In this document: positions 1-32,000 of the stretch, one piece after another | Numbering within the stretch: position 1 is the stretch's first letter | How the letters are laid out: each line of letters begins with the position of its first letter | Assembly: GCA_030614005.1 (NCBI GenBank) | Contig: JAUWKS010000020.1 | Location: forward strand, 22,034 to 54,033 | Direction: 5' to 3' | Source: Candidatus Heimdallarchaeota archaeon | Lineage (GTDB): Archaea; Asgardarchaeota; Heimdallarchaeia; JABLTI01 | DNA length: 32,000 nt | Program-made: the position numbers and the translations under genes | Notes under the pieces: model-generated | Databases searched by the model: none | What the model was told of the DNA's origin: nothing | What the model saw: only the letters and a program-made list of their open reading frames with translations

Positions 1-696
1 TGTTTCCCAAATACTCGAGATAAATATGACCAATATCTCTACAAAAATTTCTATGAAGATTTAGATATTTCTATTGACTCAGATTGGGAAGAATTTATTT
101 TTGCCACCTATCCTGATCCTCTTGAACCTTTTTGGGACATCCATATTCCTGAATTTTGGGAAATAAATCTATTACCAATTGATCCAACAGTTGATTTACA
201 TATATTCTTTGGTACGGACCCATACGAAGAACCATTACATGTTGGCCCTACCGGTTTAATTAACGATTATAGTATGGATGTAGACTTAGGAATAGAAGGT
301 GCTGAATATATTGATGATTTTCTCACTGGAGCAAAAACAATTATTATTCCAGCAACAAGCATAATGCAAACGAATCGAGATATTACACCAGTAAATTTCC
401 AAGTTGTTGTTAATGCTACTTCTGCTGCTAGTGCTTCAATGGATGTTAATCTAAACGTTCGACATGTAAAAGATAATGAAATTTTATGGGAAGATACTCA
501 AGAAAGCTCTATTGAAGTAGGCCAAGACCTTACTTGCGATATTTCAACAGATGATGAATGGACTGATTTAGAAGATGTTCCCAAACCAAATGGATTTATA
601 GGTCCAGAGAAAAATTTCTTAGAACCAGCAATAGTTTTTTCATTTTCAATAATTATTCTAGTAATTTTCTCCAGGAAATCCAAAAGGCAAAAATAG
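1..696 (+). CDS. 5'-truncated acidic surface/secreted protein with C-terminal membrane anchor (hypothetical)
   Basis: Frame 1 is open from base 1 through the track ORF at 274 to the stop at 696. The sequence is D/E-rich and ends in a hydrophobic helix (PAIVFSFSIIILVIF) plus a basic tail (SRKSKRQK). Confidence 0.7.
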   Translation, partial: CFPNTRDKYDQYLYKNFYEDLDISIDSDWEEFIFATYPDPLEPFWDIHIPEFWEINLLPIDPTVDLHIFFGTDPYEEPLHVGPTGLINDYSMDVDLGIEGAEYIDDFLTGAKTIIIPATSIMQTNRDITPVNFQVVVNATSAASASMDVNLNVRHVKDNEILWEDTQESSIEVGQDLTCDISTDDEWTDLEDVPKPNGFIGPEKNFLEPAIVFSFSIIILVIFSRKSKRQK

Positions 697-863
697 TGCT
701 TCAAAATTAGAAGAGAAGAACGATGGTATTAGTCGTTCTCCTCATTTGAAGGCAGTAGAATCTATCCCCCGAAAAAAATTTCGGCTTTTAGAATCAGCGT
801 ATATTAATTGATGTTGATACAAGTGCCTCACTTGATCTTTCTGTTTCCTGATGAAATATATTA

Positions 864-965
864 TTAGCGAAATATGATGATTGATTCAGTTGTTTTCTTT
901 CTAAACTCATTAACATCGATTACTTCTCGCCTTCTGAATTGCTTTTTATTTTTTTGACCTTTCAT
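864..965 (-). CDS. possible 33-aa basic small protein (MKGQKNKKQFRRREVIDVNEFRKKTTESIIIFR)
   Basis: Hand-translated. The ATG is preceded by an SD-like GAGGT and a TTAAATA TATA-like element (1013-1019, minus strand). No recognisable homology. Confidence 0.25.
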   Translation of the reverse strand: MKGQKNKKQFRRREVIDVNEFRKKTTESIIIFR

Positions 966-1126
966 TGTTTATACCTCGTTTTTGTTCTAGGTATATCTAT
1001 AACTGGTCACTCTATTTAACAAAAGTGAGTATATGTGACCATACTATATCTATTAAAAACTAGGGTAAAAAGAAAAAATGGTGTTCTCATATTTTAACAA
1101 AACAAATATGAGGGTAATAGTAAAAA

Positions 1127-1981
1127 TTAGTCTGTTTTTTCAGTTGCTAATTTTTTTTCTAATACTTCGACTAACAACCTAATATCATTAATGCATTCTC
1201 TTTCATGCTCGATAAATCTACGAATGATTTTCTTTATCGTCCATTTCTCTTTTGGGTACTCTGGAAGGTTTTCAGAAGTAAATATTTCATCTGCATGATT
1301 TGCATAATTGGAACGTATTAATGCAATTGCTCCTAGTTGCACTTTGAAAATTCGTTCATATAGTGACAATGATTCAAGTTCATCCGTTGTTAAGTTTATT
1401 ACTCCTAAGAATTTTTCTTCTATCTCTGTTCCAAAACGAGATATATAGGCAAATTCTGTTTTGTAGATCTTCGTTAGCGCTTCATTTAGTGTTGGTTCCC
1501 CTTCTAACACTTCTAGTTTTCTTTGCTCATTCGAGAATTGAAAGACTATTCTCATTAGTGCTTCTGGAAGAGACTTTATTACTTCTAAATAAAATTCAAA
1601 ATCTTCTTTGCTTATTTCTTCGTGATCCGACTTGAATAATGCCGATTTGTGAGTTGATACACTTTGCTGTGCTACATTAGTGATTTCTTCGATTATTTGC
1701 ATTTCGTTGATTCCTGCAAGAAAATCTTTTGATTTTACCATGTACTCGTTTTTTGCAAAATCCTTTGATAGTAGCCATTCACTGTATTTCTTTACGTCTT
1801 TGAGTAGCGCATCAATTGCAGCTTCTTTTGTTGGTGCTCTTGCACAGCATCCAAGAAATTCTGCCGCATGGGCATAGAAAAGCTCTTTCCCTTCTTCTAG
1901 ATTAATTTTTAGTTCTGCCAAATCCTTTAACGACCATTTGAATATTTTAGTTTTTTTCTTTTTTCTCTCTAAAATTTTCAT
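1127..1981 (-). CDS. HicB-like N-terminal domain fused to DinB-like helical domain
   Basis: N-terminal FYAHAAEFLGCCARAPTKEAAIDAL resembles the HicB beta-beta-beta-alpha fold. C-terminal EKWTIKKIIRRFIEHE resembles DinB-family WsxrkvlRRxxxH. Confidence 0.55.
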   Translation of the reverse strand: MKILERKKKKTKIFKWSLKDLAELKINLEEGKELFYAHAAEFLGCCARAPTKEAAIDALLKDVKKYSEWLLSKDFAKNEYMVKSKDFLAGINEMQIIEEITNVAQQSVSTHKSALFKSDHEEISKEDFEFYLEVIKSLPEALMRIVFQFSNEQRKLEVLEGEPTLNEALTKIYKTEFAYISRFGTEIEEKFLGVINLTTDELESLSLYERIFKVQLGAIALIRSNYANHADEIFTSENLPEYPKEKWTIKKIIRRFIEHERECINDIRLLVEVLEKKLATEKTD

Positions 1982-2072
1982 TAAAAGTTCGTTTCTATAG
2001 ACTAGTTTCTACTTTTTTAGTATTTTAACATTTGTTATTGTGGTTAAAATGACAATTTTGGGTTTTTAGAGC

Positions 2073-3941
2073 TTATTCGTCGTCTCTTTCTACCCATGAG
2101 AACTTATTTTGTAATGTTTTCGAGTAATAGTTTCTCCAATCATAGTCTACTTCTTTTCCCCAAGCATGATATATTCTTGGATCAATATACGACTTCAAGC
2201 TCGTTCCTAAATTCCACACTTTAGTTTTCTTAGAAATTCGTTCTTGTGTTTCGATTTTCTTATATGCTTCTTTTGCTTTGTAGACACGTTCCTTAGCTGT
2301 GCCTAAGCTATTTTTTCCTCTAGCGATTTGACTTTGAGCAATTTCTATGCGCTTTTTCGCAGTGCCAACTCGTTTCCTCTGAGTTTGTACTTTCTTCTTT
2401 TGTTTCGCACAAGCTTTAGTGAGTTTCACTTTTTCTTTTGAATCTTGTTCGTTGTTAGAAAGATCTTCTAGCTCAAGAAAATCACCTTTTGTTTGTTCGA
2501 GAATTTTTTGCTGCGCTTTTTCTTGTTTTCGTCTTTCCTTTAGATTCTTCTTAAGTTCTTCAAGACGTTCTTCTCTACCACTTTGGTTTAGTTTTGCTTT
2601 TTCAATGCGCTCACTTGATTTAATCTTTCGTTCTCTAAATCGTTGAATCCTATTTTCCCAATTCTTAGGTGCTTGTTTCATATGAGTACACACAACTGCT
2701 GCCTCGCGATTAGCCATCGTAGCAGCTTCTTTCTTCTTGTACTCTGGGTCATCTGCTGAAGTGTCAGATTCTTCTAAATGAGCTGAGACGATATTTGTTG
2801 CATGAAACGTTCTAAATACTTTTGCCGTAAGATCAGGCACAATATTACTGAAGAAATCATTAACCTGAGTACTACCAATTTTCGAGAAAATCTGAGGTTT
2901 ATCCTTTCCACTCTTTTCTGCTTCATCTATTAAAAATTGCAATTCTTTTATAATATATAATGGGAAAGTAGTATCTTTATTCCATTCCACAGAATCTTTT
3001 CCAAGAAAATTGAAATTTACCTCCTCACCATCAATTGTAACATGTTCAGGTCTTAAAGTGGTAGCACCTACGGTATCTGCTTCATCTTCATCCTTTTCGT
3101 CACCAACTCTCAGAATTAGTTGATCAATGATGTAACAGGCAAGAGCAATTTTTCTTGTCCGAGGATTATCACTTTTAATACCTTTATCAATTTCTAAACG
3201 AATTTTCTCTAATTGTCCCGCAACTTTCCTAGCCTTGTTGAATTTTTCGATTTCTCTATCTTGTTTTATGGGTGTATTATCTGATAGCCAGACGTATTTT
3301 GTTTTTTTGGAAAGTTTATCTTCCCATTTCGCAACCCAAAGACATTCTGGTTCCCAAACGATTTCTTTCCATTTCTCTTTCCAATTCTCTTTCTTCTGTT
3401 CTTCAGATAACTCACTTATATTGAGAACAATATCTTTTGAAGTAGGACCTTCTTTCCATTTACCTCGCATTGGATGTTCTCCTCGACCCATAAATATACT
3501 ACTAGGTTCAGCAGTCCAAGCTCCAATTTCCACTTTCATTTCGTCTAACAAGGTTGTGCCATAATATTCTTTTAGCTCTTCTCGAACAACCTTTCGGTCT
3601 TCTCTTGCTTGCTTTTTTTGTTCTTTAGTCAAACTTTCTTTCTCAGCTCTTACTGATTCAATGTGTTCAATTACCTCTGAAAAATCAATGTCATCATCTG
3701 TGAGATTGTCATATCCTAGTTTTCTACTGAAATCGGCAAAGAAATTTTTACAAAAAATAGTATCATCTACATAGACTGTAGAAAGTTTTCTAACCCAAGC
3801 AATAGCCATTTGTTCTTGCATTGGATCGAGTTCTATCCTAGTATCTTTTACTCCAATTGTTAATCCAAGATACTTAATTTCTGAAATCATAATTCCATTG
3901 TGAGTTAGTTTTTTCATTTCTACCAAGGCACTGAACCTCAT
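2073..3941 (-). CDS. top1: DNA topoisomerase IB (eukaryote-like)
   Basis: The catalytic pentad motifs are intact: LILRVGDEK (R), FLGKDS (K), KVFRTF (R), VCTH (H), LGTSLKSYIDPR (Y). N-terminal LTHNG and FMGRGEHP motifs are present. Alternative start ATG at 3917. Confidence 0.95.
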   Translation of the reverse strand: MRFSALVEMKKLTHNGIMISEIKYLGLTIGVKDTRIELDPMQEQMAIAWVRKLSTVYVDDTIFCKNFFADFSRKLGYDNLTDDDIDFSEVIEHIESVRAEKESLTKEQKKQAREDRKVVREELKEYYGTTLLDEMKVEIGAWTAEPSSIFMGRGEHPMRGKWKEGPTSKDIVLNISELSEEQKKENWKEKWKEIVWEPECLWVAKWEDKLSKKTKYVWLSDNTPIKQDREIEKFNKARKVAGQLEKIRLEIDKGIKSDNPRTRKIALACYIIDQLILRVGDEKDEDEADTVGATTLRPEHVTIDGEEVNFNFLGKDSVEWNKDTTFPLYIIKELQFLIDEAEKSGKDKPQIFSKIGSTQVNDFFSNIVPDLTAKVFRTFHATNIVSAHLEESDTSADDPEYKKKEAATMANREAAVVCTHMKQAPKNWENRIQRFRERKIKSSERIEKAKLNQSGREERLEELKKNLKERRKQEKAQQKILEQTKGDFLELEDLSNNEQDSKEKVKLTKACAKQKKKVQTQRKRVGTAKKRIEIAQSQIARGKNSLGTAKERVYKAKEAYKKIETQERISKKTKVWNLGTSLKSYIDPRIYHAWGKEVDYDWRNYYSKTLQNKFSWVERDDE

Positions 3942-4022
3942 ATTTCTTCATTCGAGACCATTTTTAAAAGCTATCAATAGTTCACTTTAGATAAAAAAAG
4001 AATGATTAGATAAAAGTTGGTA

Positions 4023-4727
4023 TTATCTTACTTCACAAACTTCAAAATTTGCTTTAATTTTTTCACAAGCATCTTCAAGAATACCTAAGCGAAATGGTTG
4101 AAGCTTTTCAAATTCCTTATCTAAACACTTCAAGGGTCTGAATTGTTGAATATACAATCGCTTTGCTCCTTTGATCATTTCCGCAATAATTGGAATATCA
4201 TGTTCAGGATCGATTATTGTAGGAACAACTGTTGTTCTAAATTCATAATCAATATCAGAATCAATTATGATTTTAATTGATTTCAGAATATTTTTGATGT
4301 TCACTTTCTTGCCAGCAGCGAGGTGATATTTCTCTGGAATTGCTTTAACATCCATAGCAATATAATCAAGCAATTTGTCATCAATAAGTTTCTGAATTAC
4401 ATCAGGATGATTACCATTGGTGTCAATTTTTGTTTTTAACCCCATTCCTTTGATAATTTTCAGAAAATCAGGCAATCGCTTACTGAGAGAAGGTTCTCCT
4501 CCAGTAATTGACACTCCATCCAGCCATTTGCTCTTTGATCTCTTTTCAATTTCTGCAAGAATTTCATTCGTATCAAAACTTTTTACAGCATCTAAAGGAA
4601 TTAAATCCGGATTGTGACAGAATGGACATCGAAAATCACATCCTGCAAGAAAGATACTATCTACAATTAGACCTGACCACTCAATAATTGAACCCTGTTT
4701 ATACCCCTTAATTTCAAGTCCTACCAA
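4023..4727 (-). CDS. nrdG: anaerobic ribonucleoside-triphosphate reductase activating enzyme (radical SAM)
   Basis: Radical SAM motif CDFRCPFC, plus SITGGEP, KIDTNG and YEFRTT; adjacent to nrdD. Confidence 0.92.
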   Translation of the reverse strand: MVGLEIKGYKQGSIIEWSGLIVDSIFLAGCDFRCPFCHNPDLIPLDAVKSFDTNEILAEIEKRSKSKWLDGVSITGGEPSLSKRLPDFLKIIKGMGLKTKIDTNGNHPDVIQKLIDDKLLDYIAMDVKAIPEKYHLAAGKKVNIKNILKSIKIIIDSDIDYEFRTTVVPTIIDPEHDIPIIAEMIKGAKRLYIQQFRPLKCLDKEFEKLQPFRLGILEDACEKIKANFEVCEVR

Positions 4728-4746
4728 TTATGTATTCAACTCGATT

Positions 4747-5007
4747 TTATTTTGCTTGAAGTTCTTTTTGAACTTGCTCTATTGGAGGTACTTCTCCTCT
4801 CCAAGCTTTAACTTCACTATCGGATTCATCGACAATAATCAAAGAAGGTGTTGAAAGAACATCAAAATAAACTGATTCTGATAAACCTTCTTCATCATCT
4901 AAATTGAACCACTCAACAACAGTACCTTTTTCTTCAAGTTTTTTTGCCATAGCTTTTGCTGGAGGGCAATTTGGACAATCTGCTTTTGTAAATACTTTTA
5001 ATTTCAT
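4747..5007 (-). CDS. thioredoxin/glutaredoxin (NrdH-like redoxin)
   Basis: CPNC active site and STP cis-Pro motif in 86 aa; GAGGA SD; lies between nrdD and nrdG. Confidence 0.85.
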   Translation of the reverse strand: MKLKVFTKADCPNCPPAKAMAKKLEEKGTVVEWFNLDDEEGLSESVYFDVLSTPSLIIVDESDSEVKAWRGEVPPIEQVQKELQAK

Positions 5008-5119
5008 TATCTATCTATCCTCAAATTTTTTTCTGTCTGTTTTACTATTAATCTAAAAAATAAATATAAAAAGATAAAGGAAGAGAAGAGGCGAACGAGG
5101 TTCGACCTGATCATGCACC

Positions 5120-5353
5120 CTACACGTCATCAGACCAATAATTGCCTTTTTGTCTTCTCTTTAACTCTGATTTCTTAGAGTTGTTCCAGTTATCAATTAT
5201 ACTAAAGTATCCTACTACCCTGCTAATACCGTAAACATTGTCGCTGTTACAGTATGGGCAATTAGGAGTAGAACACGTTTCACCTGCATGTTCTATATTT
5301 TGTTCTGTTGTTACTTCGGTTATTTTTGTTATAGTTGTTTTTGCCTGTTCCAT
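5120..5353 (-). CDS. nrdD: stand-alone C-terminal glycyl-radical segment of class III RNR (half Zn ribbon + RVVGY loop)
   Basis: CPYCNSDNVYGISRVVGYFSIIDNWNNSKKSELKRR matches the NrdD C-terminus. It has its own ATG with GAGGA 8 nt upstream and is in a different frame from the main nrdD ORF. Confidence 0.85.
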   Translation of the reverse strand: MEQAKTTITKITEVTTEQNIEHAGETCSTPNCPYCNSDNVYGISRVVGYFSIIDNWNNSKKSELKRRQKGNYWSDDV

Positions 5354-5421
5354 ACAATTTTTCCTCGATAGTTTATTTTTCTTTTTACGCCATTTTTCGA
5401 TTTGTTTTCTTTTTCAGCCCA

Positions 5422-7842
5422 CTATTGACCTTGTACAGAAGAACTTGTTGATCTGCCAAAGCCCCTACTAACTTGTCCACAATCTCTACAGACTGTAAAC
5501 TCTGGTGAAAACACTATCTGTGCGCTCTGGGTATTGTCCCATGTTTTCTTAACCAGATTCATTATTGATTCCGCCGAGGGTTTTTGCTCGCCGACGAATA
5601 TGTGTGTGATAGAACCGCTTTCAATGAGGGTATTGAATTTCCCTTGTTTTGAAATTCTATCAATAATATCAATAGGTGCATCAGCTGCGAAGTGTGCACT
5701 ATTGGTATAGTAAATTGATCCTTCGTCAATATCACCCTTGACATAATGAATACTGTCAGGATATTCCTTAAGATCAGTTCTCGCGAATTTAAAAGGAGCA
5801 CTTTCTCCTGGAGTTTCTTCAAGAGTAACAGTTAGACCATGTAGTTTTTGGAGAGCTTTTGCTTTTAGGTTCATTCCAGCAATAATCTTTAGGCCTAGTT
5901 TGTAGGCTTTTTCGCTGTCATGTTGTTCTTCATCAATAAGATATTGAACACATTCATTTAATCCTATAACGCCTATAATGTAAGTTGCTTTTTCCAAATC
6001 AACATAAGGTCTACCATCTTCAGCAATCATACCAATTTGCCAAAGGGTGCCATTTTCTTGAGTCATGAGTTGAGTAATGAATTCCTTCTTCTCAAGATGA
6101 GCTTCCATTGCTAAATCCATTGCTCGTCTAATTTCTTCAATTGTTTTCTTTACGTTACCTTTTCCGGCTCGATACGCTGCTTGTGGTAAATTAATGCTCA
6201 CATTTTGGAACCCACAATAACGCATGCTTTCAGGATGTTCAATCATATACATGTCAGTGATTGTTGTTTTTAATCGACAGCACATTGAAAGATTGATTTC
6301 ATCGCGATCAAATATGAAATAAGTTGAACCATTTTCAGAGGATATTTTACATGCCAGTTCCAACAATTTATACTGTTCAGGATCATCAAAGGAACTTTGA
6401 TCAATATGTAAATCAAATTTTGGAAATGGGAAGACTTTCGATTCAGAATCTCCTTCTAACCAAACTTCCATTAATGCTTTAGCAAATAATTGTGTTTCTT
6501 TTTCATACTCGCCATAATTTTTTCCAGTATATTTACCACCAGGGCCAATTGCGGGTATGTTTTTGAGATATCTTGGAATGCCTAAATGAATATTAAAATC
6601 TACAAAAAGGGTTTGTCCCCCTCTTGAGAACGCATTTTGACTGCAAGAATAAATCAATCGCTGTGCTTCTTGTTTTATTTGTTTATATGGGACACCAACA
6701 AAATAAGGGGCATAAAAGATATTCAGATAAGCTAATCCTAAAGCACCGGCATAATATGCTTGCATTGAAGCTAAGAAGGTATTAAGATGTCCAGTAAGAG
6801 TATCTGCATGATTTGCTGGGTTTGAAACGGTTGAGAGATTTAACAAGTTCAATCCATATTTTTTGATATATTCTAAGCTATGAGCAGAGCAATACACCCT
6901 GACTGGGAAACCCAAATCATGCAGGTAAATCATTCCTTTTCTGTGTGCATTTGCTACTTCCTTGGAGAAGAGCTCTTGAAGAGCAAATTTTTTCAATATT
7001 GCTTCTGCAATAGCTAAGTTCACCGCCTCTGGATTATTGGCGACTACGTTACTATTTTCTTTGCTTTTTGAAAGTATAAGTTGTTTAAGATCGAATGTGG
7101 GTATACCAATAGTTTTCTGTTGAACCAATTTAGTATTATACCCTCGAGTAAATAATTCATTATCAACCAAACTTCTGATAAAATCAACTGATATTACACC
7201 TATGCCAGATGCAAATATCTTTCTTTCAACTTCTATGGAAACAGAATCAGCATCTGCACGATTTAATCCTGCTTCTTTAACCAAAGCGGCAGTAATTTTT
7301 GTTCGGTCCCAACCAGAAATTTCCTCTCGAGTATCAGCTGATACCATTAACAGAAGTTCAGTAGAATCACGACTTTTCACATCTACTTCCTTTACTACTT
7401 TTAATTTCTCCAACTCACGTTCAAATGAAGCGATATCTGTGAATCGTCTATAAACTGAAGCATAACGAATATAAGCAACTTCATCGAGTCCTCGGAGTTT
7501 TTCCATAACTAATTCTCCTACGACACTAGCTTCAATTTCCAATTCTTCATTTTTTCTTAATTCACTTTCAATTTCATCTATAACGTCTTCAATTTCCTCA
7601 GAAGAAATAGGTCTTTTTTCGCAGGCTTTTACGATACCTTTTTTGACTTTCTCACGATCAAATGGTTCCCTACGTTTATCCTTCTTTACAATAGTAAGCT
7701 TCACTTGTTCTATTCGTTCATAAGTTGAAAATCGCTTTTTACATTGAAGACATTCTCTTCTTCGTCTATTTGCTTTCATGTCTTCTGACGCTCGTTTATC
7801 AACGACTCGAGTATTTGGCGATTGACAGTAAGGGCATTTCAT
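5422..7842 (-). CDS. nrdD: NrdR transcriptional repressor fused to class III (anaerobic) ribonucleotide reductase NrdD lacking the Gly-radical tail
   Basis: aa 1-147 are NrdR (CPYC..VVDKR..RRRRECLQCKKRFSTYE, ATP cone, VAYIRYASVYRRF). A second ATP cone (GWDRTKI) follows, then the NrdD core (YLHDLG, VYCSAH, SQNAFSRGGQ, FPFPKF, SMCCRL, EETPGES, YYTNS). The ORF ends after one CRDC knuckle. Confidence 0.93.
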   Translation of the reverse strand: MKCPYCQSPNTRVVDKRASEDMKANRRRRECLQCKKRFSTYERIEQVKLTIVKKDKRREPFDREKVKKGIVKACEKRPISSEEIEDVIDEIESELRKNEELEIEASVVGELVMEKLRGLDEVAYIRYASVYRRFTDIASFERELEKLKVVKEVDVKSRDSTELLLMVSADTREEISGWDRTKITAALVKEAGLNRADADSVSIEVERKIFASGIGVISVDFIRSLVDNELFTRGYNTKLVQQKTIGIPTFDLKQLILSKSKENSNVVANNPEAVNLAIAEAILKKFALQELFSKEVANAHRKGMIYLHDLGFPVRVYCSAHSLEYIKKYGLNLLNLSTVSNPANHADTLTGHLNTFLASMQAYYAGALGLAYLNIFYAPYFVGVPYKQIKQEAQRLIYSCSQNAFSRGGQTLFVDFNIHLGIPRYLKNIPAIGPGGKYTGKNYGEYEKETQLFAKALMEVWLEGDSESKVFPFPKFDLHIDQSSFDDPEQYKLLELACKISSENGSTYFIFDRDEINLSMCCRLKTTITDMYMIEHPESMRYCGFQNVSINLPQAAYRAGKGNVKKTIEEIRRAMDLAMEAHLEKKEFITQLMTQENGTLWQIGMIAEDGRPYVDLEKATYIIGVIGLNECVQYLIDEEQHDSEKAYKLGLKIIAGMNLKAKALQKLHGLTVTLEETPGESAPFKFARTDLKEYPDSIHYVKGDIDEGSIYYTNSAHFAADAPIDIIDRISKQGKFNTLIESGSITHIFVGEQKPSAESIMNLVKKTWDNTQSAQIVFSPEFTVCRDCGQVSRGFGRSTSSSVQGQ

Positions 7843-7971
7843 TATTCTAGTTCACTCGTTTTTTCTTAGGCACTATTTTCCTGCGCCGATTTTTATTTTG
7901 GCGTTTTATGTCGGTTCTAGGAGACGGTCTCACCTCTAAGCGAGTTTGTTTCCTTTACAGCCCACCCTATA

Positions 7972-7987
7972 CCACCACATCTGGTGG
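7972..7987. promoter_or_regulatory. NrdR box (proximal)
   Basis: CCACCACATCTGGTGG is a near-perfect 16-bp palindrome fitting the NrdR consensus acaCwAtATaTwGtgt. Confidence 0.8.
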
Positions 7988-8002
7988 TTTGTGGTCCCTC
8001 AA

Positions 8003-8018
8003 ACACAACATATTGTAT
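8003..8018. promoter_or_regulatory. NrdR box (distal)
   Basis: ACACAACATATTGTAT lies 31 bp start-to-start (15-bp spacer) from the other box, the canonical tandem NrdR arrangement. Confidence 0.8.
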
Positions 8019-8043
8019 ATGTTATTTGTTTCTGAACGCTTTG

Positions 8044-8051
8044 TATTTAAA
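8044..8051 (-). promoter_or_regulatory. TATA box of the nrdR-nrdD transcript (candidate)
   Basis: TTTAAATA on the minus strand predicts a start near 8020, immediately before the distal NrdR box. An alternative TTATAAAA lies near 8070-8077. Confidence 0.5.
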
Positions 8052-8182
8052 TGTTATGTGAATGAGAATTTTTATAAGAATAAATAATCATCTATAAAAA
8101 TCAAAAAATAGTTCACCAAATTTTTTTTCACTCGGATAACTTGTAAAACAAAAAAAGAGAAAATGTCCTATAAATATTTCAT

Positions 8183-9949
8183 CTACAGAACAGTTACGGA
8201 TTTGGCCAAGTTTCTAGGAAAATCAGGATCATTTCCGCGAAGTATAGAAAGATGATAAGCAATTAACTGCAGAATAGGAATTATAACAATTGGTTCAAGA
8301 GCAACTTTTGCTAGAGGGATATAATGATCAAAGATGTCTAGCTTTTCAGAGGAAATGCCGATTATAATTCCACCACGAGCTTTGATCTGCATAATGTTAT
8401 TGATCATATCATCTTTAGTTTCATCATTTGGAACGAGTGCAATGCATGATACACCAGGTTCAATAAGTGCAAGAGTATGATGTTTTAATTCACCACCTGC
8501 CAGAGCATCAGCGTGAATATAGGCAATTTCCTTAATTTTAAGTTCGCCTTCCATTGCAACTGGAAAAGCAACTCCACGTCCAATTAGAAATAAATTTTGT
8601 TTATTCAGAACCTCTTTAGATAACTCCTTGATAAAATCAGATTGTTTCATTATAATCTCAAATTGAAAAATTACTTCATTGAGGTGTTCTTTACCTTCTG
8701 CAAGTTGATTGTTTAAAGCATATGCTAACATCACCAAAATAAGTACTTGAGAGGTGAAAGCTTTCGTTGAAGCAACAGCAATTTCAGGGCCAGCGTTTAA
8801 AGTAAGAAATTGTTCGGACTCACGCATAATAGTACTACCCATAACATTTACTAAAGAAACAACTTTTGCACCTTTGCTTTTGGCAATTTTAATTCCTTCC
8901 AAAACATCTGCAGTTTCACCAGATTGACTAATGGCGAAAAGAACTGTTTCGTTATCAAACAAATTCTGATAGGTTTTAAATTCAGACCCTAAAATAGGCA
9001 TGAAGTTTCGATGGCAAAGTTTAGCAAAATAAATCGATGCTATGAGACAAGCACGATAAGAAGTTCCAGAACCGAGAAAATAGACATTTTTTGCTTGGGT
9101 CAACAAGGTAACAAGTTCAGCTAATTTTGCTGGATCTTGATCCAATGCTTGCTTTGAAACCTCAGCTTCTTCAAATATTTCCTTTAGCATGAAATGTGGA
9201 TAACCATCTTTTGTGGCTTGCTCTGCAGTCCAGTCGATTGTAGATATTTCCTTCTTAATTTCTTTACCTGCTGCTAAATCATAAATTGTGCATTCATCAT
9301 TTAGGATTGCTAATTCATAGTTCTCTAAAATAATTGCTTTATTTGTATATTCTAAGAAGGAAGTCATATCAGATGAAGCGAAGAATTCATTTTCACCAAC
9401 GCCAATAATTAGTGGAGAATCCTTTCTAAAACAATAAATATCACCTGATTTTTTACTTAACAATAAGAAAGTGAAAGCTCCTTTTGCTTGTTCAGAAGTT
9501 TCCTTTATTGCTTTGATTATATCTTTGGCTTGTTTCATATTTTCTTCTATTAAATGAACTAAGACTTCAGTATCTGTTGTTGATGTAAAATGGTGTCCTT
9601 TTTCTACTAATTGTCTTTTCAATTCAACATAATTTTCTAAAATGCCATTGTGTACAAGAGCATATTCACCATCACAAGATGTAAAAGGATGGGCATTTTC
9701 CATCGTTACATTGCCATGAGTTGCCCAACGAGTATGAGCAATGCCTACTTTTCCTGTTAAAGATAAGAAATCAACTTTAGCATTTACTCGCTCAATTCGT
9801 CCTGTTCCTTTTCTAACAACTATAATATTATTTCCATTTAAAGAGGCCATACCACAGGAGTCATAACCACGATATTCTAATCGTTTCAATGAAGCCAGTA
9901 ATATTGGTGAGGCCTTTTGCTTTCCTGTATAACCGATTATTCCGCACAT
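8183..9949 (-). CDS. glmS: glutamine--fructose-6-phosphate aminotransferase (isomerizing)
   Basis: The true start is MCGIIGY (Ntn Cys) at 9949 with a GAGGA SD. Motifs: RGYDS, HTRWATHG, HNGI, SQSGET, AVASTKAF, C-terminal PRNLAKSVTV. Confidence 0.97.
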   Translation of the reverse strand: MCGIIGYTGKQKASPILLASLKRLEYRGYDSCGMASLNGNNIIVVRKGTGRIERVNAKVDFLSLTGKVGIAHTRWATHGNVTMENAHPFTSCDGEYALVHNGILENYVELKRQLVEKGHHFTSTTDTEVLVHLIEENMKQAKDIIKAIKETSEQAKGAFTFLLLSKKSGDIYCFRKDSPLIIGVGENEFFASSDMTSFLEYTNKAIILENYELAILNDECTIYDLAAGKEIKKEISTIDWTAEQATKDGYPHFMLKEIFEEAEVSKQALDQDPAKLAELVTLLTQAKNVYFLGSGTSYRACLIASIYFAKLCHRNFMPILGSEFKTYQNLFDNETVLFAISQSGETADVLEGIKIAKSKGAKVVSLVNVMGSTIMRESEQFLTLNAGPEIAVASTKAFTSQVLILVMLAYALNNQLAEGKEHLNEVIFQFEIIMKQSDFIKELSKEVLNKQNLFLIGRGVAFPVAMEGELKIKEIAYIHADALAGGELKHHTLALIEPGVSCIALVPNDETKDDMINNIMQIKARGGIIIGISSEKLDIFDHYIPLAKVALEPIVIIPILQLIAYHLSILRGNDPDFPRNLAKSVTVL

Positions 9950-10045
9950 AGTGTTTCCTCTTAAATATAAATTGCCAATTAGGAGTCTATCTCGTAGATA
10001 TAGAAAAGAGCTAATCAATTAAAAGCAATTCTAAAATTTCTTTCA

Positions 10046-10138
10046 AACCATTATAACTTTTTTAGTAATGGTTACAATTATAAATGAAGACTAATCTCTA
10101 TTGTTACAAAAACCATTATTAATTAAATGTTAGCGGTA
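10046..10138. promoter_or_regulatory. two candidate operators AACCATTA-N12-TA(AT/GC)GGT between divergent glmS and HTH gene
   Basis: Perfect inverted repeat AACCATTA (10046-10053) / TAATGGTT (10066-10073). A second copy, AACCATTA (10111-10118) / TAGCGGTA (10131-10138), has the same 12-bp spacer. Confidence 0.55.
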
Positions 10139-10171
10139 GTGTGCACACAAGAAATGATGTGAGAGAAAAAA

Positions 10172-11140
10172 ATGGAAAAAAAACTTCTTACTGAAACTTC
10201 CAAAGGATTAACAGCAAAAGACATTCATATGTTCAGTGATCCAGAAAAAATGAAACCAATTTTAAATAAAATTCGATGGGAGATATTGCAACGATTATCA
10301 AAAGAACCAAAGTTCCCTGCTAATCTTGCAAGGGAAATGAATGTTCATGAACAAAAAATCTACTACCACATGCGACAGTTAATTCAAAATGGATTAGTAA
10401 CTGTTGCATTTGAGAAGGAAATCCGAGGGGCAATTGCAAAATTTTATACTGTAACTGAGAAAGCTTATGGAATTGAATTGCACCCTGAGAAGAAAGGGCT
10501 ACAATTTAGGTCTATGGAAACATCAAATGAAATGTTAATGAGATTCTTTAGTGAATTTTCGGATGAATCTAAATTTGACGGTTTGATAGTTGTTGGATCT
10601 CCTGAAGCTCACGGTCCCCATAAAACGTGGGCTCGAGATGGTCACTATGCAATATATCTAGGAATGTTCATTGGTCAATTTCTCCCTCCAAAGAAAGACC
10701 TCTATGTAAAATTAGACGTAGAAGTTCGTGCAGAAAAAGAGTATGATCAAAATATGATTTTAATTGGAGGACCAGCTGTCAATTTAGTTACAAAGGATAT
10801 AAATTCAAAAATGAAAAAGCCAATTTTTGATAACCATATTCAAGGCATTGCACCGGATGCAAGATTTGGTCGGGGGATAACTTCAACACAATCAAATACT
10901 TTCTATTCTCAAAATAACGCAGGAATAATTTTCAAAACGCCTAATCCCTACAATGCAGAAAAAACAATAGTTGCCTTTGCAGGTCAAGGAAGGAGAGGAA
11001 CAAAAGCAGCAATTATTGCCTTGACGCACCGTTGGGAAGAAATTTTGAAAGATTATAAAAGTGGGAGTTTTAGAAAAGTGGTCGAAGGGTATGATCTCGA
11101 TGGAGATGGAACCATTGATTCTGTGGAAATACTGGAATAA
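10172..11140 (+). CDS. ArsR-like winged-HTH transcriptional regulator with C-terminal S-layer-like/ligand domain
   Basis: N-terminal wHTH (IRWEILQRL..PANLAREM..QKIYYHMRQL..GLV..RGAIAKFY). The C-terminal domain contains IVVGSPEAHG and MILIGGPAVN. Confidence 0.75.
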   Translation: MEKKLLTETSKGLTAKDIHMFSDPEKMKPILNKIRWEILQRLSKEPKFPANLAREMNVHEQKIYYHMRQLIQNGLVTVAFEKEIRGAIAKFYTVTEKAYGIELHPEKKGLQFRSMETSNEMLMRFFSEFSDESKFDGLIVVGSPEAHGPHKTWARDGHYAIYLGMFIGQFLPPKKDLYVKLDVEVRAEKEYDQNMILIGGPAVNLVTKDINSKMKKPIFDNHIQGIAPDARFGRGITSTQSNTFYSQNNAGIIFKTPNPYNAEKTIVAFAGQGRRGTKAAIIALTHRWEEILKDYKSGSFRKVVEGYDLDGDGTIDSVEILE

Positions 11141-11199
11141 AGAAAAAAAGAAAGAAGAGATTTCTTTCTAGATTTAATCAACGAAACAAAATAACCAAA

Positions 11200-12003
11200 T
11201 TAACTTTCTTTGGGTTCTTCTGTTTCAGTTGGGTCTTCTTTTGATTTGTTTATCAATGCATCGAGTTTCTTTTGATCTTCTTCTGAAAGTCGATCCACAG
11301 TTTGTTGAGATTGTTTCATAAAGTGACGAATAAACATTCCTTGCAATGGAACCATTGAAAGCGATGTCTCTGCACGTTGATTATAATCATTGATTGCCGT
11401 TCCCCGCAAAGTTAGAAGTGCTTCCTTAGTCATTGAACCTTTTCCAAGTCCCTCACAAGTTGAGTCAGAAATGTAGAATTTTTGACCATTATACGAAAGT
11501 GGGAAAGTTTTGCAATAGATGGGCATTGTGAAATAAATGTTGCAGATTTTATTATCTACATCATAGAAAGGACAGGTGCCTTTACCATTTTCATCTACAT
11601 CCTTCATCAGGATATAAGGAATAATCGCTATTTTAGAAATTTCGTCTGCTTCACTTATGCTCTGAAGTTCTAAATGAGGGAGAATTATTTGAATGAAGCT
11701 CCCTTGTTTAGTCCATCGTGCAAGATCAGTAAACGTTATTGGAATAGAGTTTCTATTCTGGCAGCAAGCACCACATTTCGTACATTCAAACTTAAATTTA
11801 GCAGTTTCTTTTTCTTCTGGTTTTTCTACTGGCTTTGCTTTGGATTTCTCTTCGGGTTCTTCTTTTGGTTTCTTTTCTGGTTTTTCTACTGGCTTTGCTT
11901 TGGATTTCTCTTCGGGTTCTTCTTTTGGTTTCTTTTCTGGTTTTTCAACTGGTTTTTCTTCAACAGGTTGTTCAGATTTTTTTGTTTTCTTTTTAGCAGA
12001 CAT
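11200..12003 (-). CDS. YkgJ-family cysteine-cluster (Fe-S/Zn) protein with K/E/P-rich repeat N-terminus
   Basis: FECTKCGACC ... CPFYD...C.IY..MPIYCKTFP ... CEG motif series. Confidence 0.8.
   Translation of the reverse strand: MSAKKKTKKSEQPVEEKPVEKPEKKPKEEPEEKSKAKPVEKPEKKPKEEPEEKSKAKPVEKPEEKETAKFKFECTKCGACCQNRNSIPITFTDLARWTKQGSFIQIILPHLELQSISEADEISKIAIIPYILMKDVDENGKGTCPFYDVDNKICNIYFTMPIYCKTFPLSYNGQKFYISDSTCEGLGKGSMTKEALLTLRGTAINDYNQRAETSLSMVPLQGMFIRHFMKQSQQTVDRLSEEDQKKLDALINKSKEDPTETEEPKES
11815..11946. repeat. perfect 60-bp tandem repeat (2.2 copies) encoding KPVEKPEKKPKEEPEEKSKA
   Basis: Lines 11821-11880 and 11881-11940 are identical; identity extends from 11815 to 11946. Confidence 0.95.
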
Positions 12004-12211
12004 AGTAAATGCACCTATAATATGAAAACTGGAAAAAACTAAAGAAAAAACTTGCTATTCAATCGAAATTGTTGTTTTATTGAGAAATGTATTGAAAAGA
12101 AAAAAACCATTAAAACAAAAAGTATTTTAACTTCAATATTTGGCATCAAATACGTGAATACAATATATCGATTAGAGATTTTTGTTGGTAACATAATTGG
12201 AGAAATTAAAA

Positions 12212-13756
12212 ATGTCAAATATAGAAAACAAACCGCTATTAGATAAGATTCAAGATGTATCATTCCGAAGAGGAATTGTTTTTCCTACGGCAGATATTTA
12301 CGGAGGGTTAGCAGGTGTATTTGATTATGGACCAATCGGTACTCTGATGAGACAAAAACTAATCAATTTCTGGCGCGATTATTTCGTAAAGAGCGAAGGA
12401 CATTATGAGATTGAGGGGTCGCTTATCTTACCACCAAAAGTTTTCGAAGCATCAGGACATTTAGCAAAATTCTGTGATCCTCTTGTCCAGTGCAAAGAAT
12501 GTAAATCAATGTTTCGAGCAGATAAAATAATTGAAGATAAAATAGAGCAAAATGCAGATGGACTTGCTCCAAAAGAACTTGATGAGATAATAGCTAAAAA
12601 TAAGCTCACTTGTCCAAGCTGTAATGGAGCTTTTATGAATGCTCGAGAGTTCAATTTGATGCTTAAAACCCAAGTTGGTTCAGTAGAAGGCAATGTTGCG
12701 TATCTAAGACCAGAAACAGCACAGAATATTTTCATTAATTTCAAAAGAATAGCCCATTCAATGAGAGCTAAACTACCTTTCGGTATTGCTCAAGTAGGGA
12801 AAGTTTATCGAAATGAAATCTCTCCAAGACAATTCATTATTCGAGTGCGAGAATTTGAACAAATGGAAGTAGAAGCGTTCTTTGCAGAAGAACAATTAGA
12901 TAATCCACCTCACTTCGAAGAATTGGCAGATGAATTATTACCTCTACTGACTCGAGAGATGCAAGCCAAGGGTATAGAAAAAGGCAAGGATGTTACAGTA
13001 GCGGAAGCAGTAGAAAAGAAAATTATTCCAAATGCTGCAATGGGCTATTATCTTGCAAAAGAAAAGATTCTCTTCGAAGAAGTGGGAATAAACCCAGAAT
13101 TAATCAGATTTAGACATATGCTTCCAAAAGAAACTCCACACTACAGTGGAGGTAATTTTGATCTCGAAATAAAATTGTCTATTGGTTGGACTGAAATAGT
13201 TGGTAATGCATTCAGGCAACAACACGATTTAATTAGCCATGAAAAACACAGTGGAACAAAAATGGCTGTGCAACATACAAATGGAAATGTTATACCATAC
13301 GTAATTGAACCTTCGATTGGTGTAGGAAGAACACTTTACTGTATCTTAGAAAGTTGTTATAGAGAAACAAAAGATAGAGACTGGACATGGTTCCAATTCC
13401 CACCAACAATCTCACCTTATGATGTACACGTTTACCCCTTAATGAAAAAAGATGGATTAGAAGAAAAAGCACAAGAAGTATTCGAAGAACTAAAAGGAGA
13501 AGGATTCGAAGCTGTATTTGATACATCAGGAAAAATAGGCAAAAGATATGCTCGAGCAGATGAAATTGGCACGCCATATTGTGTAACTATTGATTACGAA
13601 TCATTAAAAGATGAAACAGTAACCATCCGAGATAGAGATACTATGAAACAGATACGAGTTGAACTAATAGATCTCAATGATGTACTTGTTCTTTTACTCT
13701 CAGGTGAATATGCGTTTGATGAAATAGAAGACATCATTTCAGAACAACAAAAATAA
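12212..13756 (+). CDS. glyS: glycine--tRNA ligase (alpha2, archaeal/eukaryotic type)
   Basis: Motifs DYGPIG, LRPETAQ, YRNEISPRQ..RVREFEQME, VIEPSIGVGR and anticodon domain IGKRYARADEIG. ATG 12212 after GGAGA is preferred over TTG 12197. Confidence 0.96.
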   Translation: MSNIENKPLLDKIQDVSFRRGIVFPTADIYGGLAGVFDYGPIGTLMRQKLINFWRDYFVKSEGHYEIEGSLILPPKVFEASGHLAKFCDPLVQCKECKSMFRADKIIEDKIEQNADGLAPKELDEIIAKNKLTCPSCNGAFMNAREFNLMLKTQVGSVEGNVAYLRPETAQNIFINFKRIAHSMRAKLPFGIAQVGKVYRNEISPRQFIIRVREFEQMEVEAFFAEEQLDNPPHFEELADELLPLLTREMQAKGIEKGKDVTVAEAVEKKIIPNAAMGYYLAKEKILFEEVGINPELIRFRHMLPKETPHYSGGNFDLEIKLSIGWTEIVGNAFRQQHDLISHEKHSGTKMAVQHTNGNVIPYVIEPSIGVGRTLYCILESCYRETKDRDWTWFQFPPTISPYDVHVYPLMKKDGLEEKAQEVFEELKGEGFEAVFDTSGKIGKRYARADEIGTPYCVTIDYESLKDETVTIRDRDTMKQIRVELIDLNDVLVLLLSGEYAFDEIEDIISEQQK

Positions 13757-13820
13757 GAGGATAAAAATGAATTTTTCCTAAAAAATGGAAAAATTCTCAT
13801 ACACTTTTTCAATAATAATC

Positions 13821-13967
13821 TTAACGCGCTTTTAATTTCTTGATAATGGGTGGTCTGGTTTTCAAAAGGATTCTATGACCACAATCAGGGCATTTGCAGC
13901 CTGGCATAAGAGTTAACTTTTCTGGAGAAATCACTTTACCGCATCGGTGACATACATATTTTGTCAT
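13821..13967 (-). CDS. rpoP: DNA-directed RNA polymerase subunit P (Rpo12/RPB12 homolog), 48 aa, absent from ORF track
   Basis: Hand translation gives MTKYVCHRCGKVISPEKLTLMPGCKCPDCGHRILLKTRPPIIKKLKAR: a C4 Zn ribbon plus the RILxKxRP..K..KAR signature. GAGGT SD upstream. Confidence 0.92.
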   Translation of the reverse strand: MTKYVCHRCGKVISPEKLTLMPGCKCPDCGHRILLKTRPPIIKKLKAR

Positions 13968-14240
13968 AATAACTTAACCTCTGATGACTTTTCGACTTTT
14001 TCCTTTTAAAACCTTATTCACTGTTACCATTTTTTAAATTTATCCAAGAGAGAAGAAAAGGATTTTGTGCAACTTTATGATGTTTAGAATAATTAAATTA
14101 ATAATTATTTTCACTCAAACAAATGAAGAAAACTGTTCTCAGAAAATTCAACTTCTAATGGGAATAAACTTAAGCTAAAGCTTATAAATCTAAAGTCTAG
14201 AAAAATAGAATAGAAAAACGTCTAAACGCGTTTAAAAAAT

Positions 14241-14319
14241 AGCGCGGTGGGGTAGCTAGGTTGTGCCCACAGGGCTCATAACCCTGGGATCGGTGGTTCG
14301 AATCCACCCCGCGCTACCA
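14241..14319 (+). tRNA. initiator tRNA-Met (CAT), CCA encoded
   Basis: Cloverleaf with AGCGCGG/CCGCGCT acceptor stem (A1:U72), G11:C24, three consecutive G-C pairs in the anticodon stem (GGG-CTCATAA-CCC) and a TTCGAAT T-loop. Confidence 0.97.
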
Positions 14320-14349
14320 ATTCTTTTATCAAAATCTGTTTTTCCTAAT

Positions 14350-14845
14350 TTAAGAAGTTTGAATATGTAAGGGATGTTCAGGCATTTTCTTTAATGCCTC
14401 TTTAAGGAATTTCGGTTTGATAACAATATCTTCCAGCTGTTCTATTGTAAACCATCTGAAGATGAGTATGAATTTCCCGTATTTTTCTGCTATGAAATAT
14501 TCTTCTACTCCAATAAATTCGTCCTGTTGCAATTTTTCTTCCGAGTCTTTTGGAACAACTAAAAAATATAATCCTATTTCGTGATATTTCTCTTCATTGT
14601 ATTCAAAGAAATTTTCTACCACCCAGAGAAGCCTTTCTACTTCTATTGTTATTCCTATTTCTTCGAGAAATTCTCTTTTTACTACTTCTTCTGAGGTTTC
14701 AAATATTTCTGCACTTCCTCCGGGAAGCGCCCAGAAGTCATCAAATTCAGCTCTATGTAAGAGTACTTTTGTCTTTAAGAACGACTCCGGCAACTCGATA
14801 AACCAAAATTCCTTTTGATGTTTTGAAAACAGTCATTTGAAACAT
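14350..14845 (-). pseudogene. NUDIX hydrolase with a one-base frameshift near codon 25
   Basis: The Nudix box GGSAEIFETSEEVVKREFLEEIG is in the 14350-14793 frame. The typical N-terminal strand YRVAGVVLKD is in another frame from ATG 14845/14836. The frames join if one base of the A4 run at 14767-14770 is removed. Confidence 0.7.
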
Positions 14846-15030
14846 ATTGTATTTGATAATCTTATTAGATTTTATCTTTCCTTTGGATATGTAATGCTTC
14901 ACTTCAGGTTTCTTTTTTCTTTTATCATTCTAGTTATTCCCTTAAAATTTTTAAACAAATGTGTTCGTTGATATTATTCAAGAATAAAGTTATCTGATTA
15001 ATTGATTGAATAATTACAAGAGGTTAACTA

Positions 15031-16218
15031 ATGTCTGAAGATATGAAAACACCCATTTACAATTGGCATAAAAATCATGGTGATATGGCTTCTTTTGGAG
15101 GTTGGGCTCTCCCAATGCAATTTTCTTCAATAAAAGAAGAACATATGGCTGTTAGAGAGAACGCGGGTTTATTTGATGTAAGTCATATGGGCAGATTTCG
15201 CTTTACGGGCAAAGATGCCTTTCCTATATTAGACAAGATTCTCCCTCGCAATTTAATGAAACTTGCAGATGGACGCTGTGGGTATAGTTTCTTACTTGAC
15301 GAGAATGGAGGTATGATTGATGATTGTGTTACCATGCGAAAGAAAGAGGATTATGCTATTTTCGTTTGCAATGCAGGACCAAGAGTGAAAGATTGGAATT
15401 GGATGATTAAGTTCATTGATTCCGAGAAGCAAAAGAACTCCAAACTTGATATCAATTATTACGATTTTACTCTCGATTCATCTATGTTTGCTCTTCAAGG
15501 TCCAAAAGCTATTAAAATTATGGAATCTATGACCGATGTTGAAATTCCTAGAGGATGGGGTTACTTTGAAACAACTTTAGCTGGCATAGAAGTTTTTGCT
15601 TCTAGAACTGGTTACACCGGTGAAGACGGATTCGAAATTACTGTTGTAGCAACTAAAGATACCATCAGTGAAAAATCGACAAAACTATGGGAAGCTATCT
15701 TAGAAGCAGGGAAACCTTTTGGATTACTCCCTTGCGGTTTAGGTGCTCGAGATACTTTACGATTAGGTGGCGGCTTACCACTTTCTGGACAAGATTTTAG
15801 TCCTGAATACGATCCATTTGAAATGGATTTAGGTCTTCAAGGAATTTTCATTGATTTAAACAAACCATTCTTTATTGGTATGGATGCACTCAAAGAAAAA
15901 TACCCAACAATTAATGAGGAAAATAAACGTACCTTAAAAGAATTAACTCGAAAGAGAGTAGGTATTGAGCTTCTAAAGAAAGGTATACCAAGACATGGTT
16001 ATACTATCGAAAAGGATGGTAAGAAAATCGGTGAAGTAGCAAGCGGTTCTATCTCTCCACTGACAAATAAAGGAATTGCAATGGCTATATTACCTGTTGA
16101 ATATACTGCTCTTGATACTGAATTAACAATTATCATTCGTGATAAACCTTATCAGGCAAAAGTAGTGAAATATCCATTCTTCGATACCACAAAATATGGT
16201 AGAAGAAGAACCCAATAG
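15031..16218 (+). CDS. gcvT: glycine cleavage system T protein (aminomethyltransferase)
   Basis: Motifs FGGWALP, GLFDVSHMGR, ALQGPKA, RTGYTGEDGFEI and GLGARDTLRL. Confidence 0.95.
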   Translation: MSEDMKTPIYNWHKNHGDMASFGGWALPMQFSSIKEEHMAVRENAGLFDVSHMGRFRFTGKDAFPILDKILPRNLMKLADGRCGYSFLLDENGGMIDDCVTMRKKEDYAIFVCNAGPRVKDWNWMIKFIDSEKQKNSKLDINYYDFTLDSSMFALQGPKAIKIMESMTDVEIPRGWGYFETTLAGIEVFASRTGYTGEDGFEITVVATKDTISEKSTKLWEAILEAGKPFGLLPCGLGARDTLRLGGGLPLSGQDFSPEYDPFEMDLGLQGIFIDLNKPFFIGMDALKEKYPTINEENKRTLKELTRKRVGIELLKKGIPRHGYTIEKDGKKIGEVASGSISPLTNKGIAMAILPVEYTALDTELTIIIRDKPYQAKVVKYPFFDTTKYGRRRTQ

Positions 16219-16276
16219 TTGATATACATAATAGCGATGATTAATTTCATCGTATAATTCTTTTTTTATTTTCTAA

Positions 16277-16501
16277 TTATATTTCTTCTACAGTAGCACT
16301 ATAAATTGCATCTCCATCACACATGCCACTTGCTCTTACTTTTTTACCAACAAAAACAGCAAATTTGCCAATATCAAAATCTGGCGAAACTGCTTCCATA
16401 GGGCGTATTGCATACAATTGGAATTCTTTACCAATTTCAGTTTTAACTATAAATCCGTTTGGGCGTTCTTCAAGAACCCCTACAATTGTTATGTCTTTCA
16501 C
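16277..16501 (-). CDS. small hypothetical protein, OB-fold-like
   Basis: The beta-rich pattern (ITIVGVLE..GKKVRASG) resembles small OB folds. GTG at 16501 follows an AGGTGA SD; the track start is 16510. Confidence 0.5.
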   Translation of the reverse strand: MKDITIVGVLEERPNGFIVKTEIGKEFQLYAIRPMEAVSPDFDIGKFAVFVGKKVRASGMCDGDAIYSATVEEI

Positions 16502-16542
16502 AATGTTCACCTTGTATTATTAATTAGCTAATGTTCTAAAGT

Positions 16543-17427
16543 TTATTGTTCCAGCAATTCATTTACCATTTGATCGAATTCCTGTTCTTCTTTTGCTTTT
16601 AATTCAGCAATTGCTTTGTGAGTGAGATTTTTGAATTCTTTCATTTGGTCTTCTGTAAGAAGCATTTCTGGTTTTTCTTTTTTTAGGCTAGAAAGTATTT
16701 CTTTGAGAGATCTACTAACAGTTTTTCTTTGGTCAATAAAAAGACCTTTTATGGTTTTTTTGTCTTCACCTTCTTTCATTAATTTCTTTATTTCCCCTTC
16801 AAGTCTAAAAACCTCACCGATAGCTCTCTCGAGACTTCCTCTCATATCATAGAGGAGAAACTTGGCCATTAAATCATCCATTGGATCGGTATCTTCCTCG
16901 AATTCTTTTAGCATATCCCTAATACTATCACCAAAAGTTTTTGCATCATTTAAATCATCTTTTATTGCTTGAAGACTGAAATCTTCTGCTGAGGCTTCAT
17001 AGGCCAATGTCATTTCATCTGCTGTCTCGAGATCCATATCCAGCTCGAGCATTTCCATCTCAAGATTAATTATTTCATCTGTACCTTCTTCTGAAGTTAA
17101 AGCTTTATCACTTTGTTTCTCAAGCCAAATTATCTTTCCATCAAGAAGAATTAGCCTTTGCTTGATATCTTTTGTTTTCAAAATACGAAGTTCTTTCGAA
17201 AAAAGGTTTACTTCATCAAACAGCTGATTGTAAACATTCAAATCAATTTTATCGGGTTTTTTTGGCTCTTGTTTTTTCTCTTTCTTTGCTTTTTTCTGTT
17301 TCTTTCTACGAGGTTCTTTCTTTTCTTTTGTTTTTCTTTTTCGATCTTTTTTTACTTCCTTATCTCGTTTCTGTGGTTCTATTTTTTCTTGTTGGTCATT
17401 AGTGTCCTTCTTTTTCTTTCGAGCCAT
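16543..17427 (-). CDS. hypothetical coiled-coil protein with Lys-rich N-terminus
   Basis: 294-aa ORF with about 60 K/E/R-rich N-terminal residues followed by acidic helical regions; no family recognised. Confidence 0.6.
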   Translation of the reverse strand: MARKKKKDTNDQQEKIEPQKRDKEVKKDRKRKTKEKKEPRRKKQKKAKKEKKQEPKKPDKIDLNVYNQLFDEVNLFSKELRILKTKDIKQRLILLDGKIIWLEKQSDKALTSEEGTDEIINLEMEMLELDMDLETADEMTLAYEASAEDFSLQAIKDDLNDAKTFGDSIRDMLKEFEEDTDPMDDLMAKFLLYDMRGSLERAIGEVFRLEGEIKKLMKEGEDKKTIKGLFIDQRKTVSRSLKEILSSLKKEKPEMLLTEDQMKEFKNLTHKAIAELKAKEEQEFDQMVNELLEQ

Positions 17428-17634
17428 AATTAAAACTCCAACAGCTAGTCTTTTTGAGATGAGAGCTATAACTTCTGTTTTCAGATAGCTATTCTTAATA
17501 CTAAAATCTTTTCAAATCCAGTAAAAACGCTTTCTTTGAAAATTAGAACATTATTTATATAGCACGTTGAAGAGAAAAATTTAAGTTTCTATATAGTAAT
17601 AATTGCAAAAACAGATACCCTCAGGAGAAACAAA

Positions 17635-18531
17635 ATGGCAATTTATCAAGTTGATGCATTTTCAGACACGCCTTTCTTTGGCAATCCCACATCCATTGTA
17701 CTTGATGCAGAAGAATACACGGATGTTTTGAAACAGTATATAGCAAGTGAAATGAACGTACCGGTTACCTCTTTTGTTACAAAATCAGAGAAAGCAGATT
17801 TTAAAGTGGATTTCTATACCCCCAAAAAGAAAATCCCTCTCAGCGGACATGCTTCAATTGCAACATTTTGGTTATTAGCGGAAATTGGTAGAATAAAGTC
17901 TGAAAATGATTTCGCCAAAGTTACTCAAGAAACTGAGAAAGGAATTTTTACTATGGAAATTTTCTGGAAAGATGGAGAGCTTGATAAAGTTATTATGATT
18001 CAAGAAAAACCAACTTTCAAAGAAGTTGATATAACAAAAGACAAACTTGCAGATATTTTGGGTATTAGATCAGATAAAATAGAATCTAATGACCAGCTCC
18101 CAATAACCATAGCATCCACTGGAAGTCCAAAATTACTTGTTCTTATTACTAGTAAAGAAATGACAGATGCGTTAGTACCAAAATATGAAGATATTGAACG
18201 TTTATGTTTACGACTAAATGTTTCAGGCATCCATCTGTACACTTTTGACACTTATCTCGAAGGTTCCACGTGCTATACAAGACATTTCGAACCATACAGG
18301 GGTGCACATGAAACAGCTGTCTCTGGATTAGCAAATGGAGCATTGGGTGCCTTCTTAGTTGCTAGAGGTTTTGCTCAACCCGGTAAAATGATTATAGAAC
18401 AAGGTGAATCTATGGATAGAGCTGGAATTGTTGAAGTAGAAATAAAAGCTACAACAAAAGGTGTTCAAGAAGTCAAAGTTAGCGGCAAAGCTAAAACAAT
18501 TTTTGAAATCCAATTTAAAGATAAAACCTAA
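17635..18531 (+). CDS. PhzF/DAP-epimerase-fold protein with degenerate active site
   Basis: YQVDAF..F.GNP, TP..IPLSGHA, STGSPKL, SGLANGALG, EQG..M.R.G and V.VSG.A family motifs are present. The canonical SET motif reads PVT. Confidence 0.8.
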   Translation: MAIYQVDAFSDTPFFGNPTSIVLDAEEYTDVLKQYIASEMNVPVTSFVTKSEKADFKVDFYTPKKKIPLSGHASIATFWLLAEIGRIKSENDFAKVTQETEKGIFTMEIFWKDGELDKVIMIQEKPTFKEVDITKDKLADILGIRSDKIESNDQLPITIASTGSPKLLVLITSKEMTDALVPKYEDIERLCLRLNVSGIHLYTFDTYLEGSTCYTRHFEPYRGAHETAVSGLANGALGAFLVARGFAQPGKMIIEQGESMDRAGIVEVEIKATTKGVQEVKVSGKAKTIFEIQFKDKT

Positions 18532-18741
18532 GATTTTCACTTTGCATCTCTATAAAATTCAGATAACAATATTTAATAATAGATTCTTTTGCTTGAAAGA
18601 CATTGATCTCAAAAAGAGACCAAGGTGGCTGAAATGCTATCTGTTCACAATCGGGTCACTTTTTCCCTAGGATACCAAATCTGTTTGAAGGAAAAGGAAT
18701 GGAGCTCAGATGTGAAACATCAGCAGTAACTGGTGAATACT

Positions 18742-19197
18742 ATGGCAAGAATGCATACTAGAAAGAAAGGTAAATCAAGTTCAAAGCGACCTCCTCATGC
18801 GACTATTCCAGAGTGGGTCAATCAAACTCCAGAGGAAATCGAACAAAAAATTGTAGAGCTTGCAAAACAAGGCTTAACATCTGCAATGATTGGTAATATT
18901 TTAAGAGATACATACAGTATTCCTTCCACTAAACTTGTAATCAAGCAACAGATTACAGAAGTTATGAAACGCGAAGGAGTGTATCCAGAGTATCCTGAAG
19001 ATTTTAGAAATTTAGTTAGAAGAGCATTAGCTTTACGAAGACATTTAGAGGGTCATCCAAAAGATCTTCATTCACTCTACGGCTTGCAAAAAATGGAAGC
19101 GAAAATTAGACGCCTTATGAGATACTATCAAAAGAAAGGTATCATTCCAAAGAGTTTCAATTATGTTCCAAAATCTGCTGCAACAATCGTAAGATAA
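18742..19197 (+). CDS. rps15: 30S ribosomal protein S15 (uS15, S15P/S13e)
   Basis: MARMHTRKKGKSSSKRP, IGNILRD.Y.IP, PEDFRNLVRRAL.LRRHLE.HPKD, KIRRL.RYY; GGTGA SD. Confidence 0.97.
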   Translation: MARMHTRKKGKSSSKRPPHATIPEWVNQTPEEIEQKIVELAKQGLTSAMIGNILRDTYSIPSTKLVIKQQITEVMKREGVYPEYPEDFRNLVRRALALRRHLEGHPKDLHSLYGLQKMEAKIRRLMRYYQKKGIIPKSFNYVPKSAATIVR

Positions 19198-19219
19198 TTC
19201 AGTGGATTAAAACAAAATA

Positions 19220-19262
19220 TCTCTTCAATTTTGAAGAGAACCCTATTCTTTTATTTTACTTT
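19220..19262 (+). terminator. hairpin plus T-tract downstream of rps15
   Basis: TCTCTTCA-ATTT-TGAAGAGA stem followed by TATTCTTTTATTTTACTTT. Confidence 0.4.
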
Positions 19263-19355
19263 TTCATTTCTAACTATTCATAAATGGCCTATTTTGTGAC
19301 CTTTTTAAGGATAAATTAACAAAAGTAATTATATAACAAGTCAAATTATACCAAC

Positions 19356-20906
19356 GTGGTGTTATCTTTGTCCACCGATTCGAAAAAACCAGATTTCAAA
19401 GGATTTATTGCTAAAATTAAAGAGGGAATCGATTCTGTTAAAGATGCAAAAGGCACTGTACTATGTGTCAGTCACATAGATGCAGATGGACTTACATCTG
19501 CAGGTATTATTGGCAAAGCACTCCACAGAGCTAATATTCAGTATCAGGTTCGGGGTGTTCGTCAATTGGAACTCCCAATCATCAGTGAATTATCTATGAT
19601 GAAAAATATCAAAAATATTATTTTCTCCGATTTAGGTGGTGGACAGATAGACGGGATAAACAAATATCTAATAGACAGGAACATATTGATTTTAGACCAT
19701 CATCCTGTTATTACCCAACCGAAATCAGAATCAATAATTAACGTAAATCCTTTTCCGTATAATTACGATGGAGCACATCAAGTAAGCGGTGCAGGAATCA
19801 GTTACTTTTTTGCAAAAACATTGGATCCAATAAATATCGACTCAGCAGCAATTGCAGTTGTTGGTGCATTAGCTGATCGTCAAGATAAAGGGGAGAAAAG
19901 TTCTCTCACAGATTTAAATCGTATCATAGTGAAAGATGGGATTAAAGCTGGTATTTTAGAAGAGAATATGGATATTCGATTATTTGGAAGAGAAACCAGA
20001 AGGATCTATCAAGCATTAGAATACACCACAGATCCATTTTATCCTGGGTTAACAGGAGATGGTGATATGTGTATTCGCTTTATGAGAGATACAGGCATTC
20101 CTCAACAGAAAGGAGATAAATGGCGAACAATTCAAGATTTATCTGAAGATGAAAGAAGAACCTTGGTTCAAGCTCTTTTAACATATGGATTACAAATGGG
20201 AATGACTGCGGAGGACGCTCAAAGCATTTTAGGAAAAGTGTACACACTCACAAATGAAGAACCAGGAACACTACTGAGAGATGCAAGAGAATTTGGTTCA
20301 TTATTAAACTCATGTGGTCGTTTAGGAGCCACAGGTATTGCTATAGGCATTTGCATGGGAGAAAGAAAGTATCTTCTAGAAGAAGCCGAGATAATAATGC
20401 GAGAATATCGAAAGAAAATTTCCCAATATTTGGAACTTGTCAATCTTGATAGTGAACATGTAAAAGAATACAATAACCTCATTGTATTTGATGGAAAAAA
20501 TGTTATTGATGATACAATGATTGGTACTATCATTTCAATCGCAATTTCAACTAGAAGTTTTGCAGATAAGAAGAAACCACTGATCGGAATTGCAGAATCT
20601 AACGATGGTACAGTTAAAATTAGTTGCAGAGGAACAGGACCATTAGTAGCAATGGGTTTGAATCTCGGTTTAGCATTAAGAGGTGCTGTGGAATCAATTG
20701 GTTCTAATGCAGAAGGTGGCGGACATAATATTGCTGCTGGAGCACGCATACCTCAAGGAACAGAACAATTACTAATTGAAAATCTAAATGTTGCAATAGA
20801 GAAACAATTGAAAAAAGATGACCCAAAGCCAAAAAAACAAAGTGTGGCAAAAAAAACAACGAAAAAAACCAAAGCAACTACAATAAAAACTACATCAAAG
20901 AAATAA
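19356..20906 (+). CDS. RecJ-like DHH/DHHA1 nuclease, probable GAN/Cdc45 ortholog
   Basis: Motifs HIDADG, FSDLG, ILDHH, GALADRQ and GGGHNIAAGA. It sits between rps15 and pcc1-rps3ae, the conserved archaeal context of the GINS-associated nuclease. Confidence 0.88.
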   Translation: MVLSLSTDSKKPDFKGFIAKIKEGIDSVKDAKGTVLCVSHIDADGLTSAGIIGKALHRANIQYQVRGVRQLELPIISELSMMKNIKNIIFSDLGGGQIDGINKYLIDRNILILDHHPVITQPKSESIINVNPFPYNYDGAHQVSGAGISYFFAKTLDPINIDSAAIAVVGALADRQDKGEKSSLTDLNRIIVKDGIKAGILEENMDIRLFGRETRRIYQALEYTTDPFYPGLTGDGDMCIRFMRDTGIPQQKGDKWRTIQDLSEDERRTLVQALLTYGLQMGMTAEDAQSILGKVYTLTNEEPGTLLRDAREFGSLLNSCGRLGATGIAIGICMGERKYLLEEAEIIMREYRKKISQYLELVNLDSEHVKEYNNLIVFDGKNVIDDTMIGTIISIAISTRSFADKKKPLIGIAESNDGTVKISCRGTGPLVAMGLNLGLALRGAVESIGSNAEGGGHNIAAGARIPQGTEQLLIENLNVAIEKQLKKDDPKPKKQSVAKKTTKKTKATTIKTTSKK

Positions 20907-20953
20907 ATCAGTAATTGGGTTTTAGATATTCTGATATTTGAGATGATAGAGAA

Positions 20954-21220
20954 ATGAATAAACAGAAAAAAATCATTGAAGCTGAAATAAAGATACAATT
21001 ACCTTTTGCAAATGCTAAAATAGCAAACAGTATCTGCTCTGCAACAGCACCGGAAAATCAGGAAACACCGGATGGAGTAATAGCCAAATCTAATCTACAG
21101 GATTCAATAATTTATTTCACGGTAATTTCAAAAGCACCTTTTTGGGATTTAGTTGCAACAACAGACGACTTCTTTGAAAAAGTAGCTATTTCAATGAAAA
21201 CAGTAAAGTCTCTAAAATAG
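20954..21220 (+). CDS. pcc1: KEOPS complex subunit Pcc1
   Basis: 88 aa with an alpha/beta pattern (IEAEIKIQLP..A..I..ATAPEN..L..TTDDF), at the conserved position between the DHH nuclease and rps3ae. Confidence 0.8.
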   Translation: MNKQKKIIEAEIKIQLPFANAKIANSICSATAPENQETPDGVIAKSNLQDSIIYFTVISKAPFWDLVATTDDFFEKVAISMKTVKSLK

Positions 21221-21404
21221 AGAGAGAAGAGAACTCCAAATTATCTTCGATAATAAGGAAAATATTTTAAAAGAGATGATTGGTTTTCGATATAGCGCGT
21301 ATGTAGAGTACAATTATCTGATTCTCTAATATACAGTAAAACTAATAAAGTGATTTGAAGGTCAAAACTTTATACTTGTGTAACGCAATGAAGGAGAAGA
21401 AAAA

Positions 21405-22127
21405 ATGAGTAGTAAAAAAAAGAAGGAATCTCAAAGTAGAAGAGTAATAGACAAATTTAGTTTAAAAACCTGGTACACTGTTCATGCTCCAGAAATGTTC
21501 GGAGGAGATGAACTCGCTGAAACGCCATCAGCAGAAGAAGAATACCTTGTCGGTAGAAATCTTAGTACAACTATGATGGATTTAACTGGCGATTATAAAA
21601 AAATGCATGTTAAGCTTACTTTTAAAATACGAGACTCAAAAGGTGATCATTGTTATACAGATTTCCATGGTCATGAGTACACTCGTGATTATTTGCGATC
21701 AATGATCCGAAGAAGAAGAACAAGAATTGATGGTATCTTTAATGTTACAACTAAAGATGGCGCCAGATTACGTTTAAGTATCATTGCTCTAACACCTTTC
21801 CGATGTAAAGCAAGTCACGAAAGAGGCATCAGAAAAGCAATGTTGGAAGTTGTCAATAAAAGAGCAGCTAGAACACCATTTGATGTTTTTGTCAAAGATT
21901 TAGTTGGAGGAAGAATTGCTACCGAAGTCTATAAAGCTTCCAAGAAAATTCATCCAACACAAAATGTAGATGTCTGGAAATCAAGAGTGCTAAACCAACC
22001 AACAATGAAACTTGAACCAGAAAAACCAAAAGTTGTTGAACCAAAAGCAGTTGAAGCTGAAGAACCAAAAGTTGAAGAAAAAAAGGAAGAAGCAGCTCCT
22101 GTTGAAGTTAAACCAACAGAATCATAA
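21405..22127 (+). CDS. rps3ae: 30S ribosomal protein S3Ae (eS1)
   Basis: DKFSLKTWYTVHAPEMF, VGRNL, DYLRSMIRRRRTRID, KKIHP; acidic/Pro-rich C-terminal tail. Confidence 0.96.
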   Translation: MSSKKKKESQSRRVIDKFSLKTWYTVHAPEMFGGDELAETPSAEEEYLVGRNLSTTMMDLTGDYKKMHVKLTFKIRDSKGDHCYTDFHGHEYTRDYLRSMIRRRRTRIDGIFNVTTKDGARLRLSIIALTPFRCKASHERGIRKAMLEVVNKRAARTPFDVFVKDLVGGRIATEVYKASKKIHPTQNVDVWKSRVLNQPTMKLEPEKPKVVEPKAVEAEEPKVEEKKEEAAPVEVKPTES

Positions 22128-22141
22128 GTGATTCTTATCTA

Positions 22142-22190
22142 ATTTCCAGAGCATTTCTGGAAATATTCTCTCCTTTTATTGTTCTATTTT
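22142..22190 (+). terminator. hairpin plus T-tract downstream of rps3ae
   Basis: ATTTCCAGA-GCATT-TCTGGAAAT 9-bp stem followed by CTCTCCTTTTATTGTTCTATTTT. Confidence 0.45.
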
Positions 22191-22314
22191 ACTTTAAACC
22201 AAAGTAATTTTTATTTACTTTTTACTTCTGATTTTTATAAATTATAAACCAGAAAAGCAATAAGAAATCCAATACAGTATACATTTAATCAGTAATTTTG
22301 AGAGTAGGAAAAAT

Positions 22315-23361
22315 ATGACCTTAGAAAAAGCAAAAAATAAATCTTTACAACAAAAAAAAGATAAAGTTGATGATTCAATAATCTCTTTCAGCGAGTGTTT
22401 GAGAAATTGGGAACCGTATCAAAAAAAGGGTTCAGATCCAAATGAAGTTCGTATGTTAGATATTCTTGAATGCTGGACGGGAGAATTGGGACCTGCAATT
22501 GGACTTGTTGGCATACCTTTTGATTCAGCTGTTCTAGGTCGAAAAGGTGCTAAAGCGGGTCCAAAAAAAATCCGTGATTCAATTAGATACTTTAAGGCCT
22601 ACAGTTGGGATTTAGATTATTGGTTTGGTGATAAAAGAGTATACGATTTTGGTGATATTATTACAGAGGGAGATTCAGTAGCAGAAGCACATGAAAATAT
22701 TGCTGAAATAATACGTAAAATTGCAGAGAAAGGATTTACCACTCTAACGCTCGGAGGAGATCATTCATTGGGGTACCCTATTTTGAAAGGGTTAAAAAAT
22801 GCACACCAACCAAATAAAATAGGACTCATAAATATTGACGCACATTTGGATGTTCGGGAAGTCATTGACGGAAAAATAACTAGTGGTACACCATTTCGAA
22901 GAGTATTAGATAATGGTATAGTCAAGGGAGAAAATTTCGTAGAGATTGGAATTAGAGATTTTACAAATGCTAGAAAGTATAGACGTTATTTAGAAGAAAA
23001 AGGTGGGACTATCTTTACTATGAATGATATCCGAAAAAGAGGTATGGAAGATATTATCCAAGAAGCAATATCCATTATCGGACGGAAAACTGATGTAACA
23101 TATATTTCAATAGATATGGACAGTCTTGATCAGATATATGCACCAGGTGTAAGTGCGCCAACACCTGATGGTCTAACACCACATCAAATAAATCAAATTA
23201 TTCATGAAATAGTTGTCAATACAAATGTCATTGGAATGGACATAGTAGAACTAAATCCTCTCTATGATACTGCAGACACAACTGCAATCAATGCAGCAAA
23301 TTTCCTCGTACAATTTGTTGCCTCATATTATTGGAAAATGGATAAAGAGAAGACAAAATAA
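22315..23361 (+). CDS. hutG: ureohydrolase (arginase family), most similar to formimidoylglutamase
   Basis: GIPFD..GRKGA..GP..IR, LGGDHS, NIDAHLDVR, SGTPFRR and SIDMDSLD..APGVSAP Mn-binding motifs. Agmatinase is not excluded. Confidence 0.7.
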   Translation: MTLEKAKNKSLQQKKDKVDDSIISFSECLRNWEPYQKKGSDPNEVRMLDILECWTGELGPAIGLVGIPFDSAVLGRKGAKAGPKKIRDSIRYFKAYSWDLDYWFGDKRVYDFGDIITEGDSVAEAHENIAEIIRKIAEKGFTTLTLGGDHSLGYPILKGLKNAHQPNKIGLINIDAHLDVREVIDGKITSGTPFRRVLDNGIVKGENFVEIGIRDFTNARKYRRYLEEKGGTIFTMNDIRKRGMEDIIQEAISIIGRKTDVTYISIDMDSLDQIYAPGVSAPTPDGLTPHQINQIIHEIVVNTNVIGMDIVELNPLYDTADTTAINAANFLVQFVASYYWKMDKEKTK

Positions 23362-23362
23362 A

Positions 23363-24438
23363 TTAACGTCTTCTGTTTCTGATAAAAATCAGACCAAATG
23401 CCGAAACAGCAAGTAATCCTATACCTCCGAGAGAGGATCCTGCAATAATAAGTACCAAGTCCCATCTCCAACGTTTTGGTTCAAAATACAGATCATTTAC
23501 CACTTCTTGAACAGCTTCCAAGCACTTTGCAAATTGTTCGGGACGAATGAAATAATCCGTTGATTCTTCTGCATCTCGCCAAACTTTGATACTATTTGAC
23601 TCAACATATAGTTGATAATAAGAATGCACTAAATAATCATAGCTTAGAGCAAAGTAAGCATCATCTAACTGGAAAAACCCCAAGGAAATTAACTCGTTTA
23701 TTAATAATTGTGCATCAGCAGCAGATAGATCATTATTGTAATACAACTCTCTATCACCATATTTGAAATTAATATACCCATCTTGGTAAATGCTAAAATG
23801 ATAGTAAGGGTTCGCTCCAGTTGGAACATAATCTAAATAATTTCCGCTGGAATAATATGAGCCTGGCCAATGGAATAAATTGATTATAAAGTCATCGAAA
23901 TCAATAGTTGGTGTAGCTCTAATGTTATCAATTGTTATCCCAATTGAGGTTGTATGATTTAAATTTGGATTATTTTCTTGATAGAAAAACACTGTGACAT
24001 TCAAATTAGTTTCAGGGGTGTATTGGGTGACATTCCAGTCATAACCAATTTCCCAAAAATAAGCATTATATTGTGAATATTCGTAACTGGAATTAAAAAT
24101 AACACTCTCATTAGCAAACATTTCGAATATGTACTCTTCATTTGAATCATAAAATGATAAATCGTCTCAATAATTGTGATTAACAAAGAGCGAAACAGGA
24201 TTATAATCTATTATATCTCCATCATCTATATTCCAGAATATCGGTCTATCTGCAACAAAATTTGATTCTGTATTTCATATTCAAATTTGCTTACTAATTC
24301 TCGTCCAGTCAATTTCTTTTCGTAAAAATCATTGAATGTTATTGCATTAACATCAGTAACCTGATTTAAAATAACAAACGTTGATGTAAGAATGGAAAAT
24401 AGAATGAAACTAGCATAAATATTCCTGGGCTTTAACAA
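23363..24438 (-). pseudogene. disrupted secreted, C-terminally anchored surface protein
   Basis: The signal-peptide ORF 24226-24438 and the anchor-bearing ORF 23363-24121 join through a one-base frameshift near 24273-24275 and an in-frame TGA at 24167-24169 (NHNY*DDL). Confidence 0.65.
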
Positions 24439-24494
24439 TGAGATACCTCAGTAAATTAAATGGTTTTTCAATATATGAATAGAGATTAGCAATA

Positions 24495-25358
24495 TCAACT
24501 AGTAATATTCTCATCTGAGATTTTGGGTGTATTTTTTCGAAGTTTACGTGCTCTTCTAGTTCTTCGGTATTTTCTCTTTTTCATTGGAGAGCCATAATGG
24601 TATGCAATATGATCATTGAAAATTTCTTGCCAGCGTTTTTCTAGCATTATTAAAACAATTCCAGAGAGTATTGTTAAGGTAAATACAGTCGCTGCTCCCA
24701 AAAAGAAAACAGCTGTAATGCTGGCAGTAATAAATTCAAAAAACCAGTCGGCAATTATTGAGCTTAAACCAAAAAACAGCATCGTACCAGTTCCTACGAA
24801 GAATATATCATAAATAATATAAATCCAGAAAATCTTGCTTCCTTTTATTGGTATATCCTGATTTTCCATTGGAGGTGCTTTCAGCAAATGATTACGAAGT
24901 TTTTCATAGCGAACATATTGAATAAAAGGCACACCAATAAAAGTTGTAAGAGTCAAAATTACCATTAGTATAAAAGTATCATTTTTTGTTGTAACTTCAT
25001 ATCTACCGTGAGGGTGATACCAATGATCATTCAAATCTTGCAATGTTTGTAGAAGATAATAGAAATAATAAATACCTAATGTGAAAATACTCACAACAAG
25101 AATATTGTCATAGTCTCTTTGAGTAATTTGAACTTTAGTATTAATATATCGTTCTTTTTCAACAGGTTTGGTTGGAAAATATTGTTCAAGATAATCAAAA
25201 AGATGATTTCTACTATAAGAGTTTCTTTGAACAGCAAAACAAAACGGGCAAATGGGTTTTCCCTCTATTAATGGCTTTTGACAATTAAAGCATGTACTGT
25301 TCAAGATATTTTTCTTCCCATAAGTATTAATCTTTATTAGATTTAATTGACTACACAT
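24495..25358 (-). CDS. membrane protein with N-terminal double-CxxC Zn ribbon and DUF4234-like TM domain
   Basis: CFNC..CPFC; ILVVSIFTLGIYYFYY..LQDLNDH; several hydrophobic helices; very basic C-terminal tail. Confidence 0.6.
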   Translation of the reverse strand: MCSQLNLIKINTYGKKNILNSTCFNCQKPLIEGKPICPFCFAVQRNSYSRNHLFDYLEQYFPTKPVEKERYINTKVQITQRDYDNILVVSIFTLGIYYFYYLLQTLQDLNDHWYHPHGRYEVTTKNDTFILMVILTLTTFIGVPFIQYVRYEKLRNHLLKAPPMENQDIPIKGSKIFWIYIIYDIFFVGTGTMLFFGLSSIIADWFFEFITASITAVFFLGAATVFTLTILSGIVLIMLEKRWQEIFNDHIAYHYGSPMKKRKYRRTRRARKLRKNTPKISDENITS

Positions 25359-25434
25359 TTAAAATTAACCCATTGAACTGGACATTAAAGCAATATTTCG
25401 TGAAACTAAATAAAAAAATAATCCCGTGCTTAAT

Positions 25435-25824
25435 ATGAAGACAATTAGTGACTCAGGCAGAGGACTAAAGAATAAAATTAAGAAATCGATATTTATCACT
25501 ACAATTTATCATGTTAGTTCTCAAGAGGAAGTGCAAAGTCATCTACTCAAAATACAAGAAGAATTTAGAAAAGCAACTCACAATGCATATGCCTATAGAA
25601 TAGGCAATCCAACTTTATGGGAAGAAAGTTCTGATGATGGAGAAGTGAAAGGGTGTGCAGGAAAACCAATAATGAACATTCTACAGAAACAAGAAATAAC
25701 TAATACTCTAGTAATAGTTACAAGATTTTATGGGGGAGTAAAATTAGGTCCAGGAGGCTTAATTCGCGCTTATTCCAAATCAGCTGCAGAATTAATCAAA
25801 ATAATAGGTTTAAAAGAACTCTAA
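25435..25824 (+). CDS. IMPACT/YigZ family protein (N-terminal UPF0029 domain only)
   Basis: IKKSIF, ATHNAYAYR, SSDDGE..G.AGKP and VTRFYGGVKLGPGGLIRAY motifs. Confidence 0.92.
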   Translation: MKTISDSGRGLKNKIKKSIFITTIYHVSSQEEVQSHLLKIQEEFRKATHNAYAYRIGNPTLWEESSDDGEVKGCAGKPIMNILQKQEITNTLVIVTRFYGGVKLGPGGLIRAYSKSAAELIKIIGLKEL

Positions 25825-25967
25825 TTCCTAACTGTCAAAGAAAGAAATCTTTTTAGTGAATGTAATACTCATATAATATTTATTCTTAAATTACTCAAGA
25901 GAATCTTTTAGTTAATTTAAACAAAGAACAAATAGCAATTGGAAAAGTTATTGGGAAAGTAACGACA

Positions 25968-27095
25968 TTGGTCAACCTTAAACTTATCATCGATGGAATT
26001 GCAATACCATTTGGAATCATCGCATCGACTGTTATTATATCCCGTAACAAACGTAACATTGCAAATATTTTGATAGGATTAATTGCTTTTCTTGCTGGAG
26101 TGGTTTCAGTTTCATTTGGTTTATTGAAAGAAATATTCTTCCCGATCAATGAAAATCTTGCAATGATTTTCGTAAAATTAGCTTTTCTATCTATGTTTTT
26201 AATGACAATACCATCATTGAGTTTTTCGATTTTCTTCTGGAAAGCTAAATATAAAAAAATACCTAATTTCCTTCATGTCATAGCCTTTATTCCTTCAATA
26301 ATACTAACTATTTGGTTATTTGTAGATCCACATTGTATACAGTTTGTCAAAACGGACTATGGAATTATCAATTTCTTAACAGAACCTTTGATTATCTATA
26401 GCCTTGTTATAATTTTATTAACGTTACTTCTTACAGTAATTGCATTACGATTTATGGCAAAAAATGCAAAAGCTTTCCCACAACTAAAAAGAAGGATGAA
26501 TTTGTTTACTGTAGGTTTTACAGTAGGTTTTGGTGGGTCATTTTTATCGCTCTTTCTTTTAGAATACCTTTTTCAAGATGTAATACAACCTTATGCACTC
26601 TTTGTAATTTTTACAACCATCAGCTTAACGTTGGCTTTTTCCACTTCCCTCAGTGAAGAAGAAGTAACATTATGGCACGGTTGCCCAAAACTACTACACA
26701 ACAATGGAAGCTCAACTATGTGTATTAATACTGATGATGGTCTTCCTGTAGATGTAAAATTACTAGATATTGGAAATATAATCGAAAGAATACAAATTGA
26801 TACTGAAGTATTGAAAACAGGTTCTGAAAATTGCACAAATACCGTTTTTTCTGATGAAGATAGCATTGTTCGATGTTTGACGACACATAAACCAATCAAA
26901 GTATTGGATGAACAAGTTACAAGAGAGGAAATGGAGCTAGCTCGTCAAATGGACATTATGAATGGAAATGAATTATGTTCAGATTGTTTGCATAAAATCA
27001 TTGGTTATAGAAAAGAACACAAAAACAAAACAGATTCAGAAATCAAAATGCTATTTCTTGGGATGAGAGCTGAGGAATTTTTTGGTGTCAGTTAA
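25968..27095 (+). CDS. 7-TM sensor-like membrane protein with Cys-rich cytoplasmic C-terminal domain
   Basis: Seven hydrophobic segments in aa ~1-225 with a TM4-TM5 loop VKTDYG typical of HisKA_7TM-type sensors. The soluble tail has 6 Cys including CSDC. Confidence 0.6.
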   Translation: MVNLKLIIDGIAIPFGIIASTVIISRNKRNIANILIGLIAFLAGVVSVSFGLLKEIFFPINENLAMIFVKLAFLSMFLMTIPSLSFSIFFWKAKYKKIPNFLHVIAFIPSIILTIWLFVDPHCIQFVKTDYGIINFLTEPLIIYSLVIILLTLLLTVIALRFMAKNAKAFPQLKRRMNLFTVGFTVGFGGSFLSLFLLEYLFQDVIQPYALFVIFTTISLTLAFSTSLSEEEVTLWHGCPKLLHNNGSSTMCINTDDGLPVDVKLLDIGNIIERIQIDTEVLKTGSENCTNTVFSDEDSIVRCLTTHKPIKVLDEQVTREEMELARQMDIMNGNELCSDCLHKIIGYRKEHKNKTDSEIKMLFLGMRAEEFFGVS

Positions 27096-27111
27096 CAAAC
27101 GTATCAGTCAG

Positions 27112-27630
27112 TTATGTTTTCCAACTTGTAGAATGATACGATCGAACGATGGGATCAAAATTAATTAACAATTCCAAATCTTCAAAATCTACTTGACATA
27201 TTTTAAATCCCTTTATGCCACATTTATTCATTTTCTTTGAAAGTTTTCCTTCGTCAATAAGTGAATGAATATGATTAAGAGAATATCCACGGTTTAATTT
27301 TGTGTGGATTTTTAAGACAATTTGATTCCCCAATTTGCTTATAACTTTGAATATAAATTTAATTTGATTTGGTGAATGGGGTACCAATGAATTGCAATAG
27401 ACAATAAAATAATCATTGACTTTCACTTTTGCGAAATCCTGATTCTTCTTTATCGATTCGGCATCAATTTTAAATCGATTATGAAGTAAAACATCTTCAG
27501 CGAAAATTGGCTTACCAGTGGTTCCGTTAAACTTGCTGGGCACATAATTTTTTCGTGTGCTATCAACTTGTATTAGGAACGCATTTGTTCTCTGAAGTAA
27601 GCTCATCTTAATCACCATTAATTTCCACAT
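27112..27630 (-). CDS. hypothetical protein, possibly EVE/PUA-like domain
   Basis: The pattern KVKVNDYFIVYC..QIKFIFKV resembles EVE-domain (V/M)KxGDxxxxY strands; weak. Confidence 0.4.
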   Translation of the reverse strand: MWKLMVIKMSLLQRTNAFLIQVDSTRKNYVPSKFNGTTGKPIFAEDVLLHNRFKIDAESIKKNQDFAKVKVNDYFIVYCNSLVPHSPNQIKFIFKVISKLGNQIVLKIHTKLNRGYSLNHIHSLIDEGKLSKKMNKCGIKGFKICQVDFEDLELLINFDPIVRSYHSTSWKT

Positions 27631-27770
27631 AAAGGAGCTATTAATATTCTTCGATATCCTTCGTATTGTTTGGATAGTATGATTCTCAACAATGTCAATA
27701 TTCGTGTTTGAAAGGAAAGTTAAAAAAATAGAAAAGGAGTAAACTAGCTATTATTAAGGATTGAAGAACA

Positions 27771-28697
27771 ATGAACGATTCAATACAATTCTATTACTCA
27801 GATATGGCAGATGCATTATATTTCTTTGAATATCATGGCCCTCTTTACAAAAAAATAAAGTGGAAAGAACGAAATAAAGATGTGAAAGAACTTTACAAAA
27901 TTATTAGACAAATCAAATTTCCTAGATTAAAATTATTGTTACCTTGGGCGAGAACAAAAGCAGTTCTTCATAACTTAACAACACCAAAAAGCTTAACAAA
28001 ATATATTCAAAATAATCCTCCAAAAGGAAAATTCGCAGAAAAATGGATAGCTGAAATTGAAAAAATGACTGATATTTTTCAAGAGATCTTAAACCTCTAT
28101 ACTAAAAAAATATTGACCCCAGAAAAAAGAAAGGAACTTGAAAGCATCAGAGAAAAGATTGAAAAAAAATATTCCAAAATATGGGACAAATTAAAACGGG
28201 AAACTGAAATAACTCCAGGATTTACTTGGAAAAGAAAAGAGCCAAAAATCTGTTTGTTGTATCCAATAGATGGAAGATTATCACACAAATTAAAATACGC
28301 AGATATTGCTTTTATCGAAACTTCAGAGGTAATGATAAAGAATGAGAGTATGTTTTTACATGAAGTAATAAAACTACTAAATTATACTAGACCAATTTTT
28401 GCTTGGGTAAAACAAGATAGAAGAGGAATTCGAGCAATTGCTTATGAATTATTCACAGCAATGCAAACAAAGCTTTTAATTGAAAAAATATTCAAAAAAG
28501 AATCTAATTTTAATGTAATTGTGGAAAAACTTGACACTCTTTGGATACCATATATACGCCCTGGAACATCTTTTGATGAAGATGAACTCGAAAGAATTTT
28601 AGAAAATAGCTACGAATTAATCTCAAATGCAGAATTCGAACCTCTTTATCAGATAGGTGAGCTCTATACAGAAATAAATATTATTTTACTTGAATAA
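27771..28697 (+). CDS. hypothetical helical protein
   Basis: 308-aa uninterrupted ORF with coding-like composition; no family recognised. Confidence 0.65.
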   Translation: MNDSIQFYYSDMADALYFFEYHGPLYKKIKWKERNKDVKELYKIIRQIKFPRLKLLLPWARTKAVLHNLTTPKSLTKYIQNNPPKGKFAEKWIAEIEKMTDIFQEILNLYTKKILTPEKRKELESIREKIEKKYSKIWDKLKRETEITPGFTWKRKEPKICLLYPIDGRLSHKLKYADIAFIETSEVMIKNESMFLHEVIKLLNYTRPIFAWVKQDRRGIRAIAYELFTAMQTKLLIEKIFKKESNFNVIVEKLDTLWIPYIRPGTSFDEDELERILENSYELISNAEFEPLYQIGELYTEINIILLE

Positions 28698-28842
28698 TGC
28701 CAGAAAAAGTAATCCTAACCAGGGTTGCTTTTCAACTATTTTTAGCGATTTAATTAAACGATTATTTGATGAAAATTTGAGATGGTTTTTATAGTGATTC
28801 GCACTAAAGAATATTAGAAGATTAGCAAAGAGCGAAATCAAA

Positions 28843-29352
28843 TTGAAAAATACAAATTCACTTTATTGCCCGTACTGCGGTTCTGTTCAAGAGAATGCTA
28901 GCCGGTTTTGTAGCTCATGTGGTGCTGATATAAATGAAACTCCAGAGACTGAATCAACTGGAATCCGAATTATTGCTGAACGACCTATGAATTCTAATGA
29001 TTACCAACGATTAAACGCTTCTACAGCTGCTGCTGCTGGAAGTTATGCCTCAACAAGTCAAACTGCAGGTACATATGGAGCTCCTGTTTATAGCTCAACT
29101 CCTATAAGGACTAACAATAAGGATAATGCCACTGTTGCACTTGTCCTAGGAATTATTGGATTCGCCGTCAGTTGTTTTATTATTCCATTAGTTGGCCTTC
29201 ATTATGTTAGAAAAGCAGAAGAACAATATGAAGATCCACAAACGATTCAAATAGCTAAAGTATTGAATTGGATCCAATTGATTCTTATGTTATTTGGCAC
29301 AATATTTGTGTTCGGTTATTATGTATTCTTTTATGGGTTCTTGTATTTTTAA
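28843..29352 (+). CDS. Zn-ribbon / low-complexity linker / DUF4190-like two-TM protein (paralog 1)
   Basis: CPYCGS..FCSSCGAD, S/T/A/G-rich linker, ALVLGIIG..KAEEQYED..second TM helix. Confidence 0.7.
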   Translation: MKNTNSLYCPYCGSVQENASRFCSSCGADINETPETESTGIRIIAERPMNSNDYQRLNASTAAAAGSYASTSQTAGTYGAPVYSSTPIRTNNKDNATVALVLGIIGFAVSCFIIPLVGLHYVRKAEEQYEDPQTIQIAKVLNWIQLILMLFGTIFVFGYYVFFYGFLYF

Positions 29353-29464
29353 TTTAAAATGCAAGACCAAAGACTTTTTTTTATTGACCGATAGAAAAAA
29401 TTCTAATGGTTTATATACTAGTAATTTTATTATAAATCTAGATAGTGGAAAGAGTGCATCAAGC

Positions 29465-29962
29465 TTGAGCAATTCTGAAGCCAAAATTTGTTCTAAATGT
29501 GGTAAAAGACAGGAAGAAGAAAGTATTTTCTGTGGTTCATGTGGAGCAGATTTATCAAGAAAAACAGTTGGGCGATCCATTGATAATCGAACTCTGACTC
29601 ACAGACCACTAGAAAATGAGGAATTTAGTAGAAAAAATACATCAGCAAGTAAAATCGGAAGATTTACTCCAGGAAGCGAAAAATCCGGGAAATTTGATAG
29701 ATCAACTTTCACTGAAGCAACCTATACTCCAGTAAGAGAATATGTTACAAAAGCATTAATTTTAGCTATCATAGGTTTCTTCTTTAATTTACTTTTTATT
29801 CCAGCTTATTTTGGTTTTAAATTAGTAATAAAAGCGGAAGAAGAAAATGAGGATAGAATAATGATTTTAGTTACTAAAACTCTTCTTTGGATTCAACTTA
29901 TTGGTTGGGTAATTGCTATTCTTGGAATATTACTGAGGTACTTTATCTCCATTCTAATTTGA
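29465..29962 (+). CDS. Zn-ribbon / linker / DUF4190-like two-TM protein (paralog 2)
   Basis: CSKCG..FCGSCGAD, ALILAIIG..KAEEENED. Start moved to TTG 29465 (MSNSEAKIC) by analogy with the paralogs; the track start is 29294. Confidence 0.65.
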   Translation: MSNSEAKICSKCGKRQEEESIFCGSCGADLSRKTVGRSIDNRTLTHRPLENEEFSRKNTSASKIGRFTPGSEKSGKFDRSTFTEATYTPVREYVTKALILAIIGFFFNLLFIPAYFGFKLVIKAEEENEDRIMILVTKTLLWIQLIGWVIAILGILLRYFISILI

Positions 29963-30069
29963 GAAAAGTTTTCTAATAATTGTGATAATGATATTTAATT
30001 CAATAAAAAAAGAAGAAAATCAAAACAGTAAAATGAAAATAACAAAATTAAATAGAGGAGAAAAAATAG

Positions 30070-30558
30070 ATGAGTGAAAATGCAATTCATTGTCCGTTCT
30101 GCGGATCTTTAGTAGAATCAGGTAGCGAGTTTTGTCATAGCTGTGGAGCATCATTAGATGAATCACACAAAACTGAAAATTACGGTACAGGTTACGGAAC
30201 ACCAGCAACGCAAACTAGTGGCGGTTTTTCCGCTAGTGGCACTGCACCAACTCAATATACACCCCCTCAACAGGGACAAACATTTACTCAATATCCAAGA
30301 ACCCAAACAGTATATAAACCCCCAAGCCAACACCAACAATCACGTAGCAGCAGCTCTTCAGGAGCAATCGCTTTAGTCTTTGCTATTTTAGCTTGTGTTG
30401 GAGTTTTACCGTGTATTGGAAGCATAATTGCTATTGCAATCGGTTCCTCTGCTAAAAATGATGGAGATTCAATAGGCAGTATAGCTGTTGGACTTGGCTG
30501 GTTTTCAGTATGTTCTACTATAGCTATTATTTTTATAGTCTTCATGACTTCTTTTTAG
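30070..30558 (+). CDS. Zn-ribbon / linker / DUF4190-like two-TM protein (paralog 3)
   Basis: CPFCGS..FCHSCGAS, Q/T/P/G-rich linker, ALVFAIL..GSIIAIAIG..AVGLGW; GAGGAG SD. Confidence 0.7.
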   Translation: MSENAIHCPFCGSLVESGSEFCHSCGASLDESHKTENYGTGYGTPATQTSGGFSASGTAPTQYTPPQQGQTFTQYPRTQTVYKPPSQHQQSRSSSSSGAIALVFAILACVGVLPCIGSIIAIAIGSSAKNDGDSIGSIAVGLGWFSVCSTIAIIFIVFMTSF

Positions 30559-30570
30559 AAAAATCTGATA

Positions 30571-30595
30571 GAGGAGGACAATTAAACTCCTCCTC
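30571..30595. terminator. hairpin between convergent genes
   Basis: GAGGAGGA-N9-TCCTCCTC 8-bp stem in the 50-bp gap between stops at 30558 and 30609. Confidence 0.45.
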
Positions 30596-30608
30596 AAAAT
30601 TAATGTTT

Positions 30609-31259
30609 TTAAAACGCACTCTTAATTACAGGAAATAATTCAAATTGTTCTGATCCATCTGGAAATTCTATTCTCATAATATGTTTTCGTTGTTCGAGTG
30701 CTTGCACCGTATCATTAGCTTCTTCATTTGAAATTCTGAGATAATGTACAATATCATTTATTGACACTTTTCGTTTATATCTAATAAAAGATACTAATCT
30801 AGATTCTGGTGAATCAAAACCAAACTTTTTGTGTTGTTGTTGTTTTGAAGGGTAAGGTGCTGAAATAGAATTATCAGGTAAAGCAAATAATCTATTAACT
30901 GTTGGAGCAATTTTTTTGAACATATCAATTGGTATAGGACTATTACCGTTCTCAAGCAATTTCTTTCCAAACATCAAATTAAAATGCTCGGAGATTCTCA
31001 TCAATCTCTTATAGGTTAAGTTTGGATTTGAATCAATCGAAGTACTGGCTACGAAAATCAATTGATCGCTGATTTTGAATACAAAACGATTTTTATTTGT
31101 TTCAATCCATTTCATTTCAGCTCCAAATGAACCCACAAATGAATTAACAGCACTAAGAAAGCCACTTATCAAATTTTCATCATTAGTATTATCGTCGTAT
31201 TTCTTATGGAATAAACAAGTACCTGATATTTGCATAATCCATATTTGTTGCAAACTCAC
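30609..31259 (-). CDS. longin-domain protein with C-terminal winged-helix domain
   Basis: IWIM..SGTCLF....D.NLISGFLSAVNSF..MKWIE..RFVF..LIFV is the Asgard longin/roadblock-like signature. C-terminal RLVSFIR..VSINDIVHYL.IS..EANDTVQALEQRKHIMR fits a wHTH. Confidence 0.7.
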   Translation of the reverse strand: MSLQQIWIMQISGTCLFHKKYDDNTNDENLISGFLSAVNSFVGSFGAEMKWIETNKNRFVFKISDQLIFVASTSIDSNPNLTYKRLMRISEHFNLMFGKKLLENGNSPIPIDMFKKIAPTVNRLFALPDNSISAPYPSKQQQHKKFGFDSPESRLVSFIRYKRKVSINDIVHYLRISNEEANDTVQALEQRKHIMRIEFPDGSEQFELFPVIKSAF

Positions 31260-31437
31260 TAATTTTTCACCTTCACACTATCACTACTATCCGATTAACT
31301 GATATTGTTCAAATTTAAATTAAAATCAATGTAACATCTACATTATCTGAAAATAATATGCCATCCTTTTACTGTTTCCAATTGATTTTTTACTCGCATT
31401 TTGTGCAATTTAGAGCTTCAAGAACAATTATATATTG

Positions 31438-31485
31438 TTAAGGCGATATATTGATAGTACAATGTATGCTTAGGGCGATATATTG
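31438..31485 (+). promoter_or_regulatory. 16-bp direct repeat pair TTA(A/G)GGCGATATATTG, 32 bp apart, downstream of a TATA box
   Basis: Copies at 31438-31453 and 31470-31485 are 15/16 identical; TTATATAT lies at 31428-31435. Confidence 0.55.
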
Positions 31486-31523
31486 GGTCTATGGATAATT
31501 TAAGAAATAAAAAAATTACTAAG

Positions 31524-32000
31524 GTGATTAAAATATCATTAAGGAATTACGCAATAAGACGTTTTATTTATATCATCCCAACCTTGATAGGTATATCCAT
31601 ATTTAGTTTCATATTAATTGCTCTATCCCCAGGAGATCCTATTATGATTAGAATAGGGCTCTTCAAAGGAGAACAAAAAGAATATGAGGAATTGTACAAT
31701 CAAATTGGTGTTGATCTTGGATTAATTGAGTATAAAAATGATCAACCCCGCAATGTCAGTGTTGTTGTCCGTTATCTAAGATGGTTAGGATTTATGAAGA
31801 GACCAATTGAAGGTGAATATACCGATGAAGTCATTATTATTGATGATGCACCAGATATCAAAGTGCCTGTTTATAGACGAAGTGGAATTCTTCAAGGTGA
31901 TTTCGGCAGGTCCTGGCATTGGGTAGAAAGTGGTGTTGTTGGTAAACAAATTACAGATATTATCTTATCTAGAATGTGGTATACACTTTTCCTAACTACA
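31524..32000 (+). CDS. ABC transporter permease, DppB/OppB family (3'-truncated), absent from ORF track
   Basis: Hand translation: ..LRNYAIRRFIYIIPTLIGISIFSFILIALSPGDP..RYLRWLG..GILQGDFGRSW..ITDIILSRMWYTL; the frame is open to the window end. Confidence 0.9.
   Translation, partial: MIKISLRNYAIRRFIYIIPTLIGISIFSFILIALSPGDPIMIRIGLFKGEQKEYEELYNQIGVDLGLIEYKNDQPRNVSVVVRYLRWLGFMKRPIEGEYTDEVIIIDDAPDIKVPVYRRSGILQGDFGRSWHWVESGVVGKQITDIILSRMWYTLFLTT

What the first reader, a model, noticed from the sequence alone, without database searches (positions are those of the whole stretch)
5120..5500. Class III RNR split inside its Zn ribbon: glycyl-radical loop encoded as a separate 77-aa protein
Seen: the main ORF stops 16 residues after the first Zn knuckle (CRDC). 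The second knuckle (CPYC) and the radical-bearing RVVGY loop are in a separate ORF in another frame, 68 nt downstream, with its own ATG and GAGGA SD. The two knuckles are about 230 nt apart, versus roughly 10-15 codons in typical NrdD. Rejoining needs both a TAG readthrough and a frameshift, so a single sequencing error does not explain it. Established: O2 cleaves glycyl-radical enzymes at the radical Gly, and E. coli YfiD/GrcA is an autonomous replacement radical domain for pyruvate formate-lyase. Inference: a two-chain NrdD with a replaceable radical subunit, perhaps clasped by a shared Zn site. The small chain also has an H-x4-C-x4-C-x2-C set that could bind Zn alone.
Basis: partly seen in the sequence, partly recalled or inferred. 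Interest (0 to 1): 0.85.

Follow-up and report, generated by a model that had tools for sequence, protein, structure and literature searches.

The report
Two-chain anaerobic ribonucleotide reductase, detachable radical subunit
This Asgard (Heimdall-type) archaeon makes its only detectable ribonucleotide reductase from a large catalytic chain plus a separate 77-residue protein carrying the radical glycine and half of a zinc site, and it holds two further loose copies of that small protein, a layout not described in the papers I could search.

Summary
The 806-aa NrdD chain ends 18 residues after the first zinc knuckle (CRDC). A 77-aa ORF 68 nt downstream, in another frame, carries the second knuckle (CPYC) and the RVVGY glycyl-radical loop.

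- In nine relatives the stop codon, gap length and frame offset all vary, while both protein ends are conserved.
- A contig from another study reproduces the junction without indels.
- This NrdD is the only RNR found in the 90%-complete genome.
- A complex model (0.89; best control 0.00) docks the small chain as in one-piece NrdD. The four Cys from the two chains meet, and the Gly loop lies against the finger-loop Cys pair.
- None of the 12 genomes of this family shows more than one large chain; most hold 2-3 small-chain genes. The two unlinked copies in this genome are under purifying selection.
- The same split dominates a large DPANN/CPR clade.
- A second, distant NrdD lineage is split at a different point, after knuckle 2, so fission happened at least twice.

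Whether the small chain is exchanged after oxygen damage, as GrcA is for pyruvate formate-lyase, remains inference. This scan has found split NrdDs before on other DNA. I found none described in print.

The parts
5422..7842 (-). NrdD large chain (806 aa): NrdR-like Zn ribbon and ATP cone (1-147), second ATP cone, catalytic barrel with MCCR finger loop (520-523); stops at TAG after the first Zn knuckle
   Evidence: PF13597 at 380 bits on profile 1-517/562; TIGR02487 at 346.9 bits against a cut-off of 326; TIGR00244 NrdR at 196 bits on residues 1-147
5479..5490 (-). First Zn knuckle, C785-R-D-C788, on the large chain
   Evidence: C785 and C788 are invariant in 33 large chains. In the model they contact C32 and C35 of the small chain
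5425..5478 (-). 18-residue tail of the large chain (GQVSRGFGR + Ser-rich end). G794 and R797 are invariant and lie in the modelled interface; residues 798-806 are variable and outside it
5354..5421 (-). 68-nt intergenic gap with GAGGA (5362..5366) 8 nt before the ATG; no Rfam match and no unusual fold
   Evidence: one search gives z = -0.02. In relatives the gap runs from -20 (overlapping genes) to over 1000 nt
5120..5353 (-). Small radical-bearing chain (77 aa): variable N-terminal region of about 27 residues, second Zn knuckle, glycyl-radical loop, C-terminal NWN.SK..ELKRRQ.GNYW segment
   Evidence: Aligns to P. copri NrdD (8P23) residues 693-735. pN/pS is 0-0.17 among orthologues
5249..5260 (-). 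Second Zn knuckle, C32-P-Y-C35, on the small chain
   Evidence: Invariant in 43 small chains; touches C785 and C788 in the model
5207..5221 (-). Glycyl-radical motif R45-V-V-G48-Y49
   Evidence: Invariant. In the model, residues 46-51 contact large-chain residues 469-473 and the finger-loop residues 522-523
4747..5007 (-). Thioredoxin/glutaredoxin-like protein (86 aa, CPNC), the likely reductant
   Evidence: Thioredoxin_3. The same gene order is found in most related loci
4023..4727 (-). NrdG2-type radical-SAM activase (234 aa); the only one in the genome
   Evidence: TIGR02495 at 192.9 bits against a cut-off of 131

Best explanation
This is an obligate two-subunit class III (anaerobic) ribonucleotide reductase. 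The 806-aa chain supplies the nucleotide-sensing N-terminus, the catalytic barrel with its Cys-Cys finger loop, and the first CxxC knuckle. The 77-aa chain supplies the second CxxC knuckle and the glycine (G48) on which the single NrdG activase installs the radical.

The two chains assemble by strand pairing (large 779-788 with small 39-45) around one zinc ion held by two Cys from each chain. This zinc clasp replaces the missing peptide bond and can keep the small chain tethered while its Gly loop swings between the activase and the barrel. The neighbouring thioredoxin-like protein is the reductant, which fits the MCCR-type finger loop.

The two unlinked paralogues in the same genome (contig C103, 80 aa; contig C110, about 74 aa) are most simply further copies of the same subunit. 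They would serve the same large chain and be separately transcribed.

Shown computationally: the gene structure, its conservation and purifying selection, its sole-RNR status, the docking model, the ratio of small to large genes, and two independent fission points.

Inferred: zinc binding across the chains, radical installation on the small chain, and use of the paralogues by the same large chain.
For: - Split anatomy.
- Nine relatives have a different stop codon (TAG, TAA or TGA), a gap of 46-80 nt and frame offsets of 0, 1 or 2, yet keep the conserved tail and the MEQAK start.
- DPANN relatives often have overlapping ATGA-type junctions.
- An independent assembly shows no indel at the junction.
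- No class I/II RNR, one NrdD core and one NrdG2 were found in the 90%-complete genome. The two PFL-like enzymes keep their own radical domains.
- The core of the small chain is under purifying selection: pN/pS is 0-0.17 while pS reaches about 1.
- Complex model: score 0.89 in the median run; best of 3 controls 0.00. That mark was reached by 58 of 80 solved complexes and 2 of 110 mismatched pairs. Runs agree in at least 74% of contacts; partner pLDDT is 65-67 across the runs (at least 64 by the tool's own statement). C785/C788 meet C32/C35, and the Gly loop lies on the finger loop.
- Of the 120 nearest large-chain clusters, found without using the small chain, 87 end after knuckle 1.
- Across the 12 family genomes there is at most one large chain each and 2-3 small-chain genes in most.
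- The loose copies have pN/pS of 0-0.21 and keep every invariant position of the family.
Against: - There is no protein, transcript or biochemical evidence.
- The complex model may pass only because it resembles solved one-chain NrdD structures, so it shows likeness and not binding.
- The genome is 90% complete, so a second RNR or a second large chain cannot be excluded. However, none of 12 relatives shows a second large chain.
- Nothing links the loose copies to the operon by position or by a shared regulatory motif that I could see.
Confidence: 0.85

Rival explanations
1. Exchangeable radical cartridge (the spare-part reading). Splitting pays because oxygen cleaves the chain at the radical glycine, so only a 9-kDa protein has to be remade and re-activated instead of a 93-kDa enzyme. 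The unlinked paralogues would be a reserve or a differently regulated supply, analogous to GrcA/YfiD for pyruvate formate-lyase. This extends the best explanation rather than excluding it.
For: - Three small-chain genes against one large-chain gene, retained across the family and also in reduced DPANN genomes.
- The loose copies are under purifying selection.
- The radical domain was split off at least twice independently, at different points.
- The variable N-terminus lies outside the modelled interface, like the disordered N-terminus of YfiD (review PMC13450708).
Against: - The adjacent small chain is the regular subunit, not a spare.
- Exchange, renewal and oxygen dependence are argued only by analogy.
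- The neighbours of the loose copies are not oxidative-stress genes: HD-domain, DegV and PlsY genes near one; Arf/Rag-like GTPase and Roadblock genes near the other.
- A zinc clasp could make the complex tight rather than exchangeable.
- An earlier check in this scan priced the same reading low on other DNA.
Confidence: 0.25
2. Neutral gene fission. The inter-knuckle loop is merely a permissive site. The split and the duplicated small genes persist without any advantage over a one-piece enzyme.
For: Some unsplit relatives carry long linkers of 20-25 residues at the same spot, so the loop tolerates expansion. Split genes are common in reduced DPANN/CPR genomes (own knowledge).
Against: - Recurrent fission at two positions that both free the radical domain.
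- The extra copies are kept under strong purifying selection in small genomes.
- The split has lasted across a deep clade, in 87 of the 120 nearest clusters.
Confidence: 0.3
3. One chain is made after all, by recoding (TAG readthrough plus frameshift, or ribosome hopping), RNA splicing, or protein trans-splicing by a split intein.
For: In a few relatives the two ORFs are in the same frame, separated by one stop codon (L005/L006 TGA, L010 TAG). In this window an Asn precedes Cys32, which superficially resembles a C-intein junction.
Against: - Frame offsets of 0, 1 and 2, and gaps from -20 to over 1000 nt among relatives.
- Near-identical proteins with a 47-nt versus a 48-nt gap (L007 versus L005/L006).
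- A conserved Met start and a Shine-Dalgarno-like GAGGA.
- Unlinked loose copies exist.
- No Rfam match and no unusual RNA fold in the gap.
- The 18-residue tail is far too short for an N-intein, and the Asn is not conserved.
Confidence: 0.03
4. Pseudogene or assembly/sequencing artefact.
For: None beyond the interrupted frame itself.
Against: - The same junction is seen in independent assemblies.
- It is conserved in 11 relatives and in dozens of distant genomes.
- Both parts are under purifying selection.
- It is the only RNR found in the genome.
Confidence: 0.01

Closest known systems
One-piece class III RNR NrdD with NrdG, double-cysteine (MCCR) thioredoxin-type subclass (T. maritima 4COI/4U3E, N. 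bacilliformis; also P. copri 8P23, phage T4 1H78)
   Same: Same barrel, finger loop, Zn-ribbon cysteines, RVxGY glycyl-radical loop, NrdG2 activase and redoxin partner. Together the two chains cover the whole family profile.
   Different: The radical domain and half of the Zn ribbon are on a separate 77-aa polypeptide. Extra unlinked copies of that polypeptide exist. The N-terminus is a complete NrdR-like module.
GrcA/YfiD of E. coli and Y06I of phage T4 (autonomous glycyl-radical cofactors, spare parts for pyruvate formate-lyase)
   Same: A small stand-alone protein made of a variable or disordered N-terminus plus a glycyl-radical domain that docks into a large partner's barrel. It is presumably activated by the partner's own activase (review PMC13450708).
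   Different: It is not homologous to the PFL radical domain: the Pfam hit is NRDD, not Gly_radical. It carries a Zn half-site. The partner has no radical domain of its own, so the operon copy is obligatory and not a spare. The 2026 review states that spare parts are known only for formate lyases.
Split class II RNR NrdJa/NrdJb of Pseudomonas aeruginosa, and 'genes-in-pieces' phage RNRs (Aeh1 NrdA; phage nrdD interrupted by introns, inteins or homing endonucleases)
   Same: An RNR catalytic subunit encoded by two consecutive ORFs whose products must associate (cited in PMC9669993 and PMC3653736).
   Different: Those are class I/II enzymes, or are interrupted by mobile elements. None separates the radical-bearing element, none has extra loose copies, and here no mobile element lies in the gap.
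Second split type in a distant NrdD lineage (loci L092-L096; small chains starting MVKTKCEVYSRVVGY)
   Same: The large chain lacks the Gly loop, a small chain of 41-79 aa lies directly downstream, and nrdG follows.
   Different: The cut lies after knuckle 2, so the whole Zn ribbon stays on the large chain. The large chains are only about 25% identical to this one and group with unsplit NrdDs of other Heimdall-class families.

Membership tests
Class III RNR catalytic subunit NrdD (PF13597 / TIGR02487) | Catalytic barrel with the family's sequence signature, scoring above curated cut-offs | tested here: met
   PF13597 at 380 bits (cut-off 26.2); TIGR02487 at 346.9 bits (cut-off 326.35) for the large chain
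Class III RNR catalytic subunit NrdD (PF13597 / TIGR02487) | Finger-loop cysteine(s) for the thiyl radical | tested here: met
   M520-C521-C522-R523, with the cysteines invariant in 33 relatives. This is the double-cysteine motif described in PMC9669993
Class III RNR catalytic subunit NrdD (PF13597 / TIGR02487) | C-terminal glycyl-radical loop (RVxGY) on the same polypeptide | tested here: not met
   The large chain stops at profile position 517/562. The motif lies on the separate 77-aa chain. The feature is met only in trans
Class III RNR catalytic subunit NrdD (PF13597 / TIGR02487) | Four-Cys Zn ribbon next to the radical loop | tested here: inconclusive
   All four Cys are present and invariant but divided 2+2 between the chains. 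They are juxtaposed in the model. Metal binding is not testable here
Class III RNR catalytic subunit NrdD (PF13597 / TIGR02487) | Dedicated radical-SAM activase NrdG in the operon | tested here: met
   TIGR02495 NrdG2 at 192.9 bits (cut-off 131.15) at 4023..4727
GrcA/YfiD autonomous glycyl-radical cofactor | Homology to the PFL-type radical domain (PF01228) | tested here: not met
   The small chain hits NRDD only. The only PF01228 matches in the genome lie inside the two PFL-like enzymes
GrcA/YfiD autonomous glycyl-radical cofactor | Stand-alone small protein carrying the radical glycine | tested here: met
   ORFs of 77, 80 and about 74 aa in this genome
GrcA/YfiD autonomous glycyl-radical cofactor | The partner enzyme has its own radical domain, which the small protein replaces after oxygen cleavage | tested here: not met
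   The only NrdD large chain lacks the domain. Rescue itself is not testable with these tools
Split RNR (NrdJa/NrdJb type) | Catalytic subunit encoded by two consecutive, separately translated ORFs conserved among relatives | tested here: met

The most novel reading that the evidence does not exclude
The small chain is an exchangeable radical cartridge. After oxygen destroys the glycyl radical and cuts the 9-kDa chain, a fresh copy is activated by NrdG and clipped onto the undamaged large chain through the shared zinc site. That copy could come from the operon gene or from either of the two loose genes. This would be the first repair-by-replacement system for a glycyl-radical enzyme outside pyruvate formate-lyase. 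It would also be a class III counterpart of the separate radical-bearing subunit of class I RNR.
Probability: 0.25. Interest if true: 0.85.

Novelty: new variant of a known kind. Interest (0 to 1): 0.68.

Why it matters
Class III RNR is described in the literature as one catalytic chain with a C-terminal radical domain. A June 2026 review states that spare-part proteins are known only for formate lyases, and that it is 'yet to be determined' whether they exist for other glycyl-radical enzymes (PMC13450708).

Here the radical domain of the only RNR found in an Asgard archaeon is a separate gene product. It is held, by inference, through a zinc site built from both chains, and three genes for it face one gene for the large chain. 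The same design dominates a large DPANN/CPR clade and arose a second time at another cut point.

This gives a concrete and easily cloned system for three questions:
- Can a glycyl radical be installed on a free 9-kDa protein?
- Can the protein be swapped after oxygen damage?
- What does the NrdD zinc ribbon do?

It also matters for annotation. The small ORFs are labelled hypothetical or as fragments, and large chains without them could be mistaken for pseudogenes.

Tried and rejected
- **Expression.** No RNA holder was listed for the 1.2-kb stretch. A second search found one metatranscriptome holding only 0.06 of the words.
- **RNA elements in the gap.** Rfam found nothing in 4900-5700. The gap RNA folds no better than shuffles, z = -0.02.
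- **Split intein.** Rejected. The tail is 18 residues, and the Asn before Cys32 is not conserved.
- **Shared operator between the operon and the loose copies.** By eye, the palindromes upstream of nrdD have no counterpart upstream of the loose copies. This was not tested statistically.
- **Stress-gene neighbourhood of the loose copies.** None found.
- **Literature.** Four full-text searches and six papers read gave no description of an NrdD whose radical domain is a separate protein.
- **Other partners for the loose copies.** The PFL-like enzymes keep their own radical domains.
Full report
**Observation.** On the minus strand the window carries an operon.
- A large NrdD ORF lies at 5422..7842 (806 aa).
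- A 68-nt gap follows.
- A 77-aa ORF lies at 5120..5353.
- A thioredoxin-like gene lies at 4747..5007.
- An NrdG2-type activase lies at 4023..4727.

The large chain ends ...SPEFTVCRDC plus 18 residues and a TAG. The small chain starts at an ATG 8 nt after a GAGGA. It holds H22, C27, C32-P-Y-C35 and R45-V-V-G48-Y49. The two ORFs lie in different frames (offset 2). Pfam NRDD covers profile positions 1-517 on the large chain and 509-561 on the small one. In P. copri NrdD (8P23) the large chain aligns up to residue 688 and the small chain aligns from residue 693.

**Artefact, pseudogene or recoding?** None of these fits.
- A Logan contig from a different study spans the junction (5287-5900) with three substitutions and no indel. 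Two further contigs are identical over their parts.
- All 11 other genomes of the same family have the radical loop in an open frame of about 80 aa.
- In nine of them where the junction is on the contig, the stop codon is TAG, TAA or TGA. The gap to the ATG is 46-80 nt and the frame offset is 0, 1 or 2.
- Across these same loci the tail (C.DCG.VSRGYGR...) and the start (MEQAK...) are conserved as protein.
- Two loci with identical proteins differ by one nucleotide in gap length (47 versus 48 nt), which changes the frame relation.
- No fixed readthrough, frameshift or hop can therefore be at work.
- The gap has no Rfam match and no unusual fold.
- The tails are too short for a split intein, and the Asn before Cys32 is not conserved.
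- The 41-codon core of the small chain has pN/pS of 0-0.17, with synonymous sites near saturation.
- In the 90%-complete genome I found no class I/II RNR, one NrdD core and one NrdG2. This split enzyme is thus the only RNR detected.
- The two PFL-like glycyl-radical enzymes of the same genome keep their radical domains in-chain.

**How the chains fit.** I ran a complex prediction with residues 255-806 of the large chain, a zinc ion and the small chain, each protein with its own alignment.
- The score was 0.89 in the median run, against 0.00 for the best of three controls.
- That mark was reached by 58 of 80 solved complexes and 2 of 110 mismatched pairs in the tool's calibration.
- The runs agree in at least 74% of contacts, and the partner pLDDT is 65-67 across the runs (at least 64 by the tool's own statement).
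- Large-chain residues 779-788 pair with small-chain residues 39-45.
- C785 and C788 touch C32 and C35 with expected errors below 1 A.
- The Gly loop (46-51) contacts residues 469-473 and the finger-loop residues 522-523.
- Small-chain residues 1-27 and large-chain residues 798-806 lie outside the confident interface.

One-chain NrdD structures are solved, so this pass shows likeness to them and not binding. It does agree with conservation. All four Cys, plus G794 and R797 of the tail, are invariant. My inference is that the zinc ribbon built from both chains replaces the missing peptide bond as a tether. The MCCR finger loop (motif as in PMC9669993) and the adjacent redoxin point to a thioredoxin-type reductant.

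**Extra copies.** The own genome has two further small-chain genes that are not next to any NrdD.
- One lies on contig C103 (80 aa). It sits tail-to-tail with an HD-domain gene, near DegV and PlsY genes.
- One lies on contig C110 (about 74 aa). It sits among Arf/Rag-like GTPase and Roadblock/LC7 genes.
- Across the 12 family genomes there is never more than one large chain, and most hold 2-3 small-chain genes.
- The loose copies keep every invariant position. The C110 copy differs from the operon copy at 4 of 41 core positions.
- Their pN/pS is 0-0.21.
- DPANN genomes also show an operon copy plus loose copies.
- Only one large chain and one NrdG2 exist, and the other glycyl-radical enzymes are complete. 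The same large chain is therefore the only evident partner for the loose copies.

**Spread and origin.** A scan of one genome per species with the small-chain alignment returned 80 loci.
- About 75 have the radical loop in an open frame of 49-102 aa. Usually this lies directly after a large chain that ends behind knuckle 1, and it is followed by the redoxin gene and nrdG.
- The labels are Heimdallarchaeota, many DPANN lineages and some CPR bacteria.
- Junctions range from overlaps (-20 to -1 nt) to gaps of over 1000 nt.
- A search with the large chain alone avoids bias from the small chain. Of the 120 best clusters, 87 end after knuckle 1, 32 are one-piece and 1 is of another kind. All Heimdall ones are split.
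- Of the best 150 representatives at 50% identity for the small-chain profile, 106 are at most 120 aa long.

A second lineage is cut elsewhere.
- In loci L092-L096 the large chain keeps both knuckles (CPIH...CP.C).
- There a small chain of 41-79 aa begins MVKTKCEVYSRVVGY, directly after knuckle 2.
- 427 clusters of such short proteins exist, and 116 of 117 inspected lack any CxxC before the Gly motif.
- In a tree of 46 large chains, the first split type forms one clade (SH-aLRT 88) with unsplit bacterial sisters.
- The second type (support 100) groups with the unsplit NrdDs of other families of the same Heimdall class. At least two fissions are needed.
- The Heimdall family clade sits among DPANN rows. 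This fits transfer of the whole operon, but the direction is not established.

**Meaning.** The two-chain enzyme is well supported (0.85). The attractive extension is that the small chain is swapped after oxygen cleavage, as GrcA/YfiD does for pyruvate formate-lyase.
- In favour: the ratio of small to large genes, the repeated fission and the variable N-terminus.
- Against: nothing shows exchange, the operon copy is a regular part and not a spare, and the loose copies are not near stress genes.

I put this reading at about 0.25, and a purely neutral fission at about 0.3.

**Known or new.** The papers I could search describe split class I/II RNRs and phage nrdD genes interrupted by mobile elements. 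They do not describe an NrdD whose radical domain is a separate protein. A June 2026 review says spare parts are known only for formate lyases, and that it is yet to be determined whether others exist.

This scan has already reported split NrdDs on other DNA, including a CPR bacterium, a spirochaete, another archaeon and phages.

The points specific to this report are:
- the Asgard host;
- the cut between the two zinc knuckles, with the inter-chain zinc site that follows from it;
- the sole-RNR status;
- the one-large, three-small gene ratio across a whole family;
- direct evidence for two independent cut points.

Noticed in passing
window 7402-7842 (-): The first 147 residues of the large chain are a complete NrdR-like module (Zn ribbon plus ATP cone). 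TIGR00244 scores 196 bits against a cut-off of 125, and the module aligns end to end with solved NrdR repressors (9FVR and others). It is followed by a second ATP cone. Many relatives in the split clade carry the same Pfam PF22811 domain.
   Followed up: partly
L050, L055, L060, L064, L075, L076, L086, L092-L096 (small chains); proteins P0081-P0092: Many DPANN small chains end in CxC, CC or a single terminal Cys (for example ...ECECK, ...DCGCRK, ...CGCQ). This recalls the redox-shuttle Cys pairs of class I/II RNR tails. The window's own small chain has none.
   Followed up: no
L092-L096; P0081-P0200: A second, much more distant NrdD lineage is split after the second Zn knuckle. Its small chains are 41-79 aa and start MVKTKCEVYSRVVGY. 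427 clusters of such short proteins are in the protein collection.
   Followed up: partly
L097-L100 (other families of the same class): The one-piece NrdDs of sister Heimdall-class families carry a thioredoxin-like CP.C segment fused after the radical domain. Their open frames of 1176-2398 aa suggest inteins.
   Followed up: no
window 2073-3941 (-): A eukaryote-type topoisomerase IB (Topoisom_I_N, Topoisom_I and Topo_C_assoc domains) lies directly downstream of nrdG on the same strand.
   Followed up: no
L102 (G000:C110:58700-66275): The C110 loose small-chain gene sits in a cluster of an Arf/Rag-like small GTPase and two Roadblock/LC7 genes, plus several ORFs without any Pfam match.
   Followed up: partly
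L036, L055, L060, L064, L076: In some DPANN/CPR loci, 220-1211 nt separate the large and small chain genes. Other DNA, possibly another gene, has been inserted between them without loss of either part.
   Followed up: no
L057, L074; protein P0299: A subgroup of large chains carries an extra Cys-rich segment after knuckle 1 (CPHCG...IICGD....GGCGK) before the stop. This may be a second small Zn module.
   Followed up: no
window 1127-1981 (-): A 284-aa ORF downstream of the topoisomerase gene has no Pfam match.
   Followed up: no
window 7960-8030 (-): Two palindromes lie upstream of nrdD (around AACATATACAATATGTT and CCACCAGATGTGGTGG). Other readers noted them as possible NrdR boxes. I saw no counterpart upstream of the loose small-chain genes.
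   Followed up: partly

Follow-up and report, generated by a model that had tools for sequence, protein, structure and literature searches.

Whether a ribonucleotide reductase (RNR) can act as the repressor of its own operon is the question raised by an 806-aa open reading frame (ORF) of Candidatus Heimdallarchaeota archaeon, in which the repressor NrdR and the anaerobic enzyme NrdD share one polypeptide. NrdR and the ATP-cone of RNR have been treated as distinct applications of a shared nucleotide-sensing domain, and here the two are merged. The fusion is a direct test case for a single cone that might govern DNA binding as well as enzyme inhibition, and it raises the question of how an NrdR tetramer assembles when every protomer bears a large enzyme. 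We analyzed the surrounding 32,000 nucleotides (nt), hereafter the window (GCA_030614005.1, contig JAUWKS010000020.1, 22,034-54,033 of the forward strand), and all coordinates below are those of the window.

The nrd operon and its enzyme inventory

The nrd operon occupies 4023-8051 on the minus strand and encodes four proteins.

5422..7842, minus strand, large-subunit gene, 806 aa in a single frame: NrdR, linker, degenerate cone and NrdD barrel
5120..5353, minus strand, small-subunit gene, 77 aa, with the second CxxC (C32, C35) and RVVGY, G48 at 5210-5212
4747..5007, minus strand, thioredoxin-like protein, 86 aa, with CPNC (PF13192 and TIGR00411 matches)
4023..4727, minus strand, NrdG activase, radical SAM (TIGR02495, NrdG2, 192.9 bits, cut-off 131.15)

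The cognate radical-SAM activase NrdG is thus encoded within the same operon as NrdD. The thioredoxin-like gene is found at the same position in bacterial and archaeal relatives, and its product is the likely reductant of the RNR. In the source genome no other RNR was found, and the search for another NrdR with TIGR00244 returned the fused ORF alone. In addition, no class I or class II RNR was found among 12 searched genomes of this Heimdall family, which are 64-92% complete. Judged by this gene content, the organism has no ribonucleotide reductase besides the one of this operon, which is of class III (anaerobic) and consists of two polypeptides.

A complete NrdR at the N-terminus

The earlier note on this DNA had read aa 1-147 of the single 806-aa ORF as a complete NrdR. 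This reading held, because TIGR00244 (NrdR, NCBIfam) matched over its full length (profile 1-147/147) with 196.2 bits against a cut-off of 124.65. NrdR is not a free-standing protein of about 150-200 aa here but is fused in frame to NrdD.

7717..7842, minus strand, NrdR zinc ribbon, aa 1-42 (PF22811, Zn_ribbon_NrdR; C3, C6, C31, C34)
7435..7695, minus strand, NrdR ATP-cone, aa 50-136 (Pfam ATP-cone, 80.9 bits, profile positions 2-87/88)

The DNA-contact residues of the NrdR zinc ribbon defined in PMC9110341 (R12, D15, R17, R26-R29 and R37) are all present in the protein, and the contacts are nearly invariant across 61 fused proteins, R27-29 and R37 being kept in 61/61 and R17 in 60/61. The E. 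coli NrdR structures 9FVR/9FXK align gaplessly with the module (E 4e-41), and through this gapless alignment the nucleotide-site residues K53, K54, E59, K65 and Y131 correspond to K50, R51, E56, K62 and Y128 of S. coelicolor NrdR.

Authenticity and distribution of the fusion

The source is a metagenome-assembled genome of 3.6 Mb in 126 contigs, and in such a source a stop codon lost, or a frameshift introduced, during sequencing or assembly might produce the fusion or the split C-terminus described below. The absence of a stop at the NrdR/NrdD junction was confirmed: Logan contigs from three studies bridge the junction without indels (X1, 6466-8148; X2, 6833-7917; X5, 7285-7718). Contigs of the three studies likewise run across the junction of the split C-terminus with no indels. 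More than 100 protein clusters, drawn from independent assemblies, and 29 species-representative archaeal loci show the same architecture. Depending on lineage, the small ORF takes any of the possible frames or overlaps the large ORF, each time with its own start codon. An artefact is refuted by these observations, and its remaining probability is negligible. From the comparison across assemblies, we consider the fusion genuine and under selection.

The earlier note had suggested searching for fusions with co-occurring boxes in Asgard and other archaea. Rarity of the fusion was not supported: the search found it in many DPANN archaea and in a single Heimdall family, with boxes and TATA box conserved in Asgard-type and Nanohalarchaeota loci. 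It is the usual form in this archaeal clade, whereas the bacterial sisters have adjacent but separate nrdR and nrdD genes, with NrdR boxes upstream of the separate nrdR. The bacterial counts of a separate nrdR are lower bounds, since non-ATG starts left some loci scored as having no nrdR seen. Among close archaeal relatives, the Woesearchaeota loci L079, L087 and L094 also have separate nrdR and nrdD genes. This distribution suggests that the fusion derives from an ordinary autoregulated nrdR-nrdD operon. The Asgard lineage probably acquired its operon horizontally. The fusion itself is real and common in uncultured archaea.

NrdR is present in 22% of archaeal genomes according to PMC13584703, and a 2025 preprint reports no archaeal NrdR orthologues. 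In the literature searched, the coverage of which was incomplete, neither an NrdR-NrdD fusion nor a split-off radical subunit of NrdD was found described. In databases, the fused proteins are labelled either 'anaerobic ribonucleoside-triphosphate reductase' or 'transcriptional regulator NrdR', and each of these current labels misses half of the protein.

The linker and the second ATP-cone

7318..7407, minus strand, flexible linker of about 30 aa (146-175), pLDDT <50
7138..7314, minus strand, degenerate ATP-cone remnant, aa 177-235 (22.5 bits, profile 12-72/88)

The linker, which the earlier note had put at 12-15 aa, is about twice that length. Its disorder was the only feature taken from a full-length AF2 model built from a 19-sequence alignment (mean pLDDT 66.7, pTM 0.53); the model was uninformative on how the NrdR module packs. 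Alignment A2 shows that the pattern LKV.K.V...STDL.LLV is common to the linker of the fused protein and to unfused relatives, and by this alignment the linker and the segment between the two cones of unfused NrdD are homologous.

The second ATP-cone in the ORF proved to be a degenerate remnant. The remnant scored below the Pfam ATP-cone cut-off of 25.8 bits, covered only part of the profile and lacks the K-R-D-G hairpin, with MVSADT at the KRDG position. Unfused relatives have a canonical cone 1 (94.2 bits in the unfused P0104) followed by the same degenerate cone 2. In alignment A2 the NrdR cone replaces cone 1 on the same linker, and the functional N-terminal ATP-cone that unfused members of the clade carry in NrdD is absent from the fused protein. 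Because the NrdR cone stands at the site of the functional activity cone of unfused relatives and the second cone is degenerate, the protein has one sensor and not the two through which dNTP pools were proposed to be read. Aa 50-136 is, on its residues and profile scores, the sole intact nucleotide sensor of the 806-aa protein.

The linker, predicted to be disordered, is also where the NrdR module could be released, either by proteolysis or by separate translation, to work as an ordinary free repressor, in which case the fusion would serve co-production only. The working form known for NrdR is a free protein (PMC9110341), and the three Woesearchaeota loci named above keep the genes apart. Separate translation from an internal start at Met166, as raised in the earlier note, was rejected because the position is not conserved (L, M, F or Q, and L, F or Q in most relatives), and no conserved internal Met or other start was seen at the junction, where no assembly has a stop or frameshift. 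Moreover, the linker is homologous to one that is, as far as known, uncleaved in unfused NrdD, and release of the module would leave the enzyme with no intact cone. We regard release as unlikely, and self-repression by the full-length protein as the better reading.

Promoter and NrdR boxes

8044..8051, minus strand, archaeal TATA box of the nrd operon, TTTAAATA (8/8 match to TTTAWATA)
8003..8018, minus strand, NrdR box 1, ATACAATATGTTGTGT (6/6 conserved positions)
7972..7987, minus strand, NrdR box 2, CCACCAGATGTGGTGG (6/6 conserved positions; 15-bp linker at 7988-8002)
7843..7971, minus strand, leader of 129 nt from box 2 to the start codon (fold z-score -2.27)

From the usual archaeal TATA-to-start distance, transcription presumably starts near 8021, and the boxes would span roughly +4 to +50 of an archaeal promoter that is conserved. 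That two NrdR boxes lie in the leader was fully supported. When the conserved positions defined in PMC13584703 (C4, A6, A8, T9, T11 and G13) were scored, the pair at 7972-8018, with 16-bp boxes spaced within the 15-16 bp expected at an RNR promoter, matched at 12/12. Among 4000 random 250-nt windows no pair at 12/12 turned up, and the probability of at least 11/12 was 0.0015; in the whole 3.6-Mb genome two box pairs reached 12/12. A position weight matrix made from the boxes of relatives and those of the window itself scored the pair here at 40.4 bits, against 23.6 bits for the runner-up. Genome-wide scans for other targets of the fused NrdR, with this matrix and with the literature-defined positions, yielded no second convincing pair.

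In the window 25 nt separate the TATA box from box 1 downstream of it, and this layout is kept in relatives. The distance from box 1 to a perfect TATA box upstream was 25-26 nt in 10/10 Asgard-type loci and 25-27 nt in Nanohalarchaeota loci; box 2 scores 4-5 of 6 in several Asgard relatives. The leader measures 51 to 135 nt in Asgard relatives and 28 nt in Nanohalarchaeota. At 129 nt it exceeds what is usual in archaea, and another promoter may lie nearer the ATG. The fold z-score of the leader is mostly due to the palindromic boxes. A riboswitch was considered as well and rejected: the Rfam scan of 4000-9000 at E<=1 found no family in the leader and gave only a chance snoRNA-like match (E 0.6).

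These data bear on the view that the NrdR module is an allosteric or oligomerization domain only, which has replaced cone 1, with DNA binding and boxes left as relics. The NrdR cone does stand exactly where the functional activity cone is found in unfused relatives, and dATP tetramerizes Prevotella copri NrdD through its ATP-cones (PMC11226230). Nevertheless, the four Cys together with RRRR, R17 and R37 are kept in 60-61 of the 61 fused proteins, and 10-12 of the 12 box positions and the fixed 25-26-nt distance to the TATA box are kept across lineages whose proteins are 55-98% identical. Such retention is not what relics would predict, and we consider this view improbable, somewhat more so than release of the module; the retained residues and boxes fit self-repression better.

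The NrdD barrel and the split glycyl-radical subunit

5470..7059, minus strand, NrdD catalytic barrel, aa 262-791 (PF13597, NRDD, profile 1-517/562)
5479..5490, minus strand, C-terminal zinc site, first CxxC (C785, C788), 18 residues before the end of the large ORF

The presence of NrdD was upheld by PF13597 and by TIGR02487 (346.9 bits against the 806-aa ORF, cut-off 326.35), but not the completeness of NrdD in one polypeptide, because the radical domain is a separate subunit. The barrel has the CCRL radical loop (C521, C522), which aligns with SCCRL of T. maritima NrdD, and C318, and these residues are invariant in alignment A1. Unsplit relatives run on from the first CxxC into the second CxxC and RVVGY. 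Here the large ORF covers TIGR02487 positions 1-537/581 and the 77-aa ORF covers 537-580/581, so that the glycyl-radical domain (second CxxC and RVxGY) is not on the large ORF and is supplied by 5120-5353. The 77-aa ORF starts at an ATG of its own, preceded by GAGG, and follows after a gap of 68 nt in a frame different from that of the large ORF. The split is conserved in 23 fused loci, in which the small ORF may be in any frame or overlap the large one (ATGA), with its own start codon. An intron, an intein and a programmed frameshift at the split were rejected on this gap, the separate start signals and the variable frame in relatives. The Heimdall family has two further paralogues of the radical subunit, unlinked to the operon, and no NrdR boxes were found upstream of these two.

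When the large subunit (aa 262-806) was modelled with the small ORF, the complex scored 0.90 and the best control 0.00; the mark for such models was reached by 51/78 solved complexes and 2/108 mismatched pairs. The runs share at least 80% of contacts, with a partner pLDDT of 71, although the pass may reflect mere likeness to solved single-chain NrdD structures. Among the modelled contacts, C785/C788 meet C32/C35, and residues 470-472 and 522-523 meet the region around G48. The small subunit is thus predicted to dock on the large one via a zinc site shared 2+2 between the chains. With the CCRL loop, C318, NrdG and the glycyl-radical subunit all encoded, the enzyme looks active. So short a subunit is easily overlooked in annotation, and without it the enzyme would look dead.

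A proposed model of self-repression

The genuine fusion, the kept DNA- and nucleotide-binding residues, the correctly placed boxes, and the fact that this is the genome's sole NrdR, sole RNR and sole strong box pair make self-repression the best reading. Catalytic and sequence-specific DNA-binding domains are both matched within one polypeptide, and the operators are conserved at the RNR promoter. We put at roughly 0.6 the probability that the fused enzyme represses its own operon, with NrdR replacing the usual N-terminal activity cone. Of the earlier note's self-repressing trigger enzyme, the self-repression is retained on comparative evidence (residues, operators, uniqueness), and the sensing through two cones is not.

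The order of events may have been as follows. An in-frame fusion within an autoregulated nrdR-nrdD operon would have cost NrdD its functional ATP-cone and placed that of NrdR on the existing inter-cone linker. As we infer from free NrdR, a rise of dATP relative to ATP would make two NrdD dimers join through their NrdR cones into an NrdR-type tetramer. With its two zinc-ribbon pairs bound to boxes 1 and 2, a short way downstream of the TATA box, this tetramer would block the recruitment of RNA polymerase, so that the enzyme would repress its own operon. Since the only intact cone is at the activity-site position, the same nucleotide binding would probably lower catalytic activity too, which is the least certain step. 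Some points speak against self-repression. A protein that has to be abundant as an enzyme would be an unusual choice of repressor for one operator, and the dodecamers, octamers and filaments of free NrdR may be sterically impossible with a 75-kDa enzyme attached.

A more extended reading, which we hold only tentatively and rate as doubtful, is that one NrdR-type cone is both the off-switch of the enzyme and the trigger of operator binding, and that the radical domain of the Heimdall family is an exchangeable cartridge with three paralogues. If this were true, one nucleotide-binding event in one polypeptide would govern both catalysis and transcription of the cell's only RNR, and three copies of the radical domain would let an oxygen-damaged enzyme be repaired or differently regulated.

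Comparison with known systems

Free NrdR (S. coelicolor 7P37/7P3F; E. coli 9FVR/9FXK) has the same full-length zinc ribbon and ATP-cone, with the same contact and nucleotide residues, and recognizes the same 16-bp boxes, spaced by 15 bp, where an RNR operon begins; it often represses its own operon too (PMC9110341). It is, however, a free protein of about 150 aa, whereas here it is the N-terminus of the enzyme regulated, and its large ATP-loaded oligomers may be unable to form. Its promoters are of the sigma-70 type, whereas the one here is archaeal (TATA/BRE); the sequence would place a bacterial-type repressor on an archaeal TATA promoter in an Asgard lineage.

Operons of the form nrdR-nrdD-(grd)-trx-nrdG occur in Brocadia, Omnitrophota, Clostridia and Atribacterota, and in some Woesearchaeota. 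Their NrdD belongs to the same clade (about 54-56% identity), their genes come in the same order and include the thioredoxin-like gene and the NrdG2 activase, and NrdR boxes precede nrdR. They differ in that nrdR is separate (148-169 aa) and NrdD keeps a canonical cone ahead of the degenerate one, which is the cone lost here.

Prevotella copri NrdD (8P23, 8P28) is also a class III RNR with an N-terminal cone, which senses ATP and dATP; dATP favors cone-joined tetramers of two dimers and disorders the glycyl-radical domain (PMC11226230). Unlike the present protein, it has no DNA-binding zinc ribbon, is a single chain and belongs to a different subclass (E 4e-17, over part of the barrel). By analogy, the fused cone could plausibly influence activity and assembly in the same manner.

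PutA and BirA are trigger enzymes, in which the chain that acts as a metabolic enzyme also represses the genes of its pathway, with a pathway metabolite as the switch. The folds are unrelated to those described here, and the switch lies in the chemistry of substrate or product at the active site, whereas here it would be an allosteric ATP/dATP cone.

GrcA/YfiD is a small free-standing spare glycyl-radical domain of pyruvate formate-lyase (PFL), which can complement a large catalytic subunit. Its format, a glycyl-radical motif only on a free-standing protein, matches the 77-aa ORF and its two unlinked paralogues. GrcA repairs a PFL that is otherwise complete and has been cleaved by oxygen. Unlike PFL, the large subunit here never has a radical domain of its own, and the small subunit adds half a zinc site.

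An NrdR-NrdD fusion in a single reading frame

The proposal of the earlier note that a complete NrdR is joined to the class III ribonucleotide reductase NrdD in one ORF was borne out. Both NCBIfam models matched the 806-aa frame above cut-off, NrdR over its full length at aa 1-147 (196.2 bits, cut-off 124.65) and NrdD at aa 261-792 (346.9 bits, cut-off 326.35), and residues 1-147 aligned without gaps to the structures solved for E. coli NrdR (E about 4e-41).

Genes and domains of the operon
5422-7842, minus strand: NrdR-NrdD large-subunit ORF, single frame, 806 aa (ORF call)
aa 1-42 of the 806-aa ORF: NrdR zinc ribbon (Pfam)
aa 50-136 of the 806-aa ORF: ATP-cone of the NrdR module (Pfam)
aa 262-791 of the 806-aa ORF: NRDD barrel (Pfam)
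5120-5353, minus strand: small-subunit ORF, 77 aa, downstream of the large ORF
4747-5007, minus strand: downstream thioredoxin-like gene (family-model match)
4023-4727, minus strand: downstream NrdG2-type activase gene (family-model match)

The fusion is not an artefact, and we give virtually no weight to an assembly or sequencing error. Logan contigs of marine-sediment and cold-seep metagenomes, drawn from three studies, span the NrdR/NrdD junction without insertions or deletions and also cross the stretch that separates the large ORF from the small one; one of the bridging runs may be the source sample. The wider search for such fusions, also suggested in the earlier note, was equally positive: zinc ribbon, ATP-cone and NRDD barrel occur together in more than 100 protein clusters from Heimdall and other Asgard, Aenigmatarchaeota, Micrarchaeota, Woesearchaeota and Nanohalarchaeota assemblies. 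Four fused and unfused relatives (P0060, P0061, P0074 and P0111; 940-1383 aa) carry inteins (PF14528, PF14890) inside the NrdD barrel. A second type of NrdR-NrdD fusion, from a different NrdD clade and with an unsplit C-terminus, was seen in P0095, P0097 and P0101 (Woesearchaeota and others), where a fully canonical ATP-cone (93.7 bits) comes after NrdR, giving two intact cones.

In the S. coelicolor NrdR-DNA complex, R12, R26-29 and R37 contact the backbone and D15 and R17 the major groove (PMC9110341). All of these residues are present in the 806-aa protein. In a set of 61 fused proteins that share this numbering, there is no variation at the four Cys, R27-29 or R37; R17 is kept in 60, and position 15 is D or E in 60. 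K53, K54, E59, K65 and Y131 correspond to the S. coelicolor nucleotide-site residues K50, R51, E56, K62 and Y128. By these residues the NrdR module looks functional. Such a module might also act as free NrdR, the form in which NrdR is treated in the literature searched, after release from the fused protein; we consider such release unlikely.

One intact ATP-cone

The earlier note counted two ATP-cones as sensors, of which only that of NrdR stands as intact. Taken alone, aa 150-262 scored 22.5 bits against the Pfam ATP-cone, under the cut-off of 25.8, covering only profile positions 12-72 of 88, and its nucleotide-binding hairpin reads MVSADT in place of the expected KRDG. Judged by its sequence, this second cone is no more than a remnant. 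In unfused proteins of the same NrdD clade a canonical cone (94 bits in one of them, P0104) comes first, followed by the same kind of degenerate cone and the barrel, an order that holds in bacteria (Omnitrophota, Brocadia, Atribacterota, Clostridia) and archaea (Woesearchaeota). When fused and unfused relatives were aligned, the NrdR cone fell column-for-column on the canonical cone, and the inter-cone linker LKV.K.V...STDL.LLV ran on unchanged; the fusion therefore appears to have replaced the activity cone with NrdR, leaving one intact sensor in the activity-site position.

Operators and promoter

An NrdR site consists of two 16-bp boxes 15-16 bp apart, in which C4, A6, A8, T9, T11 and G13 are highly conserved (PMC13584703).

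Promoter elements of the operon
8044-8051, minus strand: perfect archaeal TATA box TTTAAATA, ending 25 nt before box 1
8003-8018, minus strand: NrdR box 1 ATACAATATGTTGTGT, 6/6 conserved positions
7972-7987, minus strand: NrdR box 2 CCACCAGATGTGGTGG, 6/6 conserved positions, 15-bp linker from box 1

Only two pairs in the whole 3.6-Mb genome, that of the operon included, reach 12/12, and 12/12 was not seen in any of 4000 random windows of 250 nt, 0.15% of which reached 11/12. With a weight matrix the operon pair scored 40.4 bits against 23.6 bits for the next-best genome pair, a partly circular comparison since the matrix was trained on this pair as well as on the boxes of relatives. The other 12/12 pair (31441-31488), immediately upstream of an ORF whose start is near 31492, is a direct repeat of AGGCGATATATTG (two copies, 32-bp period); because it lacks the CAC/GTG arms, it is probably a chance match or another regulator's site. 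Elsewhere in the genome, G000:C73:89340-89355 holds one very good NrdR-type box, ACACTATATCTAGTAT, with a weak partner 31 bp away.

The arrangement recurs in relatives. In all 10 Asgard-type loci box 1 has a perfect TATA box 25-26 nt upstream, and the pairs score 10-12/12; five Nanohalarchaeota-type loci score 12/12, with a spacing of 25-27 nt. A purely allosteric NrdR module, which the position of its cone might suit, would make these operators relics, and we regard this as improbable.

Archaeal repressors block polymerase recruitment from about the +4 to +50 region. The usual archaeal TATA-to-start distance places the transcription start near 8021, so the boxes should span about +4 to +50. 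This predicted position fits the rule for bacteria, in which NrdR boxes overlap the transcription start (PMC9110341). At 129 nt, the leader that follows box 2 (7843-7971) is long for an archaeon. It matched no Rfam family, and the closest relative, L001, is the only one in which it is conserved; the other Asgard relatives have another leader in common, in which a GGTTAGTAC stretch is conserved.

In the source genome (90% complete) we found one NrdR, one NrdD barrel and no class I/II large subunit, and the latter was also absent from the other 11 family genomes searched (64-92% complete). Because its sole target would be its own gene, the repressor may have no need to diffuse, and the fusion was perhaps tolerated for that reason.

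A split enzyme with additional radical subunits

Of the C-terminal zinc site, the large ORF has the first CxxC (C785, C788) and stops 18 residues past it. The second CxxC (C32, C35) and the RVVGY radical motif are on the 77-aa ORF, which is read in a different frame and has an ATG of its own with GAGG upstream. The same break was found in 23 fused and seven unfused loci with the small ORF next door, in any frame or with an ATGA overlap, and a few relatives are unsplit (890-899 aa). Modeled with zinc, aa 262-806 and the small ORF scored 0.90 (best control 0.00); of 78 solved complexes 51 attained that mark, as did 2 of 108 mismatched pairs. This pass may only mirror likeness to solved single-chain NrdD structures. 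At least 80% of contacts agreed between runs (partner pLDDT 71). In the model C785/C788 face C32/C35, and the region around Gly48 faces residues 470-472 and 522-523 of the CCRL loop. With the same reservation, the two chains are predicted to assemble via the C-terminal zinc site.

Two more small-subunit copies lie unlinked on other contigs of the source genome (G000:C103:22543-22701, minus strand; G000:C110:63714-63914, plus strand). Both keep the CxxC and RVVGY motifs, making three paralogous glycyl-radical subunits against one NrdD large subunit. The other 11 family genomes have 1-3 copies each (two or three in 10), whereas nine neighboring-family genomes have none and five DPANN genomes with split enzymes have the operon copy only. 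We speculate that the extra copies could be spare parts or alternative radical cartridges, with GrcA as a parallel for the spare role.

Origin of the fusion

Among 86 non-redundant loci of this NrdD clade, drawn from species-representative genomes, 29 are fused, all archaeal, and at least 41 have a separate nrdR (148-169 aa) directly upstream. Bacterial operons have box pairs of 11-12/12 upstream of nrdR, and the ancestral state was therefore presumably an autoregulated nrdR-nrdD operon. In a quick maximum-likelihood tree of the barrel (86 rows), every fused row fell within an archaeal group of 38, which was separated with SH-aLRT 100 from a bacterial group of 48 rows that contains no fusion; the well-supported branches are compatible with the fusion having arisen once. 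The Asgard rows, nine in all, make up one supported clade surrounded by DPANN rows. Since only 4 of the 200 Asgard genomes sampled have an NrdR above cut-off, horizontal acquisition of the operon by the Asgard lineage would fit. One Bathyarchaeota locus (L019:3001-3447 and downstream) stands one step short of fusion: the stop of its separate 148-aa nrdR overlaps (ATGA) the start of an nrdD with a canonical cone, with NrdR-like boxes upstream.

Proposed mechanism and comparison with known systems

The literature searched gives the archaeal presence of NrdR as none, rare or 22% of genomes, and no paper found there mentions an NrdR-NrdD fusion or a split radical subunit. A bifunctional enzyme-repressor is the best-supported reading, and we put autorepression by the uncleaved protein at about 60%. 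Rising dATP would favor an NrdR-type association between two NrdD dimers through their N-terminal cones; two zinc-ribbon pairs would thereby come to lie on the tandem boxes, and the operon would be shut off. The fusion offers a ready-made test of how a single ATP-cone could act in both transcription and catalysis. Added control of activity by this cone is a more tentative proposal, in which the cone would gate the enzyme as the ATP-cones of P. copri NrdD do, where dATP favors tetramers and disorders the radical domain (PMC11226230).

Follow-up and report, generated by a model that had tools for sequence, protein, structure and literature searches.

A predicted tandem NrdR operator between an archaeal TATA box and the fused nrdR-nrdD gene of a Heimdallarchaeota family

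The closest described counterparts of the regulatory element analysed here are bacterial NrdR operators with an autoregulated nrdR, namely those of nrdRJ from S. coelicolor (7P37/7P3F/7P3Q; PMC9110341) and of nrdDG from E. coli or Listeria (PMC12176259, PMC12051234). In the presence of ATP plus dATP, bacterial NrdR assembles into a tetramer, the Zn ribbons of which attach to both boxes of the operator and kink them; with ATP alone, other oligomers are formed and no DNA is bound (PMC9110341, PMC12051234). Mutational and bioinformatic work has identified C4, A6, A8, T9, T11, and G13 as the highly conserved positions of an NrdR box (PMC13584703). The common bacterial spacer of 15-16 bp places the two boxes three helical turns apart, measured from centre to centre (PMC12051234), and the sequence of this linker has been reported as immaterial. 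NrdR is also present in 22% of archaeal genomes (PMC13584703), other papers call it rare in archaea, and the nrdR-nrdAB operons of haloarchaea have been described as gains from bacteria (PMC3019208). According to the literature searched, NrdR has been studied in bacteria only and its archaeal occurrence was remarked upon. This limited search yielded no account of the position of NrdR boxes on an archaeal promoter, including that of the haloarchaeal nrdR, no paper on NrdR in DPANN, and no mention of an NrdR-NrdD fusion.

Known systems of two other kinds invite comparison. MDR1 from Archaeoglobus as well as LrpA and Phr from Pyrococcus are repressors that occupy sites just behind the TATA box and thereby prevent the recruitment of polymerase. 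PutA, BirA, and NadR are enzymes which also repress the genes that encode them.

The element lies in a stretch of 32,000 nucleotides from a Candidatus Heimdallarchaeota archaeon, which was analysed as a whole and is termed the window. The host genome (3.62 Mb, 33.5% G+C, 90% complete) contains genes for both TBP and TFB. Together with the topoisomerase IB of the eukaryotic type and the DHH-CID protein encoded in the window, this identifies the host as an archaeon with TATA-dependent transcription; a scan for sigma-70 promoters and terminators was set aside as irrelevant for the same reason. The relevant features are listed in the direction of transcription of the minus strand.

8183-10018, minus strand: glmS, the upstream gene on the same strand
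8145..8156, minus strand: oligo-T tract (T7-G-T4), separated by 27 nt from the preceding stop codon of glmS (8185-8183)
8052..8061, minus strand: BRE-like block directly upstream of the TATA box, its columns partly conserved in the alignment of ten orthologues
8044..8051 (8051-8044), minus strand: TATA box TTTAAATA, an exact TTTAWATA in 10/10 orthologues
8018..8020, minus strand: predicted transcription start, 23-25 nt after the last TATA base
8003..8018: NrdR box 1, nearest to the TATA box and distal from the gene, ACACAACATATTGTAT on the plus and ATACAATATGTTGTGT on the minus strand, 6/6 core positions
7988..8002: linker of 15 bp, which holds a G-run
7972..7987: NrdR box 2, CCACCACATCTGGTGG on the plus and CCACCAGATGTGGTGG on the minus strand, 6/6 core positions
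7843..7971, minus strand: rest of the 5' leader (129 nt), with a Shine-Dalgarno-like GAGTGA at 7857-7852 and the ATG following at 7842
5422..7842, minus strand: nrdR-nrdD fusion gene (nrdRD, 806 aa), an NrdR module fused in frame to the class III reductase NrdD
7402..7842, minus strand: complete NrdR module (codons 1-147), consisting of Zn ribbon and ATP-cone
5120-5353, minus strand: glycyl-radical subunit (77 aa), operon member
4747-5007, minus strand: thioredoxin-like protein, operon member
4023-4727, minus strand: radical-SAM activase NrdG, operon member

Read along the minus strand, TTTAAATA is thus followed by 25 nt, box 1, 15 nt, box 2, the remaining 129 nt of the leader, and the ATG. 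The locus shares with the bacterial NrdR operators two 16-bp boxes that are partial palindromes and have the six core positions, a spacer of 15-16 bp, and the placement of the boxes over the start-site region, here a predicted one, of an RNR operon. Further common traits are a repressor gene within the controlled operon, the contact residues of the Zn ribbon, and a full ATP-cone. In contrast to the bacterial systems, the predicted promoter of nrdRD has an archaeal TATA/BRE arrangement for TBP/TFB instead of -35/-10 elements, box 2 is degenerate in its centre within the family, and the linker carries a conserved G-run. Moreover, bacterial NrdR is a free protein of 150 aa, whereas the module encoded here constitutes the N-terminus of an 806-aa reductase. 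As with the free-standing NrdR of other archaea, an NrdR is found beside an archaeal RNR operon that it presumably controls; however, those are separate genes that accompany class I enzymes, whereas in nrdRD the module is joined to an enzyme of class III, and the host belongs to the Asgard archaea. What is unusual is the setting of a canonical element: an archaeal promoter, a repressor tethered to the enzyme that it would control, and an Asgard host.

The pair of boxes constitutes a 47-bp element (7972-8018), which is located inside the 340-bp glmS-nrdRD spacer, 130-176 nt upstream of the nrdRD start. Both boxes comprise 16 bp and are 31 bp apart from start to start. A re-reading of the sequence bore out the box coordinates and this distance, which had been given in a preceding sequence-only reading of the window. 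Its estimate that the distal box begins about 26 nt after the TATA element is close to the 25 nt that separate TTTAAATA from base 8018, and the match to the NrdR consensus and to the three-helical-turn spacing that it had claimed was likewise confirmed, with 12/12 core positions and a 15-bp linker. The two 16-bp boxes with their six core positions each and the 15-bp spacer are situated in the promoter region of an RNR operon, and a cognate NrdR is encoded in the genome.

A search for single boxes with a degenerate consensus and at most three mismatches matched the distal box only, and 94 of 100 shuffled sequences also gave at least one match; one box alone is therefore not significant. Pairs with 12/12 core positions at a distance of 31-32 bp occur twice in the whole 3.62-Mb genome compared to 0.85 expected, and the chance expectation of such a pair in the 340-bp glmS-nrdRD spacer is 8e-5. 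If ACAC/GTGT flanks are additionally required, the site at 7972-8018 stands out alone in the genome. Hence, the significance of the pair rests on the tandem arrangement, the place, and the conservation, and not on a single box. We regard the 47-bp element as an authentic NrdR operator that belongs to the nrdRD promoter.

The second 12/12 pair, at 31441-31488, was rejected. It belongs to another repeat (GGCGATATATTG), is devoid of the ACAC/GTGT flanks, and lies beside an ORF. Positions 31420-31490 of the window contain three copies of ATATATTG, two of which occur as GGCGATATATTG 32 bp apart, and the array ends 3 nt before the ATG (31491) of the ORF, which has no Pfam match. The ATATATTG array looks like the operator of a different factor and agrees with the NrdR core by coincidence only.

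In archaea, the centre of the TATA box sits near -26 from the transcription start. Applying this distance rule alone, the start of nrdRD transcription is predicted at about 8020-8018. A pyrimidine just before box 1 and an A as the first base of box 1 are present in 9/10 orthologues, and this pyrimidine/A step would fit an initiator at that place. In the host genome, the 5' ends of several mature tRNAs are preceded, at a distance of approximately 30-37 nt, by TTTAWAAA elements, which are similar to the TATA box. A histogram of TTTAWATA upstream of long ORFs displayed a broad 1.6-fold excess on the sense strand between -120 and -40; it proved too blunt as a gauge of the TATA-to-start distance. 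Oligo-T runs terminate archaeal RNA polymerase. The T7-G-T4 tract probably ends the glmS transcript and, as a putative terminator, would make nrdRD a transcription unit of its own.

A promoter between box 2 and the ATG was considered and discarded, as a TATA-like 8-mer is present there in only 2/10 orthologues and at non-equivalent places; no TATA-like element of this interval is conserved among the ten orthologues. A short upstream ORF that begins with an ATG within box 1 was also dismissed; read by eye, it comprises 0-16 codons and is absent in one orthologue. A comparison of the spacer with Rfam gave no match at gathering score or at E values up to 1, save a chance snoRNA with an E value of 0.8.

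Upstream of the operator, up to three TATA-like 8-mers with at most one mismatch follow each other at intervals of approximately 24-25 bp (window 8044-8100, minus strand). All ten orthologues possess further 8-mers of this kind near -59 and/or -83 from box 1, and both are present in 6/10; only the nearest one, at -33/-34, is exact in all ten. The additional 8-mers may represent tandem promoters or sites for another factor.

The fused gene was detected in nine other genomes of the same family, that is, in 8/10 others of the genus and in 1/1 of a second genus, and in 0/29 genomes from other families of the class. The reading frame is open across the junction in 9/10 family genomes and encodes 804-850 aa, the tenth being cut by the end of a contig. 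Over residues 1-160, which comprise the NrdR module and the linker, the orthologues share 76-96% identity. All ten share the order TATA box, 25-26 nt, box 1, 15-16 nt, and box 2, with an exact TTTAWATA 33-34 nt before the start of box 1. Box 1 has 6/6 core positions in each of them. Box 2 retains 4-6/6 core positions; C2, A3, C4, A6, G7, T11, G13, and T14 are invariant, the central positions 8-10 vary, and the central AT has been lost in most orthologues. Work on bacteria indicates that the loss of the central AT of an NrdR box can be tolerated (PMC13584703). The linker comprises 15 bp in nine orthologues and 16 bp in one. Box 1, box 2, and the linker have mean pairwise identities of 0.88, 0.73, and 0.66, respectively, compared to 0.39-0.50 in the flanks. 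The preservation of the boxes upstream of orthologues had been named as a test in the sequence-only reading; it was carried out, and the boxes are kept in 10/10 cases.

The distance between the start of box 1 and the ATG ranges from 98 to 183 nt among the orthologues, and the leader sequence varies as well. As the distance between TATA box and box 1 is fixed while the leader differs in length, the operator is tied to the TATA box and not to the start codon. The orthologous leaders end in GGTGA- or GGAG-like Shine-Dalgarno motifs. A run of three or four G is located 4-7 nt after box 1 in 9/10 of the Heimdall orthologues and also in one locus from Micrarchaeia (L123).

The candidate reader of the boxes is encoded directly downstream. 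According to Pfam, the fusion protein consists of a Zn ribbon (Zn_ribbon_NrdR, PF22811; residues 1-42, E 2e-17), an ATP-cone (PF03477; residues 50-136, E 3e-25), and NrdD (residues 262-791); a weak second ATP-cone is located at about residues 177-235. Residues 1-147 align without gaps to NrdR from E. coli (9fvr, E 3e-41), and residues 1-148 match residues 1-145 of the S. coelicolor NrdR chain (7p37, E 2.4e-30). In S. coelicolor NrdR, R12, R26-29, and R37 contact the DNA backbone, and D15 and R17 the major groove (PMC9110341). All of these residues (R12, D15, R17, R26-29, and R37) are present in the fusion protein at the same numbers. In an alignment of 18 fused homologues, D15, R17, R27-29, R37, and the four Cys residues are invariant. 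The protein thus displays the four-Cys Zn ribbon, followed by an ATP-cone, and the DNA-contact residues of an NrdR; it is not a free-standing protein of approximately 150-200 aa, the module being part of a chain of 806 aa. In a structure model of residues 1-330, the pLDDT is 70-85 for the module and below 50 for residues 148-175. This junction of approximately 28 residues between module and enzyme varies in length among the homologues. Its low pLDDT and variable length fit a flexible tether.

The only PF22811 match in the 90%-complete genome is the nrdRD gene directly downstream of the boxes. No class I/II reductase was found in this genome, and nrdRD is the only NrdD body found; at 90% completeness, another RNR or a separate NrdR protein might have escaped detection. 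The sole cognate DNA-binding module found in the genome is therefore part of the enzyme itself.

Among the best 120 protein clusters retrieved with residues 1-330 as query, approximately 100 have the same three-domain layout; to judge by their names, they come from Heimdallarchaeota, Aenigmatarchaeota, Micrarchaeota, and further groups of DPANN. Relatives that possess ATP-cone and NrdD and no Zn ribbon also exist. The public names of the three-domain proteins are inconsistent, namely either 'transcriptional regulator NrdR' or 'anaerobic ribonucleoside-triphosphate reductase'; annotation would benefit, as many of these proteins bear only one of the names 'NrdR' and 'anaerobic reductase' and are both. 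Some of the three-domain proteins contain inteins (PF14528/PF14890) and reach 1320-1380 aa.

Nine distant fused loci with 50-61% identity, whose records include Aenigmatarchaeota, Micrarchaeia, Norongarragalinales, and Tiddalikarchaeum, were inspected for box pairs. The best pair per locus scored 12/12 core positions in four loci, 11/12 in two, 10/12 in two, and 8/12 in one, and its start-to-start distance is 31 bp in three loci and 32 bp in six. Eight of the distant loci were inspected by eye, and in each of them the pair is preceded by a TATA-like element and followed by the start codon; box 1 overlaps this element (L123) or is separated from it by 2 nt up to approximately 36 nt. As the box pair is kept in all ten orthologues and recurs with fused genes of distant lineages, it is more than a chance occurrence. 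In one of the nine distant loci (L141, 284-603, from a public sequencing run), nrdRD and a class I/II RNR gene, which encodes 984 aa with an ATP-cone, are oriented divergently. The 317-bp spacer between these genes holds two NrdR-box pairs, one for each gene, and the boxes of the nrdRD-proximal pair are 33 bp apart. A repressor that acts in trans on a small regulon would require such a layout.

An NrdR Zn ribbon above the Pfam cut-off was present in 11/300 sampled Asgard genomes, a patchy distribution: nine of these, the host genome among them, belong to the Heimdall family, where the module is fused wherever the frame is readable, and two contain a free-standing form. For a tree of NrdR modules, an alignment-based locus search was exploited, which returned mostly bacterial free-standing NrdR genes and was used for no other purpose. 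In this tree, which is unrooted and weak in key branches (SH-aLRT 79-88), the fused forms group with free-standing NrdRs from DPANN, and the Heimdall module is nested among fused archaeal forms. The support is too weak to name a donor, and a root is missing. The sequence-only reading had proposed that a bacterial operator was grafted onto the TBP/TFB machinery. The canonical operator and the archaeal host with TBP and TFB agree with this proposal; a bacterial origin does not follow, as the nearest relatives of the module are archaeal.

By analogy with bacterial NrdR, the following mechanism is proposed. The boxes would be read by the N-terminal NrdR module (residues 1-147) of the reductase encoded just downstream. 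With dATP and ATP bound to the ATP-cones, the modules would tetramerise, and each pair of Zn ribbons would bind and kink one box. Given the predicted start, box 1 would extend from about +1 to +16 and box 2 from about +32 to +47. A tetramer that occupies the DNA from the start site onward may still allow TBP/TFB to bind the TATA box and would prevent the loading of RNA polymerase. At low dATP, other oligomers would form, the DNA would be released, and the operon would be transcribed with a long leader bearing the Shine-Dalgarno motif. Since NrdD carries the module, an abundance of dATP would cause the enzyme to repress the operon that encodes it.

The steps of this scheme differ in strength. 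It is likely that the NrdR operator is used by the fused module for autorepression, with DNA binding and its nucleotide dependence deduced from the bacterial proteins. That polymerase loading is blocked at the start site is suggested by the geometry, and the chances for and against it are about equal. We infer that the full-length enzyme, rather than a fragment, acts as the repressor. A broader proposal, which we advance tentatively and would not bet on, is that of a full-length RNR whose ATP-cone senses dATP/ATP and whose oligomer sits on its own promoter, perhaps silencing catalysis as well; this form would have spread through DPANN and been passed to one Heimdall family. The enzyme-repressor could even be the early form from which free NrdR arose. 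An 806-aa enzyme on each module, which is presumably dimeric, could hinder the geometry of the tetramer, and to our knowledge DNA binding is documented for free-standing NrdR only.

Other explanations of the locus were weighed against autorepression by the fused module. The operator might be real and transcription might start elsewhere, for example from one of the TATA-like elements that precede the TATA box by about 25 or 50 bp, in which case the bound protein would be an elongation roadblock and not a block to loading. TATA-like 8-mers near -59 and/or -83 are indeed a constant of all ten orthologues, six of which have both, and the TATA-to-box-1 distance is not universal, as is evident from its range in the distant loci. 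However, only the element at -33/-34 is an exact TTTAWATA in 10/10 orthologues and stays equally far from box 1, the first base of which conserves the pyrimidine/A step; an upstream start is therefore unlikely. It is also conceivable that the boxes were merely inherited together with the gene, and that the fused module now serves only as an extra allosteric ATP-cone, or that the boxes are used by another factor or a separate fragment. The relatives that combine ATP-cone and NrdD and have no Zn ribbon would be in line with a purely allosteric role. Dead operators would drift like the flanks, whereas the boxes and the DNA-contact residues are both constrained across deep lineages, and the search of the genome turned up no second NrdR domain, which renders this explanation improbable.

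If transcription starts at box 1, both boxes are transcribed, and the palindromes might act as hairpins of the RNA leader that affect stability or translation, and not as DNA sites. Box 2 of the present locus can form a hairpin of 6-7 bp, and its leader folds somewhat better than shuffled sequences (z = -2.4). Yet the self-complementarity of box 2 drops to 3-5/8 pairs in other orthologues while C4, A6, T11, and G13 remain invariant, compensatory changes were not found among the orthologues, no Rfam family matched, and a spacing of 31-32 bp would have no meaning for an RNA. We consider such a role very improbable. Least credible of all is a chance resemblance in AT-rich intergenic DNA, to which practically no weight is given: a single degenerate box is common in shuffled sequences, and the pair at 31441-31488 demonstrates that another repeat can reach 12/12 by coincidence, but only 8e-5 pairs are expected in the spacer, and the pair at 7972-8018 is kept in 10/10 orthologues and in distant fused loci.

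The preferred reading, an operator over the start site that is used by the fused module for autorepression, has parallels in both kinds of systems mentioned above. With MDR1, LrpA, and Phr it shares the geometry: a protein over the start site leaves TBP/TFB free and excludes RNA polymerase. These regulators differ from NrdR in protein family (winged helix or DtxR types) and in their ligands. PutA, BirA, and NadR combine catalysis and binding to their own operators on one polypeptide and couple a metabolite to expression, as is proposed for nrdRD; their domains are unrelated to those of the fusion protein. The nrdRD locus represents a conserved case, amenable to experiments, in which a nucleotide-sensing repressor of the bacterial style would face TBP/TFB-dependent transcription, and supplies a defined 47-bp operator and a defined module of 150 aa. 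If the full-length RNR is the repressor, one event would switch both enzyme activity and gene expression.

The remaining part of the operon spans 4023..5353 on the minus strand, and its gene order recurs in distant fused loci. NrdD is split in this operon (window 5120-5467, minus strand): of the C-terminal zinc site, the 806-aa body retains the first CxxC, behind which it stops, while the other Cys pair is contributed by the 77-aa ORF, together with the glycyl-radical motif RVVGY. The small protein has two additional, unlinked copies on other contigs of the genome (C103:22561-22719, minus strand; C110:63750-63893, plus strand), and no NrdR boxes were found near these two genes. The split of NrdD was also observed in six of the distant fused loci (L123, L124, L125, L140, L143, and L144) and not in L122. 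Directly downstream of the RNR operon, a full-length topoisomerase IB of the eukaryotic type is encoded at 2073-3941 on the minus strand, with N-terminal DNA-binding fragment, catalytic core, and C-terminal domain. The window also encodes a DHH-CID (GAN-type) protein.
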